DNA of 64,000 nt from contig CAWJJV010000024.1 in assembly GCA_963843235.1 (NCBI GenBank), positions 155,590 through 219,589 of the forward strand, in the 5' to 3' direction. The DNA is from an uncultured Alphaproteobacteria bacterium. Its GTDB lineage: Bacteria > Pseudomonadota > Alphaproteobacteria > Rhizobiales > Xanthobacteraceae. This document shows, one piece after another, positions 1 through 64,000 of this stretch. The position numbers were made by a program, and so were the translations under genes. The notes under the pieces were generated by a model. That model was not told the origin of the DNA, did no database searches, and was given only the letters and a program-made list of their open reading frames with translations. Position 1 is the stretch's first letter. Each line of letters begins with the position of its first letter.

Positions 1-1160
1 GCCGCGGGCACGTCGACGGCCAATGCCATCGTCGCCGGCGCACGCGAGGCCCAAACCACGCTGGTCACGGCTTCCGCCGATGCGGCAAGCCAGGTCAAAT
101 CGCTGTCCGCCGACATCGAGCGAACGCCTCTCGGCCGCGGGCACGTCGACGGCCAATGCCATCGTCGCCGGCGCGCGCGAGGCCCAAACCACGCTGGTCA
201 CGGCTTCCGCCGATGCGGCAAGCCAGGTCAAATCGCTGTCCGCCGACATCGAGCAAACCCTCACGGCCGCGGTCACCTCGACGGCCGGTGCCATCGTCGC
301 CGGCGCGCGCGAGGCCCAAACCACGCTGGTCACGGCTTCCGCCGATGCGGCAAGCCAGGTCAAATCGCTGTCCGCCGACATCGAGCGAACTCGCTACTCG
401 ACGGCCGGCATCGTCGGCGGCGCGAGGCCCAAACCAGCTGGTCGCGGCTCGCCGATGCGGCAGGTCAAATCGCTGTCGACGTCGAGCGAACCTCTCGGCT
501 GCGGACGTTGACGGCCAGTGCCATCGTCGCCGGCGCGCGAGGCCCAAACCACGCTGGTCACGGCTTCGGCCGATGCAGCAAGCCAGGTCAAGTCGCTGTC
601 GGCCGATGTCCAGCGCTCGCTGTCCATGGCCGGCATGGCCACCGCCGAGTCGATCACTTCCGGCGCGCGCGAGGCGCAAAGCACCCTGCTGACGGCCTCG
701 GCGGATGCGGCAAACCAGGTCAAGTCGCTGACCGCCGACGTCGAGCGCTCGCTGTCGATCGCCGGCACTTCCACCGTCGAGTTCGATCACCTCCGGCGCA
801 CGCGAGGCACAGAGCACCCTGCTCAACGCATCGTCGGATGCCGCCAACCACGTCAAATCGCTGGCAATCGACGTCGAGCGCACTTTGACGGCGGTCGGAA
901 CCGACACGGCCGCGTCGATCCTGAACAGCGCGCGGGAAGCCCAGAGCTCACTGGCCGCGACCTCGTCCGAGGCGGCCAGCCAGATCAAGGCGATTTCCGC
1001 CGATCTCGAGCGGTCGCTCGGGATCGTCACCGCCAGCACCACCGACAACATCCAAACCACAGCGATCAATGCACAGAGCGTGTTGGTCGCCGCGTCGAAC
1101 GAGGTCAGCTCGAAGATCAAGTCGACCTCAACGGATATCGAGCGCTCGGTTCTCGCCGCC
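1..1160 (+). repeat. Intragenic 132-bp (44-aa) tandem repeat, about 9 units
   Basis: Anchor codon of (R)EAQ at 46, 179, 311, 424, 539, 671, 804, 936 and 1068; spacings 133,132,113,115,132,133,132,132. Confidence 0.9.
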
Positions 1161-3054
1161 AGCGGCGCCTTCGGGTCGACCATGACCGGCAAGACCGACG
1201 AAATCGTCACCTATGTGCAGCAGCAGGCAGAGCGGCTCTCGCAGATGATCGACGGCAAGCGTGGCACGCTGGTCGAGGCCATCGGCTCGAAAGCCAGCCA
1301 GCTCACGGTCGATATCGATCGCGTCACGTCGGATGCGCTGAAAACGATCGAAACCAGAGGACAGGCATTCTCCCAGTCGATGATGACCAACGGATCCGAC
1401 GTCGCGCGGACGATCACCACCGCGGGCGAACTGGCCACCGGCGCGGTCACCAGGTCGCTGAAGGAGATCGAGCAGTCGTCGCGAACGGCAATCGAGCAGT
1501 CGCGTCAGGTTTCGATCGCGGCGGTGACCGAGATGCAGGAAACCAGCAAGATCCTGCGCACCGACACGGTCGCGCTGTTCGAGCGGCTGCGCGAAGGCAA
1601 TATCCTGCTGCAGGAAGTGCTCACCGGCGCGCACGACAACCTCAATTCGCTTGAGCGGGCACTGGTCACCCGGGTGGCCGACTTCGTGTCCGCCATGAAT
1701 GACGTCACCTCGCGCAACGGCGTCGCTACCGAGGCGCTCGAAGACCAGTTGAATGTTTTCAACGGCAAGACCGCCCAGGCACTGCAGGATCTCGGCACGC
1801 TCTCCACCGAGTTCGAGATGCACGGCAGGACGCTGGTGGAAGCGGCCGCCGCGGTCGAGCAAAGCAACCGCAGCACGAACGCTTCCGTCGCGGAACGCAA
1901 AGCGACGCTGGAATCGCTGGTGACCACGATCGATCTGCGCACCACTGATCTCGATCAGCGGCTGTCGCGGTTCACCGGCCTGCTCGACGAATCGCTCGCC
2001 GCCGCGGAAGAGCGTGCCCGCGATATCGCAAGGGTGGTGGCGGAAACCGCCGGTGCGGGTTCAGCCGCGATCGGGCGGCAGTTCGAAGCGGTGCGTGCCT
2101 CGGCCGAGGCGGAACGGCAGCTGACCGCCGACGCCATGACCGAAATCTATCAGCAGAGCACACAGGAAGCGGACGCGATGTTCAAGCAGTCCGCCGACAA
2201 GTTCGCCAGCATGGTCACGAGCATGAAGCAGATGGCCTCGGACATGCATCGTGAGCTGGAAGCCACGCGCAGCGAACTGCGCCGCGGCGTGCTGGAAATG
2301 CCGCAGGAGGCCGCCGAGAGCACCTCGCAGATGCGCAAGGTCATCGTCGACCAGATCGAGGCGCTGGCCGAGTTGAACCGGATCGTGGCACGCCACGGCC
2401 GCGGGCTTGATGTGGTGAGTAGCGGCCGCCCGAGCGCGCAGCGCGAGGATGAGCCGATGCTGGCCGCGATCGGCGGTCGCGCCGAGACACCGTCGCGGTC
2501 GGCCGCCGCCGCGCATGCGCGAGGCCAGCAGTGCCTCGACCCTGCCGCCGCCGGACCTCGGCGTGCCTGCGTCGCGACGCGCGGAAGCGCCGCCGGTCAG
2601 CCCCGCCGGCTCCGAGGCCAGTAATGACGGATGGCTCTCCGGGCTGTTGAACCGCGCCGACGCCGGCAACACCCAGGACCTTCCGCGCGGTCGTCCGCCG
2701 CAGCAGGCCGCAAGCAGCAATCCGCTGGAATCGTTGTCGCTCGACATCGGACGCCTGATGGATCGCAGCCTTGCCACCGAAATGTGGGATCGCTATCAGC
2801 GCGGCGAGAGCAAGGCCTTCACCAAGCGGCTCTACACGCCGGCCGGCCAGAAGGCTTTCGATGAAGTCGCCCGCAAATATCGCGCCGACCGCAATTTCAA
2901 GCTGACGGTCGACCGCTACATCACCGAGTTCGAGCGCCTGCTCGACGAAGTCGCACGCGAGGAGCGTGGCCCGCAAATGCTGCGCAGCCACCTCACCTCG
3001 GAGACCGGCATGGTCTACACCCTGCTCGCGCACGCGGCGGGCCGGCTGGGGTAA
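1..3054 (+). CDS. rgsE: 3' part of a very large coiled-coil/apolipoprotein-like repeat protein, GPR (growth pole ring)/RgsE-like; open at the window edge, several apparent frameshifts
   Basis: ORF pieces 23..511, 518..1654, 885..2624 and 2449..3054 join into one Ala/Ser/Thr-rich helical protein. The C-terminus (LDIGRLMDRSLATEMWDRYQRGE...YTLLAHAAGRLG) resembles, from memory, the rhizobial GPR/RgsE C-terminal domain. Breaks near 128, 385-510, 782 and 2515. Confidence 0.65.
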
Positions 3055-3084
3055 AACGCGACTAGCGAGTGGCGAATAGCGAAT

Positions 3085-3119
3085 AAAAAACGGAGGCAGC
3101 GATGCCTCCGTTTTGTTTT
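3085..3119. terminator. Bidirectional intrinsic terminator
   Basis: AAAAAA-CGGAGGCA-gcga-TGCCTCCG-TTTTGTTTT between convergent genes. Confidence 0.8.
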
Positions 3120-3146
3120 GGCTTAAACGTCCGGTATGAAACATGC

Positions 3147-3261
3147 CGTCATTCCGGACGACGCGAAGCGGCGATCCGGAATCCCGAGATGGTGGCGCGA
3201 TGATTCCCGATGCGCAATTGCGCATCTGAGGTCTGGTCCCTTGGACCATCCCGGAATGACG
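3147..3261. repeat. Palindromic intergenic element with GTCATTCCGG...CCGGAATGAC ends (RPE/MITE-like)
   Basis: Terminal inverted repeats cgtcattccgg / ccggaatgacg with inner hairpins. Confidence 0.75.
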
Positions 3262-3321
3262 AACTTCTCATCAGCCGCACAAGCACGGCGAGCGGATCAG
3301 AGAAAATATGAATATCAATAT

Positions 3322-3414
3322 CCCGGATGTCGCTTCGCTCATCCGGGCTACGATCGCTAGCAATATCTTCCACGTGGCAATAATGGCGGATTACGCTTCG
3401 CTAATCCGCCCTAC
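3322..3414 (-). repeat. Two GTAG-type REP hairpins (3322-3351, 3385-3414)
   Basis: Minus strand GTAG-CCCGGATGAGCGAAGCGACATCCGGG and GTAG-GGCGGATTAGCGAAGCGTAATCCGCC: GTAG tetranucleotide followed by an imperfect palindrome. Confidence 0.75.
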
Positions 3415-3461
3415 GGCATGCGACGGATTAGTCGAGTAGCTTCCGGTCCCCACCCGGAACG

Positions 3462-4325
3462 CTACGGCCGCCTCCGCTCGGGCGCCGGCGGCGTGGGTGC
3501 GGGCACCGGGGTGCTGTTTCCCGCGCCGAACAACAGCCGCGTCGGGTTTCGATCGAGGTTGTTCACCGCGCGGCTGATATCGCCCAGCGTCCGGCGGCCA
3601 TCGGTCATCAAAGCCCCCGATCGCTTGTCGAAATCCTCGGCCAGTTCGCGGATCGACTTCACCGTCAGGAACAGCTCGCCACCGTCCTTGCCGCCGGCCA
3701 GCGTGTTGAGGCCGAGCATGAGGTTGTCGGCCTTCGCCATCACGCCGTCGACCTTCAGCATGACGTTGTCGATCTTCTCGGAATTGCGCGCCAGCGACGC
3801 CGTGAAGGTCTCGAGGTTACGCAGCGAGTTCTTGACCGCTTCCTGATTGTCGGCGACCACCCGGTTGATGTTCTGCAGCGTGCCGCGGATCGCCTCGGTC
3901 ACGTCCTGCAAACCGTTCGGGTCGGCCGTCAGCACCGGGATGCCATCCTCGTCCAGGGGAACGCTGGGCGCGGCCTCCTCGCCGCCCTTCAGCGAGATCG
4001 CGGCGACCCCGGTCAGGCCCTGAAATTCGAGGCCCACCAGCGTGTCCTTGCGGATCGGCGCACTGTTCTCGATCATCGCGAGCGCGACCACCCGGCGCGG
4101 GTTGTCGAGTTTTACGGAGATGACCTCCCCCACCCGGATACCATTAAAGTTCACACTGCCGCCGTTGCGCAGCCCCGATGCCGGGCCTTCGAATACGATC
4201 CGCAGCGGCGTCCTCGCCTTGGTGGTGTGGAGACTCTGAAACCACATGACGAAGCCGAACGCCGCGGCGATCACCGCCAGCGTGAACGATCCGATCAGGA
4301 CGAAGTTCGCCCGCGTTTCCATCAA
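3462..4325 (-). CDS. mlaD: MlaD/MCE family protein
   Basis: METRANFVLIGSF TM anchor, GLRNGGSVNFNGIRVGEV MCE motif, then helical region. Confidence 0.9.
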   Translation of the reverse strand: MMETRANFVLIGSFTLAVIAAAFGFVMWFQSLHTTKARTPLRIVFEGPASGLRNGGSVNFNGIRVGEVISVKLDNPRRVVALAMIENSAPIRKDTLVGLEFQGLTGVAAISLKGGEEAAPSVPLDEDGIPVLTADPNGLQDVTEAIRGTLQNINRVVADNQEAVKNSLRNLETFTASLARNSEKIDNVMLKVDGVMAKADNLMLGLNTLAGGKDGGELFLTVKSIRELAEDFDKRSGALMTDGRRTLGDISRAVNNLDRNPTRLLFGAGNSTPVPAPTPPAPERRRP

Positions 4326-4363
4326 ACCAACTCCGGTACCAAATCTGACGAGGCCAATGCCGA

Positions 4364-4468
4364 GCAGCCCAATATCGCTTAGCGCAAGATCAATTAGCCC
4401 AAGATCCCTTAGCGCATGATCACTTAGCCCAGGATAACTTAACCCAGGATCACTTAACCCATGACGGC
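4364..4468 (-). repeat. 15-bp tandem repeat of the last five codons of mlaF including TAA
   Basis: Units at 4379, 4394, 4409, 4424, 4439 and 4454 (ttagcgcaagatcaa, ttagcccaagatccc, ttagcgcatgatcac, ttagcccaggataac, ttaacccaggatcac, ttaacccatgacggc), plus a degenerate unit at 4364. Confidence 0.9.
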
Positions 4469-5224
4469 GCGGGCACGCTTGCCGTGGAAATAGGCCCTCA
4501 ACCAGGGATGCTGTGAGGCCTGCATGTCGGCCATCGATCCCGCGGCAATGATCTTACCGTTCCCTAAAACGGCAATGCGGTCGCAAGCGGTGTAAAGGCT
4601 GTCCAAATCGTGGGTTACCATGAAAACGGTCAGCCCCAAAGTACGCTGCAGGGTCCGGACCAGTTCGTCGAAGTCGCCGGCACCGATCGGATCGAGGCCG
4701 GAGGTCGGTTCATCGAGGAACACGAGTTCCGGATCGAGCGCGAGCGCGCGCGCCAGCGCCACGCGCTTGATCATGCCGCCGGAGAGTTCCGAGGGGAAAC
4801 GATCGGCCACTTCGGGGCGCAATCCGACCATGCCGAGCTTGGCCTCTGTGATCTCGTCAAGCAATCGCTGCGAGACTTTCAGATATTCGCGCACCGGGAA
4901 CTGGATGTTCTGCCGCACGGTCAGCGAGGAAAACAGCGCGCCCTGCTGAAACAAAATGCCCCAGCGCCGCTCGACGCCGCGCCGCGCCTTGGCGTCGGCG
5001 GCATCGAGATCGATCCCGAACACCTCGATGCGGCCGCGGGTTTTCGGCACGAGGCCGATGATGGTGCGCGTCAGCACCGATTTGCCGGAACCGGAAGGTC
5101 CGACGAAGCCGAGAATTTCGCCGCGCTTCACGTCGAGGTCGAGCCCGTCCAGCACCTTGGTGGCGCCGAATTGCACCGCGATATCGCGAACCCGGATGAT
5201 GGCGTCGGAGATTTCAGGCGCCAT
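4454..5224 (-). CDS. mlaF: ABC transporter ATP-binding protein, MlaF/Mkl family
   Basis: GPSGSGKS Walker A, LSGGM signature, FLDEPT Walker B; start MAPEISD at 5224 (the ORF-track extension upstream is not coding). Confidence 0.9.
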   Translation of the reverse strand: MAPEISDAIIRVRDIAVQFGATKVLDGLDLDVKRGEILGFVGPSGSGKSVLTRTIIGLVPKTRGRIEVFGIDLDAADAKARRGVERRWGILFQQGALFSSLTVRQNIQFPVREYLKVSQRLLDEITEAKLGMVGLRPEVADRFPSELSGGMIKRVALARALALDPELVFLDEPTSGLDPIGAGDFDELVRTLQRTLGLTVFMVTHDLDSLYTACDRIAVLGNGKIIAAGSMADMQASQHPWLRAYFHGKRARAVMG

Positions 5225-5226
5225 CG

Positions 5227-6360
5227 TCACATTCCGATCGATGCGAAGAAGATCGCGAATACGCCATCCATCACGATGACGAAGAAGATGCCCTTCACCA
5301 CGGAGGACGTGGTGTGCTGTCCGAGCGACTCGGCACTGCCCTCGACCGCGAGCCCCTCGACGCAGGCGACGATTCCGATCACCGCCGCCATCACCGGCGC
5401 CTTGACGATGCCGACGATGAAGTGGTTGATCGAAATCGCATCGCGCAGGCGAAGCAGGAACGCTTCCGGATCGACGCCGCCGTAGAGCCACGCCACCAGC
5501 CCGCCGCCATACAGCGCCGCCATGGCGCCGAGAAACGCCAGGATCGGCAGCGCGATGATCAAGGCCAGCATCCTCGGCAGCACCAGCACCTCGATCGGGT
5601 CGAACCCCATGGTGCGCAGCGCGTCGATCTCCTCGCGCATCTTCATGGAGCCGAGTTCGGCGGTGTAGGCGCTGCCCGAGCGGCCCGCCACCATGATCGC
5701 CACCAGCAGCACGCCGATCTCGCGCAGCACCAGCACGCCCAGCATGTCGACCACGAAGATGTCGGCGCCGAATCTGCGAAAATGAAAGATGCCCTGCTGG
5801 GCGATGATGCAGCCGATCAGAAAGGTGATGAGGGCGACGATCGGCACCGCGCGCCAGCACACCTGTTCGAGATGATGCACGGTCGAGGTCAGGCGGAAGG
5901 TTGACGGGCGAATCAGGACCCTGCCGGTCGCGGCAAGCACGGCGCCGAGCATGTCGATCAACTGCACGATGGTGGTGCCGAAGCCGGCGACGCTGCGGCC
6001 GAGTTGGTCCAGCATTCCCGTGATGGTCAGGGACGTCGTATCGACGGCCGGCGCGGCTTCCACCCGCCGCACCTCGTCGACCAGGCTGGAGTAGTTTTCG
6101 GAGAGCCCGGCGATCGTCGCCTCAGCGCCGCCGTGGGCCAGGCTGCGGCGCAGCCGCTCGATCAGCCAGGCGCCGAAGGTGTCGAGCTTGGAGACCCCCG
6201 ACACATCGATGAAGATGTTGGGCCGGCTTCCCGTCAGCTTTTCGGCGTCGGCGACGATCTGTTCGAGCACCGGCGCAAAGCGGGCGGTCCACGACCCCGC
6301 GGCGCACAGCGCCAGCCCATTGCCCTGCGCAATGCGCTCCAATGTCGGGTCGCCGCTCAC
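5227..6360 (-). CDS. mlaE: MlaE family permease with N-terminal STAS domain
   Basis: IDVSGVSKLDTFGAWL STAS-like; LREIGVLLVAIMVAGRSGSAYTAELGSMKMREEIDAL MlaE motif. Confidence 0.9.
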   Translation of the reverse strand: MSGDPTLERIAQGNGLALCAAGSWTARFAPVLEQIVADAEKLTGSRPNIFIDVSGVSKLDTFGAWLIERLRRSLAHGGAEATIAGLSENYSSLVDEVRRVEAAPAVDTTSLTITGMLDQLGRSVAGFGTTIVQLIDMLGAVLAATGRVLIRPSTFRLTSTVHHLEQVCWRAVPIVALITFLIGCIIAQQGIFHFRRFGADIFVVDMLGVLVLREIGVLLVAIMVAGRSGSAYTAELGSMKMREEIDALRTMGFDPIEVLVLPRMLALIIALPILAFLGAMAALYGGGLVAWLYGGVDPEAFLLRLRDAISINHFIVGIVKAPVMAAVIGIVACVEGLAVEGSAESLGQHTTSSVVKGIFFVIVMDGVFAIFFASIGM

Positions 6361-6491
6361 GATGCCAACTCCTGTGCTGATTCCCGGCTATGCATGGGAT
6401 GAAAGTTCCAACGCGCCCCGCCGCTTGTGGAAACGGTCGCACAGCGGATGGCTTTTCTCCGAATCGCCATTCCGCTCTGCCTTATTTTTTC

Positions 6492-6538
6492 AGCATGATC
6501 TTTTCGGAAAACCGGTGTCCACTTTTCCGGATCATGCT
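6492..6538. repeat. ~47-bp palindromic intergenic repeat (AGCATGATC...GATCATGCT)
   Basis: agcatgatcttttcggaaaaccggtgtccacttttccggatcatgct, 9-bp terminal inverted repeat; recalled as a common rhizobial repeat. Confidence 0.75.
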
Positions 6539-6600
6539 TTAACCAGCCATACTTGGTTGCGCCGGGCAAGGTTATGATTCAGGAATTGCCAGATTTTAAA

Positions 6601-7596
6601 ATGACTTCCAGCCAGTTCCCAAAGCTCAAGGCCCGAATCGAACGCTGGCCGATCGCCGGCGCCTTCACCATCAGCCGCGGCGCCAAGACCGAGGCGGTGA
6701 CGGTGGTGGCGGAAGTCAGCCGCGACGGCCTGACCGGACGCGGCGAATGCGTTCCCTATCCGCGCTACGGCGAGACGCCGGAAGCCGCACTGGACGCCCT
6801 CAAATCGATGCGGGAGCCGTTGCGGCGCGGGCTCGACCGCGCGGCCCTGCAAACCGCGATGCCGGCCGGCGCCGCCCGCAACGCGCTGGATTGCGCGTGG
6901 CTGGACCTCGAGGCCAAGACCAGGGGCCTGCGCGTCTGGGACATGCTCGGACGCCCCGCGCCGTGGCCCTGCACCACCGCCTACACCATCTCGCTGGGAA
7001 CGCCGGAGGCGATGGCGGCGGCGACCGCAAAGGCCGCGCACCGGCCGCTGCTCAAGATCAAGCTCGGCGGCGACGGCGACGGCGCGCGGATCGCTGCGGT
7101 GCGCAAGGAGGCGCCCGAATCCGAACTCATCGTCGACGCCAACGAGGCTTGGACACCGGACAATCTCGAGCAAAATCTCGCCGCCTGCGCCGAAGTCGGC
7201 GTCACCCTGGTCGAGCAACCGCTTCCCGCCGGCCGGGATGAGGCGCTGGCACGCATCCAACGGCCGCTCACCGTCTGCGCCGACGAAAGCGTGCACGATC
7301 GCGCCACGCTGGCGGGACTGCGCGAGCGCTATGATGCCGTCAACATCAAGCTCGACAAGACCGGCGGGCTGACGGAAGCGCTTGAGATGGCCGATGCCGC
7401 CCGCGCGCTCGGATTCGAGATCATGGTCGGCTGCATGGTCGCGACCTCGCTGGCGATGGCGCCGGCGATGCTGCTGGCGCCCGATGCCCGCTTCGTCGAT
7501 CTCGACGGTCCCCTGCTGCTGGCGCGCGACCGCGAGGGCGGCTTGCGCTACGACGGCAGCCTGGTCTATCCGCCCGACGCCGCACTTTGGGGGTGA
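6601..7596 (+). CDS. dgcA: Dipeptide epimerase / N-acetyl-D-Glu racemase (enolase superfamily, YcjG/DgcA)
   Basis: FTISRGAKT, LKIKLG, VDANEAW, VEQPL, ADES, NIKLDKTGGLT, MVGCM motifs. Confidence 0.8.
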   Translation: MTSSQFPKLKARIERWPIAGAFTISRGAKTEAVTVVAEVSRDGLTGRGECVPYPRYGETPEAALDALKSMREPLRRGLDRAALQTAMPAGAARNALDCAWLDLEAKTRGLRVWDMLGRPAPWPCTTAYTISLGTPEAMAAATAKAAHRPLLKIKLGGDGDGARIAAVRKEAPESELIVDANEAWTPDNLEQNLAACAEVGVTLVEQPLPAGRDEALARIQRPLTVCADESVHDRATLAGLRERYDAVNIKLDKTGGLTEALEMADAARALGFEIMVGCMVATSLAMAPAMLLAPDARFVDLDGPLLLARDREGGLRYDGSLVYPPDAALWG

Positions 7597-8765
7597 TCGG
7601 CCAACCGGTGCCGGGCAAGCCAAATCACGACGGCACCGGTAAACGCCATTACGGCCATGACGTAATAAACGCCCTGCCCGTACCGCGCATAGACTGCACC
7701 GGACACGATCGACGCGCTGCCGCTGACGATACCAGTGCAGGCCGCGAGGTAACCCTGCCCGCGCGCCATCGTATGGCTGGGAACGCGATAAACCAGCAGG
7801 CTCATGATTCCGACCTGCGTCAGTCCAAACGTCAGTCCGTGCACCAATTGGACCAGTGCGAGCCATGCAAGCGACGGCTCTTGCGCGGTCAACGTCCAGC
7901 GGCCGACAGCGCTGAGCGCACCGATCAACACCATGGTCGCGGGCGCCAGCGTAAAGCGCGGCGACAGCGCGAAAACCACGATTTCGGCCATCACACCGAG
8001 CGACCACAGCCCCGCGATGGTAAGTCCGCCAAAACCGGAAGCCTGCCACGTAATGGAGCCGAACGCATAGTAAGCGGCGTGGCTGCCCTGAATCAGGGCC
8101 GAGGCGATGATGATGGCCAAAAAGCCGGGGTCGCGAAGCAGCGCGCTCGCGCGGTGAACCGCTGTCGGAACGGCCGCCGGGTGGTCGAGCGGCTGAAGTC
8201 CAAGACCAATGACTGCACCGAGGCCCGCCATCGCGGCAATGATCCAGATCAGATGCCGCGCCGCGATGATGTCGACCAGGAATCCACAGGCCAGCGCGCC
8301 CAGGATAAAGGCCACCGAGCCCCACAGCCGCAACGGCCCGTAATCCAGGCCGTAGCGTGCCACGCCGCGCAGCGCGTAGGCGTCCGTCAGCGGTACCATC
8401 GGCGTCCATACGCACGCGGTGACCACAAACAGAAGGAATACCAGAAGCGGCTGATGCTGCATTCCGATGATGCTAAATCCGAGCGCGGTGGCGAATGCCG
8501 TGACCATCATGGCGCCACGCACCGCCTGCCGGCGTTCGGCCAGGGCGGTTATGAACGGCAGCACCGTGAACCGCGTCACCGACGGCGCCGCGGCGATCAT
8601 CCCGATCCACGACGGGTCGATCCCAATCGCTTTCAGCCATACCGGAAAGAACGGCAGATAGGTGCCCCCGAGGCCGAACGTCGTGCCGTAGAATAAGCTC
8701 AGCCAGGCGGCGAATCGCTTGGGCGCGTCCCGAGACGCGATGGGGATTTGTGATTCGGCTGCCAT
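7566..8765 (-). CDS. MFS transporter (HcaT/MFS_1-like)
   Basis: About 12 hydrophobic segments; YLPFFPVWL and YGPLRLWGS motifs; start MAAESQ at 8765; overlaps the dgcA end by 31 bp. Confidence 0.85.
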   Translation of the reverse strand: MAAESQIPIASRDAPKRFAAWLSLFYGTTFGLGGTYLPFFPVWLKAIGIDPSWIGMIAAAPSVTRFTVLPFITALAERRQAVRGAMMVTAFATALGFSIIGMQHQPLLVFLLFVVTACVWTPMVPLTDAYALRGVARYGLDYGPLRLWGSVAFILGALACGFLVDIIAARHLIWIIAAMAGLGAVIGLGLQPLDHPAAVPTAVHRASALLRDPGFLAIIIASALIQGSHAAYYAFGSITWQASGFGGLTIAGLWSLGVMAEIVVFALSPRFTLAPATMVLIGALSAVGRWTLTAQEPSLAWLALVQLVHGLTFGLTQVGIMSLLVYRVPSHTMARGQGYLAACTGIVSGSASIVSGAVYARYGQGVYYVMAVMAFTGAVVIWLARHRLADHPQSAASGG

Positions 8766-8840
8766 CAATTTGATTGCGATTCGCTTAATATCGTGATGAT
8801 CGTTAACGTAACGCGCGGTGATTTGCGCGATGAGTTTATC

Positions 8841-10111
8841 ATGGCCCACGAAGCATTTGCCCTGTCGCCGATCTCCGCTCGCGCAACCCAGCCGAGCGAG
8901 GAAGATTACGACGCGATCAACGCGGCCTTCATGGAGACGGCGCGGGGCCGCTGGTTTCTCGGCGAATTCGCCAAGCGCAACCGCAACGCCGACACCCGCC
9001 TGGTGCTCGACGCAGTGGCGCGGGTCGAACAGACGCTCGCCGCCCAGAACCAGCCGGACCCTGACAGCGGACGCGCGGAGGCGTTGGCCGCCATCAGGGC
9101 AGCGCTGAATGAAGCGCGCGTCGCCGCCGCGCTCGCCCTCGATAGCCTGGCGCTGGAGGACAATCTGGCGCCAGTGCGCAAGGGCGCCCGGATCATCAAG
9201 GAAATCTCCTGGCGGTGGCGGGAGATCGGCGCCGACGGCCGGATTTGCGATCTGATCGATTCCCAGCTCAGCGCCATCGAAGCGGGTTGCGGTCACATCT
9301 CGTCAGTGGACCCGCGGGGCGCCTTGAGCGCCGCATTCGACCTGGTCAACGAAAGCATCGCCGCGTTTGACAAGGACGACCACGCGGCCTCCGAGGCCGG
9401 CAGGGAAGCCGTATCGTCGCCCTCCTCGAATCCATGGGCGCCCCCTTCGGACGAAATGCTTGCCGCCGCCATGGCGCGGGGCCGGACCGCGTCGGGCGAA
9501 GCCGAAGCCGCCGCAACCGCCCAGGCCATGCCGGTCGAGCCGGCGGTTGCGACTGTGGAAGGCGCGGACGCGGAAGCCGTCGGTGCGACTGCGCGGCCGA
9601 CGTGACGGCCGAAGCGGCAGACGTGACAGCAAACGCCGAAGCCGGCGCGACGACCGACCTCTCAGACATGACGGCGGAAGCGGCTGAGGCCCATGACGAC
9701 GCGGTGCTCGATCTGATCGCGGCTGAAATGGGAGCGCCGGACCCGTCCGACGACGATCTCGACACCGACAGCCCCGAAACCTATCCCGTCAGCTCATCGC
9801 CGACCGAACTCGAGCCTATCGCCGCGACTTCAGAAGCGTCGACGTCACAAGCGTCGACTGCAGAGGCACCGGCCGCACCCGCGATCTCGCCGGCCATTCA
9901 GCCGCTTCCGGCATCGCTGCAGCCGTCCTTCGAACCCTCGCCCGCATCTGGAGTTGAGCCGGAACCTTCACCTGGAATTTCACGCGAAGTCTCTCTCGGT
10001 TCGACTCTGGTCGCGAACGGAATCGTGCGTCGGCCCGCGACATCGGCCACAGACCCGCTGGCGGCGATCCGGCGCTTGAGCCAGGCCGAGAAGATCGCGC
10101 TGTTCTCCTAA
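8841..10111 (+). CDS. Conserved rhizobial protein, CheZ-like N-domain plus acidic linker and short C-terminal helix; frameshift near 9590
   Basis: AFMETARGRWFLGEFAKRNRNADT block; ORFs 8793..9605 and 9434..10111; ends DPLAAIRRLSQAEKIALFS. Confidence 0.55.
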
Positions 10112-10328
10112 TCTTCTGCAACTGTGCCAGCGGGCAACTACGTGCGCCGACGGCATCACCCTTTGTCTGCTCCGAGCCGTCGCAAGCACGGCTTGCAACG
10201 AGCAGGCGAGGCTTTTTCCTGGAATTTCGCGAGCGCTGTTTCACAGACCCGATGCATCTGCACATCGGCCAAAATCGCGTGGATCGATTTTGGATGGAAA
10301 CGATATGGTCCCCTGCGTCGACGCAGGG

Positions 10329-10356
10329 GGAACTTTCGGTTTCGCTCCGAGTCATA
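10329..10356 (+). promoter_or_regulatory. ECF (sigmaE-type) promoter candidate
   Basis: GGAACTT-N16-TCATA versus sigmaE consensus GGAACTT-N16-TCAAA, 39 nt before a Spy/CpxP-like gene. Confidence 0.5.
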
Positions 10357-10394
10357 TTTGTGACGCGATATGGCCTGGCGCGGAGGAGGGATTC

Positions 10395-11666
10395 ATGTCG
10401 AAGTCCCGCATCGCAATGGCTGCGGCCGGCGTTGCCATCGTCGCTCTGGGAGCGCTGCCGAGCACAGTCGAGGCGGGCTTCCGCCTACGCTTTGGTGGCC
10501 CCGTCGGTGTCGCGCGCTTCGCGATGGTACGCGTGCTGTCGGTCGCAGGTCTCCGCCACGCACGCGTGGCTGCACGCCACAGCCGCGTCCGAACAGCTGC
10601 CTTAAGACCGCAAGATCTCCGCTCCGCCGCCGGTTCGATCCACCCGAGCGCGCGTGCGCAGCTCACTGCCGTCACGGCGCTGGCCGGCTGGCAGGGTGGC
10701 CGCGCTGCGCAAGGCTGGTGGCAGCACTCCGACGGTTCATACGGCTGGGTCGGTCCGCTGTTCTGGCCGTTCGCCTATAGCGATCTTTATGACTACGCGC
10801 TTCTCAGTGATGGTAGCGGCTTCTGGGCCTATGGCTACGGCGATCTCTACGCCGCGATCTTCTCGCCTTACGCTGCCAGCGATCTCTCAGCGTTCGCGGC
10901 CGAGCGCCCTGCCAGGCGGCATCGCAAAGCGCCTTCCGTGCAGGAGCTCTGCGGCGCTGACAGCGCCAAGATGACGGGCCTTCCCTTCGAGCGGAACGGC
11001 CGGGTGGTCGCGGCGAACGAGGCACAGCGTACAGCCTTCGACGAGCTCGCGAGCGCCTGGACTTCCGCCGGCGACACCATCCGCGCCTCCTGTCCAGCGC
11101 AGGCCGCAACCACCGCGCTGGAGCGGTTCGCGGCCATGGAGAGCCGCGTCAACGCGATGCTGAGCGCGGTTGCGGCCGTTCAGCCACCGTTCCAAAAGTT
11201 CTACGATCTCCTGAGCGATGAGCAGAAGGCGCGGCTCAACGAGCCCCGACGCGACCGCCGCGCCAACGCCGCGGCCGCGAAGCTGAAGGAAATGCAGGAT
11301 GCCGCCTGCCAGGCGAGCCGCGATTTGCAGGACGAGCAACAGGCCGAAAAGCAATACCGCGAGCTCATCGCCCAGCAATGGCCCCTCGACGACATCGCCG
11401 CCAGCCTGGAACTGAACGATAGCCAGACCGCCGCGCTCGAAGTGGTCCAGGACACCACGATGGATACTATGGAAGCCTTACGCGCATGCCCGCCAAAGGA
11501 CGCGCTCACCCCGCCGGCCCGGCTTGAGGCCGCAAAGGCGCGGTTGGAAGCGATGCGAGAGGCGATCAGAAGCGTGAACGACGCGGTCGACGATTTCCAT
11601 GCGGCCCTGAGTGACGAGCAGAAGACGCAGTTCGAGGGGCTCGGGCCGAAGAAGCGGGGGGTATGA
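10395..11666 (+). CDS. Spy/CpxP family periplasmic chaperone (LTXXQ motifs)
   Basis: Signal peptide MSKSRIAMAAAG; LSDEQ, LNDSQ, LSDEQ motifs; GGAGG SD upstream. Confidence 0.75.
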   Translation: MSKSRIAMAAAGVAIVALGALPSTVEAGFRLRFGGPVGVARFAMVRVLSVAGLRHARVAARHSRVRTAALRPQDLRSAAGSIHPSARAQLTAVTALAGWQGGRAAQGWWQHSDGSYGWVGPLFWPFAYSDLYDYALLSDGSGFWAYGYGDLYAAIFSPYAASDLSAFAAERPARRHRKAPSVQELCGADSAKMTGLPFERNGRVVAANEAQRTAFDELASAWTSAGDTIRASCPAQAATTALERFAAMESRVNAMLSAVAAVQPPFQKFYDLLSDEQKARLNEPRRDRRANAAAAKLKEMQDAACQASRDLQDEQQAEKQYRELIAQQWPLDDIAASLELNDSQTAALEVVQDTTMDTMEALRACPPKDALTPPARLEAAKARLEAMREAIRSVNDAVDDFHAALSDEQKTQFEGLGPKKRGV

Positions 11667-11708
11667 TTTTTTCCATCCCCAAACGAGACTTTTGTCTCGG
11701 CTTGTCAA

Positions 11709-11790
11709 CGTCATTGCGAGGAGCTCTTGCCACGAAGCAATCGAGCTCTCTGCTTGTTGCCCCGGGTTGCTTCGCTAATGCTCGCGAACA
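11709..11790. repeat. Degenerate GTCATTGCGAG-family palindromic element
   Basis: cgtcattgcgagg...gaagcaatc...ttgcttcgct..gctcgcga; same family as 48361-48443 and 63494-63580. Confidence 0.65.
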
Positions 11791-11825
11791 GGCTTTTCAG
11801 CGCCGCTGGCGCAACGCGCCGCGGA

Positions 11826-12817
11826 TCAGCCGATCAATGTCGCGAACATATCCGCATCGACATTGCCGCCGGACAGAACGATCACGACATTCTTGGCCTT
11901 CGCATCGATGCGGCCAGCCAGCAATGCAGCGAGGCCGACCGCACCGCCCGGCTCGACCACGAGCTTGAGTTCGCGAAATGCAAACCCGCACGGCCTCGCC
12001 CACTTCCGCATCGGACGCGGTGACACCCTGGCTGAGCAGCCGGGAATTGATCGCGAAGGTGAGTTCACCGGGGATCGATGGCCATCAGCGCGTCGCAGAT
12101 GGTGTGGCCTTTGGCTTGATGCGCCTCGCGCTTGCCGGCGCGCAGCGAACGCGCATGGTCGTCAAAATCTTCGGGCTCCGCGGACATCAGCATCGCCTGC
12201 GGATAGCGCGCCTTGACCGCCGTCGCGATCCCCGCCACCAGGCCGCCGCCGGACGCCGGGGCAACCACGATATCCGGCGTCATGCCGAGCGCCGCCATAT
12301 CCTCGGCGATCTCCCGCCCCACCGTGCCCTGACCGGCGATCACCAAGGGATCGTCGTAAGGCCGCACCAGCGTCGCGCCGCGTTGGCGGGCGATCTCGCC
12401 GGCGATGGCTTCACGATCTTCGCGGTCGCGATCGTACAATACGACTTCCGCGCCATAGGCCTTGGTGCGTTCGCGCTTGGAGAGCGGCGCGTCCGCCGGC
12501 ATCACGATGGTCGCCTGCATGTTGAGGATCTGCGCCGCCGCCGCCACGCCCTGGGCGTGATTGCCGGACGAGAACGCCACGACGCCGCCGCCGCGGGCGG
12601 CCTGCGGGATCGACGACAGCTTGTTGAAGGCGCCGCGAAACTTGAAAGAGCCGGTCCGTTGCAACAGTTCCGGTTTCAGGAACACGTTGGTGCCGATGCG
12701 CTCACTGAGCGCCGGCGGCGACAGCAACGGTGTGCGCACCGCGAACGGTGCGATCACCCGCGCGGCTGCGTCGATATCGGAGGGGCTGACGGGCAAAACT
12801 GCAGATTGGTCGGTCAT
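11826..12817 (-). CDS. Threonine/serine dehydratase (PLP fold II); apparent frameshifts near 12080 and 11990
   Basis: LKPELLQRTGSFKFRGA, SSGNHAQGVA, SGGGL, VVEPGGA, LSGGN. Confidence 0.85.
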
Positions 12818-12866
12818 GTCAGGTTTCTATCGCGTCATCAGGTGCACCGGCAAGCTGCCGGGCCGG

Positions 12867-13922
12867 TCAGGCGACGAAACGCGGATGCTTCACCGCGAAT
12901 TGCACGGTATCGCTGTTCGGGTCGGCGTTACGGATACCCGTTATATGATCGACAAACGCGCGAGCCGAAGCTTCCCAGGTGTGCTTTCCGGCAAACTCGA
13001 GGCAGGCCTGCGGCGAGATCGCGAGCGCCGCCAGGCATGCGGCCCGCAGATCCTCGTTCAGGACGCCGACCGGGGCGGTGCCGATCACGTCGCGGGGACC
13101 GGTCACGGGAAAGGCTGCGACCGGCAGACCGCTGGCGAGGGCCTCCAGCAGCACGAGACCGAACGTGTCGGTCCGGCTCGGAAACACGAAGACGTCGGCG
13201 GCGGCATAGGCCTGCGCCAATTCCTCGCCCTGGCGTGCGCCGAGAAATACCGCTTGCGGATATTTCTGCTCCAGCGCCGCCCGCGCCGGTCCGTCGCCGA
13301 CGATCAGTTTGGTGCCGGGCAAGTCGAGATCGAGAAACGCCTCGAGGTTCTTTTCGACCGCAACCCGGCCGACACAGACGAACACCGGGCGCGGCAGGCC
13401 GAGGTCGGCGGGGCGCGGGTGAAACAGCCCGGCGTCGACGCCGCGCGGCCATAGCACCACGTTGCGAAACCCGCGGACGCGCAATTCGGTTGCCAGCGCC
13501 GGCGTCGCCGCCATTACGGCCTGGCTGCTGCCGTGAAACCAGCGCAGCGCCGCCCAGACCCAGGCTTCAGGGACCGGCAATCGCGCCGACAGGTATTCGG
13601 GAAAGCGGGTGTGAAAGCTCGTGGTAAAGGGCAGCCTATGCTTGCGGCAGTAGCGGCGCACCAATAGCCCGATCGGCCCTTCGGTGGCGATATGGATGCT
13701 GTCGGGCAGCGCCTGTTCGATCAGTTGCGCCGTCTTGACCGGCCCCGGCAGCGCCAGCCTGAGATCGGGATAACCCGGCATCGCGAAGGTGCGGAACGAT
13801 TGCGGCGTGAGAAAACTGATATCGACGCCGAACGCCTTCGTCGCCTCCGCCATCATCGCCAGCGTGCGCACCACCCCGTTGACTTGAGGGTGCCACGCAT
13901 CGGTCGCGATCAGAATGCGCAT
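12867..13922 (-). CDS. agt: GT4 glycosyltransferase, Agt-like (glucosyl/glucuronosyl-diacylglycerol synthase)
   Basis: MRILIATDAWHPQVNGVVRT N-terminus; FPSRTDTFGLVLLEALASG; coupled to plcP. Confidence 0.7.
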   Translation of the reverse strand: MRILIATDAWHPQVNGVVRTLAMMAEATKAFGVDISFLTPQSFRTFAMPGYPDLRLALPGPVKTAQLIEQALPDSIHIATEGPIGLLVRRYCRKHRLPFTTSFHTRFPEYLSARLPVPEAWVWAALRWFHGSSQAVMAATPALATELRVRGFRNVVLWPRGVDAGLFHPRPADLGLPRPVFVCVGRVAVEKNLEAFLDLDLPGTKLIVGDGPARAALEQKYPQAVFLGARQGEELAQAYAAADVFVFPSRTDTFGLVLLEALASGLPVAAFPVTGPRDVIGTAPVGVLNEDLRAACLAALAISPQACLEFAGKHTWEASARAFVDHITGIRNADPNSDTVQFAVKHPRFVA

Positions 13923-14719
13923 CAGGCGGCGCGTGCCGTCACCGAGGGCACCGGCGCCACCCGGCGCTGCGGATCGGTCCAGGTGATGATTTCAAACTGG
14001 CCATCTTCATGCTCGACCAGCGCGGTGCAACTTTCCACCCAGTCGCCGCAATTCATGTAACGGATGCCGTGCTCGTCGCGGATGGTGGCGTAGTGGATGT
14101 GACCGCAGATCACGCCATCGGCGCCGTGACGGCGTGCCTCGGCGGCCAGCGTCTGCTCGAAGGCGCCGATGTAGTTGACGGCGTTCTTGACCTTCAGCTT
14201 CGCCCATTGCGACAGCGACCAGTACGGCACGCCGAACGCGCGCCGGAAGAAGTTGACCAGGCGATTCATCTGGATCGCGAAATCGTAAGCCTTGTCGCCA
14301 AGATGGGCGAGCCAGCGCGCGTTCTGCACCACGAGGTCGAAGATATCGCCGTGAATCACCAGGTAGCGGCGGCCGTCGACGCCGACATGGACGGTATTTT
14401 CGACGACATCGATGCCGCCAAAATGCGTGCCGTAATAATTCCTGAGGAACTCGTCGTGATTGCCCGGCACGTAGACGACCTTGGCGCCCTTGCGCGCCTT
14501 GCGCAGCATCTTTTGCACGAAGTCGTTGTGCGATTGCGGCCAGTACCAGTTGGAACGCAGGGCCCAGCCATCGACGATATCGCCGACCAGATAGATGGTA
14601 TCGGCGTCGTGGACGCGGAGGAAGTCCAGCAACCGTTCGGCTTGCGAGCCGCGTGCGCCGAGATGAACATCGGAGATAAACAAAGTGCGAAAGCGCCTTT
14701 CGGGACTCTCTTCACTCAT
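13922..14719 (-). CDS. plcP: Metallophosphoesterase PlcP (intracellular phospholipase C; often annotated LpxH-like)
   Basis: ISDVHLG, LVGDIVDGW, GNHDE, HGD, CGHIH, YMNCGDW motifs; pairing with an Agt-like GT. Confidence 0.7.
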   Translation of the reverse strand: MSEESPERRFRTLFISDVHLGARGSQAERLLDFLRVHDADTIYLVGDIVDGWALRSNWYWPQSHNDFVQKMLRKARKGAKVVYVPGNHDEFLRNYYGTHFGGIDVVENTVHVGVDGRRYLVIHGDIFDLVVQNARWLAHLGDKAYDFAIQMNRLVNFFRRAFGVPYWSLSQWAKLKVKNAVNYIGAFEQTLAAEARRHGADGVICGHIHYATIRDEHGIRYMNCGDWVESCTALVEHEDGQFEIITWTDPQRRVAPVPSVTARAA

Positions 14720-14757
14720 AGCGTCACTTCCCATGCACGAGCCCCTAGCACAACCCC

Positions 14758-14775
14758 GTGACAGCGCGATGACGA
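14758..14775 (-). promoter_or_regulatory. Pho box candidate
   Basis: Minus strand TCGTCAT-cgcg-CTGTCAC (11-bp period), 39 nt upstream of the plcP ATG. Confidence 0.5.
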
Positions 14776-15059
14776 CTCACGCCGCGGCTGGCACCAGCCA
14801 TTCGAAACTGACCAGCGTATCGATCCAGATAGCGCGACCTTCTATTCGCCACCGGTCGAGCCCGACGAATCGGACGTCTATCTTTAATGACCGGCAAATA
14901 GCAGCGCTGTGCGACAAGGAGGCGACAGGGGGCGCCGACTATCCGTCGTCCCGGCGACGCCGCGACCGATACGCTGTGTCGATGTAATTAGAAAATGGCG
15001 TTGAGAGCGTCTCGCCTCTAGCAACACCGCCACCGGTTATAGGTCCTCGCGAAGTAAGT

Positions 15060-15860
15060 CTAATAAAACGCGTGGAAATGATGGACCGGTCCGTGGCCAT
15101 GACCGACGGCAAGGCGGTCGGCCGCCGATATCGCAGCACTGATCCAGGCTTTGGCGCGACGTATGGCCGTTTCCAGATCGTCGCCTTTGGCGAGGCCGGC
15201 CGCGATCGCGGAGGACAGTGAGCATCCGGTGCCGTGGGTATTTTTGGTCGCAATGCGCGGCGCGGCCAGCGCGATGGTGCCGTTGCCGTCGAACAGATAG
15301 TCGATGCTCTCGGTGCCCTGCCCGTGACCGCCCTTGATCAGCACCGCGCGACACCCCATCGCGAGCAGCCGCTGGCCCTGGCGCTCGATCGCGGCCTCGC
15401 TCGCCGCGACCTCTTCCTGCAACAGCGCCGCCGCCTCCGGCAGATTTGGCGTGACCAGCGACGCCTGCGGAATGAGTTTGGTTCGCAGCGCCTCTACTGC
15501 ATCGGGCGCCAGCAGATGATCGCCCGAGGTCGCCACCATCACCGGATCGAGCACGACATGTTTGGGCGACCACCGTGCCAGCCCGGCAACGATCGCGTCG
15601 ATCACCGGTCGCTGCGCCACCATCCCGATCTTGACGGCCTTGACGTCGAGATCGCTGAACACCGCATCGATCTGCGCGGTCACGAAATCGGCAGGCACCG
15701 GATGAATGCCGCTGACACCGGTGGTATTCTGCGCGGTCAGGGCGGTGATGACGGAGGCGCCGTAGACGCCGAGCGCGGCAAACGTCTTCAGGTCCGCCTG
15801 CACGCCGGCGCCGCCTGACGAATCCGAACCGGCGATGGTGAGCGCGACCGGTATCGTCAT
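15060..15860 (-). CDS. thiD: Hydroxymethylpyrimidine/phosphomethylpyrimidine kinase
   Basis: ALTIAGSDSSGGAGVQADLKTF, VKIGM, LDPVMVA, TPNLPEA, KGGH, THGTGC. Confidence 0.95.
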   Translation of the reverse strand: MTIPVALTIAGSDSSGGAGVQADLKTFAALGVYGASVITALTAQNTTGVSGIHPVPADFVTAQIDAVFSDLDVKAVKIGMVAQRPVIDAIVAGLARWSPKHVVLDPVMVATSGDHLLAPDAVEALRTKLIPQASLVTPNLPEAAALLQEEVAASEAAIERQGQRLLAMGCRAVLIKGGHGQGTESIDYLFDGNGTIALAAPRIATKNTHGTGCSLSSAIAAGLAKGDDLETAIRRAKAWISAAISAADRLAVGHGHGPVHHFHAFY

Positions 15861-16004
15861 GGCTCTGCGCGCGGGAATTTCAGCGCTCCGCTGTAGGTCA
15901 TGTTCTGTCCTAGCGCGGCATGCTATTGGCAGCAAGTTCGCTTGCCATAGCCCTTTGAATTCGGGTCTATTGCCCTCATGCGACGCCCTTCGGAGACGAC
16001 AGCG

Positions 16005-16250
16005 ATGGTTCCATTTTTCGTCCAGTTCAAGTGCAAGCTCGGCCAGTCCTACGCCGTCGCCAACGCGCTGGCCGAGGCCGAGATCGCCTCGGAGATCTAT
16101 TCCACCGCCGGCGATTACGACCTGCTGGTCAAATTCTATGTCGATAACGACACTGACATCGGCCACTTCGTCAACGAGAAGGTGCAGGTCATTCCCGGCA
16201 TCCAGGACACCCACACCATCATCACCTTCAAGGCGTTCGGCCCCGGCTAG
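16005..16250 (+). CDS. Stand-alone Lrp/AsnC ligand-binding (RAM) domain protein
   Basis: 81 aa; IYSTAGDYDLLVK and IPGIQDTHTII pattern; no HTH. Confidence 0.8.
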   Translation: MVPFFVQFKCKLGQSYAVANALAEAEIASEIYSTAGDYDLLVKFYVDNDTDIGHFVNEKVQVIPGIQDTHTIITFKAFGPG

Positions 16251-16401
16251 ACCCCGGAGCTAATTTTTCAAAGATTAACAAGGCGATAACCCGGTGGCTA
16301 AACCACAAGCTGCCGGTGCAGTGGCGCAGTGACCTCGCGTTAACGGCTTGGCGGCGATAGTCCGTGAGACGGGCCGCGGCCCTTCGAGGGCGGGCACTGA
16401 A

Positions 16402-17919
16402 ATGACCATCGCTAACGCCGCATCGGGGCGCAGCCACGCCAACGGTCTGACGTCGGCGGCGGCGCGCGTGAATCCGCTGGTGGCGATCGTGCTGCTGGCC
16501 GTAGCGGTTCGTTTGCCGCTCGCGTTCTGGCCGAACTATCATCACCCCGACGAGATATTCCAGTATCTGGAGCCCGCCTGGCGCATGCTTGGTCACGACA
16601 GCATCGTGTCGTGGGAGTGGCGATACGGCATGCGTGGCTGGCTGCTGCCGACGGTGATGGCCGGTCCCGTCGCGATCGGCGATTGGCTTGTTCCGGGCGG
16701 GATGGGGGCGTTCGTCCTGCCGCGCCTCCTTGCCGCGACAGCATCACTGTCGATCGTCGTCTCGGCCTGGGCGTTCGGTGCGCGCGTATCCCGAACCCAC
16801 GCGATCCTCGCCGGTTTCGTGGCGGCGATCTGGTTCGAGTTTGTGTATTTCGCGCCGCATACCCTGGGCGAGCCGCTGGCGACAGCGACCCTGTTGCCCG
16901 CCGCACTGTTGCTGACGCGCGCGACGCCATCGCCGCGCGACCTGATGGGAGGCGGCGCGTTGCTGGCGCTCACCATCCTGTTTCGTTTCCAATACGCCCC
17001 GGCGGTCGCGACGCTCGCGGTCGGCGCGTGCTGGCGGCATTGGGCCAGAATGCTGCCGATGACAATTGGCGGCGTCGCGGTGCTGGCGGTGAGTGCCATC
17101 GTCGATGCAGCGCATGGCGCGGTACCGTTCGCATGGCTCATCGCCAATATTCAACAGAATCTGCTGCACGATCGCGCCGCCGCATTCGGCGTGACGCCCG
17201 TCATCGCCTATATCAACAGCTTCTGGTTCATGTGGTCGATCGCGATCGTGCCGCTGCTGTTCGCTATCGCTCGAGGCTGGCGACATGCGCCGGTGCTGGC
17301 GTGGACCGCTTGCGTCAACATCGGGTTTCACAGCCTGATCGGCCACAAGGAATATCGTTTCATCTTTCTGTCCGTTACCCTGCTGGTCATCATCGCCGCG
17401 CTCGGCTCGGTCGACTGGATCGCGACCCTGCGCAGCAGGCCCGCCTGGCGCCGATGGGCCGTCGCCATGATCGCCGGCGGCTGGGTGAGCGTTTCCACGG
17501 CGCTGGCGATGACGGGCCTGATGCCGGACTACTGGATGCAAGGGCTTAGTGTGGTAAAACTCACTGCGGAATTGCGGGCCGACCCGCAGATGTGCGGTCT
17601 CGCCCTTTACGACACGCCGTTCGTGGTGCTGTCGGGCCGGAATCGCCTCGCCGGCCGTGCGCCTCTGTACGCGCTTCTTTCGACCGATCCGCTTGCCGCC
17701 GGTCGGTTGGCCGCGATTGCGCCCAAGGCGTCGGCGGCCTTCAACCGCATTCTCGCGCGTCATGCAATGCAAACAGAATTGCCTCCCAATTTTACGCCGC
17801 GCGGCTGCGCGAGCGTCGGCGACGCCGAGGTCTGTATATTTGCGCGAGACGGCGGTTGCGACGCTAACGCGGCGTCTTCATTTGAGATCAACGACGTGCT
17901 GACGCGCGCCGATCTTTGA
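16402..17919 (+). CDS. Multi-TM GT-C glycosyltransferase, Alg9/PIG-B-like (GT22)
   Basis: HPDEIFQYLEPA, SWEW...R and HKEYRFI motifs parallel PIG-B/Alg9 conserved blocks; many TM segments. Confidence 0.7.
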   Translation: MTIANAASGRSHANGLTSAAARVNPLVAIVLLAVAVRLPLAFWPNYHHPDEIFQYLEPAWRMLGHDSIVSWEWRYGMRGWLLPTVMAGPVAIGDWLVPGGMGAFVLPRLLAATASLSIVVSAWAFGARVSRTHAILAGFVAAIWFEFVYFAPHTLGEPLATATLLPAALLLTRATPSPRDLMGGGALLALTILFRFQYAPAVATLAVGACWRHWARMLPMTIGGVAVLAVSAIVDAAHGAVPFAWLIANIQQNLLHDRAAAFGVTPVIAYINSFWFMWSIAIVPLLFAIARGWRHAPVLAWTACVNIGFHSLIGHKEYRFIFLSVTLLVIIAALGSVDWIATLRSRPAWRRWAVAMIAGGWVSVSTALAMTGLMPDYWMQGLSVVKLTAELRADPQMCGLALYDTPFVVLSGRNRLAGRAPLYALLSTDPLAAGRLAAIAPKASAAFNRILARHAMQTELPPNFTPRGCASVGDAEVCIFARDGGCDANAASSFEINDVLTRADL

Positions 17920-17983
17920 GCGCGATCGCTCGGCCCCTCCTGAAATGCCGCCCTGCATGCCTGAGCGACCTTGGCCGCCGGGC

Positions 17984-18102
17984 CGCAGCATGCCTGCTTG
18001 CCATGAATTCGGCTCTATTAGTCATCAGACGAGAAGGTGCCGGTAGTTCCCTGCAACCAGAACGTCCGCACCATCACTTCCAAGGCATTCGGCCCCCGCT
18101 AG
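17984..18102 (+). pseudogene. Decayed, internally deleted copy of the lrp upstream region and 3' end
   Basis: 18029-18102 aligns to 16174-16250 with 61/74 identities and a 3-nt gap; 17984-18019 echoes 15914-15971. Confidence 0.85.
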
Positions 18103-18244
18103 AACGCACGGGCATCGCACGATCGAACCTTCGCAAGTTTTGAGTACCGGCAGCCCATTTCGGCAAGGCCGGCTTTTCCGACCAAAACCACTATTCGAGC
18201 CAATCCGCCTTCACTGCGATCGATTGATTCCAACGTTGGTTCAT

Positions 18245-20198
18245 ATGTTTCATTCGCGCGGCGCAACTGTTGCTGTCGATAGTCTTGGTCCGGCACCGGG
18301 GGCGAGCCATTTTCGCGCGGAGATCGCTGGGCTACGCGCGATTGCGGTGATCATCGTCGTTCTGTTTCACCTGAAGGCCGACGGCCTCCAGGGCGGGTTC
18401 ATCGGGGTCGATATTTTCTTCGTTATTTCGGGCTATCTTATCACGCGCAATATTTTGCTCGACCTGCAAGCCGACCGCTTTTCGCTCGGCCAGTTTTACG
18501 TGCGGCGAACGCGGCGAATCTATCCCGCCCTGATTTTCACGGTGGTGGCGACCTATCTCTGCGGTGCCCTGTGGTGCTCGCCCCAGATGTTCCTCGATCT
18601 TGCCAAGGAATGCACCCACGCGCTGCTATCGATCTCCAATATCCAATACTGGCGCGAGTCCCAGCAATATTTTGCCCGCAGCTCGCATGAGTTGGCGCTG
18701 CTGCATTGCTGGTCGCTATCTCTCGAGGAGCAATTCTATTTAGTCTGGCCCCTCTTGCTCGTACTGGCGTGCAGGCTGGGCCGCCCGTTTCAAGTCATCG
18801 CCATCGCCGCACTCGCCTCGTTGCTGTTCTCGATCATCGTGACGAGGACCGATCCGCAAGCGGTGTTTTTTCTGATGCCGTTTCGCGTATTCGAGTTTGC
18901 CTGCGGCGCGTTGGTGCTGCTGCTGGAACGCAGGTTTCGCCCAAGTGACGACCGCAGCGAATGTCCTGTCCGCGGCCGGCCTGCTCTGCATCGCAGCCAG
19001 CGCGCTACTGTTCAAGTCGGATATGCCGTATCTCGGCGCGGCAACCCTGCTGCCATGCCTTGGCGCGGCCGCCATCATCTGGGCCGGCAGCAAGCCGCGG
19101 GCATCGAGGGTCCTCACCAATCCTGCCATGGTTGGCGTGGGAGCGATCTCCTATTCGCTCTATCTCTGTCATTGGCCGATTATCTTCTTCGCGCGCTTTA
19201 TCTTTGGCGACGCGGCCAACTCTGCGGCGGCCACCCTGATAATGGTCGTCTTGATGATCGCCATCGCGACAGCCATGTATCTGCTGATCGAGCGCCGGTT
19301 TATTCAACCACCCGGCGCTCGCCCGATCACGTTCTGGAAGAATGCCGCGGCCTTTGGCTCGGTCATCCTGGCGCTGGCGGCGATAACCCATACAACGTTT
19401 CTGCAAAAGGGCTTCCCCTGGCGGTTGCCCGAAGCCGCGGAGGAATTGGCGCATTTGCAGAGTTATCCCACCGGCCGCGACGTCGAACCGGTCGTGGGCC
19501 CGGCTGGTTTTTCGTTGGTCGGGGACTCCTATGCTGTCCAGTATACGGCCGGGCTGTCGCCGGTGATGAAGCCCCTCAACATTCGGTTTGATATCCTGGC
19601 CCACTCCGGCTGTCCGATCCTGGATGGCGTTATTGTAAGAGGGCCGCTCGGCGAGAACTGCCGATCGTTGCGGGATCGAACGCTGGTCAAACTGGAACAA
19701 ACAGATTTGCCCATTGCCTGGACCCAGGCATGGGAGTTCTACAGCGAAAAAACCATCGCCTTCGAATCCGATGCCGAGGAGCCCTTCACGGCGCGGCTGC
19801 AGCGCGCCATCGAGCGAACGATCGAGAGAATCACGGCACGCGGCCAGCGCCTCCTCATCATCGGCGCGCAGGTGATCCCAGGCTGTCCGATCAATCGTCC
19901 GCGGCTGCTACAGGGGCCGCTGTTTCATGCGCCCGAGCCGCCGTGTCCGCCGATCAGCCGGGAATCCGTCGAGCGGTCGACCGCGCCGATCGATCGCATG
20001 TTCGCGCGCATTCAGGGCAGATGGCCCGGCAAGTTCGAATTGCTGCGTCCGACGGACTACTTTTGCGATGACACCTGCCCCGTCGTCCAAGATGGCATCT
20101 GGCTCTATTCCGATCAGATGCATTTTTCGGTCGCTGGATCGAAGTACATCGTGAACCGTGCTGCGGACCGCTTCCGCGAATTTGCGGTGTCGCGTTAG
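18245..20198 (+). CDS. Acyltransferase-3 plus SGNH domain O-acetyltransferase (OafA/YrhL-like); frameshift near 18940
   Basis: RAEIAGLRAIAV..VVLFH, GGFIGVDIFFVISGYL, LHCWSLSLEEQFY, SYSLYLCHWP; SGNH GDSYA and DQMH. Confidence 0.85.
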
Positions 20199-20238
20199 GC
20201 GGCGCGCGTGCCGATGTGCATTGGCGTGCGGGCCGCTC

Positions 20239-21159
20239 CTAAGTCGCCTTCTTGGGCCGCGGCGGGCCATCGACCGGCGGCAGTGACTTCAGATATTCCG
20301 CGATGGCCGCGCGATCGCCGTCGCTCAATTGGGAAGTATTTCTGATTACGTTCCCCATCGAACCGCCGATGGTGTCGCCGTCAGGGGTTTGTCCGGTCTG
20401 AAGAAAATAGACGATGTCCTTATCGCTCCATTCCGCCAGTCCCTTTTTCGTAATGTTCGGCACCCAGCCCTTGCCTTCCAGATCCGGGCCGCCGGCGAAG
20501 CGCTGCGCGGCGACGATGCCGCCGAGGAAATTGCGCGGACTGTGACACTCCGCGCAATGGCCGAGGCTGTTGACCAGATAGGCACCACGATTCCACTGCG
20601 CCGAGCGCGCCGCATCCGGCGCGAACGGTTTGTCGTTCATGAACAGCAATTTCCAGATCCCGATATTGCGGCGAATGTCGAACGGAAACGGCACGTCATG
20701 ATCGCGCACCTTGCCCGAAACCGGGGCGAGCGTCTTCAGGTAGGCGAAGAGGTCGCGAATGTCGTCAACCTTCGCATGCGCGTAGGTGGTGTAGGGAAAA
20801 GCCGGAAAGTAATGGACGCCGGTCGGCGAAACCCCACGCATCACGGCGTTGACAAATTGCGTCTCGCTCCATCGTCCGATGCCGTCAGCCGGATCGGGCG
20901 AGATGTTCGGGACATAGAACGTGCCGAACGGCGAAGCGAGCGCGAGGCCGCCGCCAAGCTTCAGGCGATCGGACTGGCCGGGCACGGCATGACAGGAGGA
21001 GCATCCTCCGGCGTTGAATGTTGTCTGCCCGTTCGCGAGGTTGGGCGTGTAAGCCGGTCCGGTCACGGTGAGCGTGGCCGCCGGCGCGGTAAGCCACCAG
21101 TAGACGCCGAAGGCTACAACGGTAGCCAAGACACCAGCAATGACAATTCGTCGGAGCAT
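20239..21159 (-). CDS. Membrane-anchored diheme cytochrome c (dehydrogenase cytochrome-subunit-like)
   Basis: CSSCH and CAECH heme motifs; PNISPD, YFPAFPY, RGAYLV. Confidence 0.9.
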   Translation of the reverse strand: MLRRIVIAGVLATVVAFGVYWWLTAPAATLTVTGPAYTPNLANGQTTFNAGGCSSCHAVPGQSDRLKLGGGLALASPFGTFYVPNISPDPADGIGRWSETQFVNAVMRGVSPTGVHYFPAFPYTTYAHAKVDDIRDLFAYLKTLAPVSGKVRDHDVPFPFDIRRNIGIWKLLFMNDKPFAPDAARSAQWNRGAYLVNSLGHCAECHSPRNFLGGIVAAQRFAGGPDLEGKGWVPNITKKGLAEWSDKDIVYFLQTGQTPDGDTIGGSMGNVIRNTSQLSDGDRAAIAEYLKSLPPVDGPPRPKKAT

Positions 21160-21343
21160 TCATCGGTCCGTCACAAGGGGAATTAACTTAGCTGTCGCCA
21201 GAAGTACTTCCAGCCATAGACTAGCGGAAAATTTGTAAAGTGCTTGCAGCTGCGGCTGGAATAAAGCCCAAATCGCATTGTTTTGAAGAGACCGTGCCGC
21301 TTTTGAGACTGCACCATCACTGGACGTCAACCGGGAGAATACC

Positions 21344-21769
21344 ATGCCGAAAACAAACACCATGCTTGCTACGCTTGCCCTGGGTATCACTGTCGTCCTC
21401 GCCGGGCCCGCTTTCGCCGAGAAGATGAAAGCAACGCTCGACGGCAAGTCCGAAGTGCCGCCCACCACCAGCGCCGGCAAGGGCACAGCCGATATCGATT
21501 ACGATGCCGCCACCAAGAAGCTGACCTGGAAGGTGACCTATTCCGGGCTCTCAGGTCCCGCGACCGCCGGGCATTTCCACGGACCGGCCGAAGCCGGCAA
21601 GAACGCCGGCGTCGCCGTCGCGATCCCGAACATCGCTACAAGCCCCGTCGAAGGCAGCGCCACGCTCACGGACGCCCAGGCCGCCGATCTGATGGCCGGC
21701 AAGTACTACGTCAACGTCCACACCGCGGCCAACCCGGGCGGCGAGATCCGTGGTCAGGTGACGAAGTAA
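21344..21769 (+). CDS. CHRD domain protein
   Basis: Signal peptide; GKSEVPP, TAGHFHGPA, YYVNVHTAANPGGEIRGQV. Confidence 0.9.
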   Translation: MPKTNTMLATLALGITVVLAGPAFAEKMKATLDGKSEVPPTTSAGKGTADIDYDAATKKLTWKVTYSGLSGPATAGHFHGPAEAGKNAGVAVAIPNIATSPVEGSATLTDAQAADLMAGKYYVNVHTAANPGGEIRGQVTK

Positions 21770-21788
21770 GCGCTTCGCTCGACCGATA

Positions 21789-21827
21789 AAGAAGGGGCGG
21801 ACGCATCAGCGCCCGCCCCTTTTTCTT
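21789..21827. terminator. Bidirectional intrinsic terminator
   Basis: aagaaGGGGCGG...CCGCCCCttttt between convergent genes. Confidence 0.7.
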
Positions 21828-21854
21828 GAACACATAAAGTTAGAGCGCGAGCAA

Positions 21855-22298
21855 TCAGCCGTTCTTGATGCGGAAGGTCTCGTGGCAGCCGCCGCACTGC
21901 TTGCCGATGGCGGGAAGCGCCACCTTCAGCGCGTCGAGATCCTTGACCGAGGCCTTGGCGTCGGTCACGGCCTTGCCGAAGCTTGCAATGTGCTCGCTGA
22001 AGCCGGCCTTGTCTTCCCAGATTTTCGGCGAGGCGCTGTAGTCACCCTCCGCCTTGAGACCCTTCATGCTTGCGGGAAACAGCGTCGGAAACTTCTTGAC
22101 GGTGTCCTCGAATTGGGCGAGCGCGGCATCGACCGTGGCCTGGTCGTAGGGCTTTTCGCCCTTGACCATCGCGGCCAGCGCGCCGGCGTTCTTTCCGTTA
22201 CCCTTCATCTGGTCCTGCGCCAGCTTGACCGCATCCTGCTGCGCCACCACCGCGCCGAGGCCCAGCAACAACGTTCCAACAACCACGACAGTTCGCAT
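21855..22298 (-). CDS. Class II cytochrome c (c'/c556)
   Basis: Signal peptide; ASPKIWED; C-terminal CGGCH. Confidence 0.9.
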   Translation of the reverse strand: MRTVVVVGTLLLGLGAVVAQQDAVKLAQDQMKGNGKNAGALAAMVKGEKPYDQATVDAALAQFEDTVKKFPTLFPASMKGLKAEGDYSASPKIWEDKAGFSEHIASFGKAVTDAKASVKDLDALKVALPAIGKQCGGCHETFRIKNG

Positions 22299-22492
22299 TA
22301 TCATTCCGATCCCCTCGTTTTTGATCGCCCGGCCGCATTGCGAACCGCGCGCTGTGACCATGGTATTCAAACCCCGCCGCCGGCGTTTCATTCCCTGCAG
22401 GCACGATCCTGACGGGCGGCGAGGATCATGCCCAAACTGAAAGACAAGGCGACAGGCCTGATTCCATTCGCGAAATCAGGCCCGGGCTGACA

Positions 22493-24800
22493 TCACAGGC
22501 TATGCTGGCGCTGATGCTCGCGGATCGCGATCCAGACCCGTTCCGGGGTCGCCGGCATGTCGATATGGTCGATTTTGTATTCGCGCCATAGCCCGTCGAC
22601 GATCGCATTGACCACCGCCGGACAGGAGCCGATCGCGCCGGCCTCACCCGCGCCCTTGACCCCCAGCGGATTGGTCTTGCAGGGCACGTTATGGGTCTCG
22701 AACACGAAGGACGGGCCGTCGGCCGCACGCGGCAGCGCGTAATCCATGAACGTTCCCGTGACGAGCTGGCCGTCTTTCGGATCGTAGACCGCCTGCTCCA
22801 TCAAGGCCTGGCCGATGCCCTGCATGACGCCGCCGTGAACCTGGCCGGCGAGCAGCAGCGGATTCAGCGTGACCCCGAAATCATCGACGATGACGTAATT
22901 TACAATCGCGACAATGCCGGTGGCGGGATCGATCTCGACCTCGGCGACATGGGTGCCGTTGGGGTACGTGCCGTCGGCGCTGGTGAAGGTCGCGCTTGCG
23001 TTCAGCTTCGACGGATCGACGCCCGGGCGCTTGGCAAGATCGGCAAAGCTGACCGAGCGGTCGGTGCCGGCGATCCGCACGGTGCCCTCGGAGATCTCGA
23101 GGTCGCCGACGCTGGTTTCCAGCGCTTCGGCGGCGATCTCGCGCAAATTGGCTCCCAGCGTGCGGGTGGCGCGCTCGACGCTGACGCCGCCGGTCGGAAT
23201 CGACGCCGAACCTCCGGTGCCGAGGCCGGTGGCGATCTGGTCGGTGTCGCCCTGGAAGATGTGGACGCGCTCGGGCGCCAGACCGAACTGCTCGGCAACG
23301 AGCTGCGCGTAGGCGGTCTGGTGGCCCTGCCCGCTCGACTGCGTGCCGATCAGCACCGAGACGTCGCCATTGGGGTCGAGCCGGACATTGGCGGTCTCTT
23401 CACCCATGGTGCCGCAGACTTCGACATAGGTCCCAAGACCAATCCCGCGCACCAGACCCTGCTTCTTCGCTGCCTTGGCGCGCTTGGGGAATTCCTTCCA
23501 GTCCGCAATTTCCATCGCCCGCTTCATGTGCGCGGTGAAGTCGCCGGAATCGTAGACCTTCCCGGTCGCGGTCTTGTAGGGCATCGCGCGCGGCGCAATG
23601 AAGTTCTTGCGCCGGATCGCGTCCGGCGTCATGTCGAGCTTGCGCGCGGCGGCATCGACCAGCCGTTCGATCACATAGGCCGCCTCCGGTCGGCCGGCGC
23701 CGCGATAGGCGTCGACCGGCACGGTGTTGGTGAAGACGGTGCGCACGCGGCAGTGAAACGCCTGGATATCGTAGAGGCCGGGCAACATGCCGGCGCCGCC
23801 ATGCGGAATGTAAGGACCGAAGGTCGACAGGTACGCGCCCATGTCGCCCATCAGATCGACGTCCATGCCTAAGAACTTGCCGTCTTCGGCGAGCGCCATC
23901 CGTGCCGTGGTGACGTTGTCGCGGCCTTGCGCAGTCGCCCATGAAGTGATCGGCGCGGTCGGCGGCCCACTTCACCGTCTTGCGCAGCTTGCGCGCGGCC
24001 ACCGCGGCCAGCGCGTATTCGCGATAGGGAAACAGCTTGGTGCCGAAGCCGCCGCCGACGTCGGGGCAGATCACCCGCATCTTCTCGACCGGGATCTTGA
24101 GGATATTCTGGCACAGGATATCGCGCAGCCGATGGCTGCCCTGGCTGCCGATGGTCAGCGTCAGGTGATCCCGCTTGGCGTCATATTCGCAAACCAGCGC
24201 GCGGGTTTCCATGAAGTTGGTCACGACGCGGGGATTGACGATCGATATCTCGGCGACCGCATGCGCCTTGGCGAAGGCCGCCTCGGTCGCTTTCTTGTCG
24301 CCGAGCGGTACGTCGAACAGCACGTTGCCGGGATGATTGGGCCAGACCTGCGGCGCCCCCTTCTTCACGGCATTGACCACGCCGACCACCGCCGGCAGCG
24401 GGGTCCAGTTGACCTCGATCGCCTCGATCGCGTCGCGGGCCTGATCGATGGTGTCAGCGACAACGAACGCGACGGCGTCGCCGACGTGGCGCACCTCGCC
24501 CTCGGCGAGGATCGGATAAATCGGGCCGGTGAACGGATCGACTTCCAGATTGAACAGGCACGGCAAGGGGCCGAGATCCTTCACGTCGTCAGCCGTCAGA
24601 ATCGCACCGACACCCGGCAGGCCGCGGGCGCGAGTCACATTGATGGTGAATTTCGCGTGCGCATGCGGCGAGCGAAGCACCAGCGCGTGCATCGAAGCCT
24701 GCGGCGCGTGGTCATCGGTGTAGCGACCTTTGCCGCGAATAAGCGCATCGTCTTCCTTGCGAAGCACGCTCTGACCGACGCCAAACTTGATGGGAGCCAT
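22493..24800 (-). CDS. Xanthine dehydrogenase family molybdopterin-binding subunit, form-II CoxL-like; frameshift near 23930
   Basis: [52 protein letters not shown]. Confidence 0.85.
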
Positions 24801-24867
24801 CATTTCTCCAATTGCAACCTGGAATTTGCGCCATATTGCAGCGGATCGCGGCGAAGCGCAAACGGCT

Positions 24868-26398
24868 TCAACTGCGAACCAGCGACCGCAGCCAGCCCTT
24901 GCCGAACAACAGCAGGATCGACCCGGCATAGACCACCGCGCCGACGGCGATCAGCAATAACAGCGCCGCCTCCTCGCGAAGCATGCCCAGCTGCGCAAAG
25001 TGCACTGCCGCAAACCGGGCGGTAAACCAAAGCGCTGCCGCCACCGCAATGCCGGATATCGCAAACTTCGCCAGCGATCGCACCAGCGCCTTGTCGAGTT
25101 CGAGATATCCCGCGCGCACCGCAAACCCCACCACTAACAAAAGATTGATCCAGGCACCGACCGCGGTCGCGAGCGCGAGACCGACCTGCGCCAGCGATCC
25201 CATCAGCAGAACTTTCAGCAGCAGGTTGACCGCGAGGCCGGTGAGCGATGCCTTCACCGGTGTCGCGGTGTCCTTGCGGGCGTAGAACGCCGAGACCGCG
25301 CTGCGGATCGTGACGAACGGAATGAGGCCGATCGCATAGGCCGCGAGCGTGGCGCCCGCGGCCGCGGCGTCGGCTTTGGTGAACGCACCGCGCGCAAACA
25401 CCGCGCGCATCAGGACATCCGACACCGTCAGGAAGGCGGCGACGAACGGCACGGTCGCCAACAGGGTAAATTCGAAAGCGCGGCGCTGCGCCGCCATCGC
25501 GCCCGGCGTCATCTCCTGCGGTGATCCGCCGCGACATTTCCGGCAGCAAGACCGTGCCGATGGCAATGCCGATCACGCCGATCGGCAATTGATAGAGCCG
25601 TTCCGCATAATACAGCGCCGACAACGCGCCCGCGGGCAGGAAGGTCGCAATAATGGTATCGGCGAAGATCGCGACCTGGGTACCCATCGAGCCCAGCGTC
25701 GCCGGCCCGAGCGCGCGGAAAAACGCCCGGACATCCTCATCGAGCCGCAACGGCGCAAAGCGCGGCAGGCCGCCATGGCGCGACAGATCGCCGGCAAGCA
25801 GGAAATACTGCAGGAAGCCGGAGATCAGCACCCCCCAGGCCGCGGCGTGGCCGGGGGTGGGAAACCATGCGGCCAGCGCCAGCGTCGCCATCATCGAGAT
25901 GTTGAGGAAAATCGACGCCGCCGCCGCGCTGGCGAACCGATGCATCACGTTGAGCATGCCGCCATAGAGCGTCACCATCGTGATCAGCAGCAGATAGGGG
26001 AAGGTGATCCGGGTGAGCTCGATCGCGAGACGACGCTGCTCGGGGTCCTCGCTGAAACCCGGCGCCAGAAGGCTCATGGCCTGCGGCATGAACAGCCAGG
26101 CGACAACGAGCAGAACCACCTGCGACACAAACAGCAGGGTAAAGATGCGGTTGGCGAACAGCCGCGCCGAGGTCTCGCCGCCCTTGCCGTGGACATGGGC
26201 GTAGGCCGGAATGAAGGCGGTGTTGAACGCGCCCTCGGCAAAGATCGCGCGGAAATTATTCGGCAGCCGCAGCGCCACGAAAAACGCGTCCGCCATCGGC
26301 GTCGCGCCGAGGATCGCGGCCAGCATGATGTCGCGCGCAAAGCCCGTCAGCCGCGAAAGGAGCGTATAGCCGCCGACGGTGAAAATACGACCGAGCAT
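24868..26398 (-). CDS. murJ: Lipid II flippase MurJ; apparent frameshift near 25500
   Basis: LSRLTGFARD, ADAFFVALRLPNNFRAIFAEGAF, YYAERLYQLPIG, FYARKDTATPV. Confidence 0.9.
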
Positions 26399-26545
26399 CC
26401 GCCGCTTCTACAGCAAGCGGCGGCGCTTCAAAATGGCGAAATCGGGCGGTTCACCGTTTTGGCGCGCCCTTCGGGAAAGCGCGCGCGTTGGTCGCTCAAT
26501 TAAGACCGAACAACCACGTTGCGCCAACGCGGTCCCCCGAGGGGA

Positions 26546-27697
26546 TCACGCCGCCAGCGCGCCCCGCACAGCCGCGATGACGCGCTCCTGCGTCGGCGCG
26601 TCGAGGTAGGCGTGCATCGGCAGGCTGATGACGTCCTCGGACAGCTTTTCGCTGACCGGCAGACCGCCCTCGGCGACCGGGAAATCGCGATACGCCGTCT
26701 GCTGGTGCATCGACTTCGGATAGTAGATCGCGGTCGGAACGCCCTGCACCTTCAGCGCCGCCGCGAAGCCGTCGCGATCGGTCCCCTTTGGCAGCCGGAT
26801 GGTATATTGGGCCCAGACCGAGGTGCATCCAGCCGCCAGATGCGGAACGGTCACGAGGTTGCCGAGACCCCGCGCATAGCGCTCCGCGACCGCATTACGG
26901 GCCGCGATCTCGTCCTCGAAGATCTTCAGCTTCTCGATCAGGATGGCGGCTTGCATGGTATCGAGCCGCCCGGTGAGCCCGAGACGGACATTGTCATACT
27001 TGTCCGATCCCTGGCCGTGGACGCGAACGCTCCGCAGCGTCTGCGCAAGTTCGGCATCGTCGGTGAAGATCGCTCCGCCATCGCCGAAGCAGCCGAGCGG
27101 CTTGGCGGGGAAAAAGCTGGTCGCGGTGGCGAGGCCGAAGCTACCGAGACGGCGGCCCTTGTAGCTGGCGCCGAAGCCTTGCGCGGCGTCGTCGAGAACG
27201 AACAGCCCCTCGGCATCGGCAACCGCGCCGATCGCCGCATGGTCGGCGCTCTGCCCGAACAGATCGACCGGAATTACCGCCTTCGGCTTGAGGCCGAGTT
27301 TGCGCGCGGTCGCGATCCCGCGCTTCAGCGAAGCGGCATCGATGTTGAAGGTCGCCTCATCGACGTCGACAAATACCGGTGTCGCGCCGGTCAGCGCCAC
27401 TGATTCGCCGGTCGCACAAAACGTAAAGGACGGGCATAGCACCGCATCGCCCCGGCCGATGCCTTTGGCCATCAGCACCATCAACAGCGCGTCGGTGCCG
27501 CTGGCGCAGCTCACGACATGCTTTGCGCCGCTGAAATCGGCCAGCAGCGCCTCGAGCTGCGTCACCTCCGGCCCGTTGATGAACTGGCAATGGGTCAGGA
27601 CGCGGGAGACCGCCTCATCGATGGACTTGCCGAGCCGGCGGCGTTGCGCGCCGATATCGATAAAGGGCACGGGTTCTACAGACATGTGCTGGTTCAT
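26546..27697 (-). CDS. gnnB: DegT/DnrJ aminotransferase, GnnB/WbpE-like
   Basis: SGTDALLMVLMA, PVDLFGQ, DDAAQGFG, SFFPAKPLGCFGDGG; paired with a Gfo/Idh/MocA dehydrogenase. Confidence 0.7.
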   Translation of the reverse strand: MNQHMSVEPVPFIDIGAQRRRLGKSIDEAVSRVLTHCQFINGPEVTQLEALLADFSGAKHVVSCASGTDALLMVLMAKGIGRGDAVLCPSFTFCATGESVALTGATPVFVDVDEATFNIDAASLKRGIATARKLGLKPKAVIPVDLFGQSADHAAIGAVADAEGLFVLDDAAQGFGASYKGRRLGSFGLATATSFFPAKPLGCFGDGGAIFTDDAELAQTLRSVRVHGQGSDKYDNVRLGLTGRLDTMQAAILIEKLKIFEDEIAARNAVAERYARGLGNLVTVPHLAAGCTSVWAQYTIRLPKGTDRDGFAAALKVQGVPTAIYYPKSMHQQTAYRDFPVAEGGLPVSEKLSEDVISLPMHAYLDAPTQERVIAAVRGALAA

Positions 27698-27730
27698 GGC
27701 GCCTTCAGAGCAATCGAGTTCAAGAACGGG

Positions 27731-28741
27731 TCAGCCGGCGACGCGGAGCGACCCCTTGCGGGCAGCCGCGGGCCTTGCAGGGGTTACCAGGCAACGCGTC
27801 GCGATTTCGAGACTGGCCACACCTTCGTCGCCGGTCACCGCGGGCACGCCGCCGGAACGCACGGCATTGAGGAATGCGATCAGCTCGGCGCGCAGCGGCT
27901 CGTCATGTCCGACCGGCAGATGGCGCATCGAATAGCTGCCGTCCGGCTTGAAGCCGAAGCACTCGGTGACCTGACGGGTGAGAAGATCGCCCATGATGTA
28001 TTTGCCGCGGGTCGCGACGGTGACGTTCCGCGCCTTGAACGGCGTCAGCCAGTTGGTGTTGATATGCGCGAGAACACCGGACGCGGTACGGAACTGCAGC
28101 AGCGCGATATCTTCGCGCTCGGCGACGGCGCAGGAGAGTTGCGGCTGCACCTCGACAATATCCGACTCGGTGAACCAGCGGATCAGGTCGATGTCGTGCA
28201 CCGCGAGGTCGATCACCACGCCGACATTCGACATCCGCGGCGGAAACGGACCGACGCGGGTGATGGCGATCGAGAGAATATCCTCGCCCGATATCGCCTG
28301 CTTGATGGCGGCGACCGCCGGGTTGAATCGCTCGACATGGCCGACCATCAGCGTCACGCCGGCATGGCGGGCCGCGGTGACAATGTCCTGCCCTTCCTCG
28401 ACCGTGGACGCGATCGGTTTTTCCACGAGCACGTGGATCTTGTGCGCGATCAGGGCCAGCGCGATTTCATGATGCAGATGGGTCGGCGCGGCGATGGTCA
28501 CGGCGTCGACGCCTTCCGCGATCAATTCATCCAGATGCTCAAAGGTGCGGCAGCCCGCCAGTTCGGTGGCGCGCACCCGGTGCGCCGGCAACGGATCGAC
28601 CACCCCGACCAGCGTTGTGTCCGGCAAGCCGGCCAGCACGCGGGCATGATTGCTGCCCATGACGCCTGCGCCGACCACCCCGATGCGAATCGAACGTTTC
28701 GTATCGGCGTCCACGCCCGACACGGCCCCTTTAGAACTCAT
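27731..28741 (-). CDS. gnnA: Gfo/Idh/MocA dehydrogenase, GnnA/WbpB-like
   Basis: GVVGAGVMGSNH, LVEKPIA, GHVERFNPA, DLAVHDID. Confidence 0.7.
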   Translation of the reverse strand: MSSKGAVSGVDADTKRSIRIGVVGAGVMGSNHARVLAGLPDTTLVGVVDPLPAHRVRATELAGCRTFEHLDELIAEGVDAVTIAAPTHLHHEIALALIAHKIHVLVEKPIASTVEEGQDIVTAARHAGVTLMVGHVERFNPAVAAIKQAISGEDILSIAITRVGPFPPRMSNVGVVIDLAVHDIDLIRWFTESDIVEVQPQLSCAVAEREDIALLQFRTASGVLAHINTNWLTPFKARNVTVATRGKYIMGDLLTRQVTECFGFKPDGSYSMRHLPVGHDEPLRAELIAFLNAVRSGGVPAVTGDEGVASLEIATRCLVTPARPAAARKGSLRVAG

Positions 28742-28915
28742 CCCGTTAACCCCGGTAATATTTCCGTCACGAACACCCACGCGCCTCTCCTAGCACGTCG
28801 CCACAAATGTGGCGAATGCCGAAAGACCAACACGAACACGTTTTGATTCAAAGAATTACATCATTTTCGGTGGAACGGGGGCGCGAAACGCTAGTTCCGA
28901 AGCGCCCCCACCCCC

Positions 28916-30328
28916 TCACGAACGGCGGTAATCGTCCTCGATGCGGATGATGTCGTCCTCGCCCAGATAGCTTCCGGTTTGGACCTCGATCAGTTCCAGC
29001 AGGATCTTGCCGGGATTTTCAAGCCGGTGGACGGCCCCGATCGGGATGTAGATCAATTCGTTCTCATGCACGACCTTGACTGTTTCGTTGACCGTCACCC
29101 GCGCGGTACCGCGCACCACGATCCAGTGCTCGGAGCGGTGATGGTGCTTTTGCAGCGAAAGCCGCTCGCCCGACTTCACCGTGATGCGCTTGACCTGGTG
29201 ACGATCGCCATTGTCGACCGACTGGTAGGAACCCCAGGGACGATGTACCCGGAGATGATTCTCGGTCACCTGCGGCGCGACGGTCTTCAGCTTGGCGACC
29301 AGCCGCTTCAGTCCGTTGGCGTCTTTCTGCCGCGACACCAGCACCGCATCCTCCGTGGCGACGACCACGAGATCGTCGACGCCTTCCAGCGCGACCAGCG
29401 CCTTGTCGGTCGAGACGTTGCAATTGCGCGAATCCTCGAACACGGCGACGCCTTGTGCGGCGTTGCCCTGGCCGTCCTTGTCCGACAGTTCCCACACCGC
29501 ATGCCAGGAGCCGACGTCGGACCAGCCGCACGACACCGGCACCACCGAGGCTCGCGAGGTCTTTTCCATCACCGCGTAGTCGATCGAGATCGCCTTGGCC
29601 TTTGCGAACGATTCCGCATCGAGCGTCACGAAGCCAAGATCGCGTCCGGCTTTGCTCACGGCGTCGCTGACGACTTGCACGCTGTCGGCATCGACATTGC
29701 GGTACTCATCGAGCAGGACGGAGGCGCGGAACATGAAGTTGCCGCTGTTCCACAGATAGCCCGCGTCGATGTATTCGGCGGCGGTGACCGGATCGGGTTT
29801 TTCGACGAACTTCGCCACCGAACGGACCTCGCCCGAGATGATCTCGCCGGGGCTGATGTAACCGTATTCGGTGGCCGCCCGCTCCGGCTGAACGCCAAAG
29901 GTCACGATGCGTCCGGCGGCTGCCGCGACCAGCCCCTGCCGGCAGGCGGCGATAAAGGCGGGGGTGTCGCCGACCACATGATCGGCCGCAAGCGCCAGCA
30001 CGATCGCCTCGCTGTCGCGCATCTCCGCAAATACCGCGCCGGCGGCAATCGCCGGACCGGAATCCCGCCGCACCGGCTCGAGCAGGACATCGGCCTCACG
30101 CCCGATTTCGGCCAATTGCTCCAGCACCATGAAGCGATACGCCGCATTGGTGATGATGATCGGCCGTTCGAACAGCGTCGCATCCGACACCCGCAGGATG
30201 GTATCCTGAAACGTCGAGCGCGCCCCGAACAGCGCCAAAAACTGTTTCGGACGGACCTCGCGCGAAGCGGGCCAAAGCCGCGTCCCAGCGCCGCCGCACA
30301 TAATCAGTGGAACAATTCGTCTGTCCAT
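28916..30328 (-). CDS. manC: Mannose-1-phosphate guanylyltransferase / mannose-6-phosphate isomerase
   Basis: CGGAGTRLWPASR..PKQF, WNSG, WSDVGSW, C-terminal cupin RPWG...HHHRSEHW. Confidence 0.95.
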   Translation of the reverse strand: MDRRIVPLIMCGGAGTRLWPASREVRPKQFLALFGARSTFQDTILRVSDATLFERPIIITNAAYRFMVLEQLAEIGREADVLLEPVRRDSGPAIAAGAVFAEMRDSEAIVLALAADHVVGDTPAFIAACRQGLVAAAAGRIVTFGVQPERAATEYGYISPGEIISGEVRSVAKFVEKPDPVTAAEYIDAGYLWNSGNFMFRASVLLDEYRNVDADSVQVVSDAVSKAGRDLGFVTLDAESFAKAKAISIDYAVMEKTSRASVVPVSCGWSDVGSWHAVWELSDKDGQGNAAQGVAVFEDSRNCNVSTDKALVALEGVDDLVVVATEDAVLVSRQKDANGLKRLVAKLKTVAPQVTENHLRVHRPWGSYQSVDNGDRHQVKRITVKSGERLSLQKHHHRSEHWIVVRGTARVTVNETVKVVHENELIYIPIGAVHRLENPGKILLELIEVQTGSYLGEDDIIRIEDDYRRS

Positions 30329-30335
30329 CGACGCC

Positions 30336-31323
30336 TCAAAGTTTGTAGTGGCCGCGATACCACACCACAAATTCGCGAATACCATCCTCGATCGAGGTCT
30401 CAGGCCTGAGGCCTGTGTCGCGCATCAGAGCTCCGACGTCAGCGAACGTTTCCGTGACATCACCGGGCTGCATTGGCAACATATCCTTTATCGCCGTGCG
30501 ACCCAATTCACTCTCCAGAAGCGCGACCACATGCAGAAGTTCTTCCGGATGCTGGTTGCCGAGATTGTAGATCCGCGCCGGCGCGCGCGCTGCTTCGTCG
30601 ATAGCGGGAATGTGATCGACGAGATGCAGCACGATGCGGCTGACGTCGTCGATATAAGTGAAGTCGCGCCGCATCCTGCCATGATTGAAAAGCTTGATCG
30701 GCGCGCCTTCAAGGATTGCCTTGGTGAACAGGGAAATCGCCATATCGGGCCGTCCCCAGGGCCCGTAGATGGTGAAAAATCGCAAGCCGGTGACCGGAAG
30801 GCGATAGAGATGGCTATACGAATAAGCCATCATCTCGTTGGCCTTTTTGGTCGCCGCGTAGAAACTCACGGGATGGTCCGTCTTATCATCAACGGAAAAC
30901 GGCACTTTTGTGTTGGCGCCGTAAACCGACGATGACGACGCGTATAATAAATGCCGGCAGCCATTGTGCCGGCATCCTTCCAGCACGTTGCAAAAGCCTT
31001 CGAGGTTGGCATCGACATAGGCGTGGGGATGATCGATCGAGTGGCGCACGCCGGCCTGCGCCGCGAGATGGACCACCACCGCAAAGCGATGTTGCGCAAA
31101 CAGCGAAGCCATGGCCGCACGATCCGCCAGATCGGTCTGCACGAAGCTGAACCGCGGATTCTCGCGCAGGAGATTCAGCCGCGCCTGCTTCAGCGCCGGA
31201 TCGTAATAAGCGTTAAGACTGTCCAGGCCGACGACATCGCGGCCCTCGGCCAGCAGCGCGCCGGGCGACGTGAAAGCCGATAAAACCCGCCGCCCCCGTG
31301 ACCAATATGGCTTGATCGGACAT
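30336..31323 (-). CDS. lspL: UDP-glucuronate 4-epimerase-like NAD-dependent epimerase; frameshift near 31259
   Basis: Reconstructed MSDQAILVTGAAGFIGFH; HLAAQAGVRHS, YAATKKANE, FFTIYGPWGRPDMA, MQPGDV. Confidence 0.75.
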
Positions 31324-31527
31324 CGTATCCCCAGCGGCGTCCGGTCCGGCTTCGCCAAACCGGCCCCGGACTCTTTACCTGCCGTATCGCGGGTGCCGCA
31401 ATACCCGTTTGGGCGCCGCTATTGCCAGATCGGCTCTAAAACCATACCAAGGCGGCGCAGTTCGGCGCGGGGGCGCCGGGTTGGGTTGTTTTTGACCTTC
31501 TCCCAGACCACACCAAGCGCGGGTGAG

Positions 31528-32487
31528 ATGCGCCGGATCCTGCTTTCGACCCTGAAGATCGTGATCTCTGCGGCGCTGCTTTACCTGGCGCTGCGCAAGG
31601 TCAACCTCGCCAACCTCGCGTCGCGCATCGATGTTGCGAGCCTGGGCTGGATCGGTCTTGCGATCGCCGTGACCTTCTTCCAGATCTTCATCGGCGCGTG
31701 GCGATGGCGCGAGATCAGCGCGGAATGCGGCGCGCCCCTGACGATACAGCAGGCGACGCGCTTCAACGTGATCGGAACCTTCTTCAACCAGACGCTACCG
31801 TCCTCGATCGGCGGCGACGCCGTGCGGCTCTGGCTGGTCGCGCGCGGCGGCGCGGGGTGGCGCGCGGCGACCTATTCCATTTTCGTCGATCGCGCCATCG
31901 GCCTGATCGCACTGGCGATCGTCATCGTTGCGAGCCTGCCGTGGAGCTATAGCCTGATCCGCGATCCCGCCGGCCGCTCGGCGCTGCTGCTGGTCGATTT
32001 CGCCGCGCTTGCGAGCGGGCTCGGGTTTCTCGTTCTTGGCCGATTGCCGTGGCCCTGGCTGAAACGCTGGTGGGGCACGCATCATCTCTATGCCTGCTCG
32101 GCGATCGCCAACCGGGTGATTTTCAGCCGGAAGCGCGGACCGACCATCGCGGTCCTGTCGCTGCTTGTTCATGTGCTCGCCGTCGTCATCGCCTGGTGCG
32201 TGGTGCGATCGATCGCGGCACCGGTGACGTTCGGCCAGACCTTCCAACTGATTCCGCCGGTGATGCTGATCACCATGCTGCCGATCTCGATTGCCGGCTG
32301 GGGCGTGCGCGAGGCCACGATGGGGCTGGCGTTCGGATATGCCGGACTGATGGCGAATGAGGGCGTGAACGTCTCGTTGCTGTTCGGCGCGGTATCCTTC
32401 ATCGTCGGCGCCGTCGGCGGACTGGTGTGGGTTTTCAGCGCCGAGAAGGCGGCACAGGGCGCGGTGCCGATCCAGGTTCCCGAATAA
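31528..32487 (+). CDS. Lysylphosphatidylglycerol-synthase TM / UPF0104 flippase-like membrane protein
   Basis: FFNQTLPSSIGGDAVR, DRAIG, PISIAGWGVRE. Confidence 0.85.
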   Translation: MRRILLSTLKIVISAALLYLALRKVNLANLASRIDVASLGWIGLAIAVTFFQIFIGAWRWREISAECGAPLTIQQATRFNVIGTFFNQTLPSSIGGDAVRLWLVARGGAGWRAATYSIFVDRAIGLIALAIVIVASLPWSYSLIRDPAGRSALLLVDFAALASGLGFLVLGRLPWPWLKRWWGTHHLYACSAIANRVIFSRKRGPTIAVLSLLVHVLAVVIAWCVVRSIAAPVTFGQTFQLIPPVMLITMLPISIAGWGVREATMGLAFGYAGLMANEGVNVSLLFGAVSFIVGAVGGLVWVFSAEKAAQGAVPIQVPE

Positions 32488-32504
32488 CGGCCACATTGCA
32501 CAGA

Positions 32505-33512
32505 ATGACCATTTCCGAATTGCTTCTTGCGCTCGTCGCTGCTGCGGCGCTTTCGGCCGCCATGACCTGGCTGGTTCGGCCCCTGCTGTTGCGGCACGCG
32601 CTCGCCAAGCCCAATGCACGCTCTTCGCATCGCATTCCCACGCCGCAGGGGGCGGGCATCGCCGTGATCGCCGCAACGCTCCTGGTCGCCGGAGCCATCA
32701 TGGTCTGCGGCGGCGCATCGGATATGAAAATCCCCGTCGCGGCCTTCACGGCGACGCTTTTCATTGCCGTCGTCGGCTTCGCCGATGACGTCAAATCCAT
32801 CGAAGTGCTGCCGCGGCTGGTGCTGCAGGCCGTGGCCGTCGGCGCCATCATCTTCACCTCGTCAAGCGACCTGCGGATCGTTCCGGCCTGCCCGCTCTGG
32901 ATCGAGCGCGGCATGCTCCTGCTTGCCGGCCTTTGGTTCGTGAATCTCGTCAACTTCATGGACGGCCTTGACTGGATGACCGTCGCCGAAGTGGTTCCCA
33001 TCACCGGCGCCATGGTGATCCTCGGCTGGCTAAGCGAATTGCCCGCCCCGGCCACCCTTGCGGCGGCGGCACTGTGCGGCGCCATGCTCGGTTTCGCGCC
33101 GTTCAACCGTCCGGTGGCGAAGGTCTTTCTCGGCGACGTCGGAAGCCTGCCGATCGGCTTGCTGCTGGGCTGGTGTCTGTTGCAGCTTGCCTATCACCAG
33201 CAATTCGCCGCCGCTTTGCTGCTGCCGCTCTATTATCTGTTCGACGCCACCGCGACCTTGTTGCGCCGGCTGGCAAGGCGCGAGCCGTTCTGGGCGGCGC
33301 ATCGCTCGCATTTTTATCAGCGCGCCACCGATAATGGTTTCACGGTATGGCGCGTGGTGGGCGAAGTGTTCGCACTCAACGTCGTTCTGGCGGCGCTGGC
33401 GATCGGATCGATCGCGGCGCGGTCGGCGGTGATCGGAGGCTTGCTGCTGGCCGCGGGGGCCGCCTCGACGGCGCTCGTGATGTACAGGTTCTCGCAGCCG
33501 CGCGCGTCGTAA
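32505..33512 (+). CDS. MraY/WecA-family polyprenyl-phosphate sugar-1-phosphate transferase
   Basis: PNARSSHRIPTPQGAG, GFADD, NFMDGLD, FLGDVGS, HRSHFYQ. Confidence 0.9.
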   Translation: MTISELLLALVAAAALSAAMTWLVRPLLLRHALAKPNARSSHRIPTPQGAGIAVIAATLLVAGAIMVCGGASDMKIPVAAFTATLFIAVVGFADDVKSIEVLPRLVLQAVAVGAIIFTSSSDLRIVPACPLWIERGMLLLAGLWFVNLVNFMDGLDWMTVAEVVPITGAMVILGWLSELPAPATLAAAALCGAMLGFAPFNRPVAKVFLGDVGSLPIGLLLGWCLLQLAYHQQFAAALLLPLYYLFDATATLLRRLARREPFWAAHRSHFYQRATDNGFTVWRVVGEVFALNVVLAALAIGSIAARSAVIGGLLLAAGAASTALVMYRFSQPRAS

Positions 33513-33520
33513 GCGTTGCT

Positions 33521-34738
33521 CTAGCTGTCCCGCAACAATTTCCGCATCAGCCCGGCATATCCCGCCATCGCGTCGGCGAAATTGAAATGCCGCGCGGCCA
33601 TCACCGCGCGCTCGCCGATCGATGAGCTCTCGGATGAAGCCGCAAGACGGATCGCGCGGGCCAGTTCCCCGGCATTGCCCGGCTCCACCACCTGGCCAAG
33701 GCCATGCTCGGTCACGGTCAGCGCCGCCTCGGCGTTGCCCTCGGAAACCAGAATGACCGGCCGGCCAATGGCGAGCAGATTGTAGAACCGGCTGGGGACC
33801 GACACGCCGGCCAAATCCTTGCGGTAGGGAATCAGCCAGACATCCGCGGCGGAAAGGAACGCTTCGAGGTCTTGCTCGGGAACGCGCGCGACCAGCGTCA
33901 CGTTCGGAAGATTTGCGGCCGACTGCATTTCCTTGAGACGCTCGAAGCCGATGCCCCAGCCCGAGAGCAGGAAGTGAATATCGGGATCGTCGCGCAGCAA
34001 TCGCGCCGCTTCAAACACGATAACCGGGTCGTGGGTAAAACCAAGATTGCCGGAAAGACCGACCAGGAAGCGCGCCGTCTGCGAACGGCGATACGGGTTA
34101 TCGGATGTGATCGGGCGTACGCCCGGAACCAGCGTCGCCCAATTCGGGATGAAGCAGATCTTGTCGCGCGTCAGCCCCTTGTAGCGCAGCAGCAGCGGTT
34201 CGGTATCGCGCCCGATGATGACGACGGCGTTGAGCGCCCGGAACATCAGCGCGTTGGCGCCGCGGATCGCTTTCGCAACCAGCGACGACGGCTTGAGCAA
34301 CCCGGCCATCACCAGGACGTCGGGAAAAAGATCGTGCATGATCAGGGCCGAACGGGCGCGCTTCAATCGGGCGGCGGCGGCAACCGCGTAGGGCAACATG
34401 AAAGGCGCGGTCACGGTGAGCACCGCATCGCCCGCGCGCAACCGTGACAGCAGCGCCACAAATACGCGGATCGTGAAAAAGATCTCCGCGATCGCGCGCC
34501 TGATCAGCGCGGCCTTGGCCGGCAGTCGGTTTTTGACTTCGACGACGACCGGCTCACGCGGCTTGATCGCCTCGGGGGTGGCGGAGCCGGGCGTCCCCGA
34601 AACCACCACGACCGGCGCCTCCGATGTGAGGTGGCTCGCGATCGCCGCCATGATGGCCGCAGTGGTGCTGTGATCCGGCGGATAATGCTGGCTGACGACG
34701 ACGATTTTTGCGGTCTGCTGCATCGATGCTTTCGGCAT
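33521..34738 (-). CDS. GT4 glycosyltransferase (WcaI-like)
   Basis: VVSQHYPPD, MHDLFPD, SGNLGFTHD, VSVPSRFY. Confidence 0.85.
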   Translation of the reverse strand: MPKASMQQTAKIVVVSQHYPPDHSTTAAIMAAIASHLTSEAPVVVVSGTPGSATPEAIKPREPVVVEVKNRLPAKAALIRRAIAEIFFTIRVFVALLSRLRAGDAVLTVTAPFMLPYAVAAAARLKRARSALIMHDLFPDVLVMAGLLKPSSLVAKAIRGANALMFRALNAVVIIGRDTEPLLLRYKGLTRDKICFIPNWATLVPGVRPITSDNPYRRSQTARFLVGLSGNLGFTHDPVIVFEAARLLRDDPDIHFLLSGWGIGFERLKEMQSAANLPNVTLVARVPEQDLEAFLSAADVWLIPYRKDLAGVSVPSRFYNLLAIGRPVILVSEGNAEAALTVTEHGLGQVVEPGNAGELARAIRLAASSESSSIGERAVMAARHFNFADAMAGYAGLMRKLLRDS

Positions 34739-34749
34739 GGCCGCGTGGA

Positions 34750-36661
34750 TCACGCGGCCGTCGAACCGAATTCGGGAACCGCGTCCTTCAGGATGGCCCT
34801 GATGGTCACCCGATCGTCGTTCGCAATCGCCTGCTCGAGCGTTGCGATCCACTTGCGCAGCGCCAGCATCGGCGGCTCGTTGGGCTTGGCCGCCATGATG
34901 CCCGCGACGCCGATCTCGACCGCCGGCTCCTCACTGGCAAACAGGATTTCGTTCAGGCGCTCGCCCGGCCGCATGCCGGTGAACACGATCTCGATATCAT
35001 GGCCGGGCTCAAGACCCGACAGCCGGATCATTCGTTCCGCCAGATCGACGATCTTGACCGGATGTCCCATGTTGAGCACGTAGACCGAAACGTCCGCGCG
35101 CGCCGGCGTCATGGCATGGGTCGCGGCCGTCAGCACCAGATCGCAGGCTTCCCGGATCGTCATGAAGTACCTGACCATGTCGGGATGCGTCACCGTCACC
35201 GGTCCGCCCGCCTCGATCTGCGCCTTGAACTTCGGCACCACCGAGCCGTTCGACGCCAGCACGTTGCCGAATCTCACGGAGATAATCCGCATCCGCGGCC
35301 CGTTACCCGACTGATCGGCCAGGTCGTGATCGAGCGCCTGGCAATACATCTCGGCAAATCGCTTGGTCAGCCCGAGCATCGAGACCGGTTCGATCGCCTT
35401 GTCGGTCGAGATCATGACCATCGCCTTGGCGCCGGCGGCCAGCGCCGCATCGGCGACGTTCACCGATCCGAAAATGTTGGTCTTGACGCCCTCGCTCCAG
35501 TCGCGTTCGAGGATCGGCACGTGCTTGAGCGCGGCGGCATGGAACACGATGTCCGGCTTGAACTCGCCCATCAGCCGCAGGATCCGCTCGCGGTCGCGGA
35601 TATCGGCGATACGGCCCTCGATCACGGCGCTGGTCTCGCGCGCCGCCAGAGCTTTCCATCACGGCATAGAGCGCCGGCTCGGAATTTTCGATCACCAGCA
35701 ACCGCGCGGCGCCGAAGGTCGCGACACGGTCGCAGATCTCCGATCCGATCGAACCGCCGCCGCCGGTGACGATGACCGCCTTGCCGCTGACCAGCGCTTC
35801 GAGACGCGCGTAGTCGATCTCGACGCTGGATCGCAGCAACAGGTCCTCGACCGCGACCGTCGTCAACCGCGGCGTATCCCCGCTCTCCAGCGACGGCAGC
35901 CGGCTGACGATCAGCCCGAGCCGGCGCGCCCGCATCAGGACGGCCTCGGGATGCGCCTCCGGATCGAACGCCGAGGGCGTCATCACCACGCGCGTGATCG
36001 GCTTTTCGCGCCGGGCGAAATCGCGAATCACGTCCTCGATGTCGTCGATGCCGCCGAGCACCGGAATGTTGCGGATCGACTGGCCGCGGTCGGCCATCGA
36101 CGGCGACAACACGCCGACCGGCCACAGCCGGGTGACGGCGCCGCTCTCGATCCCGCGCAACAGGATCTCGGCATCGGCGGCACGGCCGATCAGCAGCGCC
36201 GGCGAGGCGCCGTCGGTGCGGGCATGACGGCGGACGCGGGTGTAGCGAAAATAACGGTAGGCAAAGCGCAACGCGCTCAGGAAGAACACCTCGAGGAACC
36301 AGTAGAGGACGATGGTGACCTTGCCGACGAAAAACGTGCCGTGAACGTTGGGCGCGACGAAAATGTAGTCCAGCACCAGCAGCGCGAGCGCCAGCACCGT
36401 GGCGGCACGCAGGATGTTCAACGCGTCCGGCAGCGAAATGAAGCGCCATTTCGTGGTGGTCAGGTTGAAGACGTAGCAGACCACCACGCTGAAGACGACG
36501 AAATAGGGCAGGATGCGCAGCAGCAGTGGCACGCGGTCGAAGAAAAGCTCGCCACCGTCGAAACGCAGATAGAAGCTGACGAACAGCGCGATCGCCGTCG
36601 CCAGGGCGTCATGCGCGGCGATCAACGCGTTGCGCGAGGTCAGGTTTGAAAGACGCATCAT
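34750..36661 (-). CDS. CapD/WbpM-type nucleotide-sugar 4,6-dehydratase with N-terminal TM region; frameshift near 35648
   Basis: VTGGGGSIGSEI, HAAALKHVP, ISTDKAIEP, RFGNVLASNGSVVP, RPGERLNE. Confidence 0.9.
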
Positions 36662-38000
36662 TTCGCTGACCGGGGACAAACGATATCGGGGCTACAGGCT
36701 GCTGATAGCTCATCTGCCCGCATGCATGCCAGCCGTCATGACCTGCCGGAATTCGCCTGTTCCGGCGCCGCCGCGCCGCGCCGCCCGCCTTCAACAGCAT
36801 CCCTCCGGCGACGCCGACGCCGAGGACATACATCCAGCCTTCGTGAAAATCGAAGATGTGCGAATTGAACAGCGAGGTGAACATGTTTTGCACCACGACC
36901 ATCAATCCGATCCACGCCACCAGACCCTCGCCGCGGAACAGCAGCAGGTGGACCAGCCACATCGCATAAAGCACGACGATCCCGACCGTGCCCCACTGCA
37001 CCGCCACGTTGAGCGTCTGGTTATGCGGGTTACCGATCACGCCTGCGGCGGCGCCGGTCTGACCGACGGCGGCCTGCTCGAACAGTCCGCGGGTCGAGCC
37101 GGTGCCGTGCCCGACGACCGGCGCCTCGGCGAAGAACCGCAGCGATTTTCGCCAGAATTCGAGCCGCAGTCCCATCGAGGTCGGAATGTTCTGCTCCTTG
37201 TACAATCGATAATCCCGCGAGAACGACCCGATCGTCTGGCGCAATTGCGGCGATGCCACCCAGGCCAATCCCGCCAGTACCGTCATCGCGCACGCGATGA
37301 TCACGATACTGCGCCATTTCAGGTGCAGCAGCGCGAACACCGCCAGCATGATCGGCATGGTGACCAGCGCAGTCCGCGACACGATGACGAACGCCATGTT
37401 GACGGCGAAGCCCAACGCCAGCGCACCCAGCAACACTGCCGGCCAGATCCTTCCGGCGCGCAGCAGCATGATGATCGGAAAAGCCAGCGCCACCGCGCAC
37501 AGCACAAATTCCTGGCTTTGGTCGATGTAGTTCTTGACGAAAATGCCGGGCTCCATCTTGGCTTCCAGCGGCGGCTTAAGCGACAGGCCGGGATGGAACG
37601 CGACGACCCACGACATCACCATCAGCAGGCTGCAGGAGATCAGAAACGCCGTGAACACCCACATGCCGCGCGACGAACGTTGGAAGTGATAGAACAGGAT
37701 CGGCAGCACCAGCAGCTTCGCGGTCGGGCTGATGGCATAAAGGCGCGCGCCCCACGGCGCGTCCGACCACAGCGTTCCGACCACCGCCAGCGCAAACAGC
37801 GCGACCGGAAGCGCGCAGATCGGGCGCTTGAGCAACGCCACGAAAGCCCTGACATCGATCGTCGGGACCACGCAGATCACCCAGACGACCGAGAAGATCC
37901 CGACCAGCGACGTCGACCACGGCAGCGCCAGCGCGATCAGAACCGCCGATATATCCGCCGCCCTGGTCCAGGCCTGCGGGTCGCGCCAGGCCAGCGTCAC
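36609..38000 (-). CDS. O-antigen ligase family protein (true stop possibly 36736)
   Basis: Multi-TM; VSRTAL, GLRLEFW, GHGTGS, PHNQ. The tail overlaps the capD-like start; an alternative frame ends at 36736. Confidence 0.8.
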   Translation of the reverse strand: MTLAWRDPQAWTRAADISAVLIALALPWSTSLVGIFSVVWVICVVPTIDVRAFVALLKRPICALPVALFALAVVGTLWSDAPWGARLYAISPTAKLLVLPILFYHFQRSSRGMWVFTAFLISCSLLMVMSWVVAFHPGLSLKPPLEAKMEPGIFVKNYIDQSQEFVLCAVALAFPIIMLLRAGRIWPAVLLGALALGFAVNMAFVIVSRTALVTMPIMLAVFALLHLKWRSIVIIACAMTVLAGLAWVASPQLRQTIGSFSRDYRLYKEQNIPTSMGLRLEFWRKSLRFFAEAPVVGHGTGSTRGLFEQAAVGQTGAAAGVIGNPHNQTLNVAVQWGTVGIVVLYAMWLVHLLLFRGEGLVAWIGLMVVVQNMFTSLFNSHIFDFHEGWMYVLGVGVAGGMLLKAGGAARRRRNRRIPAGHDGWHACGQMSYQQPVAPISFVPGQRNDASFKPDLAQRVDRRA

Positions 38001-38033
38001 CCGGCCGAGCGACGACGATGCCGCGCTGCCGGT

Positions 38034-39506
38034 TCACACCCGGCCTCCGCGGGCGCGATCGACCAGCGACGTCGTGCTGAAGCCGGGCAGGATGTCGACC
38101 AGCCGCACTTCGCCGCCATGGGCCTCGACGACCTCGTGGCCGACCACCTGTTCGCGGGTGTAGTCGGCGCCCTTCACCAGCACGTTCGGCCTGATCTGCG
38201 TGATCAGATCGATCGGCGTGTCCTCCTCGAACAGCACGACGAGATCGACCGCCTCCAGCGCCGCCAGCACTTCGGCGCGCGCGCGCTCGTCCTGGACCGG
38301 ACGGCTCTCGCCCTTGAGCCGCCGCACCGAGGCGTCGCTGTTGAGGCCGACGATCAGGCGGTCGCAGGCGCCGCGCGCCGCCGTCAGCAGCTTGACGTGG
38401 CCGGGATGCAGGATATCGAAGCAGCCGTTGGTGAAGCCGATCCGCAGGTCCTGCTTGCGCCATTCCTGCAGTTGAGCGTCGAGTTCGCGCGCATCCGCGA
38501 CGATTTTCTCCTCGGCCGCGAGAAACGCGTGCGGCAGAATCTTGCGGCGCAATTCGGCCGGCGTCACGACGGCGGCGCCCTTCTTGCTGACGGCGACCGC
38601 GGCGGCGGCGTTGGCCATCCGCAGCGCGGTCTCCCAGTCGGCCCCCGCCGCAAGCGTCACCGCCAGCACGGCGGCGACGGTGTCGCCGGCGCCCGAGACG
38701 TCGCGTACCTTGACCGGCAGGCCCGGCACATGAACGGCCTCGCCCTTGCGCGGCACCAGGGTCATGCCGTGTTCGCTTTGGGTCACCAGCACGGCCTCGC
38801 AATCCGCCAGCTGCATGATCTCCTGCGCCGCCTCGGCGATACCCTGTTCGGTATCGGCGCGGCTGCGGGTCGCCTCCGCGAATTCCCGGCGATTGGGCTT
38901 GAGCAGCGTGGCGCCGCGATAGATCGCGAGATTGGGGCTTTTGGGATCGACGATGACCGGCTTGCCGAGCTTGCGCGCGGCGTCGATGACGTTGCGGATC
39001 ACCCGCGCCGTCAGCACGCCCTTGGCGTAGTCGGACAGCAACACGATATCGGCGCGCGGCAACAGCGGCACGATGGCATCGATCAGTTTCTGCTCGATAT
39101 CGGCCGCGGCGGGCGTCGCCAGTTCCCAGTCCGCGCGCAGCATGTGGGTGGAGAAATGCTCGGACACGAAGCGCACCTTGCGCGTCGTCGGCCGGCTGGG
39201 ATCGCAGACCAGCACGCTTTCGATCAGGCTTTCCCGCGCCAGCGCGGCCTTCAGCCGGGCCCGGCGTCGTCCTCACCGATCAGTCCGACAAAGATGCAGC
39301 GCGCGCCGAGGGCGGCGATGTTGCGCGCGACGTTGCCGGCGCCGCCGATATCGGTCTCGCTGCGCTGCACCGCAATGCACCGGCGCGGGAGCTTCCGGCG
39401 AAATCCGCGACACCTCGCCATAGACGAATTCGTCGAGCATGAGGTCGCCGACGCAGAGCACGGTCTGGCGGGTGATCGCATGCGACAGGGTGTCAAAATC
39501 GAACAT
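38034..39506 (-). CDS. hldE: Bifunctional heptose-7-phosphate kinase / heptose-1-phosphate adenylyltransferase; frameshifts near 39260 and 39378
   Basis: [56 protein letters not shown]. Confidence 0.9.
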
Positions 39507-39530
39507 CTGGACTCGTTATCTGTTGCGCGG

Positions 39531-40511
39531 TCAGCGGAAACGATCGGCGGAATCGAGGAAACCTTTGACGTAGCTTTCGACCGCGGCTTCCAGCGCGGTG
39601 AAGCCGCCGTTATAGCCGGCGCGCTGCAGCCGATCGACCTCGCTCTGGGTGAAATACTGATAGCTGCCGCGGATCTGTTCGGGCATGTCGATATATTCGA
39701 TGTTGGCGCGCGCGCCGAGCGCGGCATAGGCCGCCAGCATCAAATCCCTGAAACTGCGCGCCTTGCCGGTGCCGACGTTGAACAGGCCGCTGACCGACGG
39801 GGTCGCGAGCAGCCACATCATCACCCGCATGACGTCGTCGACATAGATGAAATCGCGCCGCTGATCGCCGTCGGCGATGCCGTCGCGATGCGACTTGAAC
39901 AGTTGCACCACGCGGCCCGCCTTGACGTCGTCGAAGCGCCGCGTCAGCACGCTCATCATCGCGCCCTTGTGGTATTCATTGGGGCCGAACACGTTGAAGA
40001 ATTTCAAGCCCACCCATTGCGGCGGCAGCTTCTCGCCGCGCGCCACGCGCTCGGCAACCGCCATGTCGAACAGGTGCTTGCTCCAGCCGTATAAATTCAT
40101 CGGCCGCAGCGTCTTCAGCGCCGACAGCGACGGGTCGTCGCCAAAGCCCTGCGCGCCATCGCCATAGGTTGCCGCCGACGAGGCATAGATCAGCGGCGTG
40201 GCGTTGACCGTGCACCAGTCGAGCAGTCGCATCGACAGCCGGAAATTGGTCTCGATCACCAGATCGCCGTCGGTTGCGGTGGTCTCCGAAATGGCGCCGA
40301 GATGGATGACGGCGTCGAGCCGGCGGCCGTTCAGCCAGGCCGGCAATTCCGCCGGCGGCACGATATCGGCGAGCTGGCGCTTGGCGAGGTTGCGCCATTT
40401 GCCGTCGTGACCGAGCCAATCGCATACCGCCACGTCGGTGCGGCCCGCGTCATTCAACGCGGCCACGACGTTCGATCCGATAAAACCGGCGCCCCCGGTC
40501 ACCAGTAACAT
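39531..40511 (-). CDS. hldD: ADP-L-glycero-D-manno-heptose 6-epimerase
   Basis: [56 protein letters not shown]. Confidence 0.95.
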
Positions 40512-40682
40512 GAGAGGTCCCTGCCCTGATTGCGAAGGCCAGCTTTGCCCCAGTCCGGGCGGGCAGGCAATGTGTCCTCGGACCGTTGTGGAGATCAAAA
40601 CTCCGGGCTTGCCCGGCTTTACCTGTCTGCGATGAGCGTTTACCGAACGGGTAGATTTAACCCGCAGGCCAATCCATAAAAT

Positions 40683-41745
40683 ATGAATTCTGATTCACAA
40701 CATTACACGGCGCCGGTCGACCCGCACGATACCCGGCCGATTCTGATCGTGCCCTATATGTGGATCGGAGACTTTGTGCGCGGCCATACCGTGGTCCGGG
40801 TCCTGAAAGCGCGCTGGCCGAACCGGCCGATCGATCTCCTCGTCACCCCGCCACGGGCGCCGCTGGTCGATTATATGCCCGGCGTCCGCGCCGGGATCGT
40901 CTGGAACCTGCCGCGGAGCCGACTGGCGGTCGCCAGGCAATGGGCACTGGCAAGCCAGCTCCGGGCCAACAATTACGGCACCGCGCTGGTTCTGCCGCGC
41001 ACCTGGAAGTCGGCGATCGCGCCGGCGCTGGCCGGAATTCCGGAACGGGTCGGCTTTGTCGGCGAAGCCAGGTTCGGCCTGCTCAACCGCTGGCGCTGGG
41101 GCGAGAAGGCCCTGCCCCGCTTCATCGACAAGAACGCCGCGCTGGCGCTGCCGGACGGCGCGCCACTGCCGCCGGAATGGCCGGTGCCGCAGCTCGTCGT
41201 TCCCGCCGAGCAAACCGCGCGCTGGCGGCAAGCCAACGGGCTGGGCGCCGGTCGCGCGGTGGCGCTGGCCCCGGGTTCGGTCGGCGCGTCCAAGCGCTGG
41301 ACCTACTTATGCGGAAGCGGCGCGACGCCTCGCCGAACAGGGGCTGGAGGTCTGGGTGGTCGGCGGCCCCGACGAAAAGGCGCTGGCGGCGGAGATCGTT
41401 GCTGCCGGCGGTCCGCGCGTCCGCGACCTCACCGGCAACGATCTGCGCAACGGCATTCTGGCCGTCGCGGCGGCCGATGTCGCGATCTCGAACGATTCGG
41501 GCTTGATGCATATCGCGGCTGCGATCGGCACGCCGACCATCGGCATTTTCGGACCCACCAGCCCCTATCACTGGGCACCGCTCAACGGCCTCGCGGCGAC
41601 CATTCAGACCACGACCGTGGTGCCCTGCCAGCCGTGCCACCGCCCGGTCTGCACCATGAACGACCACCGCTGCATGCGCGACATCCCCGCCTCCGAGGTG
41701 GTCGCCGCGGCCACGCGCGTGCTGGCCGAGGCCAATTCGCACTGA
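40683..41745 (+). CDS. waaF: LPS heptosyltransferase II; frameshift near 41308
   Basis: PYMWIGDFV, WKSAIAP..AGIPERVG, APGSVGASKRW, SNDSGLMHIAAA, FGPT. Confidence 0.85.
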
Positions 41746-41775
41746 CACGCCACAGCAACAGGACTGCCACGCCAG

Positions 41776-42342
41776 ATGAGCGCCATCGAACCGGCCCGCG
41801 CCGCGCCCAAGCCCGAACTCAAGCCTGAACTGAAGCCCGCCGCGTTCCTCGACCGCGACGGCGTCGTCAACCACGACGACGGCCACCTCGGCTCATATGA
41901 CAAGATCAGATGGATGCCGAACGCCGCGAAGGCGATCCGTCGCCTGAACGACGCCGGATACCTGGTGTTCTTCTTCACCAATCAATCCGGCGTCGCGCAC
42001 GGTCACTTTACCGAAGACGATCTGCGCATCCTGCTCGAAAGAATGCGCGCCGAACTCGCAAGCCAGGGCGCACGGATCGACGACATCAGATATTGCCCGC
42101 ACCATCCCCAGGGAACAGTGGCCGGCTATCTCGAAGACCACCATTGGCGCAAGCCGAGCCCCGGCATGATCCACGACCTGATGAAACACTGGCCGGTGCG
42201 GCACGACGGCAGTTTTGTCATCGGCGACCGCGTCACCGATATCGAGGCCGCGCAAGCCGCTGATTTGCCGGGCTTCCTGTTTGCGGGCGGCGATCTCGAT
42301 GCGTTCGTTGCAGAGATCTTGGAGCAAACACGCGGCGCGTAA
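41776..42342 (+). CDS. gmhB: D,D-heptose 1,7-bisphosphate phosphatase (HAD)
   Basis: FLDRDGVVN, TNQSGVA, CPHHP, RKPSPGM, IGDRVTD. Confidence 0.85.
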   Translation: MSAIEPARAAPKPELKPELKPAAFLDRDGVVNHDDGHLGSYDKIRWMPNAAKAIRRLNDAGYLVFFFTNQSGVAHGHFTEDDLRILLERMRAELASQGARIDDIRYCPHHPQGTVAGYLEDHHWRKPSPGMIHDLMKHWPVRHDGSFVIGDRVTDIEAAQAADLPGFLFAGGDLDAFVAEILEQTRGA

Positions 42343-42402
42343 CTCCACGCAAGACAGAGCTATCACATATGACGCAATGAGCGAGGGCGACGAGCCTTCT
42401 TT

Positions 42403-42557
42403 ACCCTCCCCTTGAGGGGGAGGGTCGGCGCGTGTCGCGCGAACGCGCGACCGGGGTGGGGTGCACGGCGCGAAAGACGGCTGGAGACGCTGCGGATGGA
42501 CAATCACCCCACCCCGACCGCTGACGCGGTCGACCCTCCCCCTCAAGGGGAGGGTGA
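42403..42557. repeat. ACCCTCCCC...GGGGAGGGT double-hairpin intergenic element
   Basis: Two terminal hairpins accctcccc-ttga-ggggagggt and inner arms ggggtggggtg / caccccacccc. Confidence 0.8.
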
Positions 42558-42587
42558 CTAATCCATCATACGCGATAACCTCGCCGG

Positions 42588-43646
42588 TCAGGGCGAGAGC
42601 GTAAGGAGCGTGCGATAAACCTCCGCGATCCGGTTGGCTTCGGCATCCAGACTGAAGTTCTCCACCACGCGTGTTCGCCCCCGCGCGCCCATCGCGGTCG
42701 CGGAGGATGGATCGGCCATCAACGGCTCGACCGCCGCGACCAGCGCATCGACATCGCCCGGCGGCGTCAGCACGCCGCTCACGCCGTCCTCGACCACGAG
42801 TTCAGCCGCGCCCGCGCGCGAGGCGACCAGCGCGGCTTCCACCGCCATCGCCTCGATCAAGGTCAACCCGAAACCTTCATTGCGCGAGGTAAAGGCATAG
42901 ACCGTCAGCCGCTGATACCAGCGCTGCACCTCCGCGATCGGCAACTCGTCGGTGATGACGATGCGCGATTGCAAATCGGCCGCCTCGATCCGTTTTTTCA
43001 GATCGTTGGCAAACGCGGTCTGCTCCACCGCCACCGCGCCGACGATGACCGCGGTGAAGTCAGGAAAACGCGGCAGCAGGCGGCACATCGCCTCCACGAA
43101 CACATCGGTGCCCTTCTGCGCGCGCACCCGGCCGAAGCAGCCGATGGCGTAGCGGCCCGGCAGTCCGGCTTCGGCGAACGCCGCCGCGCGATCGGCCGGC
43201 GGTGCGTAGCGATCGGTATCGACGCCATGCGGTATGACCGTCGCTTCGCGCTTGAGAAACGACGCCGAGATATCGGAGGTCGCGATGATCGCGTCCATCC
43301 GGCGGATCAGCCATCGCGTGATCCAGGTGTGGTGGCGCTGCGCCGCCGAGGTGAACACCAGTTTCAACGGCCAGCCGAGCGATCGCAGCAGCACGCCTGC
43401 GATCATCTCGTTGTTGCGTCGCGCATGCCATATCAGCGGTTTGCGGCGCAGCCATAGCCTCGCAAGATCAGAAATTCCCATCCGCGCGATGCCGTCCGGC
43501 GCGTCGGGACCGAGCCACGCCGCACGCAGCATGCTGGCGAGTTTCGGCGCCACCATGCGGTTGGTCGCGGTGACGCCCGAATAGCGCCGGTGCAGATTGG
43601 GCACGATCAACTGCAGGGTATCGGCGGAATTGTTCTCGATCGGCAC
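42588..43646 (-). CDS. lpcC: LPS core GT4 mannosyltransferase, LpcC/LpsB-like
   Basis: IVPNLHRRYSGVT, WHARRNNEM, FTSAAQR, GRVRAQKG, SRNEGFGLT; GTG start chosen. Confidence 0.75.
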   Translation of the reverse strand: MPIENNSADTLQLIVPNLHRRYSGVTATNRMVAPKLASMLRAAWLGPDAPDGIARMGISDLARLWLRRKPLIWHARRNNEMIAGVLLRSLGWPLKLVFTSAAQRHHTWITRWLIRRMDAIIATSDISASFLKREATVIPHGVDTDRYAPPADRAAAFAEAGLPGRYAIGCFGRVRAQKGTDVFVEAMCRLLPRFPDFTAVIVGAVAVEQTAFANDLKKRIEAADLQSRIVITDELPIAEVQRWYQRLTVYAFTSRNEGFGLTLIEAMAVEAALVASRAGAAELVVEDGVSGVLTPPGDVDALVAAVEPLMADPSSATAMGARGRTRVVENFSLDAEANRIAEVYRTLLTLSP

Positions 43647-43773
43647 ATCCGGCTCCGTTTCGGAGCACTCCCTATACGCAACATTAAGCATAGTGGCCAG
43701 TTCACATCGGCCGATACCCACTCTTCACCGCACACCCGATAGCATCCGCCGGCAATTAAGAACGGGGGAGCTC

Positions 43774-44787
43774 ATGACCGTGCTTGTCACCGGCGGCGCC
43801 GGTTATATCGGAAGTCACATGGTTCGTGCGCTGGTGGACGCCGGCGAAAGCGTCGTCGTGATCGACAACCTGTCCACCGGCTTTTCCTCATTCCTGCCCG
43901 AAGGCGTTCCGCTGTTCATCGGCGATGCGGGGGACGAGAACCTGGTCGAGGGCGTCATCGCCGCGCATGACGTCGAGAGCATCATTCATTTCGCCGGCTC
44001 CGTAGTGGTGCCGGAATCGATGCGCGATCCGCTGGCTTACTACCGCAACAACACCATGACGACGCGCAGCCTGCTCAACGTCGCGGTGAAATGCGACGTC
44101 AAACGTTTCATCTTTTCATCGACCGCGGCGGTGTACGGCAATCCGGATCAGGTGCCGGTTTCCGAAAACGCGCCGACGCGACCGCTGTCGCCTTACGGTT
44201 CCTCGAAGCTGATGACCGAAATCATGCTGCATGACGTCGCGGCGGCGCACGGCATGAATTACGTCGCGTTGCGCTATTTCAATGTGGCAGGCGCCGATCC
44301 GCTCGCGCGTATCGGGCTTGCGACCGTCGGCGCCACGCATCTGCTGAAGATCGCCGTCGAAGCGGCCATCGGCCAGCGCGCCAAGATCGATGTGTTCGGA
44401 ACCGACTATCCGACGCCGGACGGAAGCTGCATCCGCGACTTCATCCATGTCAGCGATCTCGCACAGGCGCATCGCGCGGCGCTGTCCTACCTGCGCGACG
44501 GCGGCCGTTCGACGACGCTGAACTGCGGTTACGGCCGCGGCTACTCGGTGCTGGAGACCATCGAGGCGGTGCGGCAGGTCTCCGGGCGCAATTTCGCGGT
44601 TCAATATGCGCCGCGCCGGCCGGGCGACATCATGACCATGGTGGCGGATACCAGCCGCATCCGCGCGACGCTGGATTGGACGCCGCAATACGACGATCTC
44701 GAGACCATCGCCAGGCACGCGCTGGCCTGGGAAGAGAAGCTGTTCCAGGAACGGAACGGCTTCCTGCAGCAGGCGGCGTCGGCCTAG
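43774..44787 (+). CDS. galE: UDP-glucose 4-epimerase
   Basis: VTGGAGYIGSH, HFAGS, FSSTAAVYG, PYGSSK, RYFNVAGA, RDFIHVSDLA. Confidence 0.95.
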   Translation: MTVLVTGGAGYIGSHMVRALVDAGESVVVIDNLSTGFSSFLPEGVPLFIGDAGDENLVEGVIAAHDVESIIHFAGSVVVPESMRDPLAYYRNNTMTTRSLLNVAVKCDVKRFIFSSTAAVYGNPDQVPVSENAPTRPLSPYGSSKLMTEIMLHDVAAAHGMNYVALRYFNVAGADPLARIGLATVGATHLLKIAVEAAIGQRAKIDVFGTDYPTPDGSCIRDFIHVSDLAQAHRAALSYLRDGGRSTTLNCGYGRGYSVLETIEAVRQVSGRNFAVQYAPRRPGDIMTMVADTSRIRATLDWTPQYDDLETIARHALAWEEKLFQERNGFLQQAASA

Positions 44788-44817
44788 CGCCCTCCGGTTC
44801 TGGTCGACCAGATCCAG

Positions 44818-44884
44818 GCCCTAGTCCTTTGTTTTGACGCGTGTTCCCGCCGCGGACCGGGACCCGCTTCGCTTGAAAACGCGC
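44818..44884. repeat. Bru-RS-like short intergenic repeat
   Basis: ctag...gttttgacgcgtgtt...accgggacccgcttcgcttgaaaacgc; recalled as a common rhizobial CTAG-flanked repeat. Confidence 0.55.
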
Positions 44885-45016
44885 CACCATCAAGTTCCGC
44901 GGAAGCCCCTGATTCGGCTTGAAAAGCCCCGATATAGCGGGCAAGGGAGACGGACGTTTCGCATTAACCCTGACGCGCGGGCGGATGCCTGACCCAGCGC
45001 TGTCAATGGAACGCGG

Positions 45017-46835
45017 ATGACCGAACTGACCGAACCTCCAAAGAAAATCACCGACGATCCCTACGGCGCGGCGGTTCTGATTCGCCGCCTGGTCATGGAA
45101 CAGGGGATCGGCCACTGGCGGCGCTACCTCACGGCATTCGCACTGATGGCGGTCTCCGCCGGCGTTACCGCCGCCGCCACCTATGTGCTCGGCCAGGCCA
45201 TCAACCAAGCCTATGTGAACAAGGACATCCACGCCATCGCGTTATTGTCCGGCGTTACGGCTCTTCTGCTGTTCATCAAGGGCGCGGCGACCTACGGCCA
45301 CACCGTGATCCTGTCCAAGATCAGCAACACCATCCTCGCCCACAACCAGCGGCGGCTGTTCGCCAAGCTGATGCGCGAGAGCATCGGCTTCTTCTCCGAA
45401 CGGCATTCGTCGGAATTCCTGGCGCGGCTGACCGCCGGCGCAAAATCGATCACCGACGTGCTCAACATGCTGGTCAATGCGATCGGGCGCGATCTGTTGA
45501 TGTTGATCGCCATGATCGGCATGATGGTGTTTCAGGATCCGATGCTCTCCTTCATCGGCCTCATCGTGGTGCCGCCCGCCATGCTGGTCCTGCGCAAGCT
45601 GGTGAAGCGCATCAAGGGCCTCGCCTACAACCAGTTCACCGGCACCGCCGACATCATGGAGACGATGCAGGAATCGCTACAGGGCATTCGGACGGTGAAA
45701 GCGTTCACGCTCGAAGACACCATGCAGAAGCGCATCGACGAGGATATCGCGATCGTCGAGCGCAACGCCAACAAGATGGCCCGCGTCGCCAATCGTTCGA
45801 ACCCTCTGATGGAGACGCTCGGCGGCTTCGCGGTCGCGGGCTGCTTGCTCTACGGCGGCTACCGCGTGGTCGCGCTCGGCGCCACGCCGGGCCAGTTCTT
45901 CACGTTCCTGACCGCCTTCCTGATGGCGACCGAACCGGCCAAGCGGCTGGCTCGGCTCAATATCGACCTGAACAGCCAGCTGGTCGGCGCGCGGATGCTG
46001 CTCGAAATCGTGGACAGCCCGGCGAGCGAGCATTCCGACGACGACAAGCCGGCGCTGAAGCTTACCGACGCGCGGATCGAACTGCGCGACGTCAGCTTCG
46101 CCTATCGTGCCGGGGAAAACGTGCTCAACCGCATGAGCTTCGTCGCCGAGCCCGGCAAGGTCACCGCGCTGGTCGGCCCCTCCGGCGGCGGCAAGTCGAC
46201 GGTGCTCTCCCTGCTGCTGCGCTTCTATGAGGTGACGCAAGGCGAAATCCTGATCGACGGCCAGTCGATCTCGTCGGTGTCGCGCAAATCACTGCGGACA
46301 CCAGACCGCCTATGTCGGGCAGGACGTCTATCTGTTCCGCGACACCATTCGCGAGAACATCGCGTTCGGCAAAGTCGGCGCCAGCGAGGCCGAGATCATC
46401 GCCGCCGCCAAGGCCGCCTGCGCGCACGACTTCATCATGGGCTTTCCGCTCGGCTACGACACGCCGGTCGGCGAGCACGGCACCCAATTGTCCGGGGGCC
46501 AGCGCCAGCGCGTCGCGGTGGCCCGGGCGCTGGTCAAGAACGCCCCGATCATCCTGCTCGACGAGGCCACCGCCGCACTCGATTCGGAATCCGAACAGCA
46601 GGTGCAGGAGGCGATCGAGCATCTCTGCCAGAACCGCACCACCATCGTCATCGCCCATCGCCTGCACACCATCATGCATGCCGACGCCATCCTGGTGGTC
46701 GAGGGCGGCGAGATCGTCGAGCGCGGGCGCCACGACGATCTGCTGCGGCGCGGCGGGCGCTATGCCTCGTTCTTCCGCCTGCAGCATCGCGAAAGCGGCC
46801 CCCTTACACTGGCGCCGATCATCGCAACCGCGTAA
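45017..46835 (+). CDS. msbA: MsbA-like ABC exporter (lipid A flippase); frameshift near 46298
   Basis: TMD plus NBD; GPSGGGKS, LSGGQRQR, LLDEATAALD, IAHRL; located at the end of the LPS cluster. Confidence 0.8.
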
Positions 46836-46876
46836 ATACGATCCGTTTTTCCGCAACCCCGCCGAGACCCCCTTTC

Positions 46877-47579
46877 ATGAACGCCACATCCTTTGTCATT
46901 CCCGCCCCTCCGCAGGCCTCGATCCCCGTCGCCGGCGAATCGAAATCGTTTCCGGTCCGTCGCATCTGGTGCGTCGGGCGCAATTATCTCGAGCACATCC
47001 GGGAGATGGGAAATGACGAGCGCGCGCCGCCGTTCTTCTTCGCCAAGCATGCCGACATGATCGAGCCGGACGGCGCCACCATCCCCTACCCGCCGCTGAC
47101 CAAGGATATGCACCACGAAGTCGAACTGATCGTGGCGATGAAGAGCGGCGGCCTCAACATTCCCACCGAGAAGGCGCTCGATCACGTCTATGGCTATGCC
47201 GTCGGCATCGACCTCACGCGCCGCGACCTGCAGCAGGCCGCGCGCAAGAAGGAGCGGCCGTGGGAGATCGGCAAATCCTTCGACCATTCCGCGCCCTGCT
47301 CCGCGCTGCAGCCGGCCTCGAAGATCGGCCATCCCTTCGAAGGGCAAGATCTGGCTCTCGGTCAACGGCACCGAACGTCAGAAGGGCGACCTCACCGAAT
47401 TGATCTGGAGCGTGCCGGAGATCATCTGGCAGTTGTCGCAGCAGGTCGCGCTCGGCGCCGGCGATATCATCCTGACCGGCACGCCGGCCGGGGTCGCAGC
47501 ACTTTCGCCGGGCGACAAGATCGAATGCGGGGTCGATGGCGTCGGCACCCTGAAAGTCGCGATCGGCAAGCCGGAATAG
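46877..47579 (+). CDS. Fumarylacetoacetate hydrolase family protein; frameshift near 47335
   Basis: RRIWCVGRNYLEH, PFFFAK, HHEVEL, GIDLTRRDLQ, GKSFD, LTGTPAGV. Confidence 0.9.
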
Positions 47580-47610
47580 GCGTTACGCCGCCTGCATCGC
47601 CGCCAAACCA

Positions 47611-47640
47611 CAAAGGCCCCGAACCTGTTCGGGGCCTTTG
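47611..47640. terminator. Intrinsic terminator
   Basis: caaaggccccgaac-ct-gttcggggcctttg, near-perfect hairpin. Confidence 0.75.
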
Positions 47641-47699
47641 TTACGTCATCAGAGGCGATCGCAAAGACCGGCAACGACGACCGGGCAAATCAACAAATC

Positions 47700-48345
47700 A
47701 GTGTCCAGCCCGTTTCTCAAAAATATTTCGATTCCCATCTGACCCAAATCACCGGCTTATCTCCCGCCATCCCGTCCCGAGAGAGGGCGTATCGCGATCG
47801 TCACGGACGTTGGGATGGGATGCGGTGGACGCGGCAGCGTCGTCGCGCGAGGGGAATGCAGGGCGGGCTTTCAATTGAGGGAATGCCCTTGAGCGTATCC
47901 CCGGCGCGTGGACGAACGGCGCTTCAACGCCTTTGCAGAAATGCGGTTGGCAGCACATGGCCGACCTGAGGATCGGCAGAGGTTGCTGCGTACGGCAAAA
48001 CCGTGTGGTCCTGGCACCCGTTGCTGGTGTCAAGTCGGCGGAGGTTCACGAGCCCAACCGGGTTTCGTTGTACCTTAATCCGTCGGCGAGGGTCGACAAG
48101 ACGAATTCGTCGCCCCGGGAGAGCGCGCCATAAGCCGTAAAACCATTGCGCAGGAAATGCCGGGTGTTCCGGTGACCTGTGGTGACTACCGTGTGCTTAC
48201 TACACTTCGCACACGGGCTGCGGGTGCAACGGGCACCCGGCGTTTCCTGCGCCCTCGCTTGAGGGTCGCGCCTGCGCCCCTCTGATTTTTAGGGGCGATC
48301 ATTTTGCAAACTCGGGCGCATCGTGCCGCGAGATCGCGTAGCTGT
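47700..48345 (+). ncRNA. Long highly structured intergenic element (candidate ncRNA or non-autonomous mobile element)
   Basis: No credible ORF; many stems, e.g. 48148-48166 with 48234-48252 (19 bp, one G-U) and 48189-48196 with 48209-48216. Recalled as multicopy in Bradyrhizobium (not verified). Strand tentative. Confidence 0.5.
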
Positions 48346-48360
48346 ATCGAGAACTATCAA

Positions 48361-48558
48361 CGTCATTGCGAGGAACGGAGCGACGAAGCAATCCAGTCCT
48401 TACCTGCTGCCCTGGATTGCTTCGCTGGCGCTCGCAATGACGGTTGCTAGACTACGGCACGCTTTCAACCGTCATCGCCCGGCTCGACCGGGCGATCCAG
48501 TATTCCAGACCGCTGGTGATGGAATTGAAAAACTGCGGCGTACTGCTCGCAATGACGG
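48361..48558. repeat. Two adjacent GTCAT...ATGAC palindromic elements (48361-48443, 48469-48558)
   Basis: cgtcattgcgag...ctcgcaatgacgg, then ccgtcatcgcccggctcgaccgggcgat...ctcgcaatgacgg. Confidence 0.8.
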
Positions 48559-48623
48559 TTCTGAGCGAACCGGCTGTTTGAAAATCAAATCGGAAATTCG
48601 ATGAACCGCACCGGCCGCCGCGT

Positions 48624-48779
48624 TCAGGCCCGCGCCAGCGCCTGCAGGCCCTTGAAGGTCAGGCGCTTGGGGTCTTTCACGCCGGCCAGATAAAGCCCGC
48701 GAATGAAGGCGGTGGCCGCCTCGCGGTTACAATCGGTCAGCGCAACCACGGCATCGACGGCAATTCGCTGGGCGTCCAT
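48624..48779 (-). CDS. 51-aa small protein missed by the ORF track
   Basis: MDAQRIAVDAVVALTDCNREAATAFIRGLYLAGVKDPKRLTFKGLQALARA; AGGAGG SD at 48785-48790; GC3-rich codons. Confidence 0.75.
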   Translation of the reverse strand: MDAQRIAVDAVVALTDCNREAATAFIRGLYLAGVKDPKRLTFKGLQALARA

Positions 48780-48961
48780 GGATTCCTCCTGAAAGCAGCC
48801 TCAGGCCAAACAGCCTAGGGATCGCCGGTTAATCCGGCGTTAACTGTCTTGCGACAATCGCAGATTCCTCCGGCGAGTCGCATACGCAAAACAACGCATG
48901 GGACAGTTGGACGCGGGCTTTTAACCGCCGTCGCTGCGTCGCCGGAGACGCTGTTTCGCCG

Positions 48962-49903
48962 CTACGGCGTGATGTTTCCGCGATCGCCGAGGTCTTTTGC
49001 CAGACCCGCGAAGTAACTCCGAAGCCGGGGCACCGCAAAGTCCATGAAGGCCCGAACCTTCGGCACCGAGAGCCGGCCGTGCGGCGAAATCACGTGAACG
49101 GGCGTCGGCGGCGGCTCGTCACCGGCCAGCACGATGGCGAGTTCTCCCGCGCGCACCTGTTCGGCGACCTGGTACGAGAGCAGACGCGCGACGCCGCGCC
49201 CGCTGACGGCCGAGGCCACGGCGCCACGGATGCTGTTGATCGCCAGTCTGGGCGTGAACTGAACCGTTCGCGGCACGGCGGAGCCCGGCGAAGGCGGAAA
49301 GCTCCAGGAATGGGCAAGATGAGCCATTGCGATGATCTGGTGTTTGATCAGATCGCCCGGCTCCTCAACGCGCGGATGCTGCGCCAGGTAACGCGGCGCG
49401 GCCACGACCACCCGGCGCACTTCGCCGATCCGGGTCGCAACCATGCTTGAATCGGCAAGTTGGGCGATACGCAGCGCAAGGTCGATGCCTTCATCGATCA
49501 GGTTCACCGGCCTGTCGAGCAAAAGAAGCCGCGCGGACACTGTCGGGTAAGCATCCAGGAAGGCGTCGAGGATCGGTCGCAGCACCATCTCTCCTGAGAG
49601 CACAGGTGCCGTGAGCGTCAGCGTGCCGCGTGGCGCCGACCGCTCGCCCGCGGCGATGATGTCGGCCTCTTCGAGTTCGGTCAGAACCCGCCGGCAAGCC
49701 GCCGCATAGCGTTCGCCTGCCTCGCTCAGTTTGATCGACCGCGTCGTCCGATGCAGCAACTCGGTCCCGACGCGCGCCTCAAGGAAGGCAATCGCGCGGC
49801 TGACCGCGGCGGGCGAACGACCGAGCTTGCGACCCGCACCCGCGAGACTTCCTTCGTCGAGCGCTGCGACAAAGACCTTCATCGCATCGATACGGTCCAT
49901 CAT
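48962..49903 (-). CDS. LysR family transcriptional regulator
   Basis: GSLAGAGRKLGRSPAAVSRAIAFLE...LLHRTTRSIKLSEAG; EGIDLALRI. Confidence 0.95.
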   Translation of the reverse strand: MMDRIDAMKVFVAALDEGSLAGAGRKLGRSPAAVSRAIAFLEARVGTELLHRTTRSIKLSEAGERYAAACRRVLTELEEADIIAAGERSAPRGTLTLTAPVLSGEMVLRPILDAFLDAYPTVSARLLLLDRPVNLIDEGIDLALRIAQLADSSMVATRIGEVRRVVVAAPRYLAQHPRVEEPGDLIKHQIIAMAHLAHSWSFPPSPGSAVPRTVQFTPRLAINSIRGAVASAVSGRGVARLLSYQVAEQVRAGELAIVLAGDEPPPTPVHVISPHGRLSVPKVRAFMDFAVPRLRSYFAGLAKDLGDRGNITP

Positions 49904-50097
49904 TCCTCCCGGAAAAGGCGGCGGGCCCGCGACCAGCAGCGCCCGACATTATCCCGCATTCAATCGCAGGGCGGAAGAGTGTCTGCCGAATAGCGTCTAT
50001 TCGCTCGCCTCACGGAATAGCCTAGCTACAGGCCAACCGATCGGCGCCGCTTGGCCGATCGGAGTTTCGTCTCCCGAAAAGCGCAAAGGAGTTCGCC

Positions 50098-50809
50098 ATG
50101 GGTACCGAACAGAAAGTGGCCGTCATTACCGGCGCGTCGCAGGGCATCGGCGCAGGCCTCGTCAAGGCCTACCGTGATCGCAACTACCGGGTGGTAGCGA
50201 CGGCGCGTTCAATCAAGCCGTCGAGCGATGACGGCGTCCTCGCCGTGCCGGGCGACATCGCCGATTGGAAGACCGCTGAGCGCGTGATCGCCGAAGGCCT
50301 GGCCCGGTTCGGACGCATCGACACGCTGGTCAACAACGCCGGCATCTTCATCGCCAAGCCGTTCACCCAGTACACGGCGGACGACTATCGCGGCGATGCT
50401 GGGCACCAACCTCACCGGCTTTTTTCGCATCACCCAACTCGCCGTCGCCGAAATGGAAAAGCAGGGCCGCGGCCATATCGTGCAGATCACAACGACCTTC
50501 GCCGAGCAGGCGAACGCCAACGTACCCTCGGTACTCGCGTCGCTGACCAAGGGCGGCCTCAATGCCGCGACCAAATCGCTCGCGATCGAATATGCAAAGC
50601 GCGGTGTCCGGGTCAACGCGGTCTCGCCGGGCATCATCAAGACGCCGATGCATCCCGCCAAGACGCATGCGGAGCTCGGCGCGCTGCATCCGGTCGGCCA
50701 TATGGGAGAAATCTCCGACGTCGTCGACGCGGTGCTCTACCTCGAACAGGCCGGCTTCGTGACGGGCGAAATCCTTCACGTCGATGGCGGCCAGATCGCG
50801 GGTCATTGA
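50098..50809 (+). CDS. SDR family oxidoreductase; frameshift near 50392
   Basis: TGASQGIG, LVNNAG, ASLTKGGL, VNAVSPG, VDGG. Confidence 0.9.
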
Positions 50810-50866
50810 ACGGCGCCCGCAGCAGCGACGTGATAGGGGCGGAGCGAGACGGAATCGGAGAATGCT

Positions 50867-52115
50867 ATGGCGGAATTGAACATCGGCGACCGGCACTCCG
50901 ATCGCCGCGATCATCACCAGGCGGCCAGCATCGACATGGCGGTTTGCAGCGGCAGGGTTGTGCGCTTCGCTGGTTGGGCTTGGACTGGCACGGTTCGCTT
51001 ACACGCCGCTGATCCCGGCCCTTATCGCGGCGAAGTGGTTCGGTGCATCCGACGTCGTCTATCTGGGCGCAGCCAATCTGGCCGGCTATCTCGCCGGGGC
51101 GCTGCTGGCCCGGCCGGTCGCAGCGCGTACCGGGCCGACGCGGGCCTTGCGCGTGATGATGGTCCTCGCCACGCTCTCCTGCTTCGCATGTTCGGCCCCG
51201 GTCTCGTTCACCTGGTTTTTCGTCTGGCGCTTCCTGTCGGGCCTCGCCGGGGGCGTCATCATGGTGCTCGCCGCCTCGACGATCCTGCCGCACACCTCGC
51301 CCGCAAAGCGCGGCATCGTCGGCGGCGTGATCTTCGCAGGCGTCGGCCTCGGAATAGCGGCTTCGGGCACGCTGGTACCGCTGCTGCTGCAGCAGGGACT
51401 GCGGGTGAGCTGGTATGGGCTTGGCGCCCTGTCCGGCCTGTTGACCCTGATCAGCTGGACCAGCTGGCCGAAGGAAGGTCCTCCGGCGATTGCCGCTCCC
51501 GCTTCGCATCACCGCGCTCATGGCCGTCAACTCACCGCCACTCGGGCGTTGCTGATCGAATATGGCCTGAACGCAACCGCGCTGGTGCCGCATATGATTT
51601 TCCTCGTCGATTTCGTCGCACGAGGTCTTGGCCAGGGGATCGCCGCGGGGTCGCAATATTGGGGCCTCTACGGCCTCGGCGCGATTGTCGGACCGCTGCT
51701 GACGGGTCACCTCGGCGACAGGACCGGGTTTGGACCGGCCTTGCGCGTATCGTTCCTGGTGGAGGCGGTCGCCATCGTGCTTCCGGCGATCAGCACGGCG
51801 CCGGTTTCGCTGATCGTATCGAGCGCGATCGTCGGAGGTTTTACGCCCGGCATTGTGCCGCTTGTGCTCGGACGCATCCACGAGCTGATTCCGCACAGCG
51901 CCGAACAGCAGCGTGCCGCCTGGGGACATGCCACCACCAGCTTCGCGCTGTTTCAGGCCGCGGCGGCCTATGGCTTCTCCTGGACTTTCGCACGCAGCGG
52001 CGGCGACTACCTGTTGCTGTTTCGGCTGGGCGCCGTAGCCGTCACGGTGGCGCTTGCCATTGAGCTTGTCATGGCTCTGACGGTTGCCCGCAGGCCTCCG
52101 GAAACACCGCGATGA
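50867..52115 (+). CDS. YbfB/YjiJ family MFS transporter; probable frameshift near 50925
   Basis: WRFAAAGLCASLVGLGLARFAYTPLIP, GAANLAGYLAG. Confidence 0.85.
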
Positions 52116-52126
52116 CGCTGGCTTGG

Positions 52127-52438
52127 TCAGACCGATTTGTCGGTGATCATCCCGGTGGGTTTCTGGGCGCTATTGTCGAGCTGTTTCTTGATCATGTCGC
52201 GGATCTTGTCTTCGATCTTCTGCTGGTCGGCCGGGCTCATCGCCTTGAACTGGTCCTCGGTGATACCGAGCTTGCCAAGCATGGACGCGAACATCCGCTG
52301 TGCGGGCGTCATGTTGGCGTATTGGAGGAATTGCTGCTCCGGCGATTGTGCCTGAAGAGACTTGTCCAGACGGCCGGCTGAGGTCGGCGTGCCCAAAGGG
52401 GGCGATGACGAGGAAACGCCGGAAATAGAAACTGACAT
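52127..52438 (-). CDS. Hypothetical protein, 103 aa, Ser-rich N-terminus
   Basis: MSVSISGVSSSS...EQQFLQYANMTPAQRM...PTGMITDKSV; GGAG SD upstream. Confidence 0.7.
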   Translation of the reverse strand: MSVSISGVSSSSPPLGTPTSAGRLDKSLQAQSPEQQFLQYANMTPAQRMFASMLGKLGITEDQFKAMSPADQQKIEDKIRDMIKKQLDNSAQKPTGMITDKSV

Positions 52439-52653
52439 AGCCAACTCCGAATTATTTCGGAGCCAAGCAACCGGCATGCCAACAGGCCATGCGCTAAAAG
52501 TAGTGCGTTTTCATCGCGTTGGCCGCGCGCCGAACAGGTCAAAATTGCCGGATAGGCAGGCGATCAGAAAAATTTGCCGGGAAAATTATTCCCCACGCCG
52601 GTGCGTGGAAGTGACGCCGGGTCATGCGTCACGAACTGCGGGCGCGCGGCGAT

Positions 52654-53655
52654 TTAGCCGAACGTGAAGGTGAAAGCGCTCAAGCCCGCTTTTGGTACCG
52701 CCAGACGCAGCACGTGCTCACCGCTGGCGCCGCTGTAGAGAGGATAAAGCTGGCTTCCCTGCACCGTGACCGGCGGCTGCGGCTGGCCATCGACCGTGAT
52801 CGACAATGTTTGCGATGATGCGCTTCCCGCGACCAAGTTTACCTTGGGCGAACGAAACCGGAGCAGGATTTCGCCACCGTCTGCCGACAAGGTGGCGTTG
52901 TCCTTGTTCAGCTTCCAGGTCCCTGAAAGAGCGAAGCGGTTTAACGGCACGGCATTGGGAGCCGTGTAGGACCTTTCCCCAGCACCGGGGCTCCGCGAAC
53001 TCACGATAGCGTCGTCATTCTTCTCGGTGCCGAAATACATTTCGGGTGATCCGATGGTGCTCAGGTCGGGATCGTCGGCTACGGTATCGGGCAAACGTTC
53101 ACCGACAAGCCGCGCGATGGCGTTTTCCATTTGCTGATAGTTGCCTTCGCCAAATTGGGTTGCGACGATCTTGCCGGACTTATCAACTAGGTACTCCGCG
53201 GGCCAATACCGGTTCTGATAAGCTTTCCAGGTGGCGAACTGGTTATCCCGCGCAACCGGATAGGTGATTGCGAAGCGTTTGATCGCAGTCTCGACATTGT
53301 TCTTCTGTCGCTCGAAGGGGAATTCGGGCGAGTGAACGCCAATGACAATGAAACCCTTGTCCTTGTATTTCTCATACCACTTCGTCACGTAGGGCAGCGT
53401 GCGCAGACAGTTGATGCATGAGTAGGTCCAGAACTGGACAAGGACCACCTTGCCTTTCAGGTCAGCCATTTTGAGCGGTGGAGAATTCAGCCAGGCGGAG
53501 ATCCCGGTAAACTCCGGCGCCTGCGTGTGATCCAATACGCTCATTTCTTCGCCGTGAACCGCACACGGGCCAAACTCTGCCGCAGTGAGAAGCACTGCAA
53601 GCGCGAGCACAACCGAAGCGAAAAATTTGCTGGGAGACGTGCGCATGGTCATCAT
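52654..53655 (-). CDS. Exported thioredoxin-like protein resembling the DipZ C-terminal half
   Basis: Signal peptide; WTYSCINC, GVHSPEF, NRYWPA, SPEMYFG, FTFG end. Confidence 0.85.
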   Translation of the reverse strand: MMTMRTSPSKFFASVVLALAVLLTAAEFGPCAVHGEEMSVLDHTQAPEFTGISAWLNSPPLKMADLKGKVVLVQFWTYSCINCLRTLPYVTKWYEKYKDKGFIVIGVHSPEFPFERQKNNVETAIKRFAITYPVARDNQFATWKAYQNRYWPAEYLVDKSGKIVATQFGEGNYQQMENAIARLVGERLPDTVADDPDLSTIGSPEMYFGTEKNDDAIVSSRSPGAGERSYTAPNAVPLNRFALSGTWKLNKDNATLSADGGEILLRFRSPKVNLVAGSASSQTLSITVDGQPQPPVTVQGSQLYPLYSGASGEHVLRLAVPKAGLSAFTFTFG

Positions 53656-53807
53656 CCAATCTGGCGTCTTGCTTAAAACCTGAAGGCGGCGCGGCGACTA
53701 TCGTGTCGTAGCGTGCGGTGGCGGCGGATCGGGATGGCCTGCCCGATCAACGCGCATCCTGCGGACCGTGCATTTCAGTCCGCAGGAACTTCGCAAGCCG
53801 GAGTCGA

Positions 53808-54875
53808 TCAGAAATTATCTACGTCAATGACCGCCTGGGCGAAGGCCTGCGGCGCTTCCTGCGGCAGGTTATGACCGATGCCGCCATCGATGGTCCGGTG
53901 GGCATATTTACCGGAGAATTTGTTGCGGTAGGAAGCGGGCTCCGGGTGCGGCGCACCGTTGGCATCGCCTTCAAGCGTAATGGTGGGCACGCCGATGACC
54001 GGAGCTTCGGCAAGACGTTTTTCCAGGTCGTCATATTTCGCCTCACCCTCCGCCAGGCCAAGCCGCCAGCGGTAATTATGAATCACGACAGACACCTGAT
54101 CCGGATTGTCGAGGGCCGCCGCTGAGCGATCGAACGTCGCGTCATCGAAGCTCCACTTCGGTGAAGCGATCTGCCAGATGAGCTTCGCAAAGTCATGCCG
54201 ATACTTGGTGTACCCGGCCCGCCCGCGTTCGGTGGCAAAATAATATTGGTACCACCACTGCAGCTCAGCTTTCGGCGGCAACGGCATCTTGCCGGATTCC
54301 TGATTGCCGATCAGATAGCCGCTCACGGAGACAAGCGCCTTGCAACGCTCCGGCCAGAGCGCTGCAACGATGCAGGCCGTTCGCGCTCCCCAGTCGAAAC
54401 CGGCAACGGTCGCCTTCTCGATCTTGAGGGCATCCATCAAGGCGATGACATCGACGGCGACCACCGACTGCTGGCCATTGCGGATCGTCTCGTCCGAAAG
54501 AAAGCGCGTCGTGCCATAGCCGCGCAAATAGGGAACAATCACCCGGTAGCCCGCCAACGCCAGCGAAGGCGTGACATCGACAAAACTGTAAATGTCATAG
54601 GGCCAGCCGTGCAGAAGAATGACCACGGGACCACTGGCAGGGCCGGCCTCAGCGTAGCCGACATTGAGGGTACCGGCATTGATCTGCTTCAGCACACCGA
54701 ACGACGTGTTGGTCCCCGGCTTGATCCTGGGCAGATCCACCGTCTTTGCCTTGCCGGATTGAGCGTCCGCCGATCCGCTCAGAACAAACTGGGCGGCAGC
54801 AAGGGTCATGGCCGCGGTGCCAAAAAAGCGCCGGCGATCGTAATTGATTTCATCTGATGTCTTGAGGGTAGCCAT
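53808..54875 (-). CDS. Alpha/beta hydrolase (epoxide-hydrolase-like) with Tat-like leader
   Basis: RRRFFGTAA; LLHGWPY, GFDWGAR, GHNLPQEAP. Confidence 0.9.
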   Translation of the reverse strand: MATLKTSDEINYDRRRFFGTAAMTLAAAQFVLSGSADAQSGKAKTVDLPRIKPGTNTSFGVLKQINAGTLNVGYAEAGPASGPVVILLHGWPYDIYSFVDVTPSLALAGYRVIVPYLRGYGTTRFLSDETIRNGQQSVVAVDVIALMDALKIEKATVAGFDWGARTACIVAALWPERCKALVSVSGYLIGNQESGKMPLPPKAELQWWYQYYFATERGRAGYTKYRHDFAKLIWQIASPKWSFDDATFDRSAAALDNPDQVSVVIHNYRWRLGLAEGEAKYDDLEKRLAEAPVIGVPTITLEGDANGAPHPEPASYRNKFSGKYAHRTIDGGIGHNLPQEAPQAFAQAVIDVDNF

Positions 54876-54958
54876 GGGTGAATCTCCTTGTCCGGGCGGT
54901 GAAGTAAGCTGCGCGTTGGCGAGATGACCGGTCCGATAAATACGATGACCGGTCCGGC

Positions 54959-55015
54959 TCAGAGCACGTTGATGACGACGTCGATGTTGCCGCGCGTAGC
55001 CGGAGTGTTGGTCAT
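54959..55015 (-). pseudogene. ohr: 18-codon ohr remnant (MTNTPATRGNIDVVINVL)
   Basis: ATRGNIDV matches the conserved Ohr C-terminus (CPYSxATRGNIDV); lies divergent from an OhrR-like gene. Confidence 0.75.
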
Positions 55016-55040
55016 CGCTCAGCCATCGTCAAATTTACAC

Positions 55041-55120
55041 GTACACGATTTAATCGTGCACGATCATTGTTATTTGGACTGACTATCGATGTCAACTCTT
55101 CCGATTTAATCGCATACGAT
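55041..55120. promoter_or_regulatory. Two OhrR-type operator candidates
   Basis: GTACACGATT-T-AATCGTGCAC (55041-55061); CGATTTAATCG-N4-CGAT at both 55046 and 55102. Confidence 0.7.
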
Positions 55121-55168
55121 ATATATCAACCTAGACGTCATTCATCGTGTAATTTTGCAAGGACGCAG

Positions 55169-55630
55169 ATGAACCCCGCTGATCCGTCAGATCCGACAAA
55201 TCCGAAGCTCGCCGACTTCCTGTGCTTTGCGATCTACTCCGCCAATCTCGCCTATGGTCGGGCCTATAAACCGATCCTCGAGGAGCTTGGTCTCACCTAC
55301 ACGCAATACATCGCGATCGTGGCGCTGTGGGAGCAAGACAATCAGACCGTCAGCAGCCTGGGGGAGAAGCTGTTTCTCGAATCCAACACGCTGACACCTA
55401 TCCTGAAGAAGCTGGAGGGAATGGGTTACCTCCACCGACAGCGCGATCCCACGGATGAACGCCAAGTCCTGGTCAGCCTGACGGACGCAGGCCGCCGCCT
55501 GCGGGAGAAAGGGTTGGGGATGAATCTGGTGAAGGCGTCCGGCCTGACGCCGGAAGAATTCGGCAAAATGCAAAAGGGAGTCGTCACGCTGCGCAGCAAT
55601 CTCATCAAGGCCGCACAGGGCGAGCGATAG
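55169..55630 (+). CDS. ohrR: MarR family regulator, OhrR-like
   Basis: DFLCFAIYSAN (peroxide-sensing Cys), LGLTYTQY, LESNTLTPILKKLE, RDPTDERQV. Confidence 0.8.
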   Translation: MNPADPSDPTNPKLADFLCFAIYSANLAYGRAYKPILEELGLTYTQYIAIVALWEQDNQTVSSLGEKLFLESNTLTPILKKLEGMGYLHRQRDPTDERQVLVSLTDAGRRLREKGLGMNLVKASGLTPEEFGKMQKGVVTLRSNLIKAAQGER

Positions 55631-55714
55631 TTGCTCGAGATTGTTCTGCCCGCGCTCGCGATCCGATTGTCCGCGTGAAACGGCACTAGTAAGCACGGCC
55701 AGCCGGCCCGGCCG

Positions 55715-57179
55715 TCACGAATACTGCATCACCCCGTCGTCGACCTTGCCGAAGCGCAGGCTGACGATGTCGAGCGCGTAGTTTTGATAGAGCCGCCACG
55801 GGCGTTTCGATCCCTGCTTCGGCAGCTTCGCGATCGATCGCTGCACATATCCGGACGAGAAACTCAGCGAGGGCAATTCGGTGATGGTGGGATCGACGTT
55901 GTGCGGCATGCATTGCCGATAGCCGCGGCGATCCATGTAGTTGATCAGGCGGCAGACATATTCGCAGGTCAGGTCGCATTTCAGCGTCCACGACGCGTTG
56001 GTGTAGCCGAGCGCGGACGCGAGATTAGGCACGTCCGAATACATCATGCCCTTGTAGTTCAGGGCGCGCGCGAAATCGACCGCGCGGCCGTCGACACTGA
56101 CGTCGATGCCGCCGAGCACCTGCAGATTGAGCCCGGTGGCGGTGACGATGATGTCGGCCTCGAGTTCGCTGCCGCCCTTCAGGCGGATGCCTTTTTCGGT
56201 GAATGTGTCGATCTGGTCGGTCACGACAGAGGCGCGGTTTTGCCGGATCGCCCGGAACAGATCGCCATCCGGCACCAGGCACAGCCGCTGGTCCCAGGGA
56301 TTGTAGCGCGGCGTGAAATGGGTGCCGATGTCGTAGTCCGGCCCCAGCGCCATTTTGACGCCGCCGAGGATCAACTGCTTGACCCGCTCCGGCTTGCGGC
56401 GCGCAGAGCTGGAAGAAATACATCCCGAACATCACGTTGCGCCAGCGGATCAGGTGATAGGCGAGTTTTGCGGGCAACTTCGCGCGCAGTTTGTTGGCGA
56501 GTGGGTCCTGCGCCGGGCGCGCGACCACATAGGTCGGCGAGCGCTGCAGCATGGTGACATGCGCGGCCTGCTTCGCCATCTCCGGCACCAGCGTCACCGC
56601 GGTCGCGCCCGAACCGATCACCACCACGCGCTTGCCGGCGTAGTCGACGTCGTCGGTCCATTTCTGCGGATGCACGATGCGGCCGGCGAAATCCTTGGCG
56701 CCCGGAAATTCCGGCGAATAGCCGTTCTCGTAATTGTAGTAGCCGGAGCACATGAACAGGAAATTGCAGGTGAAGCGGATCGTCTCCGTCGCGCCTTCGC
56801 CGGTGGTGCGTTCGGCCTCCACGGTCCAGCGCGCCTGCGGCGACGACCAGGCCGCCCGCTTGACCCGGTGGTTGAAGCGGATCTTGTTCTCGATGCCGTT
56901 CTCGGCAGCGGTCTCGCGGACGTAATTCAGGATCCGCGGCCCGTCCGCAATCGCCTTCGGCTCGGTCCACGGCTTGAACGAATAGCCCAGCGTGAACATG
57001 TCGCTGTCGGAGCGGATGCCGGGATAACGAAACAGATCCCAGGTGCCGCCGATGCAATCGCGGCCTTCGAGAATGACGTAGCGCTTGCCCGGGCACTTCT
57101 CCTGCAGGTGATAGCCCGCGCCGATGCCGGACAAGCCGGCACCGACGATCAACACGTCGAAATGTTCGTTGTTATCCAT
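55715..57179 (-). CDS. Flavin-containing Baeyer-Villiger-type monooxygenase (EthA/AlmA-like); frameshift near 56405
   Basis: VGAGLSG, GGTWDLFRYPGIRSDSD, FAGRIVHPQKW fingerprint, IGSGATA, ATG. Confidence 0.9.
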
Positions 57180-57237
57180 GATCGGGCTCTCCCTACCCGA
57201 AAGTAATGCGGAGGGTGAGCAAAAATGCAACTTGCTT

Positions 57238-57658
57238 TTAGCCAGCTGCTGCCAGAGCGACCTTTGCAGTGTCGAAATACTCGTAGAATTCAACGGCTTT
57301 TCCGTTACGGAATCGCCAAAAATCGACCTTGGGCGTTTCCGACCAGCCTGCCGGTTTTCCTGTTCGTCCATGAACACGAACCGCGAGCGACAACCGCGTC
57401 GCCTTGCGCAACATATTCGTCGATCCTGTAATGGATCATCTCCCAATCCTTACGCAGCGCATCGAAATAGTCGCGCAGCTCCGTCTTGCCGTTGTACTGC
57501 CTGGCGAATTCAAGCGGCGCAGCACCACGCGGAATCGAACCGAACGAAATGTCATCGTCAAGAAAGGCGAAGAAGCGATCGACGCTATTGCCCTTCGTTT
57601 CATGCCACTGGCGATAAGCTTCCTTGAGAATTTCAACGTTCGCAACTTCGTTCGACAT
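57238..57658 (-). CDS. NTF2/SnoaL-like protein; frameshift near 57343
   Basis: Removing one base gives ...TGRLVETPKVDFWRFRNGKAVEFYEYFDTAKVALAAAG-stop at 57238. Confidence 0.75.
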
Positions 57659-57767
57659 AATCGCCTCCCAAAGTTTTCCGATCGCAGAAAGTGTCCGTCG
57701 ACTTGACCAACCGGTCCGGAAGAATAGCACATTTTTCCCGAGCTACTATAGATTGCGTCAACACAAC

Positions 57768-57796
57768 AGAAAAAGCCCCGGATCGCTCCGGGGCTT
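57768..57796 (-). terminator. Intrinsic terminator after ahcY
   Basis: Minus strand AAGCCCCGGA-gcga-TCCGGGGCTT-TTTC. Confidence 0.75.
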
Positions 57797-57854
57797 GCTG
57801 ACGTTCTGGCGTTTATTTCAAGACGACGCCTGCCACGGCGCATCCTGCCTTAAA

Positions 57855-59285
57855 TCAATACCGGTAATGGTCCGCCTTGAACGGGCCTTCCGTTTTGACG
57901 CCGATATAGTCGGCCTGGTCGGGCCGCAGTTTTGTAAGTTTCACGCCAATCTTGGCGAGGTGCAGCCGCGCGACCTTCTCGTCGAGCGACTTCGGCAGCA
58001 CGTAGACCTTCTTCTCGTACTTGCCGCCCTTGTTGTTGGCGAACAGCTCGATCTGCGCCAGCGTCTGGTTGGTGAACGAGGCCGACATCACGAAGCTCGG
58101 ATGGCCCATGGCATTGCCGAGGTTCACCAGGCGGCCCTCCGACAGCAGGATGATGCGATGCTTGTCGGGGAATTCGATCTCGTCGACCTGCGGCTTGATG
58201 TTGGTCCATTTCAGATTGCGCAAACCTGCGATCTGGATCTCGTTGTCGAAGTGACCGATGTTGCAGACGATCGCCCGATCCTTCATCGCGCGCATATGCT
58301 CGATGGTGATGATGTCCTTGTTGCCGGTCGCCGTGACGAAGATGTCGGCGCGGGGCGCCGCGTCTTCCATGGTGACGACCTCATAGCCCTCCATCGCCGC
58401 CTGCAGCGCGCAGATCGGATCGACCTCGGACACCATGACGCGGCAGCCGGCCTGGCGCAGCGACGCCGCCGAACCCTTGCCGACGTCGCCGAAGCCCGCG
58501 ACCATCGCCACCTTGCCCGACATCATGACATCGGTGCCGCGGCGGATGCCGTCGACCAGCAATTCGCGGCAACCATAGAGGTTGTCGAACTTCGACTTGG
58601 TGACGCTGTCGTTGACGTTGATCGCCGGGAACAGCAGCTTGCCTTCCTTCTCCATGGTGTAGAGCCGGTGCACGCCCGTGGTGGTCTCTTCCGAGACGCC
58701 CTTGATGTTCTTGGCGATCTCGGCGAACCAGCCCTTGGGCTTTTCCTTCAACAGCCGCTTGATCAGGGCGAAGAAAACTTCCTCTTCCTCGGAGCCCGGC
58801 TTGTCGAGAAACGCCACGTCGCCGTTCTCGGCGCGCAGGCCGTGATGCACCAGCATGGTGGCGTCGCCGCCGTCGTCGAGGATCATGTTGGGCGTGCCGC
58901 CGCCATGCCAGTCGAACAGCTTGGCGGTGTAATCCCAATATTCGGCGAGGGTCTCACCCTTGATCGCGAACACCGGAATGCCGGCGGCCGCGATCGCGGC
59001 CGCGGCGTGGTCCTGCGTCGAGTAGATGTTGCAGGAGACCCAGCGAATGTCGGCGCCGAGGGCCGCCAGCGTCTCGATCAGCACGGCGGTCTGGATGGTC
59101 ATGTGCAGCGAGCCGGCGATCCGCGCGCCCTTCAGGGGCTGCTTCGGGCCGTATTCCTCGCGTGTCGCCATCAGGCCGGGCATCTCGGTCTCGGCGAGCG
59201 AGATTTCCTTGCGGCCGAATTCGGCGAGCGACATGTCCTTGACGATATAGTCGGTGAAGGCGGGCTTCTTGGCGGTGGCGGTCAT
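57855..59285 (-). CDS. ahcY: Adenosylhomocysteinase
   Basis: [60 protein letters not shown]. Confidence 0.98.
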
Positions 59286-59330
59286 AACAATATCCTGCGG
59301 TCAGAGTGGTTTCGCTGGCGCTATTGACTA

Positions 59331-59461
59331 AGCCCTCTCCCCTCGCGGGAGAGGGCTGCGCGAACGGTCGCAATAAACTCGGCTCGGTGAGGGGGATATT
59401 TTGAACCCCTCACCCGCTTTTGCTTCGAAAAAAGGCACCCTCTCCCGCAAGCGAGATAGGG
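59331..59461. repeat. CCCTCTCCC...GGGAGAGGG hairpin-array intergenic element
   Basis: gccctctccc-tcgc-gggagagggc; ggtgagggg...cccctcacc; accctctccc...; same architecture as 42403-42557. Confidence 0.75.
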
Positions 59462-59469
59462 AAGAAAGC

Positions 59470-60666
<1,197 letters not shown>

Positions 60667-60725
60667 CAAGCAACCTCTTTTTTCGCGGGACCTCGCGGCC
60701 CTTGTGGTGTGTTTGTCCTGAGATG

Positions 60726-62081
60726 TCAGTCTCGACGACGCGAGATGACGTAGGATTCGTCGTAGAACCAGAGCCCGTTATGCTTGCGCAAAACCTCTCT
60801 GGCGGCATCGAGAGGAAGGCTGCTTTGAGCCATCTCCGTTAGCCGGTCGTCTTCGATCTGGGCGACATACACCGCCGCATTCCAGGCTGCAAAGGCCGTC
60901 GAGGTTCCGATCGATCCGGTGACCTCATTGGGCAGAGCTTCCATATCATAGCGGAAGATGGAGCGGTTATCCGCGTAGGCATTAAAGTTAAGGTCGCGCC
61001 CGGCGGAACCCAGCTCATACTTCACCGTGCGCAATATTTCGTGGCGGCTTACGGCGAAAGGATTTTCTCCCGGCCAGACCGCCTGGATCATCTCAAGGCC
61101 CGGATCTTCGCCATGGGAGTGAATTCCAATCAAGCGACCGCCCGCCCGCAGCGCCCGTGCCAGCGGCCCAATGATGCGCTTGGCACGGAAATTAACCGAG
61201 GATTTGGCCCGGTAGGGCTGCGAGGCGATAATCAAGTCGAAATTGGCCTCGGTACGCCCGGCGCGCGGAATGATCGAATCGAGCAAGAAACGATGATCTT
61301 CCCGGTACAGCACGATCGCGACCGGCCGCTCATAGACCGGCATGCCCGAGCGCGGGCTGACATTGGCCCGCCAGTTCTGCTCCAGAAACGCTCCGAGTTC
61401 GGTGATCTGGGTCTCGAAGTCACCCGATGAGGCGCCGCGCAGCGGCACCTCGTGCCAAACCATTCCGGCAGCCGCCGCCGGTGAGGCAGGCGTCAGCCAG
61501 GGCGCTTCGGCGTAATACATGTTGGTCAGCACAAAGACGGTCGCGGGGTGTTCGAACAGTCGGTCCGGCACCTTGTCCAGCGTCAATCGGACATCTTCAA
61601 GGCTGAGCTCCTTGCCGGCGATGTAAAACGGCATGTGCGGAAAGCGGCCGTGCATCGAGCGCATCACCCGCGCCAGCACGGTGCCGTCGCCGCAACCGGC
61701 ATCGAATACCCGCAGCGCCGGCGGGCGGGGATGGATACTGGAAAGCTCCAATGCCACCCGCTCCGCGATCATCCGCTTCTCGCTGCAGGTGTGGACGAAC
61801 AGCAGGTATTTCTGCCGGTTCTCGAAAAACCGGAAATTGCTCCGGGGATCACGCCTTTCGGGTGGGACTTCGATACCCCGCGGCGGTGGCACCCCACCCG
61901 GCGTCGAAGCGGCGATATAGGCCTGAATGCGATCAAGGGTGTCGACGGTGATGCGTTTGCCTTCGCGCAGCCGGTGTACCAACTTGCCGTCATTGACTGC
62001 CCGGCGGCCAAAGGTCGATTCCGCCATATCGGCCTGGCGGCAGAATTCGGAAATTCGACTGAGAAGCCGGTCGTTTTTCAT
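60726..62081 (-). CDS. Uncharacterised fusion: N-terminal Cro/XRE-like HTH plus class I SAM-methyltransferase-like domain
   Basis: [24 protein letters not shown]-domain; Pro-rich linker; VFDAGCGDG motif I; [10 protein letters not shown]. Confidence 0.7.
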
Positions 62082-62320
62082 TGGGCCAGGAGGTTGGGAA
62101 ATACCGGTGGGCAGTCGTGATTGACTGATGGGTCCTACCATCATCTGCCCACCGGGGCTAGCCCCCCGGCGGCAGGCCTACCCAAGCGTGGCGATATGCC
62201 GCCTCGCTTGGCGATCGGCCCGTTTTGATGCGGAACGCATCCTGTTGCGCAGTGTCGTGGCCGCAAGAATAGGGCCGCAGGGCTGGCCCCCCGTCGCGCA
62301 CGCCTCACAATAAGGCGGCG

Positions 62321-63439
62321 CTACTTCCCCCACACCTCATTCGCGATATCGACCGCGAGCTTCAATTTTGCCCACTGCTCGTCCTCGGTGAGGATGTTGC
62401 CCTCCTCGGTGGAAGCAAAGCCGCATTGCGGCGACAGCGCGAGTTGGTCCAGCGGGGCGAACCGGGACGCCTCCTCCAGCCGGCGCTTGATGTCGTCCTT
62501 TTTCTCCAGCGCGCCGGTCTTCGAGGTGATGAGGCCCACCACCACGATCTTGTTGCCCTTCGGCAGGTAGCGCAGCGGCTCGAAACCGCCGGCCCGGTCG
62601 GAATCATATTCCAGGAAATAGCCGTCGTAGTTGGTGCCGGCCAGCATGGTCTCCGCGACCGGCTCATAGCCGCCGGACGAAATCCAGGTGGAGCGAAAAT
62701 TGCCGCGACAGACATGCGTGGTGATCACCATGTCGGCCGGCCGCTCGGATATCGCGTAGTTGATGACGCGCGCATAGATCTCCTGCAATCCATCCGGATT
62801 GTCGCCGCGCTCGCGCGCCTTCCTCAACTCGTCCTGCGAGCAGAGATAGGCCCACACCGTGTCGTCGAACTGCAGATAGCGGCAGCCGGCGTCGTAAAAG
62901 GCTTTGACGGCCTTGCGGTAGGTCTTGCCGAGGTCTTCGAAGAAGCCGTCGAGGGTGGGATACACATCTTTCGAGATCGAGTTGCGGCCGCCGCGGAAAT
63001 GCAGCACGGCGGGCGACGGGATCGTCATCTTCGCCGTCACATGGGCGATGTCGCACTGCCGCTTCAGAAACTTGAAATGCGCCAGCATCGGATGATCGGC
63101 GGGGAAATCCAGCTTGCCGATCACGCGGATGGCGTCGTGCCGGGTCTGGACGCCGGCGAACTGGATGCCCTCGCTGGGGTGAAACAGTTCGCAGCCGGTG
63201 AGACGGCTAAGAAAGTCGAAATGCCACCATGAGCGACGGAATTCGCCGTCGGTCGCGAGCTTCAGGCCGGTCGACGCCTGCTTATGCACGACCTTTTCGA
63301 TCTCCATATCCTCGACCTTGCGCAGATCGTCGGCCGAAATCTTGCCGCTCTCCAGCCGGGCACGCGCTTCCTTGATGCGCGGCGGCCGCAACAGGCTGCC
63401 GACCTCGTCGGCGCGAAACGGAGCTTTGGTTCGCTGCAT
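62321..63439 (-). CDS. Cobalamin-independent methionine synthase II family protein
   Basis: RADEVGSLLRP, TDGEFRR, YLQFDD, HVCRGN, FLEYD, LSPQCGFAS. Confidence 0.9.
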   Translation of the reverse strand: MQRTKAPFRADEVGSLLRPPRIKEARARLESGKISADDLRKVEDMEIEKVVHKQASTGLKLATDGEFRRSWWHFDFLSRLTGCELFHPSEGIQFAGVQTRHDAIRVIGKLDFPADHPMLAHFKFLKRQCDIAHVTAKMTIPSPAVLHFRGGRNSISKDVYPTLDGFFEDLGKTYRKAVKAFYDAGCRYLQFDDTVWAYLCSQDELRKARERGDNPDGLQEIYARVINYAISERPADMVITTHVCRGNFRSTWISSGGYEPVAETMLAGTNYDGYFLEYDSDRAGGFEPLRYLPKGNKIVVVGLITSKTGALEKKDDIKRRLEEASRFAPLDQLALSPQCGFASTEEGNILTEDEQWAKLKLAVDIANEVWGK

Positions 63440-63493
63440 GGTGTTCACCCCCGAAAATCAGTCATTGCCGATGGAATAGAGCATCCCAAATTC

Positions 63494-63580
63494 GTTCGTT
63501 GCGAGCACAAGCGAAGCAATCCAGAAATGCTGTTAAGCTGGCCTGCCTCGCCGCTCGCTCGCGTTCCTCGCGATGACGGC
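63494..63580. repeat. Degenerate GTCATTGCGAG-family palindromic element
   Basis: cgttgcgagcacaagcgaagcaatccag...cctcgcgatgacgg. Confidence 0.6.
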
Positions 63581-63591
63581 GAACGTGCTCC

Positions 63592-64000
63592 TCAGGATTT
63601 CCCCGTCACGCCGAGATAGCGTCCGAGTGGCGCGGGATCGGCCTTGAGGGCCGCACTCGCCGCGTCATGAACGATCGCGCCGCGCTCCAATATCACAACG
63701 CGATCGGCGAGCCCCAGAATCTTTTGTGCGTTCTGCTCGACGATGATCGAACAAGTGCCGCCTGACCGGGTGATGGTGCCGAGCGCCTTTAGGAGTTCAT
63801 CAACGATAATCGGGGCGAGCCCTTCGGTCGGCTCGTCCAATAGCAGCACCTTCGGATTGAGCGTGAGCGCGCGGCCGATCGCGAGCATCTGCTGCTCGCC
63901 ACCGGAAAGCTGGTTGCCGAAATTGTTGCGCCGCTCCTTCAGCCGCGGAAACATCTCGTAGACTTTCGCGACCGTCCACGGCCCCGGCTGCGCCACCGCG
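63592..64000 (-). CDS. LivF-like ABC ATP-binding protein, 3' part
   Basis: FPRLKERR..GNQLSGGEQQMLAIGRAL, LLDEPTEGLAP, VEQN. Confidence 0.9.
   Translation of the reverse strand, partial: AVAQPGPWTVAKVYEMFPRLKERRNNFGNQLSGGEQQMLAIGRALTLNPKVLLLDEPTEGLAPIIVDELLKALGTITRSGGTCSIIVEQNAQKILGLADRVVILERGAIVHDAASAALKADPAPLGRYLGVTGKS

Follow-up and report, generated by a model that had tools for sequence, protein, structure and literature searches.

Within the window, by which we mean the whole 64,000-nucleotide stretch of DNA that was analysed, an intergenic structured RNA element of about 650 bases occupies positions 47680-48345 on the plus strand, with a gene for an FAH-family hydrolase that ends at 47579 on one side and a convergent gene block on the other. 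A perfect 15-bp terminator-like hairpin (47610-47641) follows the hydrolase gene and precedes the element, in agreement with a first-pass annotation, made from the sequence alone, in which the element was said to start after a terminator. That annotation had placed the element at 47700-48345; the end at about 48345 holds, while the start has to be moved outwards, as the element reaches about 47680. We also share its view that the element contains no credible open reading frame (ORF): the eight ORFs of 41-94 aa inside it have zero matches in Pfam or NCBIfam, and the copies of the element described below show many indels that are not multiples of three. The Rfam scan that had been proposed leaves the element outside all Rfam 15 families, with zero family matches at gathering thresholds over the whole window and noise only (e.g., plant miRNA models) at E values up to 10 over 47500-48700. 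Additionally, a search of the literature found no paper describing this RNA family; the only repeats described there were the short Br-REP1/2 and CGTC/GTAG REPs.

The genes immediately upstream, which encode an ABC transporter and the FAH-family protein (45017-47579), are seemingly broken by frame changes. One 953-aa ORF (45017-47878) spans both of them, orthologues of the FAH gene from the genus align only from residue 40 of a 129-aa C-terminal ORF (47190-47579), and the FAH open frame measures 145 aa compared with 240-280 aa in relatives. These broken frames could be pseudogenes or assembly indel errors.

Read from its 5' end along the plus strand, the repeat unit begins at 47680-47701, where similarity among copies starts; here the window copy carries a minority variant, GGGCAAATCAACAAATCAG, while most copies carry (T)GATTTGCC. 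There follows a leader of the Bradyrhizobium type with three conserved boxes: TGTCCAGCC (47702-47710), found in 38 leaders of the same genome with no more than one mismatch; the A/T box AAAAATATTTC (47719-47729), kept in copies and preceded by 8-10 nt that vary, whose letters would suit either a -10 box (AAAAAT) or an UP-like element; and TCTGACCCAAATCACC (47738-47753), which lies in the segment where other genera have a sigma-70 promoter. The first helix of the consensus fold, P1 (47760-47829), consists of 16 bp between 47760-47778 and 47812-47829, and its apical region is nearly invariant, with GAGAGGGCG at 47781-47789 and GATCGTCACGG at 47796-47806. Next comes a variable, dispensable arm (47830-47990) made of nested helices (47836-47923) and a hairpin (47964-47977); its helices have one to three pairs each in which both sides have changed, and short variants and other genera lack the arm or have other sequence in its place. 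The middle domain (47993-48137) is closed by a helix between 48002-48012 and 48117-48127 and contains the hairpins 48013-48018/48026-48031, 48034-48042/48079-48087 (with 48049-48055/48060-48067) and 48090-48097/48109-48116, the last of them formed around GACGAATTCGTC; ten double-change pairs of the consensus fold fall in these helices. The 3' domain is a long irregular hairpin (48148-48252) with a 19-bp closing helix, inner helices at 48177-48183/48217-48223 and an apical hairpin at 48189-48216, and it is the most conserved part of the element across genera. At its foot lies CGCCCTCGC (48250-48258), a candidate partner of GAGAGGGCG with co-occurring variants. In the variable 3' region behind it, copies bear one to three GCCCTC/GAGGG hairpins, here the short hairpin CCCCTCTGATTTTTAGGGG (48277-48295), which a pattern scan scores as terminator-like, yet at a frequency expected by chance. 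The unit closes with a conserved tail hairpin, ACTCGGGCGCATCGTGCCGCGAGA, followed by some 12-15 conserved bases (together 48310-48345). This hairpin has 8 bp, three of them changed on both sides; in genus g19, GGCGC/GUGCC is replaced by GGCUC/GAGCC. A search with its pattern gives 57 matches in the window's own genome, mainly tails of the element, with a few due to chance.

All stems named in the first-pass annotation are present, within one base of the coordinates it gave. Specifically, CATCCCGTCCC at 47768-47778 (given as 47769) pairs with GGGATGGGATG at 47812-47822, TGGCACC (48012-48018) pairs with GGTGTCA (48026-48032), GACGAATTCGTC is located at 48100-48111, the 19-bp helix 48148-48166/48234-48252 is perfect and encloses an 8-bp hairpin (48189-48196/48209-48216), and the two hairpins near the 3' end are found at 48277-48295 and 48310-48333.

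The fold is a property of one strand. Compared with dinucleotide shuffles, the plus strand has a folding energy of -305.7 kcal/mol (z = -4.5) and the minus strand one of -268.4 kcal/mol (z = -2.3). A consensus structure built from 22 full-length copies of the window's own genome comprises 136 pairs with 97.7% of cells paired; both sides have changed in 37 of these 136 pairs, and nearly every helix is supported in this way. Across the same copies, G-U pairs make up 14% of paired cells on the plus strand, in line with the earlier remark that mismatches in the stems were G-U compatible and favoured pairing at the level of RNA; as these cells would be A-C mismatches on the other strand, the fold belongs to the plus strand. 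A covariance model likewise scores sense copies at about 196 bits and antisense copies at about 48 bits. Compensatory changes thus conserve a fold made up of a 5' hairpin, a variable arm, a middle domain, a 3' hairpin domain and a tail hairpin.

The 3' domain (48095-48262 in these alignments) allows this to be followed beyond a single genome. In an alignment of 30 copies from the own genome (A1), 8 of 44 pairs are changed on both sides; in an alignment of 35 sequences from at least 14 genera (A3), 96.8% of cells are paired and the number of double-changed pairs rises to 23 of 44. None of 500 shuffles of A3 reached the observed value of any of five measures, and sliding the partner by one to three columns lowered pairing to 32-46%. 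Across genera P1 retains 11 pairs, several of them changed on both sides (e.g., one with CG in 19, UA in 8 and UG in 8 sequences). In the middle domain, the stem tggcacc/ggtgtca occurs among the aligned copies also as tggcgcc/ggcgtca and tgacgcc/ggcgtca. Beyond the nested helices, the loop motif GAGGGGCG (47781-47789) could pair with CGCCCUC directly after the long helix (48250-48258). Variants of the two sides co-occur (GAUGA with UCAUC, GCGA with UCG, AAA with UUU), and of 99 cases at the three outer positions, 63 are paired, compared with 50.8 ± 4.0 after shuffling; 11 of 5000 shuffles attain the observed count. With moderate confidence, we therefore regard these two segments as a candidate long-range contact that would tie the loop of the 5' hairpin to the 3' end.

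The element is one of many. Its own genome (5.7 Mb) contains about 55 matching places by blastn, 66-91% identical, which bears out the expectation of more than one copy. The unit ranges from about 450 to 650 nt and has about 20 helices, with full-length copies at about 635 nt. Shorter copies fall into classes without positions 244-305, 170-305 or 154-435 of the query (window positions 47680-48360); only internal positions are missing, and both ends are thus always kept. Among 23 aligned full-length copies, the median pairwise identity is 79.5% and the maximum about 91%, apart from a single pair at 99% that may be an assembly duplicate; this one pair aside, the genome is without very recent copies. 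Similarity between units begins at (T)GATTTGCC/TGTCCAGCC (about 47680-47702 here) and ceases 12-20 nt past the GCGAGA of the tail hairpin (about 48345 here). Under crude gene calling, the copies are strictly intergenic, with zero overlaps with called genes. In 36 of 50 copies (72%), the structured strand is the G-rich, leading strand, a bias that is expected of heavily transcribed genes and also of elements moving as single-stranded DNA.

A CGTC-type REP palindrome begins 19 ± 1 nt after GCGAGA in about two thirds of copies, and this fixed spacing suggests a shared insertion or recombination site. CGTC-tagged REPs have been described (PMC3733652), as have the Br-REP1 and Br-REP2 repeats, and REPs occur in the 3' UTRs of Bradyrhizobium (PMC5082802). 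In the window, such palindromes stand directly after the element, at 48361-48445 and 48545-48560 (CGTCATTGCGAG...CTCGCAATGACG, with the inner hairpin CGAAGCAATCCAG/CTGGATTGCTTCG).

The mention in the first-pass annotation of dispersed multicopy repeats in Bradyrhizobium proved sound: by DNA search, 23 of the 24 genomes sampled from the genus have the repeat, which is multicopy there, with counts that range from about 55 down to one (G135). A model of the 3' domain (R1), run on 151 genomes from 62 genera of the window's taxonomic family, found the RNA in 47 of the genomes and 22 of the genera, at 1 to at least 18 copies per genome. With a further model (R2), applied to 150 other genomes of the order, all three genomes from the window's own family matched, as did two genomes of family f15, weakly but in a structurally convincing manner, and no further families. 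The RNA family is thus confined to the window's taxonomic family plus weak relatives in one other. Neighbouring genes are unrelated from genus to genus. In genus g19, each genome has exactly one copy of the RNA gene, which lies between the same flanking genes in three species and has diverged about as much as those genes have. On the other hand, a complete 8.3-Mb genome of the window's own genus (G015) gave marginal matches only, none of them convincing, and another genome of the genus (G022, 87% complete) gave zero matches. Since a complete genome of the genus does without the RNA gene, any cellular role must be dispensable, and we infer that the gene is accessory or selfish and not housekeeping. 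Phage records had zero matches to the family, and plasmid records had one partial match only.

In most other genera, a sigma-70 promoter, (C)TTGACA followed after 16-18 nt by TATATT, lies a few bases upstream of P1, and in 20 of 26 loci of other genera 9-12 of the 12 sigma-70 positions are matched at this fixed place; near-consensus promoters occur in multicopy genera as well. In one genome (G138), four copies that are at least 95% identical start at the -35 box, and at one of them (L119) unrelated sequence directly adjoins that box. Copies of the window's own genome have a best sigma-70 match of 6-8 of 12 positions, without a canonical promoter, and carry instead the additional leader of about 75 nt with the boxes TGTCCAGCC, AAAAATATTTC and TCTGACCCAAATCACC. 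Of 23 full-length copies that were scored, at least 8 have TTGCCT, 16 nt and AAAAAT at a fixed place on the unit's left edge, which by its letters may be a weaker promoter belonging to the Bradyrhizobium-type leader. Bradyrhizobium-type copies, including the one in the window, appear to have lost the canonical promoter. At its left edge the window copy differs and has no TTGCCT, and for lack of this -35 box it may be poorly expressed or silent.

Signals of transcription were sought in public sequence collections. Contigs of three soil metatranscriptomes over 47742-48545 have a summed depth of 36-200 times that of the flanking gene, and a run of unknown kind has about 7 times the flanking-gene depth over the element, but these depths come from assembled contigs, in which any repeat with many copies, be it RNA or DNA, will appear deep. 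Being inflated by copy number, and high in the run of unknown kind too, they are not counted as proof. More than 20 RNA libraries of soil, freshwater and rhizosphere, drawn from more than 15 studies, also have contigs with conserved 31-letter words of the family, and some of these libraries comprise only 50-100 million letters; this is suggestive, as it is more easily explained by abundant RNA than by stray DNA.

An important aspect of the family is how its copies relate to one another and to the places they occupy. None of 29 relatives within the genus that have the FAH gene carry the element behind it, and a contig from a soil RNA library joins 47579 to 48624 through 19 other letters, the whole intergenic block being absent there. 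Elsewhere positions can be shared: two sister species (G043 and G017) have the L002 copy in syntenic position. In a tree of the 3' domain, all ten G017 copies fall in one clade (support 100), eight of ten G043 copies group together, as do 36 of 39 copies of the window's genome, and each of the three syntenic L002 copies groups with its own genome-mates. Copies that cluster by genome even at syntenic loci point to concerted evolution, most simply read as the outcome of gene conversion between copies; bursts that recur in individual lineages and favour certain sites could also produce such clustering.

Behind the FAH gene of the nearest relative (G043) lies an insert of about 1 kb with low GC content (L033:1765-2834) and small ORFs on the opposite strand. 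As this gap holds a different insert, the spot takes up different cargo in different species.

Whether these repeats are better understood as mobile DNA deserves careful weighing. Were they non-autonomous DNA transposons (MITE, PATE or REPIN), with hairpins for the use of a transposase that perhaps acts on single-stranded DNA and with RNA as a mere by-product, this would account for the many dispersed intergenic copies, for internally deleted variants that keep both ends, for the small hairpins near both ends and for copy positions that differ between species. The 72% bias in orientation to replication resembles that of IS200/IS605 elements, and the CGTC-type REPs that adjoin about two thirds of copies fit the same picture. 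We nevertheless consider this unlikely. There are no terminal inverted repeats in the element or in the copy alignments, and the two ends of the unit differ (TGATTTGCC/TGTCCAGCC versus ...GCGAGAATGCGGAG). Target duplications were not seen in 34 copies, where the longest word shared by the flanks averages 5.2 nt compared with 4.9 nt for mismatched flanks, though the copies are old and very short duplications could have decayed. No parent insertion sequence with the same ends was found either, all blastn places in the genome being free of genes, and the 90%-complete genome has no Y1 transposase (PF01797) or TnpB zinc ribbon (PF07282). Also counting against a transposon are covariation over the whole 650 nt instead of at the ends only, with many strand-specific G-U pairs, the single-copy syntenic genes with a consensus promoter in other genera, and the results for phages (zero matches) and plasmids (one partial match). 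Two longer blast places were considered as an autonomous partner and rejected, since they consist of solo unrelated fragments with ordinary genes between them.

If instead the element worked in cis, as a REP- or BIME-like stabiliser, terminator or insulator acting through neighbouring genes and not as a free RNA, its invariably intergenic position, here just past the terminator of the upstream gene, would be explained, as would its embedding among REP repeats known from Bradyrhizobium 3' UTRs (PMC5082802). Such a role is hard to reconcile with a near-consensus promoter of its own at a fixed distance from the first helix in most genera, with a size and multi-domain fold that far exceed the needs of a terminator or stabiliser, and with neighbours that are unrelated between genera and an orientation to flanking genes that looks mixed under crude gene calls; we think it very unlikely. 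More improbable still, to the point that we would be greatly surprised by it, is a retroposed, SINE-like element whose RNA would be copied by a trans-acting reverse transcriptase. In reaching dozens of dispersed copies without a transposase, a structured RNA gene driven by a promoter does resemble eukaryotic SINEs, but the 90%-complete genome lacks an RVT_1 domain, no A-rich or otherwise added tail and no target duplication were seen on the copies, and the copied unit includes a promoter upstream of the predicted start, which makes retroposition unlikely. The idea of a mobile RNA that spreads at the level of RNA, raised from the window alone, thus finds no backing: the repeated unit brings its own promoter, from the -35 box onwards, and no RVT_1 domain accompanies it. 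The related idea of a guide-bearing RNA tied to an enzyme is not supported either, as TnpB, RVT_1 and Y1 are absent from the genome and IS110 is unlinked to the copies. Specifically, of 11 IS110 genes only one lies near a copy, whose tail it interrupts, the flanks of the four-copy IS110 are unrelated, and no variable guide segment matching the flanks was seen. The earlier statement that no function or mobilising enzyme is assigned still applies to the RNA family.

The exceptional IS110-family element (335-aa recombinase; G000:C30:553000-555430, locus L008) is inserted in the 3' end of a copy directly after ...CCTGCGCCCTT, where it replaces the tail.

Among known systems, the closest likeness is to the large bacterial RNAs OLE, GOLLD, ROOL and raiA, which also measure several hundred nucleotides, have many covarying helices, no coding capacity and at least one candidate long-range contact, are restricted to certain lineages, and whose function is not evident from gene context. 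The present RNA differs from them in lying outside the Rfam models, in its roughly 55 copies under concerted evolution, and in being found on chromosomes only, with no link to phages and within Bradyrhizobium and related genera. REPs, BIMEs and REPINs are dispersed intergenic hairpin repeats of the same genomes, likewise with numbers that vary strongly between strains, but they are palindromes of 20-40 nt or dimers thereof without a promoter, whereas the element is a 450-650 nt multi-domain unit with one, and the RAYT/Y1 gene is absent from the own genome. A REP or BIME identity was accordingly rejected on the grounds of unit size and about 20 helices; true REPs flank the element. ERIC and Correia/NEMIS elements are also multicopy and intergenic, have a conserved structure when transcribed and occur as internally deleted variants; however, they have terminal inverted repeats and target duplications, both of which are missing here, and they are co-transcribed with neighbours, whereas this unit brings its own promoter. 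With 5S RNA, snRNA and Alu/B1 genes the family shares a structured RNA gene with its own promoter in dozens of dispersed, concertedly evolving copies. SINEs spread by reverse transcription and have internal promoters; here, by contrast, the promoter lies upstream and is copied with the gene, and there is no reverse transcriptase. Omega RNA/HEARO and IS110 bridge RNA are structured RNAs at the ends of mobile elements that can outnumber their enzymes, but no HEARO match was found even at E values up to 10, TnpB is lacking, and the 11 IS110 genes are not adjacent to copies, except for the one inserted in a tail. An ORF-less group II intron was considered too and rejected, there being no Rfam group II match at E values up to 10 and no RVT_1 domain.

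Taken as a whole, the evidence makes it probable that the stretch in the window is a copy of a dispersed, DNA-amplified gene family for a large (about 450-650 nt) structured non-coding RNA, accessory or selfish in nature. The early suggestion of a large structured ncRNA is thereby supported by the plus-strand fold, its covariation and the lack of an Rfam 15 match. Two features expected of an independent RNA gene were found, namely a covarying fold on one strand and a promoter of its own at a fixed distance, the latter in other genera only. Under this gene-family reading, the RNA would be made as an independent transcript and would act as RNA, be it as a scaffold, with a protein partner, or as a precursor trimmed to a stable hairpin core. 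Spread would take place at the DNA level, through duplication or ectopic recombination with ongoing gene conversion, as suggested by a copied unit that carries its promoter and by the lack of a reverse transcriptase or matching transposase. A bolder proposal is that the family represents a new class of large pseudoknotted bacterial RNA, an RNP scaffold or a catalyst, encoded by a self-amplifying, promoter-carrying gene that is homogenised by recombination alone in Bradyrhizobium; we regard it as conceivable but rather doubtful. If true, it would be a bacterial counterpart of the dispersed small-RNA gene families of eukaryotes, without an enzyme encoded by the element.

What is new here is the promoter-driven form of the gene at 1 to at least 18 copies in other genera, the single syntenic copy in one of them, the start of the repeated unit at its -35 box with no mobilising enzyme, terminal inverted repeats or target duplications to go with it, the concerted evolution of the copies and the genomes that lack the RNA; the single-copy, syntenic, promoter-driven form in a related genus could not have been seen from the sequence of the window alone. 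Bradyrhizobium and its relatives are among the most abundant bacteria of soil and root nodules, and an RNA of 0.5 kb that reaches about 55 copies per genome accounts for roughly 0.5% of the chromosome. Large RNAs with such covariation have usually turned out to be biochemically unusual. The single-copy version with its strong promoter would permit a direct test of function if a culturable, genetically tractable member of g19 exists. The family also offers a clean case for studying how a gene without an enzyme multiplies and stays homogeneous in a bacterial genome. In practical terms, gene calling is likely to mistake its copies for hypothetical proteins, and assemblies are likely to break at them.

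Several minor observations accompany these results. The distant relatives in f15 (L095:1200-1631 and L096) are shorter and number two in each genome. The long closing helix is shared by them (GCGCGUGGAACGCCGGG/CCCGGCGUUCCGCGC), the apical part is reduced, and a TTGACA box follows AACATATTCC. In G048, a member of g19, the single RNA gene has two copies of a repeat of about 150 nt on each side (L061:3227-3622 and 4363-4750). A second match to the 5' hairpin motif in G110 (L062:601-702), some 3.7 kb from the single full copy of that genome, may be a solo 5' fragment. Finally, several genera have the motif GGCTGTTTGAAAATCAAATC (48572-48591 in the window) shortly downstream of their RNA gene (L061-L063, L074, L078, L082). 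The own genome has 32 loose matches to it, about 15 of them convincing and 7 within 700 nt downstream of a tail; as the motif occurs away from copies too, we rejected it as a part of the unit, and apparently it stands at the head of a further family of small repeats.
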